Origin: a candidate division FCPU426 bacterium
GTDB taxonomy: Bacteria > Oederibacteriota > PGYV01 > Palsa-1178
Assembly: GCA_963840035.1 (NCBI GenBank)
Contig: CAWIXE010000003.1
Location: 256,001 to 320,000 of the forward strand
DNA length: 64,000 nucleotides
Direction: 5' to 3'
Under the pieces are notes generated by a model. The model had not been told where the DNA came from, ran no database searches, and saw nothing but the letters and a program-made list of their open reading frames with translations. The position numbers and the translations under genes are program-made. Position 1 is the first letter of the stretch. Each line of letters opens with the position of its first letter. Below, piece by piece: positions 1 through 64,000 of this stretch.

Positions 1-9
1 GGATGCCTT

Positions 10-195
10 TAATTGAAAATATAAAATTGAAAATTGACAATTTGCATTAAAAACACGCAACTTTTATGATATAATTATGTCATATAAGGGTGGATAAATA
101 CTGATTTTAAATTTTCAATTGTCGATTTTCAATTGAATTCAAGACGGGACGGTACTGCCTTTAATTGAAAATTGAAAATTTAGAATTGAAAATTG
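10..195. repeat. Degenerate 7-bp tandem repeats (AAATTGA)n/(TCAATTT)n arranged as inverted blocks
   Basis: aattgaaaat...aaattgaaaattgacaattt and ttttcaatt blocks. The same family recurs near 1368-1402, 5547-5577, 8688-8720, 8777-8810, 16470-16500, 27343-27378, 29364-29400 and 38590-38668. Confidence 0.75.
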
Positions 196-203
196 GAGGT
201 CTT

Positions 204-659
204 ATGCTTGGATTCGACGATAAAAGCGACGGTGAGATTCATTTCGGGGCTGAAAAGCGGGAGTATCCGCGCGTACCTATGACTTGCCCGGTGCGTTACA
301 GGGTGTTAAGCAAGGAAGAGGGCGATAAGGCCCTGGGCAAGTTCGCCGACCACTCAAAACTTCTGGATCAGTATGACGAGACCGAGACGGTTAATGTCTC
401 CAAAAACGGAATTGCCATGTATACCAACGAAGAGATACCGGTTAAATCCCTTATGGCTGTTAATATGCATTTCTCAATCCCGGGGATAGCGGCCAACTGC
501 AAGGCAATAGCCGAGGTAATACGCAGGATAAAAAGCGACAATGAAAAATATAAATACACCGTGGCGCTTAAGTTCGTTAAAATAACACACCATAACCTTA
601 AAAACTACAAGTTTCTTGATTTGAAGAACCTGCTGGATGTTAATGATCCGATGGCGTAA
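204..659 (+). CDS. PilZ-domain (c-di-GMP receptor) protein
   Basis: RxxxR (KREYPR) and NxSxxG (NVSKNG) motifs; GGAGG RBS before ATG 204. Confidence 0.8.
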   Translation: MLGFDDKSDGEIHFGAEKREYPRVPMTCPVRYRVLSKEEGDKALGKFADHSKLLDQYDETETVNVSKNGIAMYTNEEIPVKSLMAVNMHFSIPGIAANCKAIAEVIRRIKSDNEKYKYTVALKFVKITHHNLKNYKFLDLKNLLDVNDPMA

Positions 660-660
660 A

Positions 661-856
661 GGCGGTCTCAGGTAAGGCGGTCTCAGATAAGGCGGTCTCA
701 GATAAGGCGGTCTCAGGTAAGGCGGTCTCAGATAAGGCGGTCTCAGATAAGGCGGTCTCAGATAAGGCGGTCTCAGATAAGGCGGTCTCAGATAAGACGG
801 TCTCAGATAAGACGGTTCACCTGAGACAATCCACCTGAGACGATCTACCTGAGACA
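661..856. repeat. 15-bp tandem array (GGCGGTCTCAG[A/G]TAA x10) followed by 3 inverted ACCTGAGAC units
   Basis: Ten units at 661-810; then cacctgagac, cacctgagac and tacctgagac at about 818-855, which are reverse complements of the GTCTCAGGT core. Confidence 0.95.
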
Positions 857-896
857 TTAGACCAACAACACAAATTCTAAAGAAAACGAGGCCCTA

Positions 897-1367
897 ATGG
901 CACCCGGCGACATGAAGGAAGAAAAACAGGAAGGCGAGCTTTTAATACCGCAGGAGCGCAGGGATTACCCGAGGATTGCCGTTAATGTAAAGGTGAAGTA
1001 CCGCATCCTGGAAAATGACGAGGCGGATAATGCGCTCGTCAAGCACTTTGACCCGGAAAAGATATTTATAACTTGCAGCACATGTGAGGTTGTAAATGTT
1101 TCAACTTCCGGTCTGTTAATGTATACGCAGGAAAATGTGCCCCAGAAAAGTTTTATGGCAGTGCATATGGTTCTTCCCATGCCGGGGCTGGCCTGTTCAT
1201 GCAAAGCCGTAGCTGAAGTCATAAGGTGTGATAAAGAAGGGGATAATAAATACTTAATAGCCCTGAAATTCCTTAAAGTTATACACCATAACCTGAATAA
1301 GTTCAAATTCATGTCATTAAATGACCTGCTTGAAATTAAGGGCGGGGAAGATATAAAGCTCGGGTAG
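897..1367 (+). CDS. PilZ-domain protein, paralog of 204-659
   Basis: RRDYPR and NVSTSG motifs; shares CKAxAEVIR and ALKFxKxxHHNL with the upstream gene. Confidence 0.8.
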   Translation: MAPGDMKEEKQEGELLIPQERRDYPRIAVNVKVKYRILENDEADNALVKHFDPEKIFITCSTCEVVNVSTSGLLMYTQENVPQKSFMAVHMVLPMPGLACSCKAVAEVIRCDKEGDNKYLIALKFLKVIHHNLNKFKFMSLNDLLEIKGGEDIKLG

Positions 1368-1493
1368 TTCAATTTTGGATTCTAGATTTAGAATCCAGAA
1401 TTCGTTTTATTCTTGATTTTTACCCCCCAATATGTTATATTTATCAAAGTTAAGATATACCAGAGACACTGACTAGAGCATGGTGAAAACGCT

Positions 1494-1521
1494 AAGCGGG
1501 GCAGTACAGTCTCCGCTTTTT
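1494..1521 (+). promoter_or_regulatory. rimP leader hairpin / attenuator-like element
   Basis: AAGCGGGG-cagtacagt-CTCCGCTT followed by a T run, about 30 nt upstream of rimP; a terminator-like leader is typical of rimP-nusA-infB operons. Confidence 0.55.
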
Positions 1522-1549
1522 GAATTTTATGGGCACAAACAGGAGAAAT

Positions 1550-2065
1550 ATGGCTGATTTGCACGAATTACTGAATAAAATAGAGTCTGTAATTGCGCCC
1601 GTGATACAGGCAAATAACCTTGAGCTTGTGGATGTTGAGGTTGCGGGGGCAAATTACCTGAGAATCAGGGTCGGAAAACCGGATTCCATGATAACACTGG
1701 ATGAGTGCGCCGACATAAGCAGGAAGATAGAAGAAGCGCTGGATATGTCGGAGGCCATCGCTGATAAATATATTTTAGAGGTTTCATCACCCGGGATAAA
1801 CCGGCCGCTTAAGAAAGCCGAAGATTTTATCAGGTTCACGGGCAGGCAGGTAAAGGTAATTACCAGGGAAAAAATAAATGACACGCACTTGATTACAGGA
1901 ATCCTTGAAGGCATAAGGGACGGAAAAGTCCTGGTTAAGTCAGGCGACACAGTGACAGAAGTGCCACTTGAGATCATTAAGAAGGCACACATAGATGAAG
2001 AGGATTTGTTTTTAAAAAACACCCCGCCGGTAAATGGCGGGCCCAGAGGAGAACAACATGAGTAA
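1550..2065 (+). CDS. rimP: Ribosome maturation factor RimP
   Basis: YILEVSSPGINRPL motif; first gene of the nusA-infB operon; AGGAG RBS before ATG 1550. Confidence 0.95.
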   Translation: MADLHELLNKIESVIAPVIQANNLELVDVEVAGANYLRIRVGKPDSMITLDECADISRKIEEALDMSEAIADKYILEVSSPGINRPLKKAEDFIRFTGRQVKVITREKINDTHLITGILEGIRDGKVLVKSGDTVTEVPLEIIKKAHIDEEDLFLKNTPPVNGGPRGEQHE

Positions 2066-3332
2066 CGAAATTTTAGCTATTTTTCAGCAGGTTGAAAAGT
2101 TAAAGAACATTCCGGAAGGGGATCTTATAAAAGCTTTCGAGCGCGGCATTACATCCGCGGCGAGGAAGGTATATGGGGGCCATCCCGAGATCAGGGTGGA
2201 TTTAAACGGCGGCGAGGTAAAGTTTTACTGGAAAAAGGCCGTAGTCGAGGAAGTCTCGAACGAATACGTGGAAATAAACGTGGCTGACGCTCAGAAGATA
2301 AAGGAAGAAGCGAAGCTGGGAGACATAATGGAAGTGCTCTTTTACCCTAAAGAATTTGGAAGGATAGCCGCGCAGACCACAAAGCAGGTTATCACGCAGA
2401 AAATAAGGGAAGTGGAAAAAGAGCAGATTTTCCAGGAGTATAAGGATAAAGAAGGAACCATCATAACCGGCGTAGTGCACGCGGTCGAGAACGGCAACCT
2501 TGTAATTGATATGGGGCTGGTCGAAGGCATACTGCGCGAAAAAGAGATGGTCCCGAAGGAAGAGTACAGGATAGGCGAGAGGATGAGGGCTTACGTTTTA
2601 AAGACAAACAGGGGCAAGGAAGGCGCGCGGCTTGAGCTCTCCAGGACGCACCCGAATTTCATAAAAGAAATATTCGGCATGGAAGTCACGGAAGTGGACC
2701 AGGGCGTTGTGGAAATAAAATACGTGGCGCGCGAACCGGGCGTTAAAACCAAGGTTGTAGTGGCGTCAAACGATTCGCACGTGGACCCTGTGGGAGCGTG
2801 CATAGGCGTTAAGGGAAGCAGAATACAGACTATAATCAGGGAACTCCACGGTGAGAAAGTGGACGTGGTGCTCTACAGCGATGACATAAAGAAATATCTG
2901 GCAAGCGCCATAGCGCCTATAGAGATAAAGGACATATATATTGACGAACCGAACAAGTACACCATAATTGCCGTGCCTGACGAGCAGTTCTCCCAGGTAA
3001 TCGGCAAGAACGGCGTTAACATGAGGCTTGTCGCGAAGATAACAAAGTGGAAGGTATCGGTTTTGCGCGCGTCGGAATTTCTGCCGGAGCGCCTTGATTC
3101 CATGAAGCATAATTTCAGCGAACAGGTGGAATATGACCTGTTTAAACTGAACACGGACCTGGAAGTAAAGGTACTCAAGGAGATAAAAGCCGCGGGCGTA
3201 AAAAACCTCAAGGATTTTGTGGCCGCGGACGACAAGCTTCTGCGCGAGGTTATCGGCGCTGACGAGAAAAAAATAAAAGAGCTCAAAGCCAAGGCCGAGG
3301 CGTTCATCAGGCACGGAGAGGAAAAAGAATAA
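2058..3332 (+). CDS. nusA: Transcription termination/antitermination factor NusA
   Basis: FGRIAAQTTKQVI, S1 domain, and KH motifs AREPG, DPVGACIG and IGKNGVN. Confidence 0.97.
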   Translation: MSNEILAIFQQVEKLKNIPEGDLIKAFERGITSAARKVYGGHPEIRVDLNGGEVKFYWKKAVVEEVSNEYVEINVADAQKIKEEAKLGDIMEVLFYPKEFGRIAAQTTKQVITQKIREVEKEQIFQEYKDKEGTIITGVVHAVENGNLVIDMGLVEGILREKEMVPKEEYRIGERMRAYVLKTNRGKEGARLELSRTHPNFIKEIFGMEVTEVDQGVVEIKYVAREPGVKTKVVVASNDSHVDPVGACIGVKGSRIQTIIRELHGEKVDVVLYSDDIKKYLASAIAPIEIKDIYIDEPNKYTIIAVPDEQFSQVIGKNGVNMRLVAKITKWKVSVLRASEFLPERLDSMKHNFSEQVEYDLFKLNTDLEVKVLKEIKAAGVKNLKDFVAADDKLLREVIGADEKKIKELKAKAEAFIRHGEEKE

Positions 3333-5546
3333 ATGAGAATACACGAAGCTGCGAAAAAACTCAACATTGACTCAAAGATACTGATTGACTCCCTGAAAAA
3401 ACACGGGGTTGACGCAAAAAGCCACATGAGCGCAATTACGGACGACGATTACGCCAGGCTTGAGGCTGAATTTTCAGGAAAGGGAGCGGCAACAGCGCCT
3501 TCTGAAAAACATGAAGAAAAGAAGCACGAAGTAAAGCATGAGCCCAAACACGAAGTTAAGCACGAGGTAAAGGCAGAAGTAAAGCACGAGCCAAAGCACG
3601 AAGTAAAGCACGAAGTTAAAAAAGAAGAGGCAAAACCAGCCCCTGTGCCTGTTGTTCCGGCCGCTGTAAAGCCCGCGCCGCAGCCCGTGCAGCCGGCTCC
3701 GCAGCCGGTAAAAGCCGCGCAGCCTGCCGCGCCCGAGCCTGTTGCCGTGAAACCGCAGCCTGAGCCTGTTGTTCCTCCGGCAGCGCCGAAGGAAGTAATA
3801 GAGATAGGCCGCAGCGTAACCGTGACTGAGCTGGCGAAAAAGCTTGAGATAAAACCCACAGAACTAATTAAGAAATTATTTTCCCTCGGAATGATGGCGA
3901 CCATGAACCAGACGTTAAACGAGGAGGAGATACACATAGTCGTTAATGAACTTGGAAAGGAAGTCGTATTCAAGGACGTTTATGGAGAGGACATATTTGA
4001 GGAAGAACCGGACAAACCCGAGGACTTAAAACCGAGAGCCCCGATAGTTACCATAATGGGCCACGTCGACCACGGAAAGACATCGCTGCTGGATGCCATA
4101 CGCGAATCAAACGTGGCGGCCGGGGAAAAAGGCGGAATCACGCAGAAGATAGGCGCTTATAAAGTCGCGACCACCCACGGAGAGGTAGTATTCCTCGATA
4201 CTCCGGGCCATGAGGCTTTTACAGCTATGAGGGCAAGGGGCGCCAAATCAACGGATATAGTAGTGCTTATAGTGGCGGCTGACGACGGCATAATGCCGCA
4301 GACAGTCGAAGCCATAGACCACGCGAAAGCGGCCGGCGCGCCGATAATTGTGGCTATCAATAAAATAGACAAAGAAGGGTCAAACCCGGAAAAGATAAAA
4401 CAGGAACTTACAAAATATAACCTCGTATCCGAGGCATGGGGCGGCAAGACGCAGATCGTACCCATATCCGCCAAAAAAAGGCTCGGTATCAGCGAACTCC
4501 TGGAAGCCATCCTGCTCGAAGCGGAAATGCTTGAGCTTAAGACAAACCCTGACGCGGTGCCGTTCGGAGTCATCATCGAAGGCAAGCTTGATAAAGGCCG
4601 CGGGCCCGTGGGGACCATGCTCCTTCAGAAAGGCACCCTTAAAGTAGGCGACCCGTTCCTGACAAATTTTACTTACGGCAAGGTCAGGGCGCTTTATGAC
4701 GATAAGGGCCACCGCATAAAAGAGGCAAAGGCTGTCATGCCCGTCGAGATAGTCGGCTTTGAGGACGTGCCAAACGCTGGCGATAAGGTAAAAGTTTTCT
4801 ACAATGAAAAAGAGATGAAACAGATAGCTTTAAAACGTTCGAGCGAAGTAAGGCGCTACGCCGAGGAAAAGAAGAAAAAGAAAATGACCCTCGAGGACCT
4901 GCATAAAAAGATCGAACTTGGGCTTGAAAAGAAGCTCAACCTGATCATCAAAGGCGACGGCATAGGTTCCATAGAAGCCATTGTTGATTCCATTTCAAGG
5001 ATATCCACCGAGTCTAATATAAGCGCCCAGGTAATACACAGGGACGTGGGAGACATAACGGAGAACGATGTGCTATTAGCGGACGCTTCAAACGCGGTTA
5101 TAATCGGGTTCTTCGTATCGACCCTGCCCGCGGCAAAGGAACTCGCTTATAAGGAAGGCGTTGAAATAAAGATATACCACATCATTTATGAGGTTGTTGA
5201 CGCTATAAAAGCCGCCATGGCAGGGCTTCTTGAGCCGGAATATGAGAATATTAAAATCGGCGAAGCAGAGGTCAGGCAGCTGTTTAAGGTGGAAAGCGAG
5301 AACATGACCATCGCGGGTTCGTACATGAGGAGCGGAAAGGCTTATCATGACTCGCCGGTATCCGTCATCCGCGGCGGGCACGAGTTCCTGGCATCCAAGG
5401 TAAATTCGCTGCGCAGGTTCAAGGATAATGTAAAGGAAGTTAAGGAAGGTTTTGAGTGCGGAGTGGTAATAGAAGGCTATAAGGAGCCGCGCGAAGGCGA
5501 TTCGATAATATTCTTTGAGGAAGTTCAGAAGGTAAGGAAAATATAA
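3333..5546 (+). CDS. infB: Translation initiation factor IF-2
   Basis: [17 protein letters not shown] and NKID GTPase motifs; N-terminal KHEV / Pro-Ala low-complexity linker. Confidence 0.98.
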
Positions 5547-5592
5547 TTTTCAATTTTATATTTTGAATTTTCAATTAAAGGCGGAAAAAACC

Positions 5593-5656
5593 GGTAGCCG
5601 CACCCCCATATGTCCGTCATAGCTTAGCGAAGACGGATTCGCTTCACCGGGGTGCG
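5593..5656 (+). repeat. GGTAGCCGCA-type palindromic repeat with a second hairpin inserted
   Basis: ggtagccgcacccc...ggggtgcg interrupted by tccgtc-atagcttagcgaa-gacgga. Confidence 0.6.
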
Positions 5657-5757
5657 TTACGCGGGATTGCAAGTGTTATATGATTTAGAACCACACCCTT
5701 AGGGCAGTCCGCAATTTGGGACTTGTGATTTGGGATTTGTGATTATAGGCGGTTCAA

Positions 5758-6129
5758 ATGAAGAAACTGCGTCAACTTAAAGTGGAAAGCCTGCTTAAAC
5801 GCGAGATTGCCACGTTAATACTTATGGAAGTTAAGAACCCCAAGGTGAAGTTTGTGACCGTTACCGGGGTGAGCCTTTCGCATGACTTGAAGATAGCAAA
5901 TGTTTTTGTATCAGTCATGGGTGACGATGAAACAAAGAAAAAAGCGATCAAAGGGCTTAAAGACACCTCGAAATTCCTGCGCCACCGCATCGGGGAGAAC
6001 ATAGACTTAAGGTACAATCCTGAGATAAAATTCGAGCTTGATAATTCCATTGACGAGCACGCGAGGGTGGATATGCTTCTGCAGAAGATAGAGGATGAAA
6101 AAAAGGCGGGTGAAAAACAGGATGAATGA
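5758..6129 (+). CDS. rbfA: Ribosome-binding factor A
   Basis: VTVTGVSLSHDLKIANVFVS and LRYNPEIKFELD; follows infB. Confidence 0.95.
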   Translation: MKKLRQLKVESLLKREIATLILMEVKNPKVKFVTVTGVSLSHDLKIANVFVSVMGDDETKKKAIKGLKDTSKFLRHRIGENIDLRYNPEIKFELDNSIDEHARVDMLLQKIEDEKKAGEKQDE

Positions 6130-7102
6130 AGAAAGAATGCAGGTGGAAAAGCTTGCTGAAATGATTAAGGCTTCAAAAAAGATTCTTTTATCGACGCACA
6201 TAAATCCGGACGGCGACGGCATAGGCTCCGGGCTGGCCCTTATAAATAAACTCGTAAAAATGGGCAAGAAAGTGGATTTTATAAACCGCGACCCGCTTCC
6301 TTCCATATATAACTTCCTTCCGGGAAGCGAAAAGGTTCAGCAGGCAAAAAAAGTCACAGGCCGGTACGACCTGGCCATAGTGCTTGAGTGCCCCGAACTC
6401 GAGAGGAACGGCGGCATCATAGATTACGCGGCACAGGTAAAGTTCACCGTAAACATAGACCACCACCTCGGCAACACCATGTATGGCGATTTAAATATCG
6501 TCGACCCAAAGGCTTCGGCAGTGGGCGAGCAGCTTTACAGGATTATGAGGGAATTAAAGTGGGAGATAGATAAGGACGTTGCGACTTGCATATACACATC
6601 CATCGCGACGGACACCGGTTCTTTCAGGTACTCCAACACATCGCCTGACGTGCACATAATAGCCTCTGAACTTTTAAAGGAAGGCGCTGACCCGGAATAT
6701 ATTTCATCCGAGGTGTACGCGACTTCAGAAGCCGCGGTAAAGCTTTTAAACCTCACGCTATCAAAGATGAAGGTGGAAGGCAGGATAGGTTACAGCTACC
6801 TTTCAAAAGCCATGTTTAAGGCCACCGGAGCGCAGGAGTCCGAGACGGACGGTTATATTAATAACATCAGGTCAATCAGGACAGTGGAAATAGCAATGCT
6901 TTTTAAGGAATTAAATAAGAACGCTGTAAAGGTGTCATTCAGGTCCAAAAACGGGGCCGATGTGAATTTTATAGCCCGCAAGTTTAAAGGCGGCGGACAC
7001 AAGCACGCGGCAGGGGCGGTCATAAATTACCCGCTGGCCAAGTCCATAAAGCTGGTATTATCCGAAGTCAGAAAATATTACAGGCTTAGAAAGGCAAAAT
7101 GA
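6122..7102 (+). CDS. nrnA: DHH/DHHA1 phosphoesterase (NrnA-like oligoribonuclease/pAp phosphatase)
   Basis: HINPDGD, IDHH, DTGSF and GGGHKHAAG motifs. Confidence 0.88.
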   Translation: MNEERMQVEKLAEMIKASKKILLSTHINPDGDGIGSGLALINKLVKMGKKVDFINRDPLPSIYNFLPGSEKVQQAKKVTGRYDLAIVLECPELERNGGIIDYAAQVKFTVNIDHHLGNTMYGDLNIVDPKASAVGEQLYRIMRELKWEIDKDVATCIYTSIATDTGSFRYSNTSPDVHIIASELLKEGADPEYISSEVYATSEAAVKLLNLTLSKMKVEGRIGYSYLSKAMFKATGAQESETDGYINNIRSIRTVEIAMLFKELNKNAVKVSFRSKNGADVNFIARKFKGGGHKHAAGAVINYPLAKSIKLVLSEVRKYYRLRKAK

Positions 7103-8022
7103 AGGTCATCCACAGCCTCTCCGGCATCAAGCCGCAGAAAAAAAAGACGGCTGTCACCATAGGCGTTTTTGACGGCGTGCACGTGGGCCACGTGAAGCTA
7201 ATCGAATCCACCATAAAGTGCGCCGGGTCCCTAGGCGGAAAAAGCGCCGTAATAACCTTCGTCACACACCCTGAAAAACACCTCAATAAAGAGACCGATT
7301 TAAAACTCATAAAAAACACAAGCGCCAAAATAAGCAGGATAAAAAGCCACGGCATAGACATACTTGTGCTGCTGGATTTCAGGGAAGTATGGGGCTTAAC
7401 AGCCGAGGAATTCGTCCGGGATATACTGGTGAAAAAACTCAACATAGGCTGCATTACGGTCGGCAGGGATTTTAATTTCGGCAAAGGCGGTACAGGCAAC
7501 GCGGCCATGCTTGCGGAACTGGGGAAGAAATACGGCTTTATTACGAACGTCGTAAGCGATGTGATGATAGGCGGCAGGCGGGTTTCCAGCACTTACATAA
7601 GGGAATGCCTGAAAAAAGGGGACATAAAGAAAGCTGAGAAGATGCTGGGAAGGCAGTATTCCATAAAAGGAAAAGTGCTGCGCGGGGCCCATGTGGGTTT
7701 TGATTTCCCTACGGCAAACCTGGCCCTTGATTATGATGAGATACCGGCGCGGGGAGTATGGGCCGTTAAGGTCGAATCGGCCGGAAAAAATTATACGGGC
7801 GCGGCGAACATAGGTTTCGCCCCGACCCTGAAAAACGAAAAAAAGCAGCTGCTTGAGGTATTTATATTTGATTTTCACAAGAACATATATGGAAAAGAAA
7901 TAAAGGTGACGTTCCTGGAACGCTTAAGGGACGAGAAGAAGTTTAAGTCAAAAGCCGCGCTTCTAAAAAGGGTGGAGCAGGACATAGCATATATAAAGAA
8001 AAGATACAGCAAACGAGGTTGA
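7099..8022 (+). CDS. ribF: Bifunctional riboflavin kinase/FAD synthetase
   Basis: GVFDGVHVGH, VSSTYIR, FPTAN and LRDEKKF motifs. Confidence 0.95.
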   Translation: MKVIHSLSGIKPQKKKTAVTIGVFDGVHVGHVKLIESTIKCAGSLGGKSAVITFVTHPEKHLNKETDLKLIKNTSAKISRIKSHGIDILVLLDFREVWGLTAEEFVRDILVKKLNIGCITVGRDFNFGKGGTGNAAMLAELGKKYGFITNVVSDVMIGGRRVSSTYIRECLKKGDIKKAEKMLGRQYSIKGKVLRGAHVGFDFPTANLALDYDEIPARGVWAVKVESAGKNYTGAANIGFAPTLKNEKKQLLEVFIFDFHKNIYGKEIKVTFLERLRDEKKFKSKAALLKRVEQDIAYIKKRYSKRG

Positions 8023-8040
8023 TGTTTTAAAGTTAGTTTT

Positions 8041-8104
8041 TGTAGGGGCGATTCACGAATCGCCCAGACCAGGCAGGGTGGGCAATTCATGAATTGCCCC
8101 TACA
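8041..8104. repeat. GTAG-type REP doublet (REPIN-like)
   Basis: GTAGGGGCGATTCACGAATCGCCC ... GGGCAATTCATGAATTGCCCCTAC in inverted orientation. Confidence 0.85.
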
Positions 8105-8151
8105 AGGACGGAAAAACAGAAAGTATATAAAAACTCTTAAGGGGGTATTTC

Positions 8152-8688
8152 ATGAAAATTCAGGAAAAGGTCGCGAATTCGTTTGTGTACTTTTTTAAGG
8201 AACCGTGGACTTTCATACTCGCGGGGCTTGTGGCAGGGCTTTTAACTGTGGTTACAATCGGCATACTCGGCCCGGTAATGCTGCTGGGACTTACTGAAAT
8301 GTTTTATAAGATGAGGGACGGGGTTAAACCGACCCTGGACGACCTTTTCATACACATGGATAAAACACTCATGCTCGCGATACAGGGGCTTGTTATGGGT
8401 ATTGCCATAGGGCTTGGTATCGTCCTTCTCATAATCCCGGGCCTGATCCTTGCCGCGCTGTGGATGTACGCGCCGTATTACATGGGTTTTAAAGGAATGG
8501 GCCTGACAGAATCGCTCAAAGCCAGCATTCATACGGTGAACAAGAACGGACTGATGAACCACATATTCATCATGCTCGTCATGGCCCTTGTCATGGGCAT
8601 AGGCGCGCAGATAGTGATAGGCACGCTCTTTACCTTCCCGTTAACCGCGGCATTTTTGGGGTTTTTGTTTGAGGAAGTGAAAGAATAA
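8152..8688 (+). CDS. Integral membrane protein (about 4 TM)
   Basis: Hydrophobic segments; GIVLLIIPG motif typical of DUF975/DUF2189-like proteins. Confidence 0.7.
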   Translation: MKIQEKVANSFVYFFKEPWTFILAGLVAGLLTVVTIGILGPVMLLGLTEMFYKMRDGVKPTLDDLFIHMDKTLMLAIQGLVMGIAIGLGIVLLIIPGLILAALWMYAPYYMGFKGMGLTESLKASIHTVNKNGLMNHIFIMLVMALVMGIGAQIVIGTLFTFPLTAAFLGFLFEEVKE

Positions 8689-8716
8689 TTTTCAATTTTA
8701 AATTTTAGATTTTCAA

Positions 8717-8767
8717 TTCAATAGAAAAAGGCGAAGCTTTTTAACTGCTTCGCCTTTTTCTATTGAA
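8717..8767. terminator. Bidirectional intrinsic terminator
   Basis: ttcaatagaaaaaggcgaagc / gcttcgcctttttctattgaa between convergent genes. Confidence 0.85.
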
Positions 8768-8800
8768 AGTGTATTTAATTGAAAATTGAAAATTCAGAAT

Positions 8801-9721
8801 TTAAAATTCAGCCATCCGTACCAAATTCCTCCCGCCTTTTTTCGCGGAGTAGAGGGCGTCGTCGGCTAACTTTATCATGGACTTGGCGTCTTTTATCTTT
8901 GAGTTCCAGACGCAAACCCCCGCGCTTATGGTTATCTTAAATTCCTTGTCCTCGCAGAAAAATGTGGTGGCCTCTATGGTGGAGCGCAGCCTCTCGGCTA
9001 AGTATGTGGATGATTTAAGGTCTGAGATGGGGCCTAAGATTATGAATTCCTCTCCTCCGTACCTGCCCACAATGTTAATGTCCCTTGATTTTGACTGCAT
9101 GATTGCCGCAAGCGTCTTTAATACATGGTCACCGCAGGGGTGGCCGTAGGTGTCGTTTACTTTTTTAAAATGGTCAATGTCTATCATGATGACGCCCATG
9201 GGCGAGTCTGTCAGCTTCGCGGCTTCAAACTGCTTTTCAAGCGCCTCGTTTATGAACTTCCTGTTGAACAATCCGGTCAGCGCGTCCCTGTTAGCCTCGT
9301 CCTGAAGTTTTTCCGCCTTTTCCTCCAGCGTGTAATAGCTCTTGTGCAGGGCGTTTGTCAGGTCGCGGTAGGAGATCAGGCCCACGAGTTTGTTGTCTTT
9401 TGTGATGGGTATCCTTCTTATGCCGTTTAAGGTCATGAGTATCACGGCTGAGTTTATGTCCTCGTCAGGGTCAAGGGTCAACACCGGCGCGGACATGATG
9501 TCCTGAGCCTGCTTTTTGAATATCTCTTCCTTATAAGTAACCAGGGCCTGTATGACGTCGCGTTCGGTTATGATGCCGATAGGGACGTTCTCCTTATTAG
9601 TAACGACAACCGCGCCGATGCGGTGCTTCTGCAGCCGCTCCAGCATGGAAAGCACAGAATCTTCCTTGCGGGTAGTAAGCACGTCCTTCGACATGACAGC
9701 GCCTATTTTTACCATGGGCAT
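8801..9721 (-). CDS. CBS-pair + GGDEF diguanylate cyclase
   Basis: Two CBS domains (GIITERD, IRRIPI); DALTGLFNR, DIDHFKKVND and GRYGGEEF motifs. Confidence 0.93.
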   Translation of the reverse strand: MPMVKIGAVMSKDVLTTRKEDSVLSMLERLQKHRIGAVVVTNKENVPIGIITERDVIQALVTYKEEIFKKQAQDIMSAPVLTLDPDEDINSAVILMTLNGIRRIPITKDNKLVGLISYRDLTNALHKSYYTLEEKAEKLQDEANRDALTGLFNRKFINEALEKQFEAAKLTDSPMGVIMIDIDHFKKVNDTYGHPCGDHVLKTLAAIMQSKSRDINIVGRYGGEEFIILGPISDLKSSTYLAERLRSTIEATTFFCEDKEFKITISAGVCVWNSKIKDAKSMIKLADDALYSAKKGGRNLVRMAEF

Positions 9722-9957
9722 GTAAAACCTCCGTTTAGTTATAGAGACAGGAGACTGGAGACAGGAGTAAACCCTATAACCCCGGTCAGCCCTGTTTCAA
9801 TTATTCTATATAATACGAGGGAAAATGTCAATCAAACAGGGGTAAAAAAACAGCCTTTCAATAATTGACAAAATAGTTAAAAAAATATATAATATTTATG
9901 TACACTTTACCAACATGCAGGGAAGAATAATACATAGAAAATTGGAGCGGTTCAATT

Positions 9958-12767
9958 ATGGGCATTAATGTGCATTTAAAAAAAACAACAGGACTTTTCT
10001 TGCTGATGCTTATTTTTGTACTTCCGGGTAACCTTCTTTTTGCCGAAGGTAAAATCATGAACGTCACCATGTCGCCTTCCACGCCGAACTTCGGGGATCC
10101 TGTCACGATAGATTTTGATTACTGCAATAATTCGTCCATATCGGCGGGCAGGCTGCTTATCGCTTTCAGCACCTTTGCGACTTTAAAGCCTTCACAGACA
10201 GTGGGGCAGGTATTTGTCGTCAGCAGCGCGGGCATAAATGTACCGACCATAGGCCCGGCTTCCGGCACGGAGTTTAATTACGCGCTTCCCGCGCCTGCTG
10301 GGTCTGCGTGCACTGATTGCTCCAGCGGCGCGGGTGTAATGAAGCATTACACCATGACGGTAAATGTCCCGAACGGGAACATGTTTCCCGGCTGCAATAA
10401 CACAAGCCTTAGCCTTTTTATCGGCGAAAAGGACTATTACATGGACGGGGCGACCTGGGCCGGCCTTGACGCGTGTCATTCCACAAAATTATCCTGGACC
10501 ATAGGGGTCCCGGCAAAACAATTTTCCATACATAAAAGAGCGCAGGGTGTAATCAGCAATGTTGGAGACCTGATACTTTATTCCATAGATTTTACTTACG
10601 GCAACGGAGACCTAGTCATCACCGACCCGCTGCCGCCGAATCTAAAGGTAGTGTCGGTGGGGCCGGGGGCTATTTCAACAGGTATCGGAGCGGGCGCCAC
10701 TACGGGTACGCTAACCTGGGTGCTGCCGCCAAAAGCAGGGGACCCGGGAATATCATCAGGGACAGTCTGGTTCCTCTGCCAGATGAATATTACGCCCACT
10801 GCCGGGGATGTTATTACAAATATCGCGACCGGGTCAATGGCGGGGATGCCTGACCAGTCATCGCCGGTAGCAAGCAAGGTCGGAGAAGTTACTATGTCGG
10901 TAAAGAAGTCCTTCGGCCCGCCCGGAGCAACTAAGAATCTGAATGACATCATTACATACTACCTGGACTACCAGGTGAGCGGATCCAAGCTCGGAGCGTA
11001 CGAGTCATTTGACCAGATGCCGCTCGGAGCGTCGTATTCAAACGCCAGCGCGCCGCCCGGGTGGAAATTCATGCCGTTTGGGGCAAACACGGGCGTGTGG
11101 AATGTGATGAACCCGTGCGACACCGGAGATAATTACATACAGGCAAATCCCGGAGGGTCGGGGCAATATCCGGCATTGCTATTAAACTCGGCAAACCCGA
11201 ATTTCTGCACCGGAGAAATATACGTGGATACCGAGATTGAAGGTTCTTATAACGGCGCGGACTCGCAGATAATTGTCCGCAACAACGGCAAGGCAGGCAC
11301 TGCGAATCGTTCAATAGGGCTGGTCATTTCAAATGACGCGACACCGGCATATCTTACTTTTCAGCTATATGACGGCAGCTCACCCAGCTATCCCGGCACA
11401 AAATACGGAAGTGTGATCCTTCAGCTGAATAAATGGTACAGCGTCAATATAAAGGTTTCACTGGTAAACGGCAATAATGATTACTTATACCAGGCAAAGG
11501 TGTGGCCTAAAGGCGACTCCATACCCAACGCGTGGATGGCTGAATATACCCAGACAAACGGCGCAAATGACAATGTATGGAGGTGCGACGGCCTCGGCAG
11601 TTCCACTGATTGGCGTCCGGGTTTTAATGAACAGGGCGGGGACGGCACGGTTCAGGATTCGTTTGATAACTTTGTTGTTTTAAATCCTTATACTAATGCC
11701 AATACGGTATTATATGACACTCTGCCCGCGGGCATAACATTTACCGGGCCGCTGAGCGGCCCTGCCACAACCAGCCCCATGGTTTCATGGAACCTGGGCC
11801 CCATATCGGACCAGAGCGGTTCATACACTTGGTGGGGGCAAATTACTTCGGCTTGCGGCGCTATCACAAATATCTCCGCAATGAGCGGCAGCGGCGGCGC
11901 CCCGTATTTTCAAATGAAAGCGTTATAAATGTAAGCTGCGGCTCGCCGACAAATACCCCGACTAAAACAAGTTCGCCGACCTTTACATATACCCCTTCCA
12001 TCACCATTACCAGCACGCCTCCGCCAACCGCTACTTCCACGGGGACATATACCGTGACGATGACCCCGACTTGCACGCCGACGCCCAGGCCGGCGGAGAT
12101 AAGCGTCATGCTTTTGCCCGCGGATAACGGCTGCGTTTCCGGAGGCGAAGTGGAATTCACTGTAACAATACTTAATATAGGGGCGCAGGCGATAAACGGG
12201 CTGTTAAGTCAGGTTGTGCCTGCGGACACCGCGTTTGATACTTCGCTTTCCGCAAATAGCGGCTGGACATCGTCAACGCCAGGGACCATGATCCCGGCTG
12301 GAAGCGTTATCACAAGGGCAATCGGAACAATAAATCCCGGCCTGCCGCTGATATGCAGATTTACTTTAAAGACCGCGGACAGCCTGCCCTCGGGGACGGT
12401 TATCCCTGTTGTCATGTCGACGCTTGTGTATGACGATTATCCGCCGTTTGCCGCGGGCAATATAGAATCAAGCCAGCCTGCCCAGATAACCATAGGCGAG
12501 ATGGCCATATACCCCAACCCTTTCAACCCGAAAAAAGCCGTGGATGGGGTGCTGAAATTTGCAAACATGCCGAGGAATGCGGTGATTTCCATATACACGC
12601 TCAACGGTGAGCTTGTCCTTAATTTTTTCGTCAATCAGTCAAAAGTATTATGGAACGGCAAGAACGCGGAAGGAAAATGGGCATCGGCGGGGATATATTA
12701 TTACATCATAAAATATAATGACTTAAAATCCGTTATAACGGGGAAGATATACCTTGTTAACAACTAA
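9958..12767 (+). pseudogene. Large secreted DUF11/Ig + lectin-like + Thr/Pro linker + T9SS-like C-terminal domain protein, split by a frameshift at about 11900
   Basis: ORFs 9958-11928 and 11787-12767 join into one protein collinear with paralog 13177-16470 if one C is added to the CCCC at 11900-11903; C-terminus IYPNPFNP...GIYYY...GKIYLVN. Confidence 0.8.
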
Positions 12768-12815
12768 TTGACAATTAAAACGAAATTATTATAATAAGCG
12801 GATGTGATTACAGTT

Positions 12816-12968
12816 TGTCATTGCGAGGAACAGTTTTGATTTACTGCGACGAAGCAATCTCGTTTCAGCCCTGTAATACAGCAAGATTGCCATTCGACAG
12901 GCTCACGGTCCTTAGCGAAGTCGAAGGACTTCGTCGGCATATGACAAATGCGCCTCCTCGCAATGACA
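12816..12968. repeat. TGTCATTGCGAG...CTCGCAATGACA palindromic miniature element with a 39-bp nested insert
   Basis: Terminal IR TGTCATTGCGAGGA/TCCTCGCAATGACA; internal GAAGCAATC; insert at 12891-12929. Confidence 0.85.
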
Positions 12969-13176
12969 GGTATTATAAACTGAACTAATCATATTAAAAT
13001 GTAATAAACAACAATACCTTTATAAACCCAAAAAGACCTTTTTATATTTTTACTAAAGCGCTTTCTTAAAATTGTAAAAAAGCATCAATAATACAATAAA
13101 AACGGCTACTTTTTGTATATTGCTTTATCCCGGGTTTTGTTTATACTGGTTTCAGGCAAGAGGGATCTATAGGGAT

Positions 13177-16100
13177 GTGCTTAATTTGAATAAAAAACCT
13201 TTGTTTCTTACAGCTGCTGTAATTATCGCCACGCTAATGGCATACGGTACTATTTTTGCCGCTATCACTTCAGTTTCCAATGTCGCCATATCACCCGCAC
13301 AGCCTAATCCCGGAGATACTGTTACTATAACCTGGGACTGGATGGGAAGTTCGTCTATTGCCGGCGCAAATGTGAAAATGATCGCTGCCGTATCAACGCA
13401 GTGCCAGCTCAGGTCCGCGGTTACAACGGGGCAGTATATCGTGATAGGCGACGCGTGTGTTAAACCTGCCAATCCCGCGGCTGCAGAGGTAAACGGCCCG
13501 GGCTGCCCGCTGACCGGTACTTATTCAGATGTAACCGTGACGCACAAATCCGTTGAAAGCGGAGTTTATACTTTTAAGTTGCCCGCCGACGCGGTTCCAG
13601 GGCAGACCTATTACGCCATTATATCGATGAATGAATATAACCTGTATCTGCGTTCTTATGACGTCCCCACAACAACAAGCCATCCGCAGGCCTGCGTCGG
13701 TTTTCAGGTGCCGCTTACAGCACCTTACATACGCCTTTCCAAATCAGCGGAAGGCACGACCGCAAGCGTGGGAACTACTGTGCTTTTTACAATCAGTTAT
13801 GACGCCGGCAATGTCCATAATTTTCAGATTACAGACGTGGTGGACCCCAGATTCACCATAGACACGGTTTATGGAGGAAGTAAAACAGGGCAGACAATAA
13901 CCTGGAATACATTCCCGGCGTTTATCGGGTCCCCGCAAAAAGGTTCGGTGTCATTCCTCGCGCACGTGAATTCCGGGAGCATCGGGGATAATATCCCCAA
14001 TGCAGCCACAGGCACATCCACTGAAACAACAGGCACAGGCTCGGTCAGCGTTGCCATCGGCAAGCCCGGCCTTACAATATCTAAAAGCGTTTCATCTTCG
14101 GTAGTGAACCCCGGGGACACAATAACTTACACAATGCAATATAACAACCAGGGGACAACCATGGTTGAGTTTAAAAATTTTGACGACGGCTTGACCACAG
14201 GCTGGGTTTCGTCAGGAGGCGGGTCTGTCTGGGATGCGTCTGACGGCACTTTGCGGCAGACCTCTTCTGCCGCGACATACGCAAGTTTCATGGACAACAA
14301 TATAGCGCCGCTTCACGACGGAATATACCAGCTTGACATACTCATACCGTCAACTAACACTGCCCACTGGGACGGTGTTTTTCATTTTATCCAGGTGGAC
14401 GGCAATAATTTTTATATGGCAAGGATAAACGCATCCGATAATAAACTTTATCTTGATTCCGTGGTAGCGGGGGTACAAAACATCGGGGGAATCAGTTTGC
14501 CAAACCCTCACGGCCTGGATATAAGGCAGGATATATGGTACACCCTGAAAATACAGGTGTGCGGTTCTTCAATAATGATGAAAGTGTGGCCGCGGAGCGA
14601 AACAGAATACCCGGTATGGGACCTGTCAATAACAGACAACAAAATAACGGGGAACGGAATAGTGGGGTTCCAGTCGAACGAAGGCCCGCAGCAGTATGAC
14701 AACTTAAAAGTATTCAGTTTATCATCTTCCACAAACCCGAGAATTTTTGATTCGGTGCCGGCTAATATAACTTACATCGACTGCGCAGGCGGGTCAGGGT
14801 GTTCAAAACCCGGCAATGTGGTTAACTGGACTGTGGGAACTACCTGTGCGGGGCAGCAGGCTGTTTCGTGGCGAGGGTATGTAAACCCGGCCACGGCGTG
14901 CGGAATTACCATCACAAACACCGCGGGCATTGATTCGGATGACTCACCGCCGCCGGTGATGTCTGACCCGGTATTTATAAATGTGGCTGCGTGCGTGACA
15001 ACCCCGACTAACACGCCAAGCGCGACAGCAACGTTCACCGCGACTAAAACAGCCACTTTGACATTCACCAGGACTGTGACAGTTACAGGCACTCCCACTT
15101 ACACAGCGACTTCTTCAAGTACTGTTACCCTGACAAATACAATTGCCATTACAAACACATTCACGCCTACTTCCACGCCGACTTCAACAAAGACTTTCAC
15201 CCCGACGCTTTCATACACAGGTACGCCGCAGAATACTGCTACAAACACGCAGACTCCAACGCCTACAGCGACAGCGACGGGAACGCCGTCATCAACGCCA
15301 TCCAGGACCGCGACTTTAACGCGCACAAATACTTCAACGCCTTCATATACGGCCACGGGAACACTAACGTCCACAGAAACGCCGAGCATGGTGCCTACTG
15401 ACACGGTTTCTTCAAACACGCCGACAGCGACAAAAACTTATTCTTCAACGCCGACCGTAACATCCACGCGCACAAATACCGGTACGCCGACCTCCACGCG
15501 CACAGCCACGGCCACGCTCACTGATTCTCCGGTAGCTTCGGCTACCGACTCTCCAACAATAACCTCCACATATACAGCGACACCGACCGCGACAGCGACT
15601 CCGACTATAACGGTTTCGCCTTTGGGCACGCTGACAAATTCTCCGACAAGGACAGTTACGGCAACACCGACTTTAACGCTCACGGCTACAGGCACCGCAA
15701 CTGCCACACCGTCATATACGGAAACGCACACGCGCACCATGACGCCGTATCCGACATCGACTTCGACACCATCGCTTACCCCGACACCTTTCCCCGCAAA
15801 TGTCACGGTGTTGCTCGGCCCTGCTGACGCCGGTTCACCGGCCGGAGGAACAATTGTTTTTACCGCGGTTATTACAAACACCGGCGCAGCCGCAACAAAC
15901 GGGCTGATTACATTTGTACTGCCAGCGGAAACAACTCTGGATTTGACGCTTGCCGGAAATTCCGGGTGGTCATCTGTTACGCCGGGGAGCCTATTGCCGG
16001 CGGGCAGTATAATAACAAGGCCGGCGGCGACCATAAGCGCGGGAAGTCCCATGACTTATACGCTGACCATAAAGATAGCGGATACAGCAGTGTCAGGAAC

Positions 16101-16470
16101 GGTCATCCCGGTTAGCGCAATGATACTCACATATGACGACCTTCCTCCGTTTTCCGCCGGTAATTTTGCGCAAAGCCAGCCGGCGCAGATACGGATTGGC
16201 GAGATGGCAGTATACCCGAACCCGTTTAATCCCAAGAAAGCTGTCGGAGGTGTAATGAAGTTCGGCAATATGCCGCTCAGGTCATCCATATCTATTTATA
16301 CCTTAAATGGCGAGCTGGTCCTTAATTTTTACGCCAGGGAGTCAAGGGTGACGTGGGACGGCAGGAATGCTGAACGCAGGTGGGTTTCACCCGGGGTTTA
16401 TTATTACATTATAAGATATAATGAATCAAAATCCATAGCGACGGGGAAGATATACCTTGTTAACGACTAA
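13177..16470 (+). CDS. Large secreted Ig/DUF11 + ConA-like protein with long Ser/Thr mucin-like stalk and T9SS-like C-terminal domain
   Basis: Signal peptide; DUF11-like LSKSAEG and ISKSVSS...PGDTITY; about 265-aa T/S/P tract; VYPNPFNP...PGVYYY...GKIYLVND. Start codon uncertain. Confidence 0.85.
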   Translation: MLNLNKKPLFLTAAVIIATLMAYGTIFAAITSVSNVAISPAQPNPGDTVTITWDWMGSSSIAGANVKMIAAVSTQCQLRSAVTTGQYIVIGDACVKPANPAAAEVNGPGCPLTGTYSDVTVTHKSVESGVYTFKLPADAVPGQTYYAIISMNEYNLYLRSYDVPTTTSHPQACVGFQVPLTAPYIRLSKSAEGTTASVGTTVLFTISYDAGNVHNFQITDVVDPRFTIDTVYGGSKTGQTITWNTFPAFIGSPQKGSVSFLAHVNSGSIGDNIPNAATGTSTETTGTGSVSVAIGKPGLTISKSVSSSVVNPGDTITYTMQYNNQGTTMVEFKNFDDGLTTGWVSSGGGSVWDASDGTLRQTSSAATYASFMDNNIAPLHDGIYQLDILIPSTNTAHWDGVFHFIQVDGNNFYMARINASDNKLYLDSVVAGVQNIGGISLPNPHGLDIRQDIWYTLKIQVCGSSIMMKVWPRSETEYPVWDLSITDNKITGNGIVGFQSNEGPQQYDNLKVFSLSSSTNPRIFDSVPANITYIDCAGGSGCSKPGNVVNWTVGTTCAGQQAVSWRGYVNPATACGITITNTAGIDSDDSPPPVMSDPVFINVAACVTTPTNTPSATATFTATKTATLTFTRTVTVTGTPTYTATSSSTVTLTNTIAITNTFTPTSTPTSTKTFTPTLSYTGTPQNTATNTQTPTPTATATGTPSSTPSRTATLTRTNTSTPSYTATGTLTSTETPSMVPTDTVSSNTPTATKTYSSTPTVTSTRTNTGTPTSTRTATATLTDSPVASATDSPTITSTYTATPTATATPTITVSPLGTLTNSPTRTVTATPTLTLTATGTATATPSYTETHTRTMTPYPTSTSTPSLTPTPFPANVTVLLGPADAGSPAGGTIVFTAVITNTGAAATNGLITFVLPAETTLDLTLAGNSGWSSVTPGSLLPAGSIITRPAATISAGSPMTYTLTIKIADTAVSGTVIPVSAMILTYDDLPPFSAGNFAQSQPAQIRIGEMAVYPNPFNPKKAVGGVMKFGNMPLRSSISIYTLNGELVLNFYARESRVTWDGRNAERRWVSPGVYYYIIRYNESKSIATGKIYLVND

Positions 16471-16525
16471 TTGACAATGGACAATTTGTCAATTGACAAT
16501 AAAATGCGTTACAAACCAAATGATG

Positions 16526-16734
16526 CTGTCGGGAAATCCGGATTTTAATACGATTTTTGACTCTGTCGTGTGATGTCATTGCGAGGAGCGAGTTTCTCAG
16601 CGACGAAGCAATCTCTGCACTTTTGTGGAAACGTCCGTACAAAAAGGCTTATCAATGGAACTGAGATTGCTTCGTCGCCATGAACCCAAAACGGCTCCTC
16701 GCAATGACAATCTAATCAAAGACTTTTCTGACAG
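16526..16734. repeat. TGTCATTGCGAG palindromic element (16574-16709) inside an outer imperfect IR (CTGTCGGGAAA/TTTTCTGACAG)
   Basis: Same family as 12816, 47032 and 52323; outer IR visible at 16526 and 16724-16734. Confidence 0.75.
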
Positions 16735-16808
16735 TCTCCAAATTAACCTTTAAACTAATAATCCCATGTGTTATACTCATATAATCTAAATATCAGGAGT
16801 GTCCAAAA

Positions 16809-18110
16809 ATGCGCGCAGGAATTATTGGTGGAGGTATTGCCGGGTTAACGGCGGCTTTAAGGCTGCTGAAAGCCGGTCATAAGGCGGAAGTTTTTGAAGC
16901 GGCCGAGCAGTTAGGCGGTTTGGCCAGGGCTTTTGATTTCGCCGGGGAAAAACTCGACATATTCTACAGGCATATTTTTTCCAGCGATATTGATGTCATA
17001 AACCTCATAGAAGAACTTGGGTTAAAAAACGAACTTTTATGGCTTGAGTCAAAGATGGGATTCTATTATAAAGGTACGGCTTACCCTTTCTCAAAACCCA
17101 TGGACATCCTTTTTAAGTTCAAGGCTCTTTCATTTATTGACAGGGTAAGACTGGGTTTAATGACAGTGTACCTGACAAAGGTAAATAACTGGAAGAAATA
17201 TGAAAAGATCACGGCAAAAGAATGGGTTATAAAATACGCCGGGCAAAAAGTATATGACGTTGTGTGGGGCCCGTTAATGGAGCAGAAGTTCGCGGAAAAA
17301 GCGGGCGACATCGCCATGACCTGGCTCTATGGCAGGATACATTCCAGGATAGTATCGCGCAAGGGCGCGGGAATGAAAGAGTACCTGGGTTATTTAAAGG
17401 GAAGCTACCAGAAGATGATAGACGCGCTTGAGGCGGAAATAGTAAAACTCGGCGGCGTCATTCATAAATGCGCGCCGGTATCCAAAGTAATTATTAAGGA
17501 TGGAAGGGCAACCGGGGTTATGGTCCATGGCAAGGAAATTGGATTTGATACGGTAGTCGCGACTCCGGCGCCGGACCTGCTTAAGAAAATAGTTGATTTT
17601 AGAAATCCGGCGTATGAAGCGCGTTTTGAAAAGCTGCACTATATAGGCGCCATGGATATGGTCCTGCGCATGAAAAAATCCTTAAGCCCTGTCTACTGGC
17701 TTAATGTGGCTGATAAAGACAGCCCGTTTGTGTGCGTGGTCGAGCATACAAACTTCGTGCCAAAAGAGTGGTACGGCGGGGATACGATAGTTTACATAGG
17801 CAAGTATATTTCCCCGGACGCGGAACTTTATAAGGCGGATAATGAAACTGTCAAAAAAAGGTTTTTCAGCCACTTAAAGAACATATACCCTTCATTTGAT
17901 GAAAAAGATGTGATAGAATGGAAAATGTTCAGGGAGCCCTTTTCCCAGCCCGTGGTGACAAAGGAATTTTCAAAGACGAAATTAGATTATAAGTCCCCGG
18001 TTGACGGGCTTTATCTGGCAAACATGTCCATGATATACCCGGAAGACAGGGGAATGAGTTACAGTGTGAGGCTGGGGAATGAAGTGGTGAAGGAAGTTTT
18101 AAAGGGTTAA
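16809..18110 (+). CDS. FAD-dependent oxidoreductase (amine oxidase/protoporphyrinogen-oxidase-like fold)
   Basis: N-terminal GGGIAG...VFEA...LGGLA FAD-binding motif; C-terminal YPEDRGM. Confidence 0.85.
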   Translation: MRAGIIGGGIAGLTAALRLLKAGHKAEVFEAAEQLGGLARAFDFAGEKLDIFYRHIFSSDIDVINLIEELGLKNELLWLESKMGFYYKGTAYPFSKPMDILFKFKALSFIDRVRLGLMTVYLTKVNNWKKYEKITAKEWVIKYAGQKVYDVVWGPLMEQKFAEKAGDIAMTWLYGRIHSRIVSRKGAGMKEYLGYLKGSYQKMIDALEAEIVKLGGVIHKCAPVSKVIIKDGRATGVMVHGKEIGFDTVVATPAPDLLKKIVDFRNPAYEARFEKLHYIGAMDMVLRMKKSLSPVYWLNVADKDSPFVCVVEHTNFVPKEWYGGDTIVYIGKYISPDAELYKADNETVKKRFFSHLKNIYPSFDEKDVIEWKMFREPFSQPVVTKEFSKTKLDYKSPVDGLYLANMSMIYPEDRGMSYSVRLGNEVVKEVLKG

Positions 18111-18222
18111 GTATAAGGATAAGGTTTTCCTTAACCCTTACCCTTAATTCTTATCCTTAGCCAGTAGCCTTTGTACTTGAGGGCTAAAGGCTGAGGATAA
18201 GGGTTAAGTATAAGGCTAAGGT
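18105..18222. repeat. 6-bp (TAAGGN/NCCTTA) tandem blocks in inverted arrangement
   Basis: gggttaagtataaggataagg / ccttaacccttacccttaattcttatcctta / gaggataagggttaagtataaggctaagg; related block at 49794-49817. Confidence 0.7.
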
Positions 18223-18263
18223 AAAACAAGCAAGCTGCGCAAAATATACGGAGGTTGTTGATA

Positions 18264-18968
18264 ATGAACATTTCGGCTTTTTTTCCTGCTTATAATGAGG
18301 AAGGCAACATCGTAAAGCTCGCGGAAAAGACTTCGAAGGTGTTGTCGGAGATTTGCGCGGATTACGAGGTTATCATTGTAAATGACGGGTCTAAGGACAA
18401 CACGGCCGCTGTTTCAGCAGAGCTTGCAAAGCGCGATAAGCACGTTAGGGTCATCAACCATGAGAAGAACCGCGGCTACGGCGGAGCTGTAAAGACCGGA
18501 TTAAACAGCGCGAAGTTTGAATGGGTGTTTTTTACCGACGGCGACGGGCAGTTTGACGTAAATGAAATAAAGGAACTGGCCAAACTTACGGATAAATATG
18601 ACTTCATAAACGGGTTCAGGATAAAGAGGGCTGATCCGTTCCATAGAAAATTAAATGCCTTCATGTGGGGCACCATGGTTAAGCTGCTTTTCAGGTTTAA
18701 GGTCAAGGATGTGGACTGCGCCTTTAAGCTTATGAAAAAAGAGATCATAGACAGGGCGCAGATGGAATCCGAAGGGGCCCTCTCGTCCACGGAACTGCTT
18801 GCAAAGGCGACAAAGATGGGCTATAAGATAGGAGAGATAGGCGTGCACCACTACCCGCGCACAGCGGGCACACAGACCGGCGCGAAGTTAAAAGTAATTA
18901 TAAAAGCGTTTGTGGAGCTTTTCAAGCTCTACGGAAAGATACAAAAATGGGGAAACGTTACAAAATAA
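18264..18968 (+). CDS. GT2 glycosyltransferase (polyprenol-phosphate sugar synthase-like)
   Basis: FFPAYNEE, VNDGSKD, NRGYGGA, FTDGDGQFD and DVDCAFKL motifs. Confidence 0.9.
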   Translation: MNISAFFPAYNEEGNIVKLAEKTSKVLSEICADYEVIIVNDGSKDNTAAVSAELAKRDKHVRVINHEKNRGYGGAVKTGLNSAKFEWVFFTDGDGQFDVNEIKELAKLTDKYDFINGFRIKRADPFHRKLNAFMWGTMVKLLFRFKVKDVDCAFKLMKKEIIDRAQMESEGALSSTELLAKATKMGYKIGEIGVHHYPRTAGTQTGAKLKVIIKAFVELFKLYGKIQKWGNVTK

Positions 18969-19912
18969 TCCTGGCGCTGTTGCTGCCTGCGGCCTTAATG
19001 GCGGGCGGGACAACTGGCGCGGACATACTGAAATTTGAACCGGGCGGAAGGGCTTCGGGCTTGGGCGGCGCTTACGCGGCCTGCGGCAATGACGTCGAAT
19101 CCATTAACTACAATCCGGCTGGCCTGTCATCGGTTACGCTCAAGGAATTTCACGCCACGCATACCTGGTCATACGGCAGCGTTATGGCGGAGCAGTTCTC
19201 ATATGCCCAGCCCATGGATACCGCTTTCATAGAAGGCTGCGCCGGCATTTCCGGGATTTACAGGTACATGCCTGACATAGCAAATCCGGACGCCACGGAT
19301 GAGCCTGTCAAATACTATGACTTCCTTGTCAAAGCCACATACGCATCCAACTTCGCTAAGATGAATGTCCTGCGCGAGGACTGGGCAAAATACATAAACG
19401 TAGGCGCGTCGCTCGGGCTTGTCATGGAGCAGATAGCCTCCTACAGCGGCTCCACCATAATCCTGGACCTGGGGGCGCAGTTTAACTTCTTTGATACAGG
19501 CTTAAAGTTCGGGGCGGCCATAAATAACGCGGGTTTAAACATCACCCACTCCGGCCCTGATGGCGCGTCGCCTGTGCCGCTTATAGTAAGGGCGGGCGCT
19601 TCATATAATTTCAAGATTGACAATGATAACACAATGACCGCCGTATTTGAATACATACAGAATATATATGACAATCCGCGCCTGGCAATTGGTTTCGAGG
19701 ATGTGGTCATGAACCTGATCTCCTTAAGGGCCGGATATAACACGAGCGTGGACACCCGCGACGCGGCATTTCTTTCGGCAGGCGCGGGCATCATGGTAAA
19801 CCAGCCGGGGCTTTTTAACGTTGTCATAAACTACACATACAGGCCCGCCATATGGGGCGGTTTTAATAACGTTGAGCACACACACTTAGTCTCGCTGCAG
19901 GTTAAGATATAA
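18947..19912 (+). CDS. PorV/PorQ-like outer-membrane beta-barrel
   Basis: LKFEPGGRASGLGGAY...YNPAGL N-terminus; beta-strand pattern; terminal HLVSLQVKI. Confidence 0.8.
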   Translation: MGKRYKIILALLLPAALMAGGTTGADILKFEPGGRASGLGGAYAACGNDVESINYNPAGLSSVTLKEFHATHTWSYGSVMAEQFSYAQPMDTAFIEGCAGISGIYRYMPDIANPDATDEPVKYYDFLVKATYASNFAKMNVLREDWAKYINVGASLGLVMEQIASYSGSTIILDLGAQFNFFDTGLKFGAAINNAGLNITHSGPDGASPVPLIVRAGASYNFKIDNDNTMTAVFEYIQNIYDNPRLAIGFEDVVMNLISLRAGYNTSVDTRDAAFLSAGAGIMVNQPGLFNVVINYTYRPAIWGGFNNVEHTHLVSLQVKI

Positions 19913-19914
19913 AA

Positions 19915-21906
19915 TTGTCCAGGAAAAAGCCAGCGGCAAAACCGGCGGCAACTGACGGCGCCGGCTTCTTAAAAAAAATCATTATCCCCGCGGCGCTTGC
20001 CGAGCTCACGTTCCTCTTTATTATTTTCTCAGAAAACATCCTTCCGGCTCTTTACGCCGTTGCGTCCGGCGGCCTCCTGTTCTATTCGCTCTCATGGGCC
20101 GCCCTCGTGTGCATATTGTACATGCTCACTGAATCCATCAAAAACGGCAGGGCTCTGTTGATGTTTCTGGTTGTAACAGCCGCGGCAATTATTTTTTTTT
20201 ACATGAACTTCTGGTACAGGATGTGCCTCAGCGCTTTTTACATCCTGTTGATAGCTTTTTTATACCGCGGCACGGCAATTTTGCTGCCGGGAAAAACAAT
20301 ATTTACCGACGTGAATGGGTTTTATTTTAAAGCGGCTTCGGCAATGCTCGGGACCATACTTTTCTTTTCCATCATACGCAATGGCTGGGTCTCTGATGAC
20401 GCGTACATAACCCTGCGTACGGTCGATAATTTTGTGAACGGATACGGGCCCAGATGGAATGTCTTTGAAAGGGTGCAGGCATATACGCATCCCCTGTGGA
20501 TGCTGCTAGTGTCATGTTTTTACTTTTTTGCCAGGGACGCTTTTTATACGGTAATTGCCGTGTCCGTAGCCGCCGCCGCCGGCGCGATAGCGTTATACGC
20601 CTTCCAGTTCCGGAAAAAACCGCCGATGCTTTTTGCCGGTCTTATCATGATGTTCCTTTCCGAGGCGTTTATCGAGTTTTCCACTTCAGGGCTTGAAAAC
20701 CCGCTGACCTATCTTTTCATAGCGCTGTTTTTTTTAGTCTCCGCCGGAAAAAAAAGCGCGGGGGTAAAAAAGGTGTTCCTGCTCTCATTGATATCGGGTT
20801 TGGCAGCTTTTAACAGGATGGACACGCTGCTGCTTCTCGCGCCGGCGCTTGTGTATCAGGCCCTTGCGGTAAAAAAACCGGGCGTAATTAAGGCTGTGCT
20901 CGCGGGTTTTACGCCGTTTTTTATCTGGGAATTGTTCTCTGTTGTATATTACGGATTTCCTTTCCCGAACACCTATTATGCCAAGGTGGTGGATACAGGC
21001 TGGAGTGTGTTGTTTACCGCGTTCAAGGGATTTAAATATTTATTGAACCTTGCGGAAATGCAACCCGTAACTCTTTTTGTCATTGCCTCCGGGATAATCG
21101 CGGGGCTGCTGTCATATAAAAAAAACAGGCCGCTTTTTTTCCTTTCATTGGGCCCGCTGCTTTACACGCTTTATGTCGTGATAATCGGCGGCGACTTCAT
21201 GGCTGGCAGGTTCTTCGCGGCGCCTTTTTTCATGATGGTCTTTGTAATATCATATTATGAATTTGACCCTAAAAAACCGGAATATGTCTCATTCTTCGCG
21301 CTCATTTTCCTCTTTGCGGTCATATCGCCTTATACGCCGATAACAGGCGGCGCTTTTTTTAAATGGGGGGTCAGGGACAGCAACAACGTGGCGTATGAAA
21401 AATCTTTCTACATATATTGCTCAGGCCTTGCCGCGGGGACCGCCGATAAATACGGGACTCCGGTGCCGTACTGCGAATGGGCCATTGACGGCAGGAATTT
21501 CAGGATTGCAATAGAAAAGGGCAGGGACAGGGTTTATGTAACTAATAATACGGGGTACGTCGGCTATTTCGCCGGTCCTAAGGCATATATTATAGACAGG
21601 CTGGCTTTAACTGACGCGTTCTTATCCAGGATCAGGCCGGTCAGCGGCAGCGTAGGGCACTTGAGCAGGGCCCTGCCGGGAGGGTATGTCCAGACACTAC
21701 GCACAGGCAGCAACATGATAGAGACACCGGAGCTTAAGGAGTTTTATGACAGGCTGTGCGTTGTGACAAAAGGGCCGATTTTTTCAGCAGAGAGGTTCAG
21801 GGAAATATTTAATTTCAATACGGGAAAATACAGGAAGCTTGCCTCGCCAAAGACAATATTCATAGACACCACTTTCGAAGAGCAGGATAAAGGGGTTTTT
21901 GAGTAG
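19915..21906 (+). CDS. GT-C-type membrane glycosyltransferase (AftB-like)
   Basis: Multi-TM; WVSDDAYITLRTVDN...ERVQAYTHPLW, SGLENPL, PNTYYAK and GGDFMAGRF motifs. Confidence 0.8.
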   Translation: MSRKKPAAKPAATDGAGFLKKIIIPAALAELTFLFIIFSENILPALYAVASGGLLFYSLSWAALVCILYMLTESIKNGRALLMFLVVTAAAIIFFYMNFWYRMCLSAFYILLIAFLYRGTAILLPGKTIFTDVNGFYFKAASAMLGTILFFSIIRNGWVSDDAYITLRTVDNFVNGYGPRWNVFERVQAYTHPLWMLLVSCFYFFARDAFYTVIAVSVAAAAGAIALYAFQFRKKPPMLFAGLIMMFLSEAFIEFSTSGLENPLTYLFIALFFLVSAGKKSAGVKKVFLLSLISGLAAFNRMDTLLLLAPALVYQALAVKKPGVIKAVLAGFTPFFIWELFSVVYYGFPFPNTYYAKVVDTGWSVLFTAFKGFKYLLNLAEMQPVTLFVIASGIIAGLLSYKKNRPLFFLSLGPLLYTLYVVIIGGDFMAGRFFAAPFFMMVFVISYYEFDPKKPEYVSFFALIFLFAVISPYTPITGGAFFKWGVRDSNNVAYEKSFYIYCSGLAAGTADKYGTPVPYCEWAIDGRNFRIAIEKGRDRVYVTNNTGYVGYFAGPKAYIIDRLALTDAFLSRIRPVSGSVGHLSRALPGGYVQTLRTGSNMIETPELKEFYDRLCVVTKGPIFSAERFREIFNFNTGKYRKLASPKTIFIDTTFEEQDKGVFE

Positions 21907-21935
21907 GTGATTTACTATTTGTAAGCAGGTGTCTG

Positions 21936-21959
21936 GCAGCCGCAACCTTCAGGTTGCGA
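21936..21959 (+). repeat. GGYAGCCGCAACCTTCAGGTTGCG palindromic repeat (solo)
   Basis: Same unit at 46246, 51433 and 54808. Confidence 0.75.
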
Positions 21960-21988
21960 AAGGCGGCATTAATATTAATAAAAATAAT

Positions 21989-23087
21989 AAAAAGGTGTCA
22001 GGTCCTGATTCGTGATTCTATTTTATTGACAAAATAAAATTAGTAAATATAATAACAGTACAAGGACTTCAAATAATTAGTGAGGGCTAATTATGGGACG
22101 ACCATTACGCATGTTTTTATCCGGGTATTCATATCATGTGATAGCCCGGGGAAATGAAAGAAAAAATATTTACAGGGATGATATAGACCGGAAGAAATTC
22201 CTGAAAATAATGAAAGAAGCTGAAAAGGAGTTCCAATTCACGGTTTTATCATATGTTTTAATGAGTAATCACTATCACTTCCTAATTGAAATAAAACTAC
22301 CAAATCTATCCACTATAATGCATTTTGTGAATTTATCATATAGCCGGTATTTTAATAGTAAATACAAGCGGAGTGGGCATTTGCTCCAGGGGCGGTTTGA
22401 GGCGATACTGGTCGAACATGGTCAGGATTTGCTATATGTTTCGGCATATATCCACTTAAACCCTGCCAGAGCAGGCATGGTAGAGCAAGTTATAGACTAC
22501 CCGTGGAGTAGTTACAGGCAGTTTACCGGAGGGTTTGACAGCGGCATAGCAGTTCCGGAGATAATCCTGCAGATACTCTCGGAAGATAGAATGGAAGCTG
22601 TAATGAAATATGAAGAGTATGTAAAAACAACAGCTATGGAAAGCCCGGATAAGGCCAAAAAGCGGGTATATGGCGAGTATATTATGGGAAGCGAGAGTTT
22701 TGTAAGAGATATAAAACTTCTTTTAAAAGGTAGAAAGATGTCTAGAAGCATCGCCGGACGGAAGAAACTCAGAAAGATTTATGGGGAAGTAAATGTAACG
22801 GAAGCTGTTAAAAAGTACTATGATTCTGGCGATGAAATATTATATAATAAAAGCAGGTGGGATAAACAAAAGTGCATTCTGATGTTCCTACTAAAACGAG
22901 ACGCGGGTATGACATATGCAGCAATAGCCAGAAAGTTTGGGGACAGGGATTCAAGCGGTGTTGGTAGGATGTGTAAGAAAATTGTGGATGAGTGCGCACT
23001 TGGAGGGAGGATTGAAAAGGAAATAAGGGCGATAGAAAAAGCATATGTTAAAAAATAGAATCATGAATCAGGACCTGACACCTTTTT
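21989..23087 (+). mobile_element. Y1/HUH transposase unit bounded by 36-bp terminal inverted repeats
   Basis: AAAAAGGTGTCAGGTCCTGATTCGTGATTCTATTTT (21989-22024) and its reverse complement (23052-23087, 1 mismatch); the right end abuts a 5'-truncated gene. Confidence 0.8.
22093..23058 (+). CDS. Y1 (HUH) transposase / RAYT-like with C-terminal DnaA-C-like HTH
   Basis: YHVIARGN, YVLMSNHYHFL (HUH), GHLLQGRF, YIHLNP (catalytic Tyr) and YPWSS; AT-rich. Confidence 0.9.
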   Translation: MGRPLRMFLSGYSYHVIARGNERKNIYRDDIDRKKFLKIMKEAEKEFQFTVLSYVLMSNHYHFLIEIKLPNLSTIMHFVNLSYSRYFNSKYKRSGHLLQGRFEAILVEHGQDLLYVSAYIHLNPARAGMVEQVIDYPWSSYRQFTGGFDSGIAVPEIILQILSEDRMEAVMKYEEYVKTTAMESPDKAKKRVYGEYIMGSESFVRDIKLLLKGRKMSRSIAGRKKLRKIYGEVNVTEAVKKYYDSGDEILYNKSRWDKQKCILMFLLKRDAGMTYAAIARKFGDRDSSGVGRMCKKIVDECALGGRIEKEIRAIEKAYVKK

Positions 23088-23088
23088 T

Positions 23089-23316
23089 ACTGTTAAAGTT
23101 CCCGGCTGGGAGATCTGGCTGCCTTTTGGAATTCAAATTACCTCTCACATTTTAACAGCGTTTTTTTGGGGACCATGGCAATATAAACTTTCAACAGATA
23201 AATCGGGTGGGAAGAGCGTTTATCTTGCCAAAATATTAAAAACGCACTGGATTAGAACAGCATTATGGAATGCTTGCGGATTAATGTTCTTATTTATAAC
23301 AATTCAAATATTATGA
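23089..23316 (+). pseudogene. 3' fragment of a small membrane-protein gene truncated by the transposase IR
   Basis: Open frame TVKVPGWEIWLPFGIQITSHILTAFFWGPWQYKL...KILKTHWIRTALWNACGLMFLFITIQIL* with no start codon; its TGA overlaps the next ATG (ATGA at 23313-23316). Confidence 0.65.
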
Positions 23317-23825
23317 TCATGAAAACAAATGTTATTTTATTCTTATTTCTATCGGTTACATCCGTTTCTTTTGCTGCAGGCGCAGTTACCACAACAGCTT
23401 ACGCTGAGCAGAATCTTTTTCCTTATATCACAGTTCAATCTCTTGATGATAGACAAGTATCCTTGCCTTATGAAGTGACTTCCACCGGTAAAATTTCACT
23501 GGTAACCATTGCTTTTTCCAAGCCTGATGACAATGACATATCTTCTTGGGTAAAACCGTTTATAGATAACTTTGAAGGGAACAGCAAAACCACTTATTTT
23601 GAAATAGCTTTAGTCGGTGATATAGGCATATTGAACGGACTAATTTTTAATAATATGCGAGGAGGCGCTTCTGATGACAAAAAGAAACACGTACTGGTGT
23701 ATTTTAAAGATAAAGATGTTTATAAACGTTTGTTGAACATAACTGACGATTCACTAATATATATTTACCTTCTCGACAAACACGGTCTAATAAAACTTAT
23801 TAAATCCGGAAAAAAAGCATCATAA
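23313..23825 (+). CDS. Secreted thioredoxin-fold/ATP10-like protein, possibly prematurely terminated
   Basis: Signal peptide; FP...QSLDDRQVSLP, IAF...SWVKPF and YIYLLDKHG; frame stays open 17 codons past TAA 23823 to TAA 23877. Confidence 0.6.
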   Translation: MIMKTNVILFLFLSVTSVSFAAGAVTTTAYAEQNLFPYITVQSLDDRQVSLPYEVTSTGKISLVTIAFSKPDDNDISSWVKPFIDNFEGNSKTTYFEIALVGDIGILNGLIFNNMRGGASDDKKKHVLVYFKDKDVYKRLLNITDDSLIYIYLLDKHGLIKLIKSGKKAS

Positions 23826-23925
23826 AAGGATACTGAAGATATAAACAATGTTGCGCAAGCCCTCTTGATTCTCCAATAAAAAACATCAGTTAGTATGATA
23901 TATATTACCGGACTCCTGCCGTGAA

Positions 23926-23997
23926 TCTAATTTCGTATAAAATACTTTGTGCGCAATTACATAAATCCAGTTTCGTTAAATATTCATTATATTTATA
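23926..23997 (+). other. Left pair of 11-6-11 dif/lox-like recombination sites
   Basis: ATTTCGTATAA-AATACT-TTGTGCGCAAT (23930-23957) and GTTTCGTTAAA-TATTCA-TTATATTTATA (23970-23997). Confidence 0.6.
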
Positions 23998-24081
23998 GCA
24001 GCAATAAACTTTGACAAAATTTATAATTAGGCATATCCTAATAATCAAAGTTACCAAATACATGGAGGAAAAACATATAAA

Positions 24082-25371
24082 ATGACAAATATTATTAAAA
24101 CAATCTCATCTTCCGGCGCCGTACAAGGCGTCATTATCGGCGCCGTGCTGGGCTGGTACACGCTCGGAATTATCGCAAACATAAAGGCCGCCAAAGTCAA
24201 TGGCTGGATCACCATTTTCGGATGGGGCGTACCCGGCAATGGCATGGTGCTGCGGGCCGCGTGCGTTAAGATATTTCCCGGCCCGGTAAACGTGCCGAAG
24301 GAGGCGATGTACTGGACGACTACCAAAGACGGTGCGGGCAACAAACTCAACGGCAAATACGACTACATCATGCACTTTCCGGCAGGGCAGCTTCCGCCGA
24401 ACAATGCATTCTGGTCGTTAACGATGGGTGATGCCAAACAACGCTTTGTGCCAAACCCCCTCAATCGATACAGCGTCGGGGACAGGTCGGGCCTTGTGCC
24501 TAACGCCGACGGTTCCACCGACATATATATCCGGCACACGGCTCCGGCCGGCCGCGAATCAAATTGGCTGCCTTCTCCAAAGGGTTATTTTATACCCTGG
24601 CTGCGGGTCTACGAGCCTGGCGAGGCAATTCTTAACGGCAAATACCAGTTGCCGCCTATCGTCAGAGTACAGGCACAAGGCGCCACCGGCCGCCAAGGCG
24701 CAATACCGGAATATATATACACCAATCCATATGCGTCCGCCATGGCGGCGCTCTTCGCATGGGTCATCTACCAACACTTATCCACGGGGATCATGCCGCT
24801 CGCCGTGGCGGCCGCCATAGTATGGCCGACAGCCGCATTCCTGTTCATCTACTTTTGGCCGCGGCTCCTCTTAAACGTGTACAAAAAAGCGGCTCTAGTT
24901 AAGGGATTCGGAGACGGTCCTATTCCAATCAATACGCTCTATACACAGCCCCAGGCTCTCTTTGCGGACCCGCTCCATGCAACGCTGTCGCCGGGAAGCT
25001 CGCCATTAATGAGCATGGGCACGAACCGTGACACCTTATATGTGGTCGGCTGTCTTGACCTCTCCAAAGGGCCTCAAATCCTGCATGTGCCGGACATGGC
25101 CGGCCGCTACTACAGTGTGCAGTTTACCGACCCATCAGACAGCACTAACTTTGCCTACGTCGGCAAACGCGTCACAGGAACCAAAACCGGCGACTATCTC
25201 ATTACCGGCCCGCGCTGGAAAGGGACCATGCCGCAGGGAATGAATCAGATATCATCGCCAAATAATTCGGCGCTTGTTATCGGACGGGTGTTCGTGGAAA
25301 ATGACAGTGACCTTTCGACTGCCTATAACCTTTCAAAACAGATACAGCTCACGCCATTAAACAGGAATTAA
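24082..25371 (+). CDS. DUF1214 + DUF1254 membrane-anchored fusion protein
   Basis: DUF1214-like (PPNNAFWSLTM, NADGSTDIYI, NWLPSP) followed by TM segments and DUF1254-like (NRDTLY...LDLSKGP...VPDMAGRYYSVQ, GDYLITGPRW); GC-richer than its flanks. Confidence 0.8.
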   Translation: MTNIIKTISSSGAVQGVIIGAVLGWYTLGIIANIKAAKVNGWITIFGWGVPGNGMVLRAACVKIFPGPVNVPKEAMYWTTTKDGAGNKLNGKYDYIMHFPAGQLPPNNAFWSLTMGDAKQRFVPNPLNRYSVGDRSGLVPNADGSTDIYIRHTAPAGRESNWLPSPKGYFIPWLRVYEPGEAILNGKYQLPPIVRVQAQGATGRQGAIPEYIYTNPYASAMAALFAWVIYQHLSTGIMPLAVAAAIVWPTAAFLFIYFWPRLLLNVYKKAALVKGFGDGPIPINTLYTQPQALFADPLHATLSPGSSPLMSMGTNRDTLYVVGCLDLSKGPQILHVPDMAGRYYSVQFTDPSDSTNFAYVGKRVTGTKTGDYLITGPRWKGTMPQGMNQISSPNNSALVIGRVFVENDSDLSTAYNLSKQIQLTPLNRN

Positions 25372-25503
25372 CCATTATTTTTAGACGGCCGGCAAGTATA
25401 GATATAAAATATCCCGATTAAAAGGCATATTATTGGCAATGGCAGGAAATACTGATTTTAGCGATATGAATTAAATACTTTAAATCTTCATCAAACATCG
25501 AGT

Positions 25504-25577
25504 TCTAATTTTGTATAAAATACTTTGTGCGAAATTACTGTTTTTTAAAGTTTCGTATAATATAAATTATACGAAAT
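25504..25577 (+). other. Right pair of 11-6-11 dif/lox-like recombination sites
   Basis: ATTTTGTATAA-AATACT-TTGTGCGAAAT (25508-25535) and near-perfect palindrome GTTTCGTATAA-TATAAA-TTATACGAAAT (25550-25577); 25504-25538 is a 33/35 direct repeat of 23926-23960. Confidence 0.65.
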
Positions 25578-25657
25578 CATTCCCAACCCAAACACTTGAC
25601 AACCGTAAAAAACAACTATATAATAATGATAATACACATATAAAGGGAGGTACTTCC

Positions 25658-27343
25658 ATGAAAAGAAACATGCTGATTCTTACCGTAATGCTTGTACTCT
25701 CATCAATTTCCATGGCGAATTATTTAACTGATATTTCCGCGGTTGCCGCGGGCGCTTATCCGCGCGGTATTACGGCGGCGGATGTTAACGGCGACGGCAT
25801 TAAGGAAGTGGCTGTGGCTAATTTCGGCACTGAGACTTTAATCGGCCAGGACACGGCAAAAGAACCTGATTCCTCAATTTCCATATTTACTAAGTCCGGT
25901 AACGGGTCGTTTTCTGAACAAAAGATAAAAGCGGGCAAGTCACCCAGGGGTTTAGACGCGGCTGATTTTAACAATGACGGCAAAGATGAACTTATCGTAT
26001 CAAACTATGATGATGGCACTGTCATGATACTTTTAGGAGAAAGCACGGTAACTCTTCAGGCAGGAAGGCACCCGGTTGGCGTTGCGTCCGGAGACCTGGA
26101 TAATGACGGCAAAAAAGACATTGCAGTGGCCGTATATTCCGACAATAAGGTCGTAGTATTCTTAAATGACGGCATGTGGACCAAGAAGGAAATAACGCTT
26201 ATTGGTTCGCCCACTGACGTGGCCATCGGAAAGATCGGCAGGGGCAGCGCGATTGTCTCCGCCAATTATACGACGGGCGACTTAAGCGTAATAAGACTCG
26301 ACGCGTCAGGGCTTGTAAAGACTCAGGATTTAAAGGCCGGCGGCGGGCCGTGCAAGGTTGAAGTCGCGGATGTGACAGGCGACGGCGAAGCCGACATTGT
26401 GGCCTCAAACTTTTATGATTCCACGATTACCGTTATCGGCGTTGACGCGGGCGGGAATTTTAAGGACGCTGTTGCTTATCCTGTGGGCGGCAGGATGCCA
26501 AACGGCATGGCAGTGGCAGATGTTACAGGCGACAAATTAAACGATGTCATTACTGCAAACAGGGATGACGATACCATAAGCGTCCTTGTGCAAAAGGACG
26601 GAATACTTCTGGCACCGTATACAATCCAGGTTACAAAAGACGACGTAAAAACATACGGCCCGGTAGAGGTAATAGGGGCTGATATAAACGCGGACGGGTT
26701 AAACGACGTGGCTTTCACGCATATGAGGAGCAATACGCTTCGCGTTATGTACCAGCAGTTCCCGAAAGCGCCGGCGATAACCTCGGCAACCCATCCTGAC
26801 CAGAGCGCGTGGTATACTGAGGATAAGGCAGCGCTGTCATTAAGCACCGTTGACTTATCAGGCGTGGCTGGCTATTACTGGCTGGTGACAACGGATGAAA
26901 AGTACTTCGACATCAAAAAAGCGGCTTTCACGGAAACCGCCGATGTAAAAATATCCTTAAGCGACGCGGGTGTGAATTACTTTAAGGCTGTCACAAAGGA
27001 CATAAACGGCAATATCAGCGCGGTTCCCGCGGTATATAAGATAAACATTACCGAGGAAATGAGCGAGAAGAACACTTACAATTACCCGAACCCGTGCAGC
27101 GGCCCGACTACCATCAGGTTCGCGCTGGCAAAACAGAAGGAAGTAAAAATACTTATAACTGATATCAAGGACATTCCGGTATGGCACAGGGACCTCTCCG
27201 CGGCGGAAGTAATAGCCGGGGTGAATTCGATAACATGGAACCTTTTAAATGACGCGGGGAAAAGGGTGAATAACGGCGTTTATATCTTTAAGGTTATTAC
27301 AGCTGAAAAAACAGTTTCAAAGAAGATTGTAGTTATTAAATAA
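25658..27343 (+). CDS. FG-GAP/VCBS beta-propeller protein with T9SS-like C-terminal domain
   Basis: Repeated DxNxDGxxD motifs; NYPNP...NGVYIFKV...KKIVVIK; GGGAGG RBS before ATG 25658. Confidence 0.88.
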   Translation: MKRNMLILTVMLVLSSISMANYLTDISAVAAGAYPRGITAADVNGDGIKEVAVANFGTETLIGQDTAKEPDSSISIFTKSGNGSFSEQKIKAGKSPRGLDAADFNNDGKDELIVSNYDDGTVMILLGESTVTLQAGRHPVGVASGDLDNDGKKDIAVAVYSDNKVVVFLNDGMWTKKEITLIGSPTDVAIGKIGRGSAIVSANYTTGDLSVIRLDASGLVKTQDLKAGGGPCKVEVADVTGDGEADIVASNFYDSTITVIGVDAGGNFKDAVAYPVGGRMPNGMAVADVTGDKLNDVITANRDDDTISVLVQKDGILLAPYTIQVTKDDVKTYGPVEVIGADINADGLNDVAFTHMRSNTLRVMYQQFPKAPAITSATHPDQSAWYTEDKAALSLSTVDLSGVAGYYWLVTTDEKYFDIKKAAFTETADVKISLSDAGVNYFKAVTKDINGNISAVPAVYKINITEEMSEKNTYNYPNPCSGPTTIRFALAKQKEVKILITDIKDIPVWHRDLSAAEVIAGVNSITWNLLNDAGKRVNNGVYIFKVITAEKTVSKKIVVIK

Positions 27344-27383
27344 TTTTCAATTCTAAATTTTCAATTTTAAATTGAAAACATAC

Positions 27384-27415
27384 AGCGGGGCGTGAAAAAC
27401 GCCCCGCTTATTTTT
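27384..27415 (+). terminator. Intrinsic terminator-like hairpin
   Basis: agcggggcgt-gaaaa-acgccccgct followed by T-rich tail. Confidence 0.65.
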
Positions 27416-27426
27416 AAGGGGATGAT

Positions 27427-28365
27427 TTGAAGAAGAAAATTCTTTTTTTGATAATAATAACGGCGATTTTCCATTCCTCCGCATTTGCCGGGGTGACAGG
27501 GACCGGGGGCGGGGCGGCGGCTTTTTTACGCGCCGGCGCGGGGGCCAGGGCATTATCACTTTCAGGCGCGTTTACCGCGTATGAGGACGACTCTTCATGC
27601 CCGTATTGGAACCCGGCGGCGATTGCTTCATTCAAATATTTTGGCGTATCAACCATGTATTCATGGCTTACAGCCGAAAGAAAAAACAGCTTCTTAAACA
27701 TAGTTTTTCCGACGCAGGCCGGGTCATTTGCCTTAAATATCCTGAGCTTCAGCGTGGGAGACATAGAGCAAAGGACGGATGATACTCCGTTTTTTACCCT
27801 GTTTTCATACGATGACAATGTGTATTTCCTGACTTACGCCAACCGGGTTTATGAAAATATTTCTCTGGGCGTTAACGTTAAAATGATGCACACTTCTGTC
27901 AATGCCACGGGTTCCGCGGCAAACGCCCTGGGCGCGAGCCTTGATCTTGGAATGCTTATTAAATTCGGGGAATATGTAAATTTCGGACTTGTATTTCAGG
28001 ACATTGCCGCGAGGTATCTGTGGTCCACGGGCAATGACGAGAAGATACCGTTCTTAATGAGGCTGGGGCTGCTTGGAAAGCTTTTAAACGGAGATTTAAA
28101 CCTTTCGATTGACGCCGAAGAAAATGAGTTTGAAGGAGTGGCGTTTAAGGCAGGGGTTGAGGGTACTTTCGTTAAGATACTATCACTCAGGGCCGGCACG
28201 CAGTATTCCGCCAGCGGCGGCTACGCGTCATATTCCTTCGGCGGCGGGCTTAAATACTCCGTATCAGGCGTCATTTTCCAGCTTGATTATGCCATGCTTT
28301 TACAGGGGCTGGTGACGGCGGAGACAAACCATAAGTTGTCGCTAAATTTGTATTTTAAAATATGA
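27427..28365 (+). CDS. PorV/PorQ-like outer-membrane beta-barrel
   Basis: AAFLRAGAGARALSLSGAF...YWNPAA, LSLRAG, QLDYA and HKLSLNLYF. Confidence 0.82.
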   Translation: MKKKILFLIIITAIFHSSAFAGVTGTGGGAAAFLRAGAGARALSLSGAFTAYEDDSSCPYWNPAAIASFKYFGVSTMYSWLTAERKNSFLNIVFPTQAGSFALNILSFSVGDIEQRTDDTPFFTLFSYDDNVYFLTYANRVYENISLGVNVKMMHTSVNATGSAANALGASLDLGMLIKFGEYVNFGLVFQDIAARYLWSTGNDEKIPFLMRLGLLGKLLNGDLNLSIDAEENEFEGVAFKAGVEGTFVKILSLRAGTQYSASGGYASYSFGGGLKYSVSGVIFQLDYAMLLQGLVTAETNHKLSLNLYFKI

Positions 28366-28376
28366 GGATTGTATTT

Positions 28377-28447
28377 GAAGGGGCGATTTCCACTGGACTT
28401 CGCATGAATCGCAAGCATTGGTTGGGCAATTCGTGAATTGCCCCTAC
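28377..28447. repeat. GTAG-type REP doublet with a 14-bp insert in the left unit
   Basis: gaaggggcgatt[tccactggacttcg]catgaatcgc ... gggcaattcgtgaattgcccctac. Confidence 0.7.
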
Positions 28448-28487
28448 AAAAGAAGGTCAAAATATAAGAAGGATTATTATTAACACG

Positions 28488-28515
28488 TAAACCATTTTGT
28501 CAGCCTTAGCGTCTA
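28488..28515 (+). promoter_or_regulatory. Putative ECF-sigma promoter
   Basis: TAAAC-N17-CGTCTA; same -10 and spacing as the promoters at 53922-53950 and 54013-54042. Confidence 0.4.
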
Positions 28516-28590
28516 AAATACAGTTGAAAAAAGGCAAAAAATGTTATATTATATATAACAGGGAAAAAGAATAAATAAGGAGGTTTTAGC

Positions 28591-29202
28591 ATGAAAAAAG
28601 CCATAGCATTATCAGTTGTTTTTGCTTTTGCGTTTGCTTCCATGAGTTTCGCGGCATGGAAGAGCTGGGAAGACTTTAACGTTTATAAAGAAGCAAGGAA
28701 AGCGGCCATGGAAGCGGAAGGGGCCGGAGACACAGTAACAGCAGTAACAAACTATAAAAAGGCCGCGGAATTGGCCGGCAAATCAGCCACAAAAGACATC
28801 CAGGCATGGCAGACTAACAACGCCGCATTTGTACTTATCAAGCAGTTTAAGGCGCTTGTTGCGTATGATGAAAAACTGGCAAAACTCCAGGAAATGAAGC
28901 CTTCCAAGGAAAAGATCGCTTTCCAGAAGGAAATGTCAGACATGTTCTCAATGAAGATGGACCTCTTAGCCGAGGCTAAGGAGCTGCTCGAAGGCGGGAA
29001 AGCAATCGACGGCGGAGTTGAACCCTCAGCAAAAATACAGTCAAACCTTGACTTTATCGCGTGGGTCGACGAGTTCGTAAAAACCGGCGGAAACCCGGCA
29101 CCGGCAGCGACAGCTGTACCGGCGGAAGTAAAAGCTGAAGAAGCAGCGCCTGCAGAAGTAAAGGCCGAAGCTGCGAAACCGGCAGAACCTGTAAAAAAGT
29201 AA
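28591..29202 (+). CDS. Secreted helical hypothetical protein
   Basis: AAGGAGG RBS; signal peptide (SFA-A); Ala/Glu/Pro C-terminal tail. Confidence 0.8.
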   Translation: MKKAIALSVVFAFAFASMSFAAWKSWEDFNVYKEARKAAMEAEGAGDTVTAVTNYKKAAELAGKSATKDIQAWQTNNAAFVLIKQFKALVAYDEKLAKLQEMKPSKEKIAFQKEMSDMFSMKMDLLAEAKELLEGGKAIDGGVEPSAKIQSNLDFIAWVDEFVKTGGNPAPAATAVPAEVKAEEAAPAEVKAEAAKPAEPVKK

Positions 29203-29217
29203 TTATTTAAATATATG

Positions 29218-29250
29218 AAAAAAGGCGGGCCTTTAAGGCCCGCCTTTTTT
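29218..29250 (+). terminator. Intrinsic terminator
   Basis: aaaaaaggcgggcc-ttt-aaggcccgcctttttt. Confidence 0.85.
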
Positions 29251-29272
29251 GTTATGGTATTTTAGAAGAATA

Positions 29273-29352
29273 CCCCCCCTCTCCCTCAGGGAGAGGGGAC
29301 ATTCCGGCTGGTTTCACATCACCCCGGCCCATCTCCTAAGAGGAGAGGGGAG
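29273..29352. repeat. CCCCTCTCCC...GGGAGAGGG palindromic repeat family
   Basis: Related copies at 43820-43860 and 49843-49905. Confidence 0.7.
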
Positions 29353-29468
29353 AAATGTCCTTATTTCAATCTAAAATCCAAAATTTAGAATTCAGAATTA
29401 TGTTTTATATGCTATAATAATCCAAACTTTTCAGGGCTGATTTTATGCCCAAAATTGACGGAGAAAAT

Positions 29469-30098
29469 ATGGAATTTATACCCGTATTAATGCAGATTAC
29501 CATACTTGTTTTCGCGGTTATCATTCATGAGGTTAGCCATGGTTATGTGGCATACATGCTCGGGGATCCGACGGCTAAGGATGAGGGAAGGCTTACTTTG
29601 AACCCGATTCCGCACATAGATCCCATGATGTCCATAATCATACCGGCTTTCCTTATTATAACGAACGCGGGATTCATACTCGGCGGCGCGAAACCTGTGC
29701 CGATAAACCCGAACTACTTTAAGAACCATAAAAGGGATGTCATGCTGACCAGTCTTGCCGGGCCGGGCTCTAACATACTGCTGGCAATAATAAGCGCTGG
29801 TTTACTTAAAGTTGCCCTGCTTTTTCCGGCGATAGATTCGGACGGGCTCCGGACTTTCCTTGCTTTGAGCGTAATGATAAATGTGATGCTGGCTGTTTTT
29901 AATTTAATACCCATACCGCCCCTTGACGGGTCAAAGGTTCTGGCGTATTTTCTTCCCGACAGGCTGGCGTGGAGTTACATGCGGTTTGAACAGTATGGAT
30001 TGATAGTCATTTTAGTTCTTATGGCGACGGGTTTGCTTGGGGTTATAATGAAGCCAATTTACCTTTTTGTGCACTGGATAATGGGACTGCTCGTATAA
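29469..30098 (+). CDS. Site-2 protease (peptidase M50)
   Basis: HEVSH, AGPGSN and NLIPIPPLDG motifs. Confidence 0.92.
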   Translation: MEFIPVLMQITILVFAVIIHEVSHGYVAYMLGDPTAKDEGRLTLNPIPHIDPMMSIIIPAFLIITNAGFILGGAKPVPINPNYFKNHKRDVMLTSLAGPGSNILLAIISAGLLKVALLFPAIDSDGLRTFLALSVMINVMLAVFNLIPIPPLDGSKVLAYFLPDRLAWSYMRFEQYGLIVILVLMATGLLGVIMKPIYLFVHWIMGLLV

Positions 30099-30113
30099 AA
30101 ATCGGAGGATTTG

Positions 30114-31091
30114 ATGGAGAGTTTACTCAGCGGAATGAGGCCCACGGGAAAGCTTCACCTCGGGCACCTGGAAGGCGTATTAAAAAGTTATGTGGAGATG
30201 CAGGATAAATACAGGGCTTTTTACATGGTCGCGGACTGGCATGCCCTTACCACTGACTATGAGAAACCGGGTATGACAAATGAAAACACAATAGAGATGT
30301 TCAAGGACTGGCTCTCAGTGGGAATACTGCCGGAGAAGGCGACATTGTTCGTACAGTCGTCAGTCATAGAGCACGCTGAGCTCTTTTTATTATTGTCAAT
30401 GATGACACCGGTTCCATGGCTTGAGAGGAACCCCACATATAAGGAACAGAAGCAGGAATTATCCACTAAGGACCTTTCCACTTTCGGGTTCCTGGGATAT
30501 CCTGTTTTACAGGCAGCCGACATCCTCATATATAAAGCGCAGGTAGTCCCCATTGGCGAGGATCAAAGGCCCCACCTGGAGCTCGCGCGCGAGATAGCGC
30601 GCAGGTTTAACAACCTTTACGGCGCTTTCTTCCCGGAGCCCAAGGAAATACTCACCAGATACCCGAAACTTCCGGGCTTAGACGGAAGGAAGATGTCAAA
30701 GAGCTATAATAACGCGATATACTTAACTGACGATGAAAAAACAGTGAATGACAAGACGGGACAGATGTTTACGGACCCGGCAAAGATAAGGAAGAACGAC
30801 CCGGGACACCCGGAAAACTGCGTTGTCTGCGCTTTCCATAAGATATATAACGCGGAAAGCTGTGATGGAGTGATGGAAGAATGCAAGGCCGGCACCAGGG
30901 GCTGCGTTGACTGCAAAAAGCAGGTGGCGGTAAAGATAAACGCGAGGCTCGCGCCCATAAGGGAAAAACGCGCGGAAATCGATAAAGACCCGGGCAGGAT
31001 AAAGGATATAATAAGGGAAGGCAATAAGAAGGCAAAAGCAGCGGCGGAAGAGACGATGGGGGATGTAAGGAAGATGATGAAACTGGTTTAG
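30114..31091 (+). CDS. trpS: Tryptophan--tRNA ligase
   Basis: SGMRPTGKLHLGH, YPVLQAADIL, GEDQ and KMSKS motifs. Confidence 0.97.
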   Translation: MESLLSGMRPTGKLHLGHLEGVLKSYVEMQDKYRAFYMVADWHALTTDYEKPGMTNENTIEMFKDWLSVGILPEKATLFVQSSVIEHAELFLLLSMMTPVPWLERNPTYKEQKQELSTKDLSTFGFLGYPVLQAADILIYKAQVVPIGEDQRPHLELAREIARRFNNLYGAFFPEPKEILTRYPKLPGLDGRKMSKSYNNAIYLTDDEKTVNDKTGQMFTDPAKIRKNDPGHPENCVVCAFHKIYNAESCDGVMEECKAGTRGCVDCKKQVAVKINARLAPIREKRAEIDKDPGRIKDIIREGNKKAKAAAEETMGDVRKMMKLV

Positions 31092-31094
31092 AAA

Positions 31095-31190
31095 GTGTGT
31101 AGTGGGTGGTGAGTGGTGTGTGGCGGGAAGTAAGAAGCTAGTCCTGTACTGACTATTGAGACTTATGAGACTATTGAGATCATTGAGACT
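31095..31190 (+). repeat. GT-rich block plus 9-bp (GACTATTGA) tandem repeat
   Basis: gtgtgtagtgggtggtgagtggtgtgtggcggg followed by gactattgagacttatgagactattgagatcattgagac. Confidence 0.6.
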
Positions 31191-31210
31191 TTTTTAAGGA
31201 GCCGGCGTAA

Positions 31211-31960
31211 ATGGCAGACGAAGATTATCAGCTAAAGCTTGCGGTATTTGAAGGGCCTTTTGACCTGCTCTTATACCTCATAAAGAAAAACCAGATAGAC
31301 ATATACGATATTCCCATAGCAAAAATAACAGAGGAATATATAACGTACATAGACATGATGCACAAGCTCTCCCTGGATGTGGCAAGCGAGTTTATCGTTA
31401 TCGCGGCAACGCTTATTTACATAAAGGCAAAAATGCTGCTTCCCAAGGATGAGCTTTTAGAGGCGGACGAAGAGGACCCGAGAAATGAGCTGGTGCAGCA
31501 CCTTGTGGAATATTCCATGTTCAAGGAAATATCCGAAAGGATGAGGATATACGAGGCTAAAAAGAGGGACCTCTTTGAAAGGCTTTACCCGCTTAACGTG
31601 GCAAAAGAGGACCAGGAGCTGGTGCTTGACGTTTACGCGCTTGTGAAAGCCATGGATTCCGTGCTCGAGCGCCTGAATGAAAAGAAGATGATAATCATTC
31701 CCGGCGAGCAGATAAAGGTCAGGGACAGGATGCACGAACTTATAGAAAAACTTAAGGCCGCGAACGAGGCGGTGAGCTTCTTTGACATGTGTTCGGAAAA
31801 TAACTCCAGGCTTTACATCATAGCGCTGTTTCTGGCGCTGCTTGAGCTCTTAAGGCTCAAAGTCATAACCTGCTACCAGGACAAGATATTTGACGACATA
31901 AAAATTTACATCAAAGATAATGAATTTGACACAGCCATTTTACAGAACATAGGTGAATAA
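31211..31960 (+). CDS. scpA: Segregation and condensation protein A
   Basis: FEGPFDLLLYLI...IDIYDIPI and FLALLEL motifs. Confidence 0.95.
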   Translation: MADEDYQLKLAVFEGPFDLLLYLIKKNQIDIYDIPIAKITEEYITYIDMMHKLSLDVASEFIVIAATLIYIKAKMLLPKDELLEADEEDPRNELVQHLVEYSMFKEISERMRIYEAKKRDLFERLYPLNVAKEDQELVLDVYALVKAMDSVLERLNEKKMIIIPGEQIKVRDRMHELIEKLKAANEAVSFFDMCSENNSRLYIIALFLALLELLRLKVITCYQDKIFDDIKIYIKDNEFDTAILQNIGE

Positions 31961-32865
31961 AATGAAAAAAGAGGATATGGACAGGACGCTTCAGGCCCTG
32001 CTTTTTACTTCTGATAAACCGGTGCCGGCTTCAGTGCTGGCCGGCGTGCTTGAATCAGGGGCCAAAGAAATACAGGAAACAGTAGAGCGGGTGAATGCCC
32101 ATCTGCGCGATACCGGCTCGCCGGTGATGATAAAGGAAATCGCGGGAGGTTATGAATTTTTAACCCTTCCCGAGTTCGCGCCTTACATTAAAAAACTTTA
32201 CAAGAACCGGTACTTAACCAGGCTGTCCAGGGCAGCCCTTGAAGTGCTCGCCATAATCGCTTACAAACAGCCAATCACCAAGCAGGAAGTGGAATCCATC
32301 AGGGGCGTAAACTCCGACGGCGTTTATCATACCCTGCTTGAAAGAAAACTGGTAAGGATAGCCGGAAGAAAGGAAGCTCCGGGCAGGCCGCTGCTATACG
32401 GCACGACCAAGGAGTTCCTGCAGTACCTTGGCATAAATTCAATGGAAGACCTCCCGAAGATAGAGGAGATTAAATCCATACTCGAAAAGGATGAATTTAC
32501 CGAAAGCTGGGAAGACAGGATAGAGACGGCTAAGAACCAGACCGTCTTTGAATTCAATCAGGAGCAGGGACAGCAGGCGCCTGCCGCCCGCGTGACCAGC
32601 CTGGAAGAGGATTTAACCGCGCTTCAAAATGAACCTAAGGAAGAAACCGCAGGCAGCCCCGGAACAAGGGGAAGCAAAAGGTGAAGATACGGAAGATGAC
32701 GAAGAAGATGATGAACTGAAAAAAACCGCTGAAGATGAAGACGGGTCAAAAGACGATGAAGATGACGACGAAGATGAGGATGATGAAGACGACGAGGACG
32801 AGGACGAAGAGGACGACGAAGAGGAAGATGAGGACGAAGAAGAAGAGGATGAAAATGAAAAATAA
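31953..32865 (+). CDS. scpB: Segregation and condensation protein B; acidic C-terminal tail frameshifted at about 32645
   Basis: LSRAALEVLAIIAYKQPIT, IRGVNS and GRPLLYGTTKEFL. The main frame stops at 32684; the poly-D/E tail is in the next frame and ends at 32865, overlapping the rluB start. Confidence 0.88.
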
Positions 32866-34069
32866 CAACAGGACACACAGCGCGAACCGCAAGTGGGGGG
32901 AAGCGCGTGTAAATGACCGCAAAGCCAGGGAAACAAAAGGGGAGGACAAGCCCCGGGGCGAATGGCATAAAAAAGATGACGCGCGTCAGGGCGCCAAACC
33001 CGCTTGGGGAAATAAAGGCGGGAAACCCGCGGGAAAGCACGGGCAAAAACCTTACGGCACAAAATCCAAATTCGGGGATAAGGCATTTAAGTATTCACCG
33101 CGGAGTTCCAATGCCGAAGCGGGATACCCGTCCGTTAAAAAAGATGAACCGGGGGCAGGTTCCAAATGGCAAAAGCATCAGCCGGTAAAAAAATCAAATT
33201 ACAGGCCGAAGCCTGAACATATAAAAACTTCGCCGATCCCGAAATGGGCCGGCAGCGACCGTAAGCTCGATATCCCCAACCTCCCGAAGGGTATTGACCC
33301 GGATTTTAGTACGGACAACCTGGAAAACCCTGCGGGAATGAAACTCCAGCAGTACATCGCCCACGCCGGCATAGCCTCCAGGAGGAAAGCTGAAGACTAC
33401 ATACGCCAGGGCAGGATAACCGTAAACGGGATAACAATCACAGACGTGACGGCGAGGGTGAATGAAAAGTCCGACCATGTGAAGGTTGACGGGCACCTCG
33501 TAAAGACGGAAAAAAAGGTTTATATAGTGATGAATAAGCCCGAGGGCGTCATTACATCCGTAACAGACGACAAGGGAAGGCAGACTGTAGTGGACCTGCT
33601 CGCGGATAAGATAAAACAGCGCATATACCCGGTGGGAAGGCTTGACTTTAACACCACTGGCGCGCTTATCCTGACAAATGACGGAAATTTCGCGAACCTT
33701 ATAATGCACCCGAAGTTTGAAATACCAAAGAGGTACGTGGCAAAAATAAAGGGCAGGATCGCGCCATACGCTATAAACAGGCTGAAGAAAGGGCTCAAGA
33801 TTGTAAATGAGGATGAGACCGAAGGCAGGTTCATACAGGCGTCGGACGCGGGTATATATAAGAGAAACGACGCGAACGACCTCGTGTATATAACCATAAA
33901 GGAAGGCATAAACCACCAGGTCAAAAGGATGCTTGAAGCCGTAGGCGCCTCGGTCATACGCTTAAAAAGGGAAAACATCGGGCCTGTCACATGCAGCAGG
34001 ATGGAGCCGGGACAGTGGCGCTATATGATGGAAAGCGAGATAAATTATTTTTACAGGGGGAAAAAATGA
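32855..34069 (+). CDS. rluB: 23S rRNA pseudouridine synthase (RluB/RsuA family) with basic N-terminal extension
   Basis: S4 domain (KLQQYIAHAGIASRRKAE), PVGRLDFNTTG and EGINHQVKRM; follows scpB. Confidence 0.85.
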   Translation: MKNNNRTHSANRKWGEARVNDRKARETKGEDKPRGEWHKKDDARQGAKPAWGNKGGKPAGKHGQKPYGTKSKFGDKAFKYSPRSSNAEAGYPSVKKDEPGAGSKWQKHQPVKKSNYRPKPEHIKTSPIPKWAGSDRKLDIPNLPKGIDPDFSTDNLENPAGMKLQQYIAHAGIASRRKAEDYIRQGRITVNGITITDVTARVNEKSDHVKVDGHLVKTEKKVYIVMNKPEGVITSVTDDKGRQTVVDLLADKIKQRIYPVGRLDFNTTGALILTNDGNFANLIMHPKFEIPKRYVAKIKGRIAPYAINRLKKGLKIVNEDETEGRFIQASDAGIYKRNDANDLVYITIKEGINHQVKRMLEAVGASVIRLKRENIGPVTCSRMEPGQWRYMMESEINYFYRGKK

Positions 34070-35130
34070 AGAACCTAAGCCCTTACAGGAAAGCCATTGA
34101 CACTATAGACAGGCAGATAGTAACCCTGCTGCAGAAGCGGGCGGATAACTCGAAGCATATCGCCGACGTAAAGAACCTGCTGGGGCAGGAAGTATATGAC
34201 CCGGCCAGGGAAGCGGAAGTGCTGCGTAACGTGAAAAAGGTCAAAAAAGGGCGGCTTTCGCCTGAGGCCATTGCGGCCATTTACAATGAAATATTTTCGG
34301 CAAGCCGCGCCATACAGAAAAAAATCAGCGTGGCATACCTCGGGCCCGTGGCATCATACTCGCACTTAGCGGCAATTCCCAGGTTCGGAAAGTCCACTGA
34401 ATACGTACCGGTGGATTCCATCAGGGATGTCTTTATGGCTGTTGAAAAGTCCAACGCCGACTACGGCTGCGTACCGATAGAGAACTCCACCGAAGGCGGG
34501 GTTAATTATACCTATGATATGTTCGCGGATTCGGACTTAAAGATATGTTCGGAAATACTCCTGGAGATAAAGCATAACCTCCTTTCTAACGCGAAAAAAC
34601 TAAAGGACATTAAGACCCTGTACGTGCACCCGCAGACGCGCGCGCAGTGCAGGAGCTGGATAGAGACAAACCTGCCGGACGCCGAGTTAACCGAAGTTTC
34701 CAGCAACTCGAAATCGGCCATGATGGCGGCCAAGGATGACTCGTCAGCCGGCATAGCCAGCGAACTGGCAGCGGAAGAATACGGGATAAATATCTTTGCC
34801 CGCGCCATACAGGACTCGGCAGACAACTACACAAGGTTTTTCATTATAGGAAACCAGAAGAACAGAAAGTCAGGGGACGACAAGACCTCGATTATGGTCT
34901 CTATTAAGGATAAAGTGGGCGCGCTCTACAGCCTGCTGAAACCTTTCCAGAAATACGGAGTCAACCTGACAAACATAGAATCAAGGCCGTCAAAGAAAAA
35001 AGCGTGGGACTATCTTTTCTTTGTGGATTTTTTAGGGCATATAGACGACCCGAAAGTGAAGAAGGCTGTATCTGAAGTGGAAAAGAGCTGCGGAGCGGTT
35101 AAAATTTTGGGGTCTTACCCAAAATTTTAG
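34066..35130 (+). CDS. pheA: Chorismate mutase/prephenate dehydratase
   Basis: RKAIDTID, PIENSTEG, NYTRF and IESRP (ACT domain). Confidence 0.95.
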   Translation: MKNLSPYRKAIDTIDRQIVTLLQKRADNSKHIADVKNLLGQEVYDPAREAEVLRNVKKVKKGRLSPEAIAAIYNEIFSASRAIQKKISVAYLGPVASYSHLAAIPRFGKSTEYVPVDSIRDVFMAVEKSNADYGCVPIENSTEGGVNYTYDMFADSDLKICSEILLEIKHNLLSNAKKLKDIKTLYVHPQTRAQCRSWIETNLPDAELTEVSSNSKSAMMAAKDDSSAGIASELAAEEYGINIFARAIQDSADNYTRFFIIGNQKNRKSGDDKTSIMVSIKDKVGALYSLLKPFQKYGVNLTNIESRPSKKKAWDYLFFVDFLGHIDDPKVKKAVSEVEKSCGAVKILGSYPKF

Positions 35131-35138
35131 AGGGATGG

Positions 35139-35238
35139 CGAGACAAGAGATAGGAGATAGGAAGGAGAACTAAACAAAGAGACAAGAGACAAGAGACAAG
35201 AGGGTGTTTGTTTCCTCCTGTCTCCAGTCTCCTGTCTC
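35139..35238. repeat. 7-bp (GAGACAA/GAGATAG) tandem repeats with inverted (CTCCTGT) block
   Basis: gagacaagagataggagatagg...gagacaagagacaagagacaag...ctcctgtctccagtctcctgtctc; related block at 9743-9798. Confidence 0.7.
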
Positions 35239-35286
35239 GCATTTACTCTACGCCGGTTTTAACCGGCAAACTTAAGGAGCACTTAC

Positions 35287-36312
35287 ATGGCAAAATCAGA
35301 CATGTACAAAAGCGCGGGCGTTGACATAGACGCAGCAGCAGGGGCGCTGAAAAAGGCAAAGGCATTCATAAAATCGACCTTCAACAAGAATGTCGCCACC
35401 GACATAGGTTCTTTCGGCGGGGTATATAAGATATCAAAGGACAAGTTCCTCGTGGCCTCGACCGACGGAGTCGGTACGAAACTGAAGATTGCCCAGCAGC
35501 TGAACATACACACAACGGTCGGACAGGACATAGTAAATCACTGCACCAACGACATACTTGTCATGGGCGCAAAGCCCTTATTTTTCCTTGATTATTTCGG
35601 GACAGGAAAGCTTGAGGCAAATGTGCTGGTGGATGTCATAGCAGGCATGTCAAAGGCCTGCAGGGAAAACAGCTGCGTTTTAATAGGCGGCGAGACAGCG
35701 GAAATGCCGGGCATGTATAAGCCGGGGGATTATGACCTGGTTGGCACGATAATAGGCGAGATAAATAACGGAAAGATAATAACCGGGGATAAGGTCAAAC
35801 CCGGCGACATAATACTCGGGTTAGGTTCGGTGGGTCTCCACACCAACGGATTCTCGCTCGCGAGAAAAGTATTTGAATCGGCAAAGATGCCCTATACAAA
35901 GCAAGTAAAGGAATTAAAAGGCACGCTGGGGCAGGCGCTGTTAAAGCCGCACAGGTCATATTTAAATTCCATGTTTCCGGCCATAGAAAAATACTTCTCC
36001 TCCATCCACGGCATAGCGCACTTAACCGGCGGCGGATTTTATGACAATATTAACAGGGTGCTTCCTTCAAACTGCGACGCGGTATGCATACGCGGACTGT
36101 GGGATGTATTGCCCATATTTGACCTGATACAGCAGGTCGGCAGCATTGAGTGGAAGGAAATGCACAGGGTCTTTAACATGGGCATCGGGCTGACAGTGAT
36201 AGTGGACCCGAAAAAAGCAAGGGAAATAGGGAACTTCCTCGCGAAAAAAGGGGAAAAGGTTTATGGGATAGGGCAGGTAGTCAAAGGCAAAGGCGAAGTT
36301 ATCGTAGAATAA
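35287..36312 (+). CDS. purM: Phosphoribosylaminoimidazole (AIR) synthetase
   Basis: YKSAGVDI, STDGVGTK, GGETAEMP, HTNGFSL and FNMGIG motifs. Confidence 0.97.
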   Translation: MAKSDMYKSAGVDIDAAAGALKKAKAFIKSTFNKNVATDIGSFGGVYKISKDKFLVASTDGVGTKLKIAQQLNIHTTVGQDIVNHCTNDILVMGAKPLFFLDYFGTGKLEANVLVDVIAGMSKACRENSCVLIGGETAEMPGMYKPGDYDLVGTIIGEINNGKIITGDKVKPGDIILGLGSVGLHTNGFSLARKVFESAKMPYTKQVKELKGTLGQALLKPHRSYLNSMFPAIEKYFSSIHGIAHLTGGGFYDNINRVLPSNCDAVCIRGLWDVLPIFDLIQQVGSIEWKEMHRVFNMGIGLTVIVDPKKAREIGNFLAKKGEKVYGIGQVVKGKGEVIVE

Positions 36313-36335
36313 GTTTTTTCGTGAAAAGCAGGGCT

Positions 36336-36413
36336 GCACCCGCCACGGGATAGTTTCCATTATGGATTGCGCAGTAGCGCAGGCCATAATGGAAACTATC
36401 CCGCAGCGGGTGC
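36336..36413. repeat. Long perfect hairpin (20-bp stem) inside a GCACCCGC...GCGGGTGC palindrome
   Basis: cgggatagtttccattatgg (36346-36365) / ccataatggaaactatcccg (36384-36403). Confidence 0.8.
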
Positions 36414-36519
36414 TATGAAAGTAACATGAAAAAATAGTTGGGTACTGTATCTGCCGTTTTGTGGGATGGTTGAGGCAAGGAAGGTATGATATAATATATA
36501 AAAAATCAGGAGGTGGGAT

Positions 36520-37080
36520 ATGGCCAGCGAATGGATAATATTTTTATCGGCAATGGGCGCGTTCGTTCTTTTGATCATTTACATTTACAACAGACTTATC
36601 ATGTACAAGATGAGGTCAAAGGAAGCTTGGGCCCAGATAGATGTGCAGCTTAAGAAAAGGGCTGACATGATACCGAACCTCGTGGAGACAGTCAAAGGCT
36701 ATGCCGCGCATGAAAAAGGCGTGCTTGAAAATGTCACAAAAGCGCGCGCTATGCTGCAGGACGCTCCTGCCGGCAATACAGCCAAAATAGCCGAGGCGAA
36801 CAATATGCTCACAGGCGCTCTAAAATCCCTGTTTGCAGTAACTGAGAACTACCCCAACCTCAAGGCAGACCAGAGTTTTAAGGCGCTGCAGGATGAAATA
36901 GCCGCGACAGAATCCAGAATCGCGTACGCCAGGCAGTTTTTCAATGAATGCATAATGGTATATAACCAGTATCAGCAGGTATTTCCCGCGGTAATGTTTG
37001 CCGCGCTCTTTGGGCACAAACAGGCTGAGTTCTTCCAGGCGGAAGAGGCTGACAGGAAAGTACCGGAAGTAAAGTTCTAA
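36520..37080 (+). CDS. lemA: LemA family protein
   Basis: YNRL...AWAQIDVQLKKRADMIPNLV and ENYPNLKA motifs. Confidence 0.93.
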   Translation: MASEWIIFLSAMGAFVLLIIYIYNRLIMYKMRSKEAWAQIDVQLKKRADMIPNLVETVKGYAAHEKGVLENVTKARAMLQDAPAGNTAKIAEANNMLTGALKSLFAVTENYPNLKADQSFKALQDEIAATESRIAYARQFFNECIMVYNQYQQVFPAVMFAALFGHKQAEFFQAEEADRKVPEVKF

Positions 37081-37183
37081 AATAAAGCCCGGAGCCCAAA
37101 GCCCAGAGCCCAAGGTTGAAAACGTAACTTGGGATATGAGCTTTGGGCTTTTTTTCAAGCACGGGCTAAAACACGAGGTTTTA

Positions 37184-38080
37184 ATGGTCTACGAGTCCAT
37201 ATCCGAGAACAAGCGCAACACTTTTTTCCTCATGCTTATATTTATCCTCGTTATTGTCGGATTGGGATATTTGATCGGCGAGCTTTACGGCAACCCTTAC
37301 GCGGGCATTGTCATTTCATTCCTTGTATCGGTTTTTTCGGTGTACTTCTCATATTATTACAGCGATTCCATAATCATGACTTTAAGTGGGGCGTCTCCCG
37401 CTGACAGGGCCATGCATGGAAACCTTATAAATTCCGTGGAGGGGCTCGCGCTGGCCGCCGGCATCAGGACTCCGCTGGTGTATGTCGTAGACAGCGAGAT
37501 GATAAACGCCTTTGCCACAGGCAGGGATCCAAACCACGCGGCTATAGCCGTCACCACCGGGGCGTATGTAAAACTTAACAAGCAGGAGTTGGAAGCTGTG
37601 GTGGCGCATGAAATGAGCCACATAAAAAATTACGACATATTAGTCGGGTCTGTGGCTGCCGTGCTTGTGGGCACCATAGTGATACTATCCGACGTCATAA
37701 AAAGGAACATGTTCCGCAGTTCCATGGGAAGGGCTGAGGCCAGGCGCGGGATTGTGTTTGTGTTAATAGCTGTTTTAGCCGCGCTTTTAGCGCCGCTTGT
37801 GGCCATGATAATTAATTACGCTGTTTCAAGGCAGCGGGAATTCCTGGCGGACGCGCAGGCATGCCTTCTGACGAGGTACCCGCCGGCCATGATAGACGCC
37901 CTCATAAAGATTAAAAAAGACAATGCCCCGGCTGAAGCGTTTAATAAGGGGATTGAACACATGTATTTTACAATTCCAGCAGCCATGAGGAATGACATGC
38001 TTTTCTCGACACACCCGCCATTAGACGCCAGGATCGCAAGGATACAGGGGATGGATAAGGTTAATACTGCAGGTAATTGA
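37184..38080 (+). CDS. htpX: M48 zinc metalloprotease HtpX
   Basis: NAFATG, AHEMSH, SRQREFLAD and FSTHPP; follows lemA. Confidence 0.92.
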   Translation: MVYESISENKRNTFFLMLIFILVIVGLGYLIGELYGNPYAGIVISFLVSVFSVYFSYYYSDSIIMTLSGASPADRAMHGNLINSVEGLALAAGIRTPLVYVVDSEMINAFATGRDPNHAAIAVTTGAYVKLNKQELEAVVAHEMSHIKNYDILVGSVAAVLVGTIVILSDVIKRNMFRSSMGRAEARRGIVFVLIAVLAALLAPLVAMIINYAVSRQREFLADAQACLLTRYPPAMIDALIKIKKDNAPAEAFNKGIEHMYFTIPAAMRNDMLFSTHPPLDARIARIQGMDKVNTAGN

Positions 38081-38229
38081 CAATTAAATAACCGCAACTT
38101 TTCACCCTTCCAACTGTCTTAATACCGGAGATGGATAAAGGCTGTTATAAAAAAGATCCCTCACCTTTGATATATGGCCTTTGTTTTCATCTCCTTTTTA
38201 TCTTTACTTCTGAAAAACCTCATTATTTA

Positions 38230-38257
38230 TTGACAAGCAGGTATTTTGTGGTATAAT
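38230..38257 (+). promoter_or_regulatory. Sigma70-type promoter
   Basis: TTGACA-N16-TATAAT with extended -10 TG. Confidence 0.55.
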
Positions 38258-38357
38258 ATCACTAAGAAGGTGATATACTAAAGATGTTGATAAATATGGA
38301 AGAATGGTTTATAGTAAAAACACCAAAGGCTTACATGCCTAATAAACGGAGGATTTT

Positions 38358-38585
38358 ATGTTAAAGGAAAAAGTAGCGGCAGTGATAGAGGATTTAAGGA
38401 AGTTTCTCCAGGCTGACGGCGGGGATATAGAGCTTGTGAATGTGGATGAAAAATCAGGCGAAGTACAGGTAAGGCTCCAGGGAGCCTGCGCAGGATGCCC
38501 CATGGCCCAGATAACCCTGACACAGGGAGTGGAAGCGAAGATTAAAGAAGAGTTGCCGGAAGTTAAGAAGGTTGTGGCAGTATAA
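38358..38585 (+). CDS. NifU/Nfu-domain Fe-S scaffold protein
   Basis: LQADGGDIELV...LQGACAGC (CxxC). Confidence 0.92.
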   Translation: MLKEKVAAVIEDLRKFLQADGGDIELVNVDEKSGEVQVRLQGACAGCPMAQITLTQGVEAKIKEELPEVKKVVAV

Positions 38586-38669
38586 GGCATTTTCAATTTG
38601 AAATTTTCAATTTTCAATTAATGGCTTAAAAGCTTTAAATTGAAAATTCAAAATTGAAAATATCAAATT

Positions 38670-38834
38670 ATGTATTCTTCCTTCTGCCAACACGAGAACA
38701 AAGAGAATTGCGTGCTTTTAAAGAAGCCCTGCGTGCCCGGGCAAAAAGGGTGCGTTATAGTCAGGGCCGGTTATAAGACGGTGGAGTTTGAGTCAAAAGT
38801 AAAAGGCCGGAAGAAAAAACGGCCTGAACGATAA
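38670..38834 (+). CDS. Small Cys-rich protein (54 aa), not in the ORF track
   Basis: MYSSFCQHENKENCVLLKKPCVPGQKGCVIVRAG...; ends exactly at a terminator; no obvious RBS. Confidence 0.55.
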   Translation: MYSSFCQHENKENCVLLKKPCVPGQKGCVIVRAGYKTVEFESKVKGRKKKRPER

Positions 38835-38875
38835 AAAACAAAAGCGCGGATCATTGATCCGCGCTTTTGTTTTTG
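38835..38875. terminator. Bidirectional terminator
   Basis: aaaacaaaagcgcggatca-t-tgatccgcgcttttgtttt. Confidence 0.85.
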
Positions 38876-38884
38876 TCAATTGTG

Positions 38885-39817
38885 CTATTCCGGCATCTCT
38901 CCCGGATTGTTCACCAGGAAGGAAACGTGTTCTTTTAAGAGTTTGGTGGAATCAAAAGAAAGCCCAAATTCCTTTTTTATTTTGTCCACTTTATACAGGC
39001 GGGGCTTGTTTGACCAGCCCAGGTCCTTTAATACTATCTTTGCGTCAGGTTTTCCTTTGCGCAGGGGGCGCGAAAAGTCCACTGCCCATTTTGCCACGTT
39101 TTCCCATGTTTCAAAATTCTTTGCCAGCCCGTAGTAAACCTGGTTGGTAGCCCTGCCCGCAAGCACTTCCACGTAAATCTCAGCCAAATGCCCGGCCCAT
39201 ATAAACTGCGTCCCGTCGTGTTTTATAAGCTCAATGGTTTTTCCCGATGCGGCGTTCCTGCAGATATCAAAAAATCTTTTGTCATTTTCCATGGCCCCGC
39301 CGGCAACAGCCGGGTTGCCGAAAGTATATCCGGGCCTGATGGTGTTGAAATGGATGTGTTTGAAATATTTTGAATAAGCAGAGAGGAACATCTCCGTGGA
39401 AGCCTTGGTAGCCCCGTAAAAATCATCCGGCTGGGGTTTTGCGGTCTCGTCAGTATTGCCGGATAGGCTGCCCTGGGCTGCCGTGGAAGAGGTAAATATA
39501 ATCTTCTTCGCGCCCGCCTTAATGCCAAGTTCAATGAGTTTTACGGAAGAGAGGGTTTCATTTAGTATCATATCAGGCCCGGTATCGCCCCAGCAAAGGG
39601 CGATGTGCACAAGGGCATCGGGTTTTTTAATGACGCGCTTTAAGGCGGCAAAGTCATCCATAGGAGCCTTCACCACGCGTACGCCCTTTAAGTCCTTCAA
39701 CCCCGGAGCCTTTTTAGGGTTCCTGGCCAGGACTATGACTTCATGCTTGTTTTCGCTCAAAGCCTTCACCACATAAGACCCAATAAACCCGGTACCGCCG
39801 GTAACGTAGATTTTCAT
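38885..39817 (-). CDS. NAD-dependent epimerase/dehydratase (extended SDR)
   Basis: VTGGTGFIG, FTSST and YGATK motifs. Confidence 0.92.
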   Translation of the reverse strand: MKIYVTGGTGFIGSYVVKALSENKHEVIVLARNPKKAPGLKDLKGVRVVKAPMDDFAALKRVIKKPDALVHIALCWGDTGPDMILNETLSSVKLIELGIKAGAKKIIFTSSTAAQGSLSGNTDETAKPQPDDFYGATKASTEMFLSAYSKYFKHIHFNTIRPGYTFGNPAVAGGAMENDKRFFDICRNAASGKTIELIKHDGTQFIWAGHLAEIYVEVLAGRATNQVYYGLAKNFETWENVAKWAVDFSRPLRKGKPDAKIVLKDLGWSNKPRLYKVDKIKKEFGLSFDSTKLLKEHVSFLVNNPGEMPE

Positions 39818-39885
39818 AAACCCTCCTGGTTGTTATAGCGTAATAATTATAGCATATTTTAATTTAAAACAAAAGGTTCCCACCC

Positions 39886-40112
39886 GGAGAGCCAGCAAGC
39901 CGGCTCTCTACAGGTTAATCACAAAAATACAAAGTTATCGTAGAGAGGGGGCTTGCCCCTCTCTAACGCAGGACTACATTGGGAGCAGGCAAGGCAGTTC
40001 TTTACAATAATTTGTAGAAGGCGAATATCATGCGCACGAGCTTTAAACCCTGTGGCAGGTGGCTTGCTAATGCCGGCGTTTAGGGCCGGCAGGATATAAT
40101 CCTGCCGCTACG
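39886..40112. repeat. Cluster of GTAG-type REP-like palindromes
   Basis: gagagccagcaagccggctctctac; gtagagagggggcttgcccctctct; ggcaggatataatcctgccgctac. Confidence 0.65.
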
Positions 40113-40216
40113 AAATGCGTAAAAATAATATTGACTTTTAAATTATTTTTTATATAATCTTGCGTTATAGAGGGGCAGAGCTAAACTTGCCAAATTTTTA
40201 CCCGGAGGGGAAAAGT

Positions 40217-41842
40217 ATGTCTACAAGGTGGGCTAAGTGTATTTTGTTATTTCTATTTTTACCTGTTTTATCATCCGCGAACGCGGGGTTTGAAATGGGG
40301 GTTTTTGGCGGCGTAAGCAGCGCTAAGATGGGGGCGTATAACGACTTCATCAGCCAGGCAAACAGCTACAACACTTCACTGGGAATTAATTCATCACTCA
40401 AGACTATCGGAATAGGCGCCATGCCTGAGTTAGTTGCCGGTTACAATCTGGACATCGCGCCGTTTTACCCTGGTATTTATTTTAAAAACAATTCCATGTT
40501 TGTCTTTGACACCAAAAGCAGCGCCGCCTGGAATAACGGCATTTTGGCGCAGGTCATCAGGGCTGATTTCTCCACAGTTTACAGCGCCTTAGGCATAAGG
40601 TGCAGTTACACTGACGCGGCTATTCCATGGCTGTCAGGATATATAGGGGTTGACGCTGGCATATGCCACTACTACGCAAATTACATGGAAGAGGAAGCGT
40701 ATAAGATTGACGGTGGAAACCTGTATAAGATAAGGAAAGAGTGGAAGACGGCCATACCGGGCGGGTCGCTGGAAGGCGGCATGAACTTCTGGCTCAATGA
40801 AACCATGGGGTTAGGCTTAAAAGGCGGCTACAGGATTGCAATGGGTAAAGTGGCTGTGAGGATAAAAAACATAAGCGGGTGGACAGGCGAGAGCCAGGGC
40901 GAGGATTCCGTGGATTATTCGGGTTTTTACGGCGGTGCGGGAATAGTATTTAAGTTCGCGCAGCCTGCAGGGCCGGACAGGGCCATAGAAGCGGGAAAGG
41001 GCGGCCAGTTCCCGGAACTTGCAGGAAAGCTTTATAACGAGGCATATGATTACTACACGGAGGGGATATACAGGCTGGCTGACGAGAAATTAACGCAGGC
41101 TGAAAAACTTTCCCCGGGCAATAAACTGGTTGGAGAACTGAAAGAAAAATTATCCGTAGAGCTGAAGGCGGAAAAAAGCGCTGCAAGGGTTGAGAAGTTG
41201 ATTAATGAAGCTGACGCGCTCCGCGCCGGAGGCAAATATGCCAGGGCCAGGGTGAGGTATTCCGAGGTTAAGGCGGCTGACCCGTCAAATGAAACATCTG
41301 ATTTCTTTTTAAAGCAGTTTGACGCGAAAGCGGATGAGGCGGCTATTAACGCTGAAAATTTTGAAAAAGAAGGGAATTTGAAAAAAGCCCTTGACGCATA
41401 TAAGGAGGCGGCAGAATACGGTGATGAAGATAAGGAAATAAAGGGTAACATAAGCAGGCTGAAAGACCTGCTAAAAATAAAAGATGACAAGAACAGCATA
41501 TATAACGAAGGCGTTGACAGTTATAGAAAAGGCAATTACAGGAAGGCCGCGGAGCTGTGGGAAGAGGTATTGAAACTTGACCCTGCCGACACTGAAGCGT
41601 CCGCAAACCTTAAATTGGCGAGGAAAAAAGCCGGGGATACCCTGGATACGGAAAAAAAGCAGGTTGAAAAGTCGGTCGAAGAGGCTAAAAACGAATTTAG
41701 TATAGGCCGCATGGAAGAGGCGACAAAAAAATGCGAATACGCGCTCAGGCTGGACCCGGGCAACGCGGATTGCATCAAGATAATGAATGATATAAAAAAA
41801 GCGCAGGAGACGGAAAAAGAAGAAGTAATGAATAAAAGATAA
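40217..41842 (+). CDS. Outer-membrane beta-barrel fused to C-terminal TPR repeats
   Basis: Signal peptide; barrel ending DYSGFYGGAGIVFKF; TPR helices (YRKAAELWEEVLKLDP, ALRLDPGN). Confidence 0.75.
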   Translation: MSTRWAKCILLFLFLPVLSSANAGFEMGVFGGVSSAKMGAYNDFISQANSYNTSLGINSSLKTIGIGAMPELVAGYNLDIAPFYPGIYFKNNSMFVFDTKSSAAWNNGILAQVIRADFSTVYSALGIRCSYTDAAIPWLSGYIGVDAGICHYYANYMEEEAYKIDGGNLYKIRKEWKTAIPGGSLEGGMNFWLNETMGLGLKGGYRIAMGKVAVRIKNISGWTGESQGEDSVDYSGFYGGAGIVFKFAQPAGPDRAIEAGKGGQFPELAGKLYNEAYDYYTEGIYRLADEKLTQAEKLSPGNKLVGELKEKLSVELKAEKSAARVEKLINEADALRAGGKYARARVRYSEVKAADPSNETSDFFLKQFDAKADEAAINAENFEKEGNLKKALDAYKEAAEYGDEDKEIKGNISRLKDLLKIKDDKNSIYNEGVDSYRKGNYRKAAELWEEVLKLDPADTEASANLKLARKKAGDTLDTEKKQVEKSVEEAKNEFSIGRMEEATKKCEYALRLDPGNADCIKIMNDIKKAQETEKEEVMNKR

Positions 41843-41858
41843 AAATATAGGGGGGAAT

Positions 41859-43130
41859 ATGAAAAAGACATGCGTGATTTTTGTGCTGGTTTTTGTAATG
41901 CTTGCAATACTTGCAGGTTGTAACAACAAGGGCCCCGCAGGCCCGCTGGGTGTAAACAAAATCCAACTGACCTTTACCCCAACATGCACGCCGGATGCAA
42001 ATTTTAAGGTATTTGTAAACGAAGCAGGCACGCCAATGCCGAACGTACTGATACAAGCCGCGCCCAAAAGCGCGACATACACAGTGGAAGCGTTAACAGA
42101 CAGCAGCGGCATGGCGTGGATAAAGGTAAATAGCGGAGGGGAGTGGCAGGTGAAGATGAACGGATTTTCAGGATACGACAGCGTCTTTAATAACGTAGAG
42201 CCGTTAAAGACACCGGTTTATAACGTAAACCTGGGTAAGCAGACTTTAAACCTGGAGCTAATTTCCGGCAGCGCGAGTCTGGGTATTGCGCCGTCAACAT
42301 TGGTATACAGGTTGACGTATAATACACTTGCAAATAGGCTCTATAACCTAGAATTCAAGGGCCTCCCAGATGACTTAACAGTAACCGCCTCGGCATTGCA
42401 GGTAAAGAATAATAATGACCAAGTGACGTTCAGTATAGATGTACCTAAGAGCTATGAAACAATAAAGCCAGATGGAGTATATGTATATGTGTCAGCGACG
42501 TCGTTACAGGGAGTTAGTAAGATTAAGTCTAAAGATGTAGAAGTAAAAAGAAATTGGGCTTTTAATGTGAAAGCTGATGTGAAGTTTGCGAAGACGTTTA
42601 TTTTTGAAGATCCAGAAGTAACACTTGGACAATCAGCGATACCGTATAGTTCTTCTTACGTTGGTAAGAAAACAAAATACTGGATTGGAGCAAAAAATTT
42701 TGTTCCGGAAATACAGAATTTTGTCTTAAGTGGGAATATGAAGGTTCAATATGTATCTCATGAATTGTGGGGAGAAATCCCTCAAATATATGACAATTAT
42801 ACAGGTTTAAGTAACATTGAATACTCTGAGGGCTATTATCAAGTTTTAATTAGGGCTGAATCTAATGCGGGATATGACTGGGTAAGGGATCACAACAATT
42901 CAGACGGGTCGATGACTTTAAGATTTTATGATGATAAAGATTTTAGTGTAATAAGATCATTTCATGTTCCGGGAAGTATGGGAACTTTATGTGGACATTA
43001 CCATCAAGTGTGTTTTGGATTGTACTTTTCTGCATTTGATAAATGTGGAAATTATCCAAATACAACCGGTTGTGTTTATGCGCCAATTAAAATGAAAAGA
43101 GTTAAAGAGGCAAATATTTACGGCGAATAA
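41859..43130 (+). CDS. Lipoprotein with Ig-like N-terminal domains and AT-rich Cys-containing C-terminal half
   Basis: Lipobox LAGC; GPLGVNKI.LT.TPTCTPD motif shared with the gene at 63736. Confidence 0.8.
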   Translation: MKKTCVIFVLVFVMLAILAGCNNKGPAGPLGVNKIQLTFTPTCTPDANFKVFVNEAGTPMPNVLIQAAPKSATYTVEALTDSSGMAWIKVNSGGEWQVKMNGFSGYDSVFNNVEPLKTPVYNVNLGKQTLNLELISGSASLGIAPSTLVYRLTYNTLANRLYNLEFKGLPDDLTVTASALQVKNNNDQVTFSIDVPKSYETIKPDGVYVYVSATSLQGVSKIKSKDVEVKRNWAFNVKADVKFAKTFIFEDPEVTLGQSAIPYSSSYVGKKTKYWIGAKNFVPEIQNFVLSGNMKVQYVSHELWGEIPQIYDNYTGLSNIEYSEGYYQVLIRAESNAGYDWVRDHNNSDGSMTLRFYDDKDFSVIRSFHVPGSMGTLCGHYHQVCFGLYFSAFDKCGNYPNTTGCVYAPIKMKRVKEANIYGE

Positions 43131-43210
43131 ATATAAATTATTAAATACTTGACCTCTTGTTTTTAATAGTTTATAATTTAAACGATTAAAATATATGGAG
43201 GTAATAATAA

Positions 43211-43714
43211 ATGAAAAGAGTAATTTTAATCGTTTGTGCAATTTTACTTTTTTTTAGTTTTAATGTCTCGGCCGCAAATGTGAAGATTGCTGGGCATTCA
43301 TTATCGTCAGGAGGAACTTATCTTGGCGCAAAAGGTCTTGGAATTGGTATATATTTAGGAAGAGCGGCAGCTATTAGTGCGAAAGCGTGGGTTGGCGGAG
43401 ATAATGCATTACAGTTTGATGCTGGTTGGGATTTTGGCGGGTATCTTGGATTTGGCGCGGCATATCTTGTCCATAATTTTGATATCATTCAAGTTGAAGG
43501 CAATAGAGTACCCCTATATTTTGGTATTAAAGGATATGGTTCGTTAAATCCTGCAGGTGTTGAAATAGGAGTGCAAGTTCCGCTTGGAATATCATGGATA
43601 TTCAGAACTGCACCAATAGATATTTTTCTTCAGGTTGAACCAGGCATACAAATAGTACCTAGGACCACAGGCTCTTGGAACGGTGGTATAGGCATAAGGT
43701 ACTGGCTTAATTAA
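43211..43714 (+). CDS. Small outer-membrane beta-barrel (DUF3996-like)
   Basis: Signal peptide; GLGIGIYLG...VPLGIS...GGIGIRYW; AT-rich. Confidence 0.7.
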   Translation: MKRVILIVCAILLFFSFNVSAANVKIAGHSLSSGGTYLGAKGLGIGIYLGRAAAISAKAWVGGDNALQFDAGWDFGGYLGFGAAYLVHNFDIIQVEGNRVPLYFGIKGYGSLNPAGVEIGVQVPLGISWIFRTAPIDIFLQVEPGIQIVPRTTGSWNGGIGIRYWLN

Positions 43715-43730
43715 CATTCTATAACTACAC

Positions 43731-43763
43731 AAAAAGCCCCGGTTCGCCGGGGCTTTTTTATTT
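43731..43763 (+). terminator. Intrinsic terminator
   Basis: aaaaagccccgg-ttcg-ccggggctttttt. Confidence 0.85.
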
Positions 43764-43968
43764 ATAAAAGCCTTGAAAAACAGCCAAACAGGTTTATAAT
43801 ATGCGTGTTGAGAAGGCAGCCCCCTCTCCCTCGAAGGGAGAGGGCTGGGGAGAGGGTGAAGTAGCGGCAATCTGGCTCGAAGGTGAAATGTGCTTTGCTG
43901 ATGCATCACGCCAATACTCTACTTTCTCCTTTAGAGGGACAATGTATTAAATCTATACAGGAGATGCT

Positions 43969-46161
43969 ATGAAAATACGTTCAATTGTCATTGTACTTAT
44001 ATTAATGGCGCTACCGCTCACTCTTTTTTCCGCCATTACAGCCATCCCTAACGCCACGACCTTCACCGTCTATGACCTCCTCGAAGTAACCATTAACTCC
44101 GACTTTGGGGCTAAGAATCCTTATGACTACGGCGAGATAAATGTTCAGGCTTCCTTTAAGACTCCTGAGGGGCGGACTTTGATGGCTGATGGGTTTTATA
44201 TGAGGGAGTTTGATTACTCTTATGACTCAAACAACTATACTGAAAAGGCCGGGTGTTTTAAGGTCAGATATACTCCTTCAAAAGCCGGGAACTGGAAGTA
44301 CTCAATACGTGCCGTAAAGAATGGCAAGGAGGTTTTTCGTTCGGAGGAAAAGAAGTTTACTGTGGCTAAGAATCCTGCCCGTCGCGGATTTTTGAAGGTC
44401 AGTAAGAATGACCCTCTTTTTCTTGAGTTTGATAATAAGGAATCATTTTTTGGAATCGGGCAGAACCTCGCGTGGTCCGCGCAGAATGACCTTTTGGATT
44501 ACCGTAAGTGGATGGGGAAGATGCGGGATAACGGGGCTAATATGGCGCGCATCTGGATGGCAGCCTGGGGGCTTGGCATTGAGTGGGATACTCAGATGGG
44601 GGATTATGGGCCGCGGCAGAAACGCGCTTTTATGCTGGATGAGATTTTGCGGCTGGCTAAGGCTGATGATATTTACATTATGCTTACACTCATATCGCAC
44701 GGGGAATATACTTCTAAGATAAATCCCGAATGGGACCGTAACCCTTACAATTCTAAAAATGAAGGCGTCCTTGACTCGCCTGAGCAGTTCTTTACAAACC
44801 AGGCTGCGCGGGCGGCTTTTAAGAACCGGATGCGCTACATCATGGCGCGCTGGGGCTTTTCGCAGAACATTATGGCGTGGGAATTATTTAACGAAGTTGA
44901 CCTTACCGAAAACTACAACTCCACTGCGGTGGCTGAATGGCACTCTGACATATTTGATTTCATCAAATCCAGGGACTCATATAAACACCTGCTTACAACT
45001 TCATTTTCAAACCCAAACAAGGACCCTGAAGTGTGGAACCTAAGCCAGATAGATATCGTGCAGACGCACATGTACGGGATGAAGGACGAGGCAGGGCAGA
45101 TATATGAGGCTTCAAAGAACAAGCTCGACACTTATGCCAGGCCGCATATCTTTGGCGAGTTTGGCGTGGGGTCTGACGACCAGTGGATAAAGGATAACAA
45201 GGATCCCAACGGGGTTAGCATTCATAATGCCATCTGGGCAGGGGCATTCACCCTCTCATGCGCCGCGCCCATGCCGTGGTACTGGGATAATTACATAGAG
45301 CCAAAGGACATTTACACGGTTTATAAGCCCCTGCGCGAGTTCGTGAAGAACTTAAAATGGGACAAAGAAAGCTTTTATGACCTGCAGTCCAGGGATGTTT
45401 TCTTTAAAAAAGTACCTGCCGGCTCAAAAGGCGGGGACGCGGTCCTGTACCCTGTTGACGCGTGGGAAAAGGCTTCAAAGACCGAGTTTATGTTAAAGCC
45501 TGACGGGACTTTTACAAATAAGAACGGCTTTATATCGTTTCTATACGGCGCCGGACACCCTGAGATGAAGACAAACCCCATAATCTCATTTGAGAACGAG
45601 ATGCCGATTAAGATGGTGGTTAAGGTAAATAAGATATCGGCAAAGAACGAGCTGGCTATTTCCATAAACAAGCAGCCGGCGCTCTCGGTGGAGCTTAACG
45701 CGGAAGATTTTGACACGAAAAAATACCTGGCTGAATACAAGATATACCAGTCAGAGATTTCCAGGGAAATAACGCTTGAAATACCCCCGGGCGACAATGA
45801 TATCATGTTTGAGAACGAAGGCGATGACTGGATACACATAGAGTCCATAAAATTCGAGAATTATTTAAGTTCTTCGGTTGCGCCTGTTTTTGTGTCTGGC
45901 GTGCAGGGCAAGTCGTCTGCTTACCTGTGGTTGAAGAATAAAAAATACAGTTATGAAAACCAGGCGCCGGAACCCGTGGCTCCAAGCTACCTGGACATTG
46001 CGGGGCTGCTGCCCGGCAGGTATGTGATAACGTACTTTGACACATATGAAGGCAAGACCATAAAGATAGCTGAAGACATAGTTGAAGAAGAAACGCTCAG
46101 GGTATCAATTCCTGAGCTGGCAAAAGATATCGCGGTAAAGGTCGAGAAGTATAAGAAGTAG
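43969..46161 (+). CDS. Secreted DUF5060 + GH5-like glycoside hydrolase (mannanase/cellulase-like)
   Basis: NPYD...DGFY N-domain; WELFNEV acid/base motif and FGEFG nucleophile motif; WYWD. Confidence 0.8.
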   Translation: MKIRSIVIVLILMALPLTLFSAITAIPNATTFTVYDLLEVTINSDFGAKNPYDYGEINVQASFKTPEGRTLMADGFYMREFDYSYDSNNYTEKAGCFKVRYTPSKAGNWKYSIRAVKNGKEVFRSEEKKFTVAKNPARRGFLKVSKNDPLFLEFDNKESFFGIGQNLAWSAQNDLLDYRKWMGKMRDNGANMARIWMAAWGLGIEWDTQMGDYGPRQKRAFMLDEILRLAKADDIYIMLTLISHGEYTSKINPEWDRNPYNSKNEGVLDSPEQFFTNQAARAAFKNRMRYIMARWGFSQNIMAWELFNEVDLTENYNSTAVAEWHSDIFDFIKSRDSYKHLLTTSFSNPNKDPEVWNLSQIDIVQTHMYGMKDEAGQIYEASKNKLDTYARPHIFGEFGVGSDDQWIKDNKDPNGVSIHNAIWAGAFTLSCAAPMPWYWDNYIEPKDIYTVYKPLREFVKNLKWDKESFYDLQSRDVFFKKVPAGSKGGDAVLYPVDAWEKASKTEFMLKPDGTFTNKNGFISFLYGAGHPEMKTNPIISFENEMPIKMVVKVNKISAKNELAISINKQPALSVELNAEDFDTKKYLAEYKIYQSEISREITLEIPPGDNDIMFENEGDDWIHIESIKFENYLSSSVAPVFVSGVQGKSSAYLWLKNKKYSYENQAPEPVAPSYLDIAGLLPGRYVITYFDTYEGKTIKIAEDIVEEETLRVSIPELAKDIAVKVEKYKK

Positions 46162-46197
46162 GTTTTGCGGGCGTGTTTATGTGTCAGTGTTTAGATC

Positions 46198-46269
46198 TTG
46201 TAGGAGCAATACATGAATTGCCCCTACAAAGGCCATAAAAAAGTTGGTAGCCGCAACCTTCAGGTTGCG
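46198..46269. repeat. Collapsed GTAG REP plus GGTAGCCGCAACC palindrome
   Basis: ttgtaggagcaatacatgaattgcccctacaa; ggtagccgcaaccttcaggttgcg. Confidence 0.7.
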
Positions 46270-46282
46270 AAAGGGAGAAGCC

Positions 46283-47020
46283 GTGAGAAGAGAAATGCTT
46301 GAGATTTTAAAGGATAAGAAAGCCCTTAAAGACGCTGGGATGTTTATCGTTGATACAGAGAAGATACTTGGCGAAGCCATCGCTGCCGGGTTTCAGATAA
46401 AGTATTTCTTTTATTCGGAAAAGGGCGGCTGGGTATATGACAAGCACGGCTCAGGCATTGATTTTGAAAAAGTGGATTTTACCAAGGACAGCTACATAGA
46501 CAGGTTTGCCTCGGTTAAGACTCACCAGGGGTTCCTTGCTGTGGTGCAGGTGGAAAACAGGGCCATAACTGATTTAGCAGCCATGGATAAGGCCGTACTC
46601 CTTGACAACATACAGGACCCGGCAAATGTTGGCGCCATATTGCGCAGCGGCTGCGCTTTCGGGTTTACAAACTATTTATTAATCAACAGCGCCTCCATTT
46701 ATTCCGAGAAGACCATCAGGGCTTCGGCAGGCGCGGCTTTTCAGGTATTTACCAGGGCTGTGGAAGAAAAGGATATAAAGGATTTAAAAGGCCAGTTTAA
46801 AATAGCGGCAACTGACGTTAAAATAGGCGTGGATGTAGCAAGCCTAAAAAAAGAATTAAGCGGAAAATACATACTGATATTAAGCAACGAAGGCCAGGGC
46901 ATTTCGCCGGGCCTGGGAAAGATAGCCGACGTGAGGGTGAAGATAAACTACCCGGGAAAAGTAGAGTCATTAAACGTAGCCGCGGCAGCGGCAATAATGT
47001 TTTACGAACTGGGGAAATAG
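46283..47020 (+). CDS. TrmH/SpoU family RNA methyltransferase
   Basis: LDNIQDPANVGAILRS, NEGQGIS and ESLNVAAAA motifs. Confidence 0.9.
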   Translation: MRREMLEILKDKKALKDAGMFIVDTEKILGEAIAAGFQIKYFFYSEKGGWVYDKHGSGIDFEKVDFTKDSYIDRFASVKTHQGFLAVVQVENRAITDLAAMDKAVLLDNIQDPANVGAILRSGCAFGFTNYLLINSASIYSEKTIRASAGAAFQVFTRAVEEKDIKDLKGQFKIAATDVKIGVDVASLKKELSGKYILILSNEGQGISPGLGKIADVRVKINYPGKVESLNVAAAAAIMFYELGK

Positions 47021-47031
47021 GGGTTTTAGTC

Positions 47032-47138
47032 TGTCATTGCGAGCGAAGCGAAGCAATTCCGCTGTTTTGCACACGGGCGCTTAACAACAGCAAGATTGCT
47101 TCGTCGCCATAAAACAAATACGCCTCCTCGCAATGACA
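47032..47138. repeat. TGTCATTGCGAG palindromic miniature element (no insert)
   Basis: tgtcattgcgagcgaagcgaagcaat...gattgcttcgtcg...ctcgcaatgaca. Confidence 0.85.
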
Positions 47139-47167
47139 ATCAAAAAATAAATAAATCGGAGGTCTTT

Positions 47168-48400
47168 ATGAAAAAACGCCTTTTTGCCATCATCTTTATC
47201 TTTATCTGTTCAGCCATAGCCTGGTTCATTCTCGGCGGCATTACCTTAAAGCGCACATATATGCAGGACGACAAGCTGCGCGGGTCAGTGGGGCAGATGT
47301 GGGGAACGGCCCAGTACCAGAAGGCCCCGTCTGTTTACTATGAGGTAAAAACAAAGCGCAAGGTATCAACGGAAGTAAATGACAGGACAGTGGAAAAGAT
47401 GGAGGATGTCACTGACCAGTACCCGGTAAATTTAGAATCCACGGATATTAAGGCGGCGTTTGATCTGGACTACAGGAAAAAAGGGCTGCTGTGGTACTCC
47501 ACATACAAAGTGAAGTTTTCGGCGAAATACGAGGTCATAAATCCGCTGGCTACAATAAAGCAGCTGAATTTTTATTATTATTTCCCGACATCAGAGGGGG
47601 TATATGACAACTTCGTCATTAAAGTCGACGGGGTAGTGCCGCAGGGCGGGTTAAAGCCTCAGGACGGCCAGATAAGCACCGGCATAATATGCGCGCCGGG
47701 CACGAAGCACAGCGTGGAGATAGCGTACGACTCACAGGGGCTGGATAACTGGTGGTACCAGTTCGGCACGGGCGTTACGCAGGTTAAGAACTTCAGCCTG
47801 GTGATGACGACCAACTTTGACAAGATAAATTTCCCGGGCAACAGCATGTCGCCATCTGAGAAGAAAAAATCAGGCAAAGGCTGGGAGCTTTCCTGGCAGT
47901 ATAAGAACCTTTTGTCAGGCACACAGATAGGCCTTGAAATGCCCAAAAAACTGAACCCCGGACCTTTTGCAAGCCAGGTGAGCTTTTTTGCGCCTGTGTC
48001 CCTCTTCTTTTTCTTCTTTTTGATGTTTATCATTACCGCCATTAAGGAAGTAAAAATACACCCCATGAACTATTTCTTTCTGGCGGCGTCATTCTTCAGT
48101 TTCCACCTGCTTATGGCTTATTTGGCCGATGTGGTGGATATTTACCTGGCATTTATCATAGCGTCAGTTGTTTCAATATTCCTCGTCATAAGCTACATGA
48201 GGCTGGTGGTAGGCCCGAAATTCGCCTTTGTCGAGGTGGGTATATCGCAGTTCGTGTACCTGGTTCTGTTCTCCTCGGCATTCTTCCTGGAAGGGTATAC
48301 AGGGCTTATGGTCACGATACTTGCCATCATAACATTGTTCGTTGTCATGCAGGTGACCGGCAAGGTGGACTGGGAAAAGCAGTTCGCGGATAAGAAGTAG
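47168..48400 (+). CDS. CreD-like inner membrane protein
   Basis: N-terminal TM, periplasmic domain and about 6 C-terminal TMs with HPMNY...FHLLMAYL. Confidence 0.75.
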   Translation: MKKRLFAIIFIFICSAIAWFILGGITLKRTYMQDDKLRGSVGQMWGTAQYQKAPSVYYEVKTKRKVSTEVNDRTVEKMEDVTDQYPVNLESTDIKAAFDLDYRKKGLLWYSTYKVKFSAKYEVINPLATIKQLNFYYYFPTSEGVYDNFVIKVDGVVPQGGLKPQDGQISTGIICAPGTKHSVEIAYDSQGLDNWWYQFGTGVTQVKNFSLVMTTNFDKINFPGNSMSPSEKKKSGKGWELSWQYKNLLSGTQIGLEMPKKLNPGPFASQVSFFAPVSLFFFFFLMFIITAIKEVKIHPMNYFFLAASFFSFHLLMAYLADVVDIYLAFIIASVVSIFLVISYMRLVVGPKFAFVEVGISQFVYLVLFSSAFFLEGYTGLMVTILAIITLFVVMQVTGKVDWEKQFADKK

Positions 48401-48411
48401 GGACCGCGAAT

Positions 48412-48867
48412 ATGGCGCCTAAAATCAAATCGGGTGTTATTGATGAAGATAAAAAAAAGGCGGTTTTTTTTAAGAAAATAAGCCCATCCCTTAAGAAATT
48501 TATAAAAAAATACAAGCCTGAAGTCGGCAAATACCGTTTTGACAGCCCTTCATGGACGTTGTATTTTAGCCATCCGGACGGCGGGGCTATGGATGTGGTG
48601 GTCATGATGTTAAATGATTTAAAAGGCGAATTGAGGGTTTCCAGGAAAATCATAGATCTGAAGAAAAAGGAAATAAGGACAAAGCATGACAGAAAAGCGT
48701 TTAATATAAAAGAGGATGTTTGTAGTTCCATGGAAAAATATTTAAAAAAGACTGTTGCGTGGGACATGACTGATGCGGAAGTAAAAAAGATCGGTTTATT
48801 TGACAATAGGCGGGAGCTTGAGCAAAGAAAAAATATTTTGGATTCGTTTCCGAAGATTATTTTTTGA
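48412..48867 (+). CDS. Hypothetical protein
   Basis: 151-aa ORF closely following the upstream gene. Confidence 0.55.
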   Translation: MAPKIKSGVIDEDKKKAVFFKKISPSLKKFIKKYKPEVGKYRFDSPSWTLYFSHPDGGAMDVVVMMLNDLKGELRVSRKIIDLKKKEIRTKHDRKAFNIKEDVCSSMEKYLKKTVAWDMTDAEVKKIGLFDNRRELEQRKNILDSFPKIIF

Positions 48868-48878
48868 TTTGAGGTACT

Positions 48879-48960
48879 TGTAGAGACGCGACTTGCTGCG
48901 TCTCAGACGAAGAAGTCTTAAATCATGCAAAGGCGAGACACAGCAAGCTGTGTCTCTACA
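48879..48960. repeat. GTAG-type REP doublet
   Basis: tgtagagacgcgacttgctgcgtctc ... gagacacagcaagctgtgtctctaca. Confidence 0.8.
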
Positions 48961-49002
48961 AAAAACAGAAACAGAGCCATCACAATGACGGACAACCCAA
49001 AT

Positions 49003-49032
49003 AAAAAAGGCGGCCTTTCGGCCGCCTTTTTG
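49003..49032. terminator. Bidirectional terminator
   Basis: aaaaaaggcggcc-tttc-ggccgccttttt. Confidence 0.85.
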
Positions 49033-49045
49033 TTAATCCCTTGCT

Positions 49046-49711
49046 TTATTCGAAGCTGACTTCCGCGACTGTGATGTCTACGGTGTCGCCGTCCGGGCTT
49101 GTGAACTGGAAATTGATGTTGTGCGCGTTCTTTAAGACGTCTTCGATGTTAACCGTGGTCTTGGCCCATTTTGGCTGGGCTAAGTCTTTTCTTAAGTCGA
49201 CTTTTACAGTGGAGAATTCTTTTGTGAGCTTGGAGTTAAGCGCTACCGCGTAGTCAGCCCACTCTGTCAGGGTCTTTACATTGCCGTTTTCGCACTTGTT
49301 GGCAGTATACGGAAGCTGTACCATTAACCTACCGCCTGTGATGGAACCCTTCATTTTCAGTACCAGGGTCGTGTACTTGCTTAAGTCCACAGGGTCAGCG
49401 TTTTCTTTTTTGTCATAGCATCCGCACTGCTCGCCCAATGTCACTCCCATGCCTACGAAGTCCCATCCGAGCTTGTTGCCGGTCTTGCCCTGCATCCTGG
49501 CGCCTGCTTTTGTGAGTTCGAACTTTGTCGGCGCGGGTGTAACTGTCGAGTTGCCGCCGGATGTCGAGTCGTCAAATATGTACCACCATCCGCCGCCTGA
49601 AGCCTGCGCGCCCTTGCCTGTGCCGTTTTCAACGGATAACTTGTCCGCTGCCATTAATGAACCTGCCGCGATCATTACCACTGCCATTACCATTGCCATT
49701 GTTTTTTTCAT
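49046..49711 (-). CDS. Secreted CBM11/CIA30-like beta-sandwich protein
   Basis: Signal peptide; GGWWYIFDD...GGNS, DLSKYTTLVLKMKG and LAQPKW; paralog of the anti-sigma ectodomain. Confidence 0.7.
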   Translation of the reverse strand: MKKTMAMVMAVVMIAAGSLMAADKLSVENGTGKGAQASGGGWWYIFDDSTSGGNSTVTPAPTKFELTKAGARMQGKTGNKLGWDFVGMGVTLGEQCGCYDKKENADPVDLSKYTTLVLKMKGSITGGRLMVQLPYTANKCENGNVKTLTEWADYAVALNSKLTKEFSTVKVDLRKDLAQPKWAKTTVNIEDVLKNAHNINFQFTSPDGDTVDITVAEVSFE

Positions 49712-49914
49712 GTCTACCGCCTCCTTTTCATTTTAAAATTTTTACGTTATCGATGTTCCCGGCCGGGAAACTGATACGTCCGTCTTTTCTGAACCCTTAC
49801 CCTTATTCTTATCCTTAGCATTTGGATCTGAATCCTGCTTTGCCCCTCACCTTGACCCTCTCTCCCCCGCAAGGGGGGACTATAAATAGCCAAGGGGAGA
49901 GGGAGAAGTCAGGT

Positions 49915-50694
49915 TTAGTAAAATTCCAGATCATCAATCCAGATATCCACTTTGTGGCCTTTTCCGTCTTTATAATGCCATTTTATTATATTGGCGTTTG
50001 AGAGGACCTTTTCTATGTCCACTATTTCGTTTTTCTTTGTGTATGACGGCTGTTTTAAATCCTTCCTGAAATCTATCTTTACATCTTTCCATGACGGGGT
50101 AATGTCTCTTGTTATGTCAGCTTCGTAATCTGCGTAGCTGGTTAAGGTCCTGCATATGCCGCGGGATTTATCCACCTCGCGCGCTTCATGCGGCAGGATG
50201 AAGAAGACTTCTCCCGCTTCGACTTTGCCTTTTATCTTGAACTTGATGCCTGTAAATTTAGTGAGGTCTATGCCTATGCACTCGGGGCAGGTGGAGTGCG
50301 GGCTTAGGAAGGTATTGACGCCTATGTAGTCCCAGCCAAGCTTTGTGCCGGCAGTGCCTGTAATCCTTATGGCATACCCTTTATCCCCGGCGCCTGGCGC
50401 TGATTTTACAAAGTTATTCTCATTTTTTGTAGAAGCCGGGGGCCATACTTTTGAAGTGCCGCCCTGCCAGGAGTCGTCATAAGTGCACCACACGCCGCCA
50501 AGCTCGTTGAACCTGGTATCATTATTGTTATAATCCACCCTCATGTATACGCCAACCGCGGCCACTGCCACGGCAAAGGCAAGCGCGGGCGCAAGCTTCC
50601 ACGCGTGCGAAGGGGATTTTATATTCCTGGCTGCTTCGGCTATGAGGGCGGTTTTGAGCCTTTTTTTATGTTCGGGCATTTTAAAGTCCTTCAT
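49915..50694 (-). CDS. Single-TM anti-sigma factor with CBM11/CIA30-like extracytoplasmic domain
   Basis: Short N-terminus (PEHKKRLKTAL), one TM, GGVWCTYDD...GGTS, DLTKFTGIKFKIKG and LKQPSY; ATG directly after the sigma stop. Confidence 0.75.
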   Translation of the reverse strand: MKDFKMPEHKKRLKTALIAEAARNIKSPSHAWKLAPALAFAVAVAAVGVYMRVDYNNNDTRFNELGGVWCTYDDSWQGGTSKVWPPASTKNENNFVKSAPGAGDKGYAIRITGTAGTKLGWDYIGVNTFLSPHSTCPECIGIDLTKFTGIKFKIKGKVEAGEVFFILPHEAREVDKSRGICRTLTSYADYEADITRDITPSWKDVKIDFRKDLKQPSYTKKNEIVDIEKVLSNANIIKWHYKDGKGHKVDIWIDDLEFY

Positions 50695-50695
50695 A

Positions 50696-51322
50696 TCACT
50701 TCGCCTCACTTTCAATTTTGCTTTCACTCCATGTAATGCGTGAGGCGTCATTTGGTTGCACGCCGGCTTTTAACATGGAAAGCCCCCGGGAAATAAGGGA
50801 TTTTACAGTGCCCTCTTTTTTACCAAGGGTCTTTGCTATCTCGGATATTTTCATTTCCTCAAAGAACCGCAACAACAGCGCTTCCTGATAAAGGCGAGGA
50901 AGCTTTAAAAGCGCATTTTTTACGCGCGCGTATTCCGAGTCGTTATCCAGGGTTTCCTGCGCCTGTTTGACTTCGGCGTCCAAATCCTGTTTTGAGGAGG
51001 TATTTAAATTAGGGTTATCCTCCAGCGCTGAGTCCAGTGAGGAAGGTTCATATTTAAGGTGGCGCCAGTACATCTGAATCTCGTTTCCCGCTATCCTGTA
51101 AAGCCAGGAGCCGAAAGGCACACCTGTCCATTTATACTGCCAGAGGTTTTTTAAAGCCTTAAAGAACGTCTCGGAAGTGATGTCGCTGCCCACCGCGGCA
51201 TTGCCGGTGCGGTATATGGTGTATTTGAGTATTTTAGGGTAGTATTCTTCGAAAAGCTCGCCAAAGGCTTTCGGGTCTTTTTTCGCGGCTGCTATAAGGT
51301 TTTTCTCTTTTTCAAGGTCCAC
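50696..51322 (-). CDS. ECF RNA polymerase sigma factor
   Basis: AFGELFEEY, DITSETF, SWLYRIA and EIAKTLGKKEGTVKSLISRG; GGAGG RBS before GTG 51322. Confidence 0.92.
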   Translation of the reverse strand: MDLEKEKNLIAAAKKDPKAFGELFEEYYPKILKYTIYRTGNAAVGSDITSETFFKALKNLWQYKWTGVPFGSWLYRIAGNEIQMYWRHLKYEPSSLDSALEDNPNLNTSSKQDLDAEVKQAQETLDNDSEYARVKNALLKLPRLYQEALLLRFFEEMKISEIAKTLGKKEGTVKSLISRGLSMLKAGVQPNDASRITWSESKIESEAK

Positions 51323-51383
51323 AAAGGCCTCCAAAGAAGTCTCAATAATCTCAATGGTTAATCGTCAATTGCATTCATTATTA

Positions 51384-51411
51384 TAATGCATAAGCTGGGG
51401 AAAAGGTTGCA
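51384..51411 (-). promoter_or_regulatory. Putative autoregulatory ECF promoter
   Basis: TGCAAC-N16-GCATTA on the minus strand; a second TGCAAC-N15-GCATTA lies at 50734-50760 inside the sigma gene 3' end. Confidence 0.5.
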
Positions 51412-51432
51412 GAAAATATGGTGGTCGGATTC

Positions 51433-51569
51433 GGTAGCCGCAGCCTTCAGGCTGCGTAAGGCCGGCCTTTCGCAGCATGTCGTGATGAACACGACATGAT
51501 GAGCGGAATTATTATGATTTAATGTTTGCTCGCTAAGCTCGCAATGGCATCTTGAAGGCTGCGGCTACC
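51433..51569. repeat. GGTAGCCGCAGCC REP doublet with about 75-bp insert in the right unit
   Basis: ggtagccgcagccttcaggctgcg ... cgcagc[insert]tgaaggctgcggctacc. Confidence 0.7.
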
Positions 51570-51645
51570 ATAACATGAAACAATTTAAATCCGTTGAAAA
51601 CAACCCTGGAAACGGGTATAATGCCTCAAATTACAGGAGGTCGAT

Positions 51646-52296
51646 ATGCAAAAAATATTAACAGCTGTCTTTGTGATAATGCTGCTTTCATCCTGCGCCA
51701 CAACGCCGGGGAACAGGTCTTCGCTTTTGCCACAGCAAACTGTCTTTTATTACGGCTGCGACCAGAAAGCCTCTTTTACCGCCAGGTTTGACAAACAAAA
51801 CGACCTCTTTTATATTACGGGTTTGGGGGGCATGAGGGTATTAAAGCACGCTATTTCAGCATCAGGCGCCAGGTACAGGGACTCTGTGATGACATACTGG
51901 TCCAAAGGCGATGACGCGACTTTGGAGTATAAGGGCAAGACATATAACTGCTCCATTAATCCGCAGTTCTCGCTTGTGGAAGACGCGAAGTTCAGAGGTG
52001 TTACTTTCAGGGCAGAGGGCGGGGAGCAGGCATGGACAGCGGAAGTGACCGGAAATAACATAGACATTTATCTTAACGGGTATTCGGAGAAGTATTCATT
52101 TATAAAAGCGGACAGCGAAGTAAATACCAAAACAGGCATCACGGTTTACAAAGCGGAAAAAGACGGCCATAACCTTGAACTTGTAATAAATAAGAAAAGG
52201 TGTGAAAAAGGGGCTGATGGCATACCTGTAGGTTTTAAAGTGGAAGCTGTCCTGGATGGGAAGAATTACTCAGGTTGCGGGGACAAGGTTAAGTAA
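51646..52296 (+). CDS. Lipoprotein with MliC (lysozyme inhibitor) and COG3650-like domains
   Basis: Lipobox LSSC; SASGARY and WSKG (MliC); FRAEGGEQAW...YSGCG. Confidence 0.8.
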   Translation: MQKILTAVFVIMLLSSCATTPGNRSSLLPQQTVFYYGCDQKASFTARFDKQNDLFYITGLGGMRVLKHAISASGARYRDSVMTYWSKGDDATLEYKGKTYNCSINPQFSLVEDAKFRGVTFRAEGGEQAWTAEVTGNNIDIYLNGYSEKYSFIKADSEVNTKTGITVYKAEKDGHNLELVINKKRCEKGADGIPVGFKVEAVLDGKNYSGCGDKVK

Positions 52297-52322
52297 TAAG
52301 TCAGGTAACGTTGTTGTGTTGT

Positions 52323-52474
52323 TGTCATTGCGAGGAACCGTATTTGGCCTATGGTGACGAAGCAATCTGGTTCGTCCTAAAGACAGCGAGATTGCCATTC
52401 GACGGGGCTCATGGTTCTGAGCTTGCCGAAGAACTTCGTCGGCAGAAAACTAAAAACGCCTCCTCGCAATGACA
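52323..52474. repeat. TGTCATTGCGAG palindromic element with a 39-bp nested insert
   Basis: Insert at 52396-52434 has the same position and length as in the 12816 copy. Confidence 0.85.
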
Positions 52475-52487
52475 TCCAAAATCTGAC

Positions 52488-52994
52488 CTAAAACTCCGGC
52501 CTGTCGCCCGGAGGCATGGGCCTGCCGCCTTTTCCATACGGTTTAAAATCCTTCATTTTACTTTCCATTTTATCTTTCATCATTTTCTGCTGTTGTTTTG
52601 TAAGTATGGACTTCATCTTCAGCATGTTCCTCGTCTGGTGCGTAAGCATCTGCTTATGGCCCTGCGCGATCTTTTCAATAATGGCGTCGAGCTTCTCTTC
52701 CGAGGGTTTATCTTTATCCATCTCATCGCGCATGGCATCCATGTTCTTTATGGTTTCCTTCCGGAACTTTTCTTCCACGGGCTTTGATTCCTTTTCCAGG
52801 GCTTTGAGCTTTTCAAACTGCTCGCCCGAGAGGTTTAACTCGACAGCCAAGTTCAGTATTGACGGCGGGCCTGACGGGCCGCCCATCATGGGGCTCATTC
52901 CCTGGCCCGGCGGCGGGGCTTGCGGCGGTCCGGCAATGACAAAGGGTGCAATCAGGAACAAAGGCAAAAGCGCGATGACAAGTTTCTTTTTCAT
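52488..52994 (-). CDS. Spy/CpxP-like periplasmic protein
   Basis: Signal peptide; LNLSGEQ and ILTKQQQ (LTxxQ) motifs. Confidence 0.82.
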   Translation of the reverse strand: MKKKLVIALLPLFLIAPFVIAGPPQAPPPGQGMSPMMGGPSGPPSILNLAVELNLSGEQFEKLKALEKESKPVEEKFRKETIKNMDAMRDEMDKDKPSEEKLDAIIEKIAQGHKQMLTHQTRNMLKMKSILTKQQQKMMKDKMESKMKDFKPYGKGGRPMPPGDRPEF

Positions 52995-53419
52995 TTTACG
53001 CCTCCCAGGGAGAGTATGTTTGTCTTATCGACATAGTTTTCCTTATAATAATCATAATCGTAAAGGGTGTTGTAAGTATTATATACAAAGGAAGAAACCT
53101 GCTCTTTATTGGCGGAGGAATTTTTGACGTTGATTATTATTACCGCTGAAAAGACGATTACAAGCGCAAAGGCGCCGGCAAAGACCGGCTTAAAGGAAAA
53201 CTTCGCGGCGGGTTTTGCGGCGGCCGCGGATTTAAGCCGCGGGTTAAACAACGGCGGTTCAGCCAGCGTGGATTTAAACGCGTGACTTATGGCTGAAATC
53301 CTTTTATAAGCCTCACCGCAGGCAGGGCAGGACTGAAGGTGTTTTTCTATTTCGGCTTTTTTAGCAGGGGGCTCCTCGTTTTTAAGGTAAAAATAGAGTT
53401 CGTCATCATGATAATGCAT
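52991..53419 (-). CDS. Zinc-binding (ZAS, zf-HC2) anti-sigma factor
   Basis: HLQSCPAC (HxxxCxxC) plus one TM. Confidence 0.85.
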   Translation of the reverse strand: MHYHDDELYFYLKNEEPPAKKAEIEKHLQSCPACGEAYKRISAISHAFKSTLAEPPLFNPRLKSAAAAKPAAKFSFKPVFAGAFALVIVFSAVIIINVKNSSANKEQVSSFVYNTYNTLYDYDYYKENYVDKTNILSLGGVK

Positions 53420-53900
53420 TTGTTTTTGCCTCCTTTTTAAGCGTTTCCGACATTTTCTTTATGCCCCGGCTTATCCTTGATTTTATGGTGCCGGTGTTGG
53501 TCCGGAGTATTTCCGATATTTCTTTCTGGGAAAATCCGCCTATCTCGTAGAGTATTATCGCGGTTTTCGCGTCCGGGTCAAGCGTGGATAAGAGCGATTC
53601 CAAAAGCATGGCGTCATCGCCTTTCCAGGCCTCAGGGCGAAGGTCATTTACGCTCTTTTCAGTCCTGGACTGCTGGGACTGTTGCTTCCGTATGTAATCA
53701 ATCGACTGGTTTATGGCCATCCTGTATATGTATGTTTTAATTGAAGAATCCCCTTTAAAAGAACCGATGGTATTTTGCAGTTTTATAAATACCTCATGGG
53801 TGACGTCTTCGGCGTCATTTTTGTTGCCCAGCATCCTGTAGGCTATGTTATACACGTACTTTCCGTGTTCCGCGTATATCTGTTCTATGGGGCCGCTCAT
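53406..53900 (-). CDS. ECF RNA polymerase sigma factor
   Basis: DAEDVTHEVF, TYIYRMAIN and EISEIL...GTIKSRISRG motifs. Confidence 0.92.
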   Translation of the reverse strand: MSGPIEQIYAEHGKYVYNIAYRMLGNKNDAEDVTHEVFIKLQNTIGSFKGDSSIKTYIYRMAINQSIDYIRKQQSQQSRTEKSVNDLRPEAWKGDDAMLLESLLSTLDPDAKTAIILYEIGGFSQKEISEILRTNTGTIKSRISRGIKKMSETLKKEAKTNALS

Positions 53901-53921
53901 GTCATCTCCTTCTCCTGCAGA

Positions 53922-53950
53922 TTAGACGGTTACAAATGGCTTGAGGTTGC
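53922..53950 (-). promoter_or_regulatory. ECF promoter of the sigma/anti-sigma/Spy operon
   Basis: GCAAC-N17-CGTCTAAT on the minus strand just upstream of the sigma ATG. Confidence 0.65.
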
Positions 53951-53951
53951 A

Positions 53952-54110
53952 TTGTAGGGGACGCGCTCCCGCGCGTCCCGAATGGCATTTTTTATTATCT
54001 TATAACCCGCAGGCAACCCGCCCCCGGTTGTTTCCGTCTAATGTTTATGATTGTAACACAATACTGCAGGCAATGCCGGTTCGGGACGCGCGGGAGCGCG
54101 TCCCCTACAA
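53952..54110. repeat. GTAG REP doublet with perfect 31-bp inverted repeats
   Basis: ttgtaggggacgcgctcccgcgcgtcccgaa (53952-53982) and its exact reverse complement (54080-54110). Confidence 0.9.
54013..54042 (+). promoter_or_regulatory. ECF promoter facing flgD
   Basis: GCAAC-N17-CGTCTAAT, with boxes and spacing identical to the minus-strand promoter. Confidence 0.6.
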
Positions 54111-54142
54111 GTGGCAAATAATAAAAGAAAGGAGGTGAACAA

Positions 54143-54694
54143 ATGAGCATATCAGGAGTGACATCAGCTTCAAGTTACCTGACCTCGCTTTATTCAACAT
54201 CGTCATCCACATCCGCTTCAAGCACGTCTTCGGATACAAGCACGGCATCCTCAGTCAGCACCGACACGACATCCGATTACGTGGCAAACCCGGACGGGGA
54301 ACTGAGCAAGGACGATTTTTTGCAGATGTTAATCACGAAACTCAAGTACCAGGACCCGTTAAGCGTGGATGACACTGACATGACAGCGTCCATGGCGCAG
54401 TACTCGCAGCTCGAGACGTCCCAGAACTCCAATACTTTAATGGAGGAGATGAGCGCGAAAATTGACGACATGAACACGAACTTTGTTTCGCAGATGGCGC
54501 TGTCAAACACGGGGCAGGCGGTTTCGCTCGCGGGCAAGTCGGTCAATGTCCAGGTTACGGACACGGACGGAAACGTGACGGAAAACGTCACGGGAACGGT
54601 TTCAACCGTAAAGTTTGTGGACGGGGTACCCATGCTGGTCATAGACGGCACGGAGTACAGCATGTCAGACGTGGTGGAAGTTTACGCGTCATGA
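54143..54694 (+). CDS. flgD: Flagellar hook-capping protein FlgD-like (orphan)
   Basis: LSKDDFLQMLITKLKYQDPL...MAQYSQLE and AVSLAGKSV...TGTVSTVKFVDG motifs; strong AGGAGGT RBS. Confidence 0.8.
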   Translation: MSISGVTSASSYLTSLYSTSSSTSASSTSSDTSTASSVSTDTTSDYVANPDGELSKDDFLQMLITKLKYQDPLSVDDTDMTASMAQYSQLETSQNSNTLMEEMSAKIDDMNTNFVSQMALSNTGQAVSLAGKSVNVQVTDTDGNVTENVTGTVSTVKFVDGVPMLVIDGTEYSMSDVVEVYAS

Positions 54695-54762
54695 GATTTT
54701 AGGGAAGATATCCGGACCTGTACGGGGGATGTCTCCTTTCTCCAAAGCAGCATCCTGACGCG

Positions 54763-54794
54763 GCGGGCGGGCATAAAAGCCCCGCCCGCTTTTT
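54763..54794 (+). terminator. Intrinsic terminator
   Basis: gcgggcgggg/ccccgcccgc-type stem followed by a T run. Confidence 0.75.
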
Positions 54795-54807
54795 GGTTTT
54801 ATATGCA

Positions 54808-54869
54808 GGTAGCCGCAACCTTTAGGTTGCGTAAGGCCGGAATTGCGCGGCATGAAGGCTGAGACTGCC
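54808..54869. repeat. GGTAGCCGCAACC REP doublet (right unit degenerate)
   Basis: ggtagccgcaacctttaggttgcg ... cgcggcatgaaggctgagactgcc. Confidence 0.65.
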
Positions 54870-54955
54870 ACGACTAACAGCCGCCAAAAACGGCGATAAG
54901 ATTGGATTCTTTGTGTTATAATTATTACAAATATATCAGCGGGGTGCGGAACGTA

Positions 54956-55510
54956 ATGAAAATAGCTTCAAATCCATATTTTAAACAGGTCCTTACCGGG
55001 ATCCTGGCCGGGGTTATCATGGCTGCCGCCGGATTTATCTGGGTAGGGTTCGCGGCGCGGTTTATTTTTTCCACAATGTCTCCCGCCGTAGTTGCGGTAC
55101 TGTCATTTGGAAATATGGCTGTATATGTTATTGAAACGGTAATTATCCTTATCCTGGTTTGCTGGCTGCCGTTTTATTTTAAGGCGAACCGTCTGATAAA
55201 AGCAGTTGTTTTTTATCTTATATTCCCCTTGCTATGGATCATGGCGATTTGCGCGGTTTTGTATGGCAAAGTGCTGCCGCAGGATATTTTATCCGCAATA
55301 AATAACAGGTCAACAATGGAAATCCCCATTTACGGCGGGGCAACGGCTATACCCGTGATTGCCGTATTATATTATTATTTTAAGCACTTCAGAGAAAAGC
55401 TTACAGAAGCAGTGACGCTGTCCTGTATTTTTACTGCAATGAACCTGTCTTTTTATACGTTCTTAAACGCGCTTATTTTGGCGTGCGTGTATTTCGGGGA
55501 GTGTGCGTGA
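54956..55510 (+). CDS. Membrane protein
   Basis: About 5 hydrophobic segments; TGATG overlap with the next gene. Confidence 0.65.
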   Translation: MKIASNPYFKQVLTGILAGVIMAAAGFIWVGFAARFIFSTMSPAVVAVLSFGNMAVYVIETVIILILVCWLPFYFKANRLIKAVVFYLIFPLLWIMAICAVLYGKVLPQDILSAINNRSTMEIPIYGGATAIPVIAVLYYYFKHFREKLTEAVTLSCIFTAMNLSFYTFLNALILACVYFGECA

Positions 55511-55968
55511 TGGCCGGGAAATTACTAATGATAGCGCCGTGCGGCATGAACTGCGGCACTTGTATGGCTTTCTTACGGGTTAAGAACCACTGCCCCGGAT
55601 GCAGGGGCCCAAAAGGGCAAAAACCCGGCGGATGCGCGAAGTGCATAGTTTATAACTGTAAAAAACTGAAAGATAAAAAAAGCGGTTTTTGTTTCAGCTG
55701 CCCGGATTTCCCGTGCCGCAGGGTAAAAGCCCTGGATAAAAGATACTCCACAAAATACAACACCAGTTTTATCGCGAACCTTAAGTTTATCGAGGAAAAA
55801 GGGCTGGTTAAGTTCCTGAAAGCCGAAACAAATAAATGGAAATGCAAAAAGTGCGGGGGAGCGATATGCTGCCATACGGGCGAATGTTCCGTCTGCGGCC
55901 CTCACACAAATCATGTGGTATATTATAAAGACAGGAAACAGGCTAAAGCCAAAAATATAAAGCCCTGA
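55510..55968 (+). CDS. DUF3795 Cys-rich protein
   Basis: APCGMNCGTC...CPGC...FCFSCPDFPC. Confidence 0.8.
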   Translation: MAGKLLMIAPCGMNCGTCMAFLRVKNHCPGCRGPKGQKPGGCAKCIVYNCKKLKDKKSGFCFSCPDFPCRRVKALDKRYSTKYNTSFIANLKFIEEKGLVKFLKAETNKWKCKKCGGAICCHTGECSVCGPHTNHVVYYKDRKQAKAKNIKP

Positions 55969-56055
55969 ATTTGATTTTTAATGATTTCGTGTATATAATT
56001 ATGCTGTAAACATTAACCGCGCTAAAATCCCGACTAAAAATGTTTAACAACATTC

Positions 56056-57030
56056 ATGAGGGATGCCATGTTCAAATTTTTGAAGGATTTCGGGGGCTAT
56101 ATAGACAGGTATTTTAGCCCTGATTATAACCTTGAGTCTGATTCGATTAACGTAAAAAAGGGCATAGACTGGTTTTCCACACTTCCTTTTATCATTCTTC
56201 ATCTCGGTTGTTTCGGGGTCATATGGGTGGGTTGGAGCCCTTTTGCCGTATGGTTCGCGGTTATTTTCTATCTTATCCGCATGTTTGGCATTACTGCATG
56301 CTATCACCGCTATTTCTCCCACCACGCCTTTAAGGCAAACCGTTTTTTTTCGTTTCTGATGGCGGCCCTGGGGGCATCCGCGGTGCAAAAAGGGCCGCTC
56401 TGGTGGGCGGCGATACACAGGCACCACCACATGTACGCTGACACTGAAAAGGATGTGCACTCCCCCAAGATGCGGGGGTTCTGGTGGAGCCATATAGGCT
56501 GGGTCATGGCAACTGAAAACAGGAGGACGCGCATAGAATACCTGAAAGACTGGCTGAAATTCCCGGAGCTGGTATTCCTGGATAAATTTTCCGGGGCGAT
56601 ACCGTTTATAGTTGGGTACCTGGTTTACTTGACCGGAGTTTTGCTGTCACGTTACGCGCCGGGACTGCACACCAGCGGAGGCCAGCTGCTGGTATGGGGA
56701 TTTTTCATATCAACTGTATTTTGCAGCCACATGACATTTTCCATAAATTCCTTCGACCACATGTACGGTAGCCGCAGATACGAGATGACAAACACGAGCC
56801 GCAATAACTGGTTTTTTGCCATATTGACACTGGGGGAAGGGTGGCATAACAACCACCACCATTACGCGACCACGGCAAAGGCCGGATTTTTCTGGTGGGA
56901 GATAGACATCACGTATTATATACTCGTGTTCCTGTCATGGTTTAAAATAGTAACGGACCTCCGGCCGCTGCCGGATGATGTACGCGACTCAGACCTGGTA
57001 AAACCAAAACAGGCAGCCACGCCGCAGTAA
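56056..57030 (+). CDS. Acyl-CoA (delta-9-type) fatty acid desaturase
   Basis: His boxes HRYFSH, HRHHH and GEGWHNNHH. Confidence 0.92.
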   Translation: MRDAMFKFLKDFGGYIDRYFSPDYNLESDSINVKKGIDWFSTLPFIILHLGCFGVIWVGWSPFAVWFAVIFYLIRMFGITACYHRYFSHHAFKANRFFSFLMAALGASAVQKGPLWWAAIHRHHHMYADTEKDVHSPKMRGFWWSHIGWVMATENRRTRIEYLKDWLKFPELVFLDKFSGAIPFIVGYLVYLTGVLLSRYAPGLHTSGGQLLVWGFFISTVFCSHMTFSINSFDHMYGSRRYEMTNTSRNNWFFAILTLGEGWHNNHHHYATTAKAGFFWWEIDITYYILVFLSWFKIVTDLRPLPDDVRDSDLVKPKQAATPQ

Positions 57031-57094
57031 TACTTTCCATTGGCCCGTCATTATGGTAATCTGATTAAGAAAAATAATCTTAACCGGAGGCGCC

Positions 57095-57781
57095 ATGGAT
57101 AAGAAGGAATTCAAGGGTTTTTCACCAAAGACAACCGCGTTTTTCAAAGGCATACGGGATAACAACAACAAACCGTGGTTTGAGGCGCATAAGCAGGACT
57201 ATATAAATTACGCCCTTAATCCCGCGCGCGACCTGGCTTTTGACCTCTCTGACGCAATGCACGCCATAGACCCTCAAATGTTAACCAATCCGGCAAAGAT
57301 AGTCTCAAGGATATACAGGGATGTCCGTTTTTCAAAAGATAAATCACCGTACAAGTCACGCCTGTTCTTTTCATATAAAAGGCCCGGCGACGACTGGATG
57401 GACGCGCCGGGGTTTTATTTTGAAGTGGGCCACGACGGTTACAGTTTCGGCATGGGCATATACCAGGCGTCGGCGCAGAGCATGAAAAAATTCAGGCAGA
57501 TGCTGGAAGACAACCCGGCTGAGTTCCTAAAAGCCACGGCTTTCTACAGGAAAAAAGGGTGCGCATTCTCGCTCGGCGGGGATAAATACAAAAGGCCGAA
57601 GGGCCAGGCAAAAGACAAAAGGCTTGCTGAGTGGTATGCCATGAAAAACTTCTACTTTTTCTGTGAAAGAAAAGCTGATAAGGCCCTGTATAGCCCGAAG
57701 CTGGAGGATATGGTAAGGGAAGGTTACAAAAAGCTCGCGCCGCTGTATAAATATTTATGGAGACTTAAAGGGCAGTCATAA
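57095..57781 (+). CDS. DUF2461 family protein
   Basis: NNNKPWFEAHK and RIYRDVRFSKDKSPYK motifs. Confidence 0.88.
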   Translation: MDKKEFKGFSPKTTAFFKGIRDNNNKPWFEAHKQDYINYALNPARDLAFDLSDAMHAIDPQMLTNPAKIVSRIYRDVRFSKDKSPYKSRLFFSYKRPGDDWMDAPGFYFEVGHDGYSFGMGIYQASAQSMKKFRQMLEDNPAEFLKATAFYRKKGCAFSLGGDKYKRPKGQAKDKRLAEWYAMKNFYFFCERKADKALYSPKLEDMVREGYKKLAPLYKYLWRLKGQS

Positions 57782-57877
57782 GTGATCCGGTTTCCGGTTG
57801 AAAAAACTATCCGCAAACCTTATAATTAAATATAATGATATTAGGGATAAATCACCGCTAATCCAAAAGGAGTTACC

Positions 57878-58420
57878 ATGGAAAATGACAGCAAATCCAC
57901 AGAAACAATTCCAATCCCGCCGCAACCCGCGGCGCCTGGACTCGTCCAGCCAAATGGAGATAAGCCCATAGGCGGGTGGCTTATACTGCTTGCAATCGGG
58001 TTTATATTAAGCCCGCTATTGATAGGATACAACGTTTACGCGAACATACTGCCGGCTTTCAAGCCGGAGACCATACAGCTTATGACGGCGCCCGGTACCG
58101 AGTATTACAACCCAATGCTCTTTAATGTGATAATTTTTGAGCTGGTTTTTGACGTGATTTTATTCGCGGCATTCATATTTCTTCTGGTCCTGTTCTTTAA
58201 AAAGTCAAAGCATTTCCCCCTGGCTTTTATAATTATTTACATTTTTAATTTTGCGGGTATAACACTTGATACTTTTTGGGCGCATTACGCGCAAAATCTT
58301 GTGCCGGTTTATAAGGCGGATATGGATTTAAAGGATGTTGTTCAACAGGCGGTTTACTGCTGCATATGGGTGCCTTATATAATCGTGTCCAAGAGGGTGA
58401 AGGAAACGTTTGTGAAGTGA
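57878..58420 (+). CDS. DUF2569 membrane protein
   Basis: IGGWLILLAIG...FP..FI...WVPY..SKRVKETFV. Confidence 0.85.
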   Translation: MENDSKSTETIPIPPQPAAPGLVQPNGDKPIGGWLILLAIGFILSPLLIGYNVYANILPAFKPETIQLMTAPGTEYYNPMLFNVIIFELVFDVILFAAFIFLLVLFFKKSKHFPLAFIIIYIFNFAGITLDTFWAHYAQNLVPVYKADMDLKDVVQQAVYCCIWVPYIIVSKRVKETFVK

Positions 58421-58544
58421 GTGGTGGGTAGTATGTGGTTAGTAGCGGGAGGCTCAAGGTTCAATAGCTCAAGGGTGGTCTGGATTTTGTCCGGTTGCAT
58501 GGCACATAGCAGGGCCAGCCTCGAAAGGATATAAGGAGAATAGC

Positions 58545-59066
58545 TTGGATAATGAAATTAAACAGTCAGAATCACTAGACGAACCCATACCTCCGGCAGC
58601 GCCCGAAAAGCGCATTGGCGGGTGGCTCATACTTCTTGCCATAGGCATGGTGGCCAGTCCTTTTTTTATGCTGAAGGTTATTTTTAAGGGCCTGCTCCCG
58701 GTTTTAACGCCTGAGATGGCAAAACAGCTCACGGATGCGGCATCGCTTTATTACAACCCGGGGCTGTATTACTTATTTTGTTTTGAACTCGGGTATAATA
58801 CGCTCATGGTTTTCGCGTTTGTTTACCTGATAGTCATATTTTTCAGGAAACAGAAGGAATTTCCGAAGGCGTTTATAATCATATTCCTGATAAACCTGTT
58901 TGTTATAGGTATTGAAACAGTAGCCCCGCAGTTGATGACACATACGGTAAACGCGTATAACGCTGAGATAAACTACAGGGGAATAATTAAACAGGTTATA
59001 GTCTGCGCTGTATGGATTCCTTACATGATAATGTCGAAAAGGGTGAAGGAAACGTTCGTGAAGTGA
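58545..59066 (+). CDS. DUF2569 membrane protein (tandem paralog)
   Basis: IGGWLILLAIG...WIPYMIMSKRVKETFV; GGAG RBS before TTG. Confidence 0.85.
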   Translation: MDNEIKQSESLDEPIPPAAPEKRIGGWLILLAIGMVASPFFMLKVIFKGLLPVLTPEMAKQLTDAASLYYNPGLYYLFCFELGYNTLMVFAFVYLIVIFFRKQKEFPKAFIIIFLINLFVIGIETVAPQLMTHTVNAYNAEINYRGIIKQVIVCAVWIPYMIMSKRVKETFVK

Positions 59067-59125
59067 GTGGTGGGTAGTGGGTGGTGAGTAGCGGGAGGAA
59101 GGATTAAGGCCGGGTTTAGATCTTT

Positions 59126-59234
59126 GTAGGGGCGAGTCCAGTTACACTGGACATGGCCGGTGGCTCGCCCGCAGCGAGGGTCGTAAATGCGGCCTTAAGT
59201 TCTAAGGCCGGGCGAGCCACCGGCTCGCCCCTAC
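59126..59234. repeat. GTAG REP doublet with a 20-bp hairpin insert in the left unit
   Basis: gtaggggcgag[tccagttacactggacatgg]ccggtggctcgccc ... gggcgagccaccggctcgcccctac. Confidence 0.85.
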
Positions 59235-59274
59235 GAGAACAGGAAACAAGAATAAAACCAGGGGGATTAGTTTT

Positions 59275-59856
59275 ATGAAGATCAAATACAAAGCAATCGG
59301 CATATGCGGGTTATCGTGCAGGCTTTGTCCCAGTTTTAACACGGACGCCAAGAGCAGGTGTTATGGGTGTAAAAGTTCGGACCGAATGGCTGTCGGGTGC
59401 CCTTTTATTACGTGCGCGATAAAGAAGAAGGGCGTGGAGTTTTGCTGGGAATGCGCGGATAAAAAAACATGTAAACTGTGGAAGAACCACAGGGCCGCGG
59501 GGAAGAAGGGCGACTCTTTTAAGTGCTATCAAAAACTGGAAGATGACATATCATATATAGAAAAGCATGGCGTGATAAAGTTTGAAAAAACGCAGAAGGC
59601 CAGGGAAAAACTGCTGAAAAAAATGTTGGAAGGGTATAATGAAAGCAGGTCAAAAAGTTATTACTGCATAGCCGCCACTGTCGTGGAGATAAAGGAACTT
59701 GAAGCCATTCTTGGGGAAGCGGATAAAAAAAGCAAGGCAATGGGATTAAAGCAGAGGTCAATGACGCTGCATGGCATGCTCAATGATATTGCGGCAAAGA
59801 AAAAATATATTTTGAAACTAAGAAAACAGGACAGTAAATCAATAAAAAGGGGATAG
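59275..59856 (+). CDS. DUF3795 Cys-rich protein
   Basis: GICGLSCRLCP...CYGC...CPFITCA..KGVEFCWEC. Confidence 0.82.
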   Translation: MKIKYKAIGICGLSCRLCPSFNTDAKSRCYGCKSSDRMAVGCPFITCAIKKKGVEFCWECADKKTCKLWKNHRAAGKKGDSFKCYQKLEDDISYIEKHGVIKFEKTQKAREKLLKKMLEGYNESRSKSYYCIAATVVEIKELEAILGEADKKSKAMGLKQRSMTLHGMLNDIAAKKKYILKLRKQDSKSIKRG

Positions 59857-59857
59857 A

Positions 59858-61156
59858 ATGAAAAAAATATTACTATTCTGCTTATTCTGCTCGGTATTTA
59901 TATTTACAATTTCTATGAATACAAGCGCCGCCGGCGGGGATGCCATGATCAGCGTGTGCAGGGAGCTGGATGCCGCGCTCCACGAAACACAGGACCTGGC
60001 AGCGGCCGCGGCTGTGTGTGTGAAGGTGAAAAAACTGAAAGCGCCGGGCAAAGGGTGCACGGAATTCGCCGCGGATACCGCAGCAATGATATCCCGGTTC
60101 AGGGAATATAACGGCGAGCCGCTTAAGATGTACTTCCTGGCTGACGGCATCAAATTCATGCCCCAGGAAGGCAGGCGCATACAGAGATTGGCGCTGCTTA
60201 ATGATATCATAGAAAAATACCCGGATTCGGGGCTTGTACCATATGCCCACTACCTGCTGGCGGAGTATTATCACGGCCGTATGACCGGCGATTATGGCTC
60301 TGAAGCCGCGCAGGACCCGCGCAATGCCGAAGAGGCGCTCGCGCATTTATCCATAATAACGGAAAAATATAAGGCTGTAAAAGCCATGTATGGAATAGGC
60401 ATCATTGGAATGAAGCAGGACACAACGCTGGCTGTCATGTCGCTTTTTAACATGGCAAATATATACGTTAAAAAAGAAAAGATACAGGAAGCTGAAAAGG
60501 CACTCTATGGAATAATAGACAATTACGGCAATGAAAAAGACGCTGAAGGTATCCCTTTTAAAATTGACGCCTACGTGCAGATGCTCCAGCTGTACGCCGG
60601 CTGGATGGCGGGCGTAAAAATAGCCCCGGAAAACGCGGAAAAAGTAAGAAAAATAAGCGCGGTTCTGCTGGCAATGCCAGAAAGCAAGTACCTCTCTTTT
60701 TATTACAGGGCAACAGGAATGGGCAGCGCGCACGCGGAGTGCTTGATGGCGCTGGCGCAGCTGGATAATGACATAACATATTATGAAAAGATAATAGCTG
60801 AAATGGGCGATAAACGCACAGGCCCATACGCTTCCGAGAATACTTCATGCGGGGTTATAGCTCTGGCCGAATTGAAAAAAGTAACAATCAGCCCGGACAA
60901 AAAAATAGCCACCTATATAGCCCTTGCAGGCAAGACAAAAAGCAGTTATATGAAAGCGGACCTGCACATGCTGATAGCACAGACATACAGGGATGAAATA
61001 AAAGACCCGCAGGCGGCCCTGGATGAGTACCAGTACGTAGCCGACAACTTCAAAATCCCCTACCCCGACCCGGAAGCCCTGGGCCATGGCGAGGGATACG
61101 CGGATACGGCGAAAGAGATGATAGGTAAGATAAGGGAAGAGATGAAGAAAAAATAA
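59858..61156 (+). CDS. Secreted TPR-repeat protein
   Basis: Signal peptide; TPR-like IIEKYPDS...AHYLLAEYY and ALDEYQYVADNF. Confidence 0.7.
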   Translation: MKKILLFCLFCSVFIFTISMNTSAAGGDAMISVCRELDAALHETQDLAAAAAVCVKVKKLKAPGKGCTEFAADTAAMISRFREYNGEPLKMYFLADGIKFMPQEGRRIQRLALLNDIIEKYPDSGLVPYAHYLLAEYYHGRMTGDYGSEAAQDPRNAEEALAHLSIITEKYKAVKAMYGIGIIGMKQDTTLAVMSLFNMANIYVKKEKIQEAEKALYGIIDNYGNEKDAEGIPFKIDAYVQMLQLYAGWMAGVKIAPENAEKVRKISAVLLAMPESKYLSFYYRATGMGSAHAECLMALAQLDNDITYYEKIIAEMGDKRTGPYASENTSCGVIALAELKKVTISPDKKIATYIALAGKTKSSYMKADLHMLIAQTYRDEIKDPQAALDEYQYVADNFKIPYPDPEALGHGEGYADTAKEMIGKIREEMKKK

Positions 61157-61209
61157 CTGCCGTACTTTGGGTATGTCCCTAAAGCGTGCAATGTAAAGGG
61201 GGGGAATAA

Positions 61210-61683
61210 ATGGATTCAAAGTTGTATGGTCCACGGAGCATAACGCCGGAACAAGCAGCTGAATTTAAGAGCGCAATTGGGATGGGGGTTATCAGGGTTA
61301 TTTTTCTTTCAACGTGGGCGTGTATGGCTGTGTTTTTTGGAGTACTTGTTGTTGCAAATCCGGTTACATTTCAGGCGTTAGCAATTTCCGCGGCGACGGT
61401 TGTGTTTTTAATTACCTGTTTTTCCCTTGTCATGATGGATAAGCTGTTATCAAAAATATGGTCAATCCTGCTTCTCGTTTTTTCCCTGCTTTTTCTGGCT
61501 CTCACAAGCGCGTCCATCCCCATCCAAAAAATGGAACTCTACCACCAGGCATACGCGAGGGAGATACTGGATTTTGCCACTGGTTTCACATTTGCTTTCA
61601 TATTGGTATTCCTTACCATGGTATTCATAGTGCCGATAGTGCTAAAATTGATACGGGTCATAAACTCAAAGCGTGAAGAATAG
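61210..61683 (+). CDS. Membrane protein (4 TM)
   Basis: Hydrophobic ORF with G-rich RBS. Confidence 0.65.
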   Translation: MDSKLYGPRSITPEQAAEFKSAIGMGVIRVIFLSTWACMAVFFGVLVVANPVTFQALAISAATVVFLITCFSLVMMDKLLSKIWSILLLVFSLLFLALTSASIPIQKMELYHQAYAREILDFATGFTFAFILVFLTMVFIVPIVLKLIRVINSKREE

Positions 61684-61686
61684 GCC

Positions 61687-62258
61687 ATGGAAAAGCCATC
61701 AAAGTTATTTTTATGGTTAAGAAAATTAGACGTAAAAGAACTTGTTAAAGCCGCGCTCATAATCGCGGCGCTGGTTGTCAATTACAGGCTGATACCATAT
61801 ATCTTTCCGACAATAAACCGGATTATCAGACGCAGATAGCAACTATTGACCTGATAGTCTACGCCCTGCTAACGGCATATTTTTTGTTGATACCTTCAGT
61901 TAACAGGCTGTTAAAAGCAGTAGTCATGATAGTGCCCCTGGGCCTGCTGGTATATTTTTGTTTTATTGAGTTTTCAACCAAAAGTTTTATCTTCCCGGTA
62001 TTTATAAACCTTGCCTACTTTTACACGCAAAGGGCGATAAGCAGGGACACCAAAGTAATGTTATTCACCATAATAGTACCGGCGCTGCTTGTCCTGGCGA
62101 TGTTATTTGTAAGCCCGCAGTTCTGGGAGGATGAAATATACCGGGGAAGGTTCAATATATACCTGCCTTTTGAACTAGTGAAGGCTATAGCGTCCGTAGA
62201 TGTTGTTGTCTGCCTGTGTGTTTGGTTCTTTAATAAAAGGAAAGTAATTCAAGGATAA
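61687..62258 (+). pseudogene. Membrane protein split by a frameshift at about 61805
   Basis: MEKPSKLFLWLRK...RLIPYIF joins SDNKPDYQTQIATIDLIVYALLTAYFLLIPSVNR... if one T is added to TTT at 61804-61806. Confidence 0.6.
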
Positions 62259-62266
62259 TCACGGAG

Positions 62267-63485
62267 ATTGTCAACGCAGATTTGGTGCCTGACACCAAAA
62301 CTGCGTTGACAATGGACAAATATAATACTTGAAAAAAATTGTGCAATTCTGTAATATATCGCAAATAAAACAAATAGAGGGGTTTTATGGGGCGATCGCA
62401 CAGGATTATTTTTCCGGGGGCCATATACCATGTGTATGACCGCGGAAATGAAAAAATGAGGATATTTAAAGACGACCTTGAAAGAAAGGCTTTCCTTCAG
62501 TTTTTAAGAACGGTTAAAGAAAGGTATAAATTCAAGCTGCACGCATACGCCCTCATGCCGAATCATTATCACTTCCTCATGGAACCGGACGAAATTCCGC
62601 TATCAAAAATAATGCAGGTATTTAAGACAAAATACAGTCATTATTTTAATTTTAGGAATAACAGGGTGGGACATCTTTTTGAGGGAAGGTATAAGGCAAA
62701 ACTTGTGGAGAATAATGAGTACCTCGAGCAGGCGCTTTGTTACATACACTTAAATCCGGTGAAAAGCAGACTTGTAGAATCCATTGACGATTATACATGG
62801 AGCAGTCATGCGGAGGTGATAGGGGCGTCAAAAGAGGGCATATCCGATATTGAACTTTTGATAGAAATGTTTGGCTCAGATAAAAAAGCGGCCATTAAGG
62901 AATACAGGAGGCACATCGGGCATGCCTGGAAAACTAAAACTAAGCTGCCATATGAGGAATGGTTTGACAAACTCATTGCGGGCAGCAAAGAGTTTGCCGG
63001 GGAAGTACTGCATAAGGCGCAGAAAGCAGGTCTGAAAGTGTCTGTGCAAGCTTTCCGCGGGAACTGGGCAGGACAGGATGACATAATAAACCGCGTATGT
63101 GAAGGGTTTGAGGTCGGCAGGGAAGAGATGATAACCAAGAAAGGCAAATGGAATACGGCGAAGTTGGCGGCTATCTATCTGTTTTGGAAAAACACAGCGT
63201 TTACGCAAGCGCAGATAGCACTCGTATTTAACAATCTGCACCCGACCGGCGTAAAAAGGGCGGTTGATTCTGCAAGGGAAAAGATGCTTGATAATAGTGA
63301 GTTCAGGGCCCTGGTTGAGGCGGTAGAAAATAGACTGACCAGGAAAAGCAATAAAAGCAGCGCATTCGGTCCGAGCAATAATTAAAAGACATCCAATCCA
63401 CCCCGGGATATAATTAAAAGTTTGAATTTTTACAATGTTTTCTCAACGCAGATTTGGTGCCTGACACCAAATCTGCGTTGAGAAA
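62267..63485 (+). mobile_element. Y1/HUH transposase unit flanked by two directly repeated 21-bp-stem hairpins
   Basis: TCAACGCAGATTTGGTG-CCTGA-CACCAAA[A/T]CTGCGTTGA at 62267-62313 and 63439-63485. Confidence 0.8.
62387..63385 (+). CDS. Y1 (HUH) transposase / RAYT-like with C-terminal DnaA-C-like HTH
   Basis: YHVYDRGN, YALMPNHYHFL, GHLFEGRY, YIHLNP and YTWSS; C-terminal AIYL...TQAQIALVF...HPTGV. Confidence 0.9.
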   Translation: MGRSHRIIFPGAIYHVYDRGNEKMRIFKDDLERKAFLQFLRTVKERYKFKLHAYALMPNHYHFLMEPDEIPLSKIMQVFKTKYSHYFNFRNNRVGHLFEGRYKAKLVENNEYLEQALCYIHLNPVKSRLVESIDDYTWSSHAEVIGASKEGISDIELLIEMFGSDKKAAIKEYRRHIGHAWKTKTKLPYEEWFDKLIAGSKEFAGEVLHKAQKAGLKVSVQAFRGNWAGQDDIINRVCEGFEVGREEMITKKGKWNTAKLAAIYLFWKNTAFTQAQIALVFNNLHPTGVKRAVDSAREKMLDNSEFRALVEAVENRLTRKSNKSSAFGPSNN

Positions 63486-63599
63486 TATTGCCGGTTTGAT
63501 TGCGTGATAATTGCCGTGCCGGTTGTTGAGCGGTGGCCGGGTATTGTGCGGCGGTTTATTTTACGTAAAAATATTTTATTTTTGTACATACAAAACCTA

Positions 63600-63627
63600 T
63601 TGACACTTTTGCAAAATATTATATAAT
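63600..63627 (+). promoter_or_regulatory. Sigma70-type promoter
   Basis: TTGACA-N16-TATAAT. Confidence 0.55.
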
Positions 63628-63735
63628 CATTTTCATATAGAGGGGTTTGAGCACTAACTTCACAAAAACATCGGAGATAGCCTTGTTTGTGGTTATTTCC
63701 ATTTTTTGTGGGGCTGGAAATTTACAGGGGGGATT

Positions 63736-64000
63736 GTGGCAGGTAAAAGGGGATTGGCGGTATTTGCGGCGGCGTTTGTCATTATTTTAACCGCTGTTTC
63801 ATGCTCTCAGGAAAAAATATACGGGCCATTAGGGGTTAATAAAATACCCCTGACATCAACGCCGACTTGCACGCCGGATGTGTCATATACGGTATACATC
63901 CACCAGGAAGCCACGCCCGCGGTGAGCGTGGGGGTTTCACTATATTCAGTGGATAAGGGTGTCACTATGACGGCAAAGACAGGAGCCGACGGCAAAGCCG
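63736..64000 (+). CDS. Lipoprotein, paralog of 41859-43130 (runs off the window end)
   Basis: GTG start after a G-rich RBS; MAGKRGLAVFAAAFVIILTAVSC-SQEKIYGPLGVNKIPLTSTPTCTPD... Confidence 0.75.
   Translation, partial: MAGKRGLAVFAAAFVIILTAVSCSQEKIYGPLGVNKIPLTSTPTCTPDVSYTVYIHQEATPAVSVGVSLYSVDKGVTMTAKTGADGKA

Follow-up and report, generated by a model that had tools for sequence, protein, structure and literature searches.

Introduction

Integrons and the dif modules of Acinetobacter are the best-known cases of targeted gene-module exchange in bacteria. Integrons operate with an IntI integrase on attI and attC sites. XerS/difSL and XerA are single-recombinase systems with a symmetric type of site, which in the case of XerS adjoins the gene of its own enzyme, and the loxP site of Cre is built as 13-8-13 with a spacer of 8 bp. 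The dif modules, which occur on Acinetobacter plasmids and chromosomes, depend on XerC and XerD; their pdif sites are arranged in an inverted C/D-D/C order and have many different spacers (PMC13141974, PMC12907356). Replacement of a module by two crossovers via a cointegrate has been proposed for them (PMC13141974). In addition, mobile elements have repeatedly repurposed simple Xer-like recombinases (PMC8138268).

Here we analyze a locus from genome G000 (3.46 Mb), which lies in a stretch of 64,000 nucleotides (G000:C3:256001-320000) called the window below, together with the family of putative recombination sites to which it belongs. The family resembles the Acinetobacter dif modules in the way it probably works; it is not one of them on account of the XerD arm and of site orientation, and it is not an integron. 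The 28-bp sites with an 11-6-11 structure, an arm sequence identical to listed pdif XerC arms, and a cargo of toxin-antitoxin and other accessory genes are all shared with pdif modules (PMC13141974, PMC12907356); a need for like spacers, empty modules and an exchange via a cointegrate with two site pairs, all inferred here, would be further likenesses. Unlike pdif sites, the sites of this family have no XerD arm, and their polarity is set by the spacer; neighbouring sites are mostly direct and fall into two fixed spacer classes, and a dedicated recombinase gene adjoins them. With TnpI and its irs site in Tn4430 (PMC7157771), the family shares a single tyrosine recombinase, a site which is just upstream of and colinear with its gene, a promoter at the site and extra putative binding motifs near the core. 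In contrast to Tn4430, there are many dispersed sites, two classes of full dyads flank single genes, and no transposase was seen colinear with the recombinase in these loci.

The core geometry is like that of XerCD/dif, XerS/difSL, XerA and Cre/loxP, with the symmetric type of site found in single-enzyme systems; conservation favours a spacer of 6 bp over the 8 bp of loxP. As in integrons, the site is mostly located just after a co-oriented gene and a recombinase gene adjoins a site. The sites differ from those of integrons in that they are simple double-stranded 28-bp dyads, seemingly with no folded repeat of the attC type; furthermore, the cargo has a predicted promoter of its own and the recombinase scores far below the cut-off for IntI.

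Results

A single gene between paired putative recombination sites

The window contains a direct repeat of 35 bp, the copies of which (23926-23960 and 25504-25538) agree in 33 of 35 bases and are 1578 bp apart. Comparable repeat pairs occur four times in the real 64-kb window and not at all in three shuffled windows. The left copy holds the site L1 (23930-23957) and the right copy the site R1 (25508-25535); both are 11-6-11 dyads with the spacer AATACT, and in each core the arms are symmetric at 8 of 11 positions. A first-pass annotation of the same DNA had described this repeat and its two similar cores, and our analysis confirms it. Sites with this spacer are referred to as A sites. The annotation also placed a second 11-6-11 site after each repeat. 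This is correct for the right side, where an intact B site, R2 (25550-25577; spacer TATAAA), follows R1 at a distance of 42 bp and is symmetric at 10 of 11 positions. On the left side the claim does not stand in this form: B1 (23970-23997; spacer TATTCA), 40 bp after L1, is symmetric at 4 of 11 positions, falls below the threshold of our matrix and can at best be regarded as a decayed B site, placed at the usual distance of 40 bp. A further decayed B-type site absent from the annotation, B0 (23888-23915; spacer TATATA), precedes the first A site by 42 bp, in a B-linker-A layout which recurs in relatives. The order of sites in the window is hence decayed B, A, decayed B, gene, A, B. All of them, like the genes and predicted promoters described below, are on the forward strand.

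The gene enclosed by the A sites (24082-25371) codes for a protein of 429 aa with the domains DUF1214 and DUF1254. As had been noted earlier, it is GC-richer (54% G+C) and has its own TTGACA box and ribosome binding site; the predicted sigma-70-like promoter (24011-24039; TTGACA-17-TATCCT) is a consensus match only, and GGAGG is found at 24064-24068. The right flank is host DNA with an FG-GAP repeat gene (25658-27343), which is conserved in the order, and its predicted, conserved promoter (25596-25624; TTGACA-17-TATAAT). Promoter-like DNA resembling the FG-GAP promoter of the relatives begins just past R2, and R2 is likely the right edge of the acquired DNA. On the left side a gene for 168 aa (23319-23825; 34% G+C) ends 62 bp before B0. 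It is a possible upstream module; no family site was found upstream of it, and its 14 homolog loci are without family sites. Next to it are 36-bp inverted repeats (21989-23087, forward strand) enclosing a gene for a Y1 (IS200-like) transposase (22093-23058), with a 5'-truncated reading frame (23092-23316) abutting this element. The Y1 element probably obscures the left edge of the region. Its transposase has a DnaA-like helix-turn-helix, and a REP-like repeat at 21934 adjoins the element.

No copy of the DUF1214-DUF1254 gene was detected when 23 further genomes from the order were searched, and its homologs in two other genomes of the phylum have no family sites beside them. The regions upstream of 23 other FG-GAP orthologs contain no site, and for this reason there is no clean empty allele of the cassette. 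Such an allele was also sought in the relatives compared, following a suggestion in the annotation; neither an empty allele nor a second copy was found there. A search of plasmids with the cassette DNA returned short matches to the DUF gene only, and an Rfam scan of 21500-26000 gave no match. No 1578-bp circle was seen either; the one sequencing run available was uninformative, as it contained 7% of the words, in scattered short pieces with no joint and with zero cover over the sites. Elsewhere in the window there are a 45-bp palindromic pair (62268-62312 and 63440-63484, 1172 bp apart), a 15-bp tandem repeat (659-808) and an acidic low-complexity stretch (32735-34069), the frames of which overlap the start of a pseudouridine-synthase-like ORF.

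Sites and recombinases in the host genome

The chromosomal dif of G000 is located at C2:776496-776523, at the peak of the skew, while the window is on contig C3, which is G-rich throughout. We rejected the idea that the sites themselves are chromosomal dif sites, given that dif is single and at the terminus on another contig, whereas the family is multi-copy and patchy. When G000 was scanned with a matrix trained on the relatives, L1, R1, R2 and dif were the sole high-scoring sites. The reversed genome gave 3 hits against 4 real ones at the same threshold, so the scan shows the absence of sites more than it proves significance. The genome-wide search proposed at the outset yielded further copies in relatives and, in G000 itself, the three window sites besides dif.

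G000 encodes an intact XerC and an intact XerD plus a third, frameshifted Xer gene, which is located in a stretch of about 70% G+C at the start of C3. This stretch (G000:C3:1-20000, outside the window) comprises about 20 kb on a contig of 47% G+C and is possibly a chimeric join or foreign DNA. No integrase of the IntI family was found among the PF00589 matches of G000.

The annotation had left room for an origin of the sites as Tn3-type res sites of a serine resolvase. Up to three dyads do occur in a row, and R2 may resemble Tn3 res site I. On the other hand, the only resolvase-domain match in G000 is in a 523-aa frame on contig C1, no resolvase family was detected among 181 scanned proteins, nearly all of them from beside family sites, and the enzyme which does neighbour the sites is a tyrosine recombinase. 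We consider a serine-resolvase origin extremely improbable.

Distribution of the site family

A pattern search was conducted in 99 genomes of the phylum, i.e. G000, 7 genomes of the same family, 16 others of the same order and 75 others. It matched 18 genomes: G000, 5 of the 7, 5 of the 16 and 7 of the 75; the reversed pattern as a control produced 2 hits in the 99 genomes. Six of the 7 matches outside the order represent a different dyad, one of the 5 in the order (G021) is probably due to chance, and that in G025 looks like chance. With a looser pattern, single genomes had as many as about ten distinct places. A search of 185,579 species genomes with the A pattern gave 11 loci, 10 of them on the same contigs as the order relatives, and metagenomes provided 31 loci. 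A match in Lachnospiraceae (L173) was dropped since it has one good arm only and is inside coding DNA; L190 and L211, each with a single good arm within coding DNA, were dropped as well. Viral contigs contained the A pattern in 3 loci, none with a full dyad and none with the recombinase.

The searches also uncovered dyads of other kinds. Viral contigs (L091-L146) carry symmetric XerC-arm dyads with varied spacers, and a tyrosine recombinase gene is near 14 of the 56, in ten cases within about 170 bp. One of these contigs (L132) has two XerC-arm dyads, inverted, 655 bp apart and with the same spacer, a possible inversion switch. In family f17 of the same phylum (L032, L033 and L037, at about position 1501) the start codon of a gene for about 345 aa overlaps with a different symmetric dyad, the 6-bp spacer of which varies; two of these three genes were scanned, and both encode Xer-like recombinases below all cut-offs. 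In G005 an A site is 5.6 kb from the chromosomal dif (L070:2613 and 8242).

Anatomy of the sites

After removal of 10 duplicate or non-family loci we analyzed 78 sites in 55 loci. The loci are kin and some redundancy is left (L193/L206), so that the following counts overstate independence. By their spacers 40 sites belong to class A (AATACT), a number inflated because the searches of species genomes and metagenomes required the A spacer, 29 belong to class B (TATAAA or TATACA) and 9 are other. The sites are intergenic in 72 of 78 cases, although ORFs cover 78% of the DNA. The spacer is co-oriented with the upstream gene in 43 of 51 cases and with the downstream gene in 36 of 52.

Neighbouring typed sites are direct in 15 of 17 pairs and of unlike type in 14 of 17, with like types in the remaining 3 of 17; six short direct A-B pairs have a distance of 40-42 bp. 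The B sites are full dyads with conserved spacers and often stand alone. Single genes or gene pairs have a B site before and an A site after them in L067 and L198, and the reverse in L074, so other cargo between sites, for which the annotation had proposed to search, does exist. The cargo beside sites includes YefM-YoeB, nucleotidyltransferase-HEPN pairs, Fic, ArsR, TetR, MarR, methyltransferases, restriction-modification genes and DUF4238. These data modify the earlier idea of the second site as an accessory or alternative crossover site: it is a second spacer class, often on its own and alternating with the first. They also bear on the proposal of an integron-like system unlike classical pdif modules. 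The sites are indeed not XerC/D pdif sites, but the frequent solitary B sites and their alternation with A make the layout more similar to dif modules than to integrons.

The assignment of arms to XerC and XerD is based in part on the dif consensus and in part on the pdif table in PMC13141974. The arms of L1, R1 and R2 match the XerC arm of the host dif at 8-9 of 11 positions and the XerD arm at 6-7 of 11. Two diagnostic positions were compared across the 142 arms of 71 distinct site contexts: CG is found in 126 arms, TG in 10 and AA in one; the host XerD arm has AA there, and the sole AA arm of the set belongs to a dif site. Both arms are therefore of the XerC type and, with no XerD arm, the sites are not pdif sites. 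The base beside the 6-bp centre is A in 94% of arms, a conservation which favours 11-6-11 over 13-8-13. In both the A and the B spacers, reverse complementation changes just two positions. Palindromic hybrid spacers are present at L071:118, at 23888 in the window and in L069 upstream of 661, hinting at an occasional antiparallel crossover.

Exchange of flanks at the sites in relatives

Ten pairs of loci share one flank only. Alignments of at least 84% identity and 120 bp have 35 internal ends. Nine of these fall no more than 10 bp from a site in each of the two partners, a proximity that applies to 0.87% of the DNA; the other 26 are away from sites, and 3 of the 9 at sites come from one trio. 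In one example the same left flank and the same A site are followed by the recombinase gene (L206), a TauE gene (L208) or an NHL gene (L069/L203). In another, L213 has a 1.24-kb Fic gene between a FlgD-domain gene and A-yefM-yoeB, and L064 has 57 unrelated bases instead. The right breakpoint of the Fic gene is the A site; the left one coincides with only a decayed half-site in L213, and in L064 it is separated from the A site by 55 bp. The relatives thus contain accessory modules that are exchanged with breakpoints at the sites.

Crossover at B sites is suggested by the sequence comparisons as well, with weaker evidence than for A. L078 and L230 differ by the inversion of 0.73 kb of DNA that has a B site at one end and no intact site at the other, and L197 and L209 diverge at the end of a B site, a breakpoint that an insertion sequence may explain. 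Some cases are irregular: one flank joins the A spacer in either orientation (L076/L194), and one flank joins A or B (L082/L220).

The multi-copy family, the other cargo and the exchange of flanks agree with the earlier view of these sequences as symmetric sites of a tyrosine recombinase. The annotation had named a transcription-factor operator, duplicated together with a promoter, as a finding that would overturn this view. Such an operator would fit the position of both site pairs in the window, just upstream of a TTGACA box, and the frequent co-orientation of the downstream gene counted above. It would not fit the conserved asymmetric spacers, the exchange of flanks, the unrelated neighbours, the adjacency of a recombinase gene or the 23 other FG-GAP upstream regions without a site. 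On this evidence an operator is very improbable.

A candidate recombinase beside the sites

Of 29 metagenomic loci selected by the DNA motif alone, six have a gene for a tyrosine recombinase of about 285 aa beside the A site; two of the six share one allele. In five of the six the gene follows the site, with a predicted -35 box a few bases past the right arm; in L186 it converges on the site. The arrangement with a site upstream of a colinear recombinase gene, not present in the window, was observed in L188, L193, L196, L206 and L210 and in the genomes G005 and G010. A protein search detected a full-length recombinase in 3 of 24 genomes (G007, G005, G010); a truncated one is present in G006. 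In G005 and G010, where the enzyme was found by its protein, a site or half-site is again upstream. The recombinase was not found in 6 of 10 site-bearing genomes (G000, G002, G003, G009, G014, G015). The single-protein recombinase postulated in the annotation has in this way found one candidate, in the relatives.

The family of this recombinase has 39 database members at E <= 1e-30. It passes no NCBIfam cut-off; the best score is to the XerA-like model (163.5 against a cut-off of 220), and the score to IntI (TIGR02249) is 91.9 bits against 265. The catalytic R-H-R-H-Y columns are kept. In a quick tree with 20 XerC and 3 XerD sequences the recombinases form a separate group with an SH-aLRT support of 100. 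Best matches in plasmids are under 30% identical, and no relative was found in viral contigs. A leader ORF of 65 aa between site and recombinase is conserved in several loci (L188:1926-2123) and absent in others; its Atlas scores of 0.81-0.82 are at chance level. In L149/L219 (G010:C8) the recombinase gene is immediately followed by a CRISPR-like repeat array.

The enzyme acting on the sites could instead be the host XerC, alone or with an XerD that tolerates a C-type arm; the sites would then be a symmetric pdif variant and the mobile recombinase a mere passenger. The match of the three intact sites to the XerC arm of the host dif is consistent with this, as is the B spacer TATACA, the reverse complement of which is the host dif spacer. 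Sites furthermore occur in genomes in which the mobile recombinase was not found, and xerC and xerD are intact in G000. Against it, XerC is present in nearly all genomes of the order while the sites are patchy, and the mobile recombinase is repeatedly found behind a site. Moreover, the helix before its HxLRH motif, which presumably reads the site arm, matches the XerC of G000 at 38% of 14 positions as against 19% for XerD; a XerC-like helix in the mobile enzyme explains XerC-type arms without the host XerC. No relevant account of recombination by XerC alone at a pair of XerC arms came up in a literature search. The family has no XerD arm at all, whereas pdif sites have one arm of each kind (PMC13141974). 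We regard action by the host XerC as unlikely.

Tn3 ends and plasmid-type genes near the sites

Tn3-type ends are present in 9 of 69 loci. L062 contains a 355-bp mini-element with Tn3-type ends and a B site inside, and in L196 a Tn3 end is joined to a truncated recombinase. In L191 and L198 the Tn3 ends interrupt the leader ORF of the recombinase, so there the site lies outside the transposon. In L230 the neighbours of the recombinase include Rep-like and RadC genes, and NikA is encoded in L199. Neither a Tn3 end nor a Tn3 transposase is present in G000; a fragment of such a transposase was found in 1 of 24 genomes.

Tn3-type ends and IS21-like genes are also seen near the sites or in the leader ORF at L191:224, L198:1472, L197:1139 and L210:83-1679, and by analogy it is possible that insertion elements target the sites. 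IS1202 is reported to target pdif sites.

These associations raise the question of whether the recombinase serves Tn3-family elements or small plasmids as a resolvase like TnpI. The A site would then be the core and the B dyads some 42 bp away would be accessory subsites; a gene enclosed by two A sites would be a by-product of res-to-res recombination and not of an exchange between two addresses. The position of the site, directly upstream of a colinear recombinase gene and abutting its promoter, is like that of irs and tnpI in Tn4430 (PMC7157771). The fixed A-B spacing of 40-43 bp points in the same direction, as do the Tn3-type ends with the mini-element in L062 and the joint in L196, and the plasmid-type genes in L230 and L199. 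However, the B sites are full dyads which often stand alone and which, together with an A site on the other side, delimit single genes (L067, L074, L198), whereas in irs the accessory motifs form direct repeats and each transposon has a single irs (PMC7157771). The site is outside the transposon in L191 and L198, Tn3 parts are absent from G000, and the Tn3 transposase fragment was confined to 1 of 24 genomes. We think a TnpI-like resolvase doubtful as an explanation, but it is the strongest of the alternatives.

Discussion

The changes of flanks at the sites, together with a dedicated Xer-like recombinase gene beside sites in the relatives, make a gene-swapping system likely. We consider it probable that this is an exchange system similar to dif modules and run by one mobile recombinase, with the DUF1214-DUF1254 gene of the window as an orphaned passenger. 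In the mechanism that we propose, the mobile Xer-like enzyme would bind both arms as a homomer, and only like spacers would recombine, A with A and B with B. An incoming circle or plasmid would be joined to a resident site by one crossover; a second one at the other class would resolve the joint and thereby replace the module lying between a B and an A site, in either order. The A-B pairs with a distance of 40-42 bp would be empty modules. The simplest history of the window would be that a circle of 1578 bp integrated by an A x A crossover into a B-A-B site and is now orphaned. Activity in G000 today would require an incoming recombinase or the host XerC.

A more general reading, which we put forward tentatively, is that of a natural cassette exchange. 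One mobile Xer-derived enzyme with XerC-like specificity might use two non-interchangeable symmetric sites as left and right addresses and so swap single-gene modules, its own gene among them, between plasmids, transposons and many chromosomal spots, without XerD or attC sites of the integron type. A literature search, in which most subscription papers were outside the coverage, found no description of such a system. One protein of 285 aa with two 28-bp sites could possibly be made into a compact tool for cassette exchange. If the reading is true, the shuffling of modules can be freed from XerCD and spread over a chromosome, and this would explain the turnover of accessory genes in an uncultured lineage.
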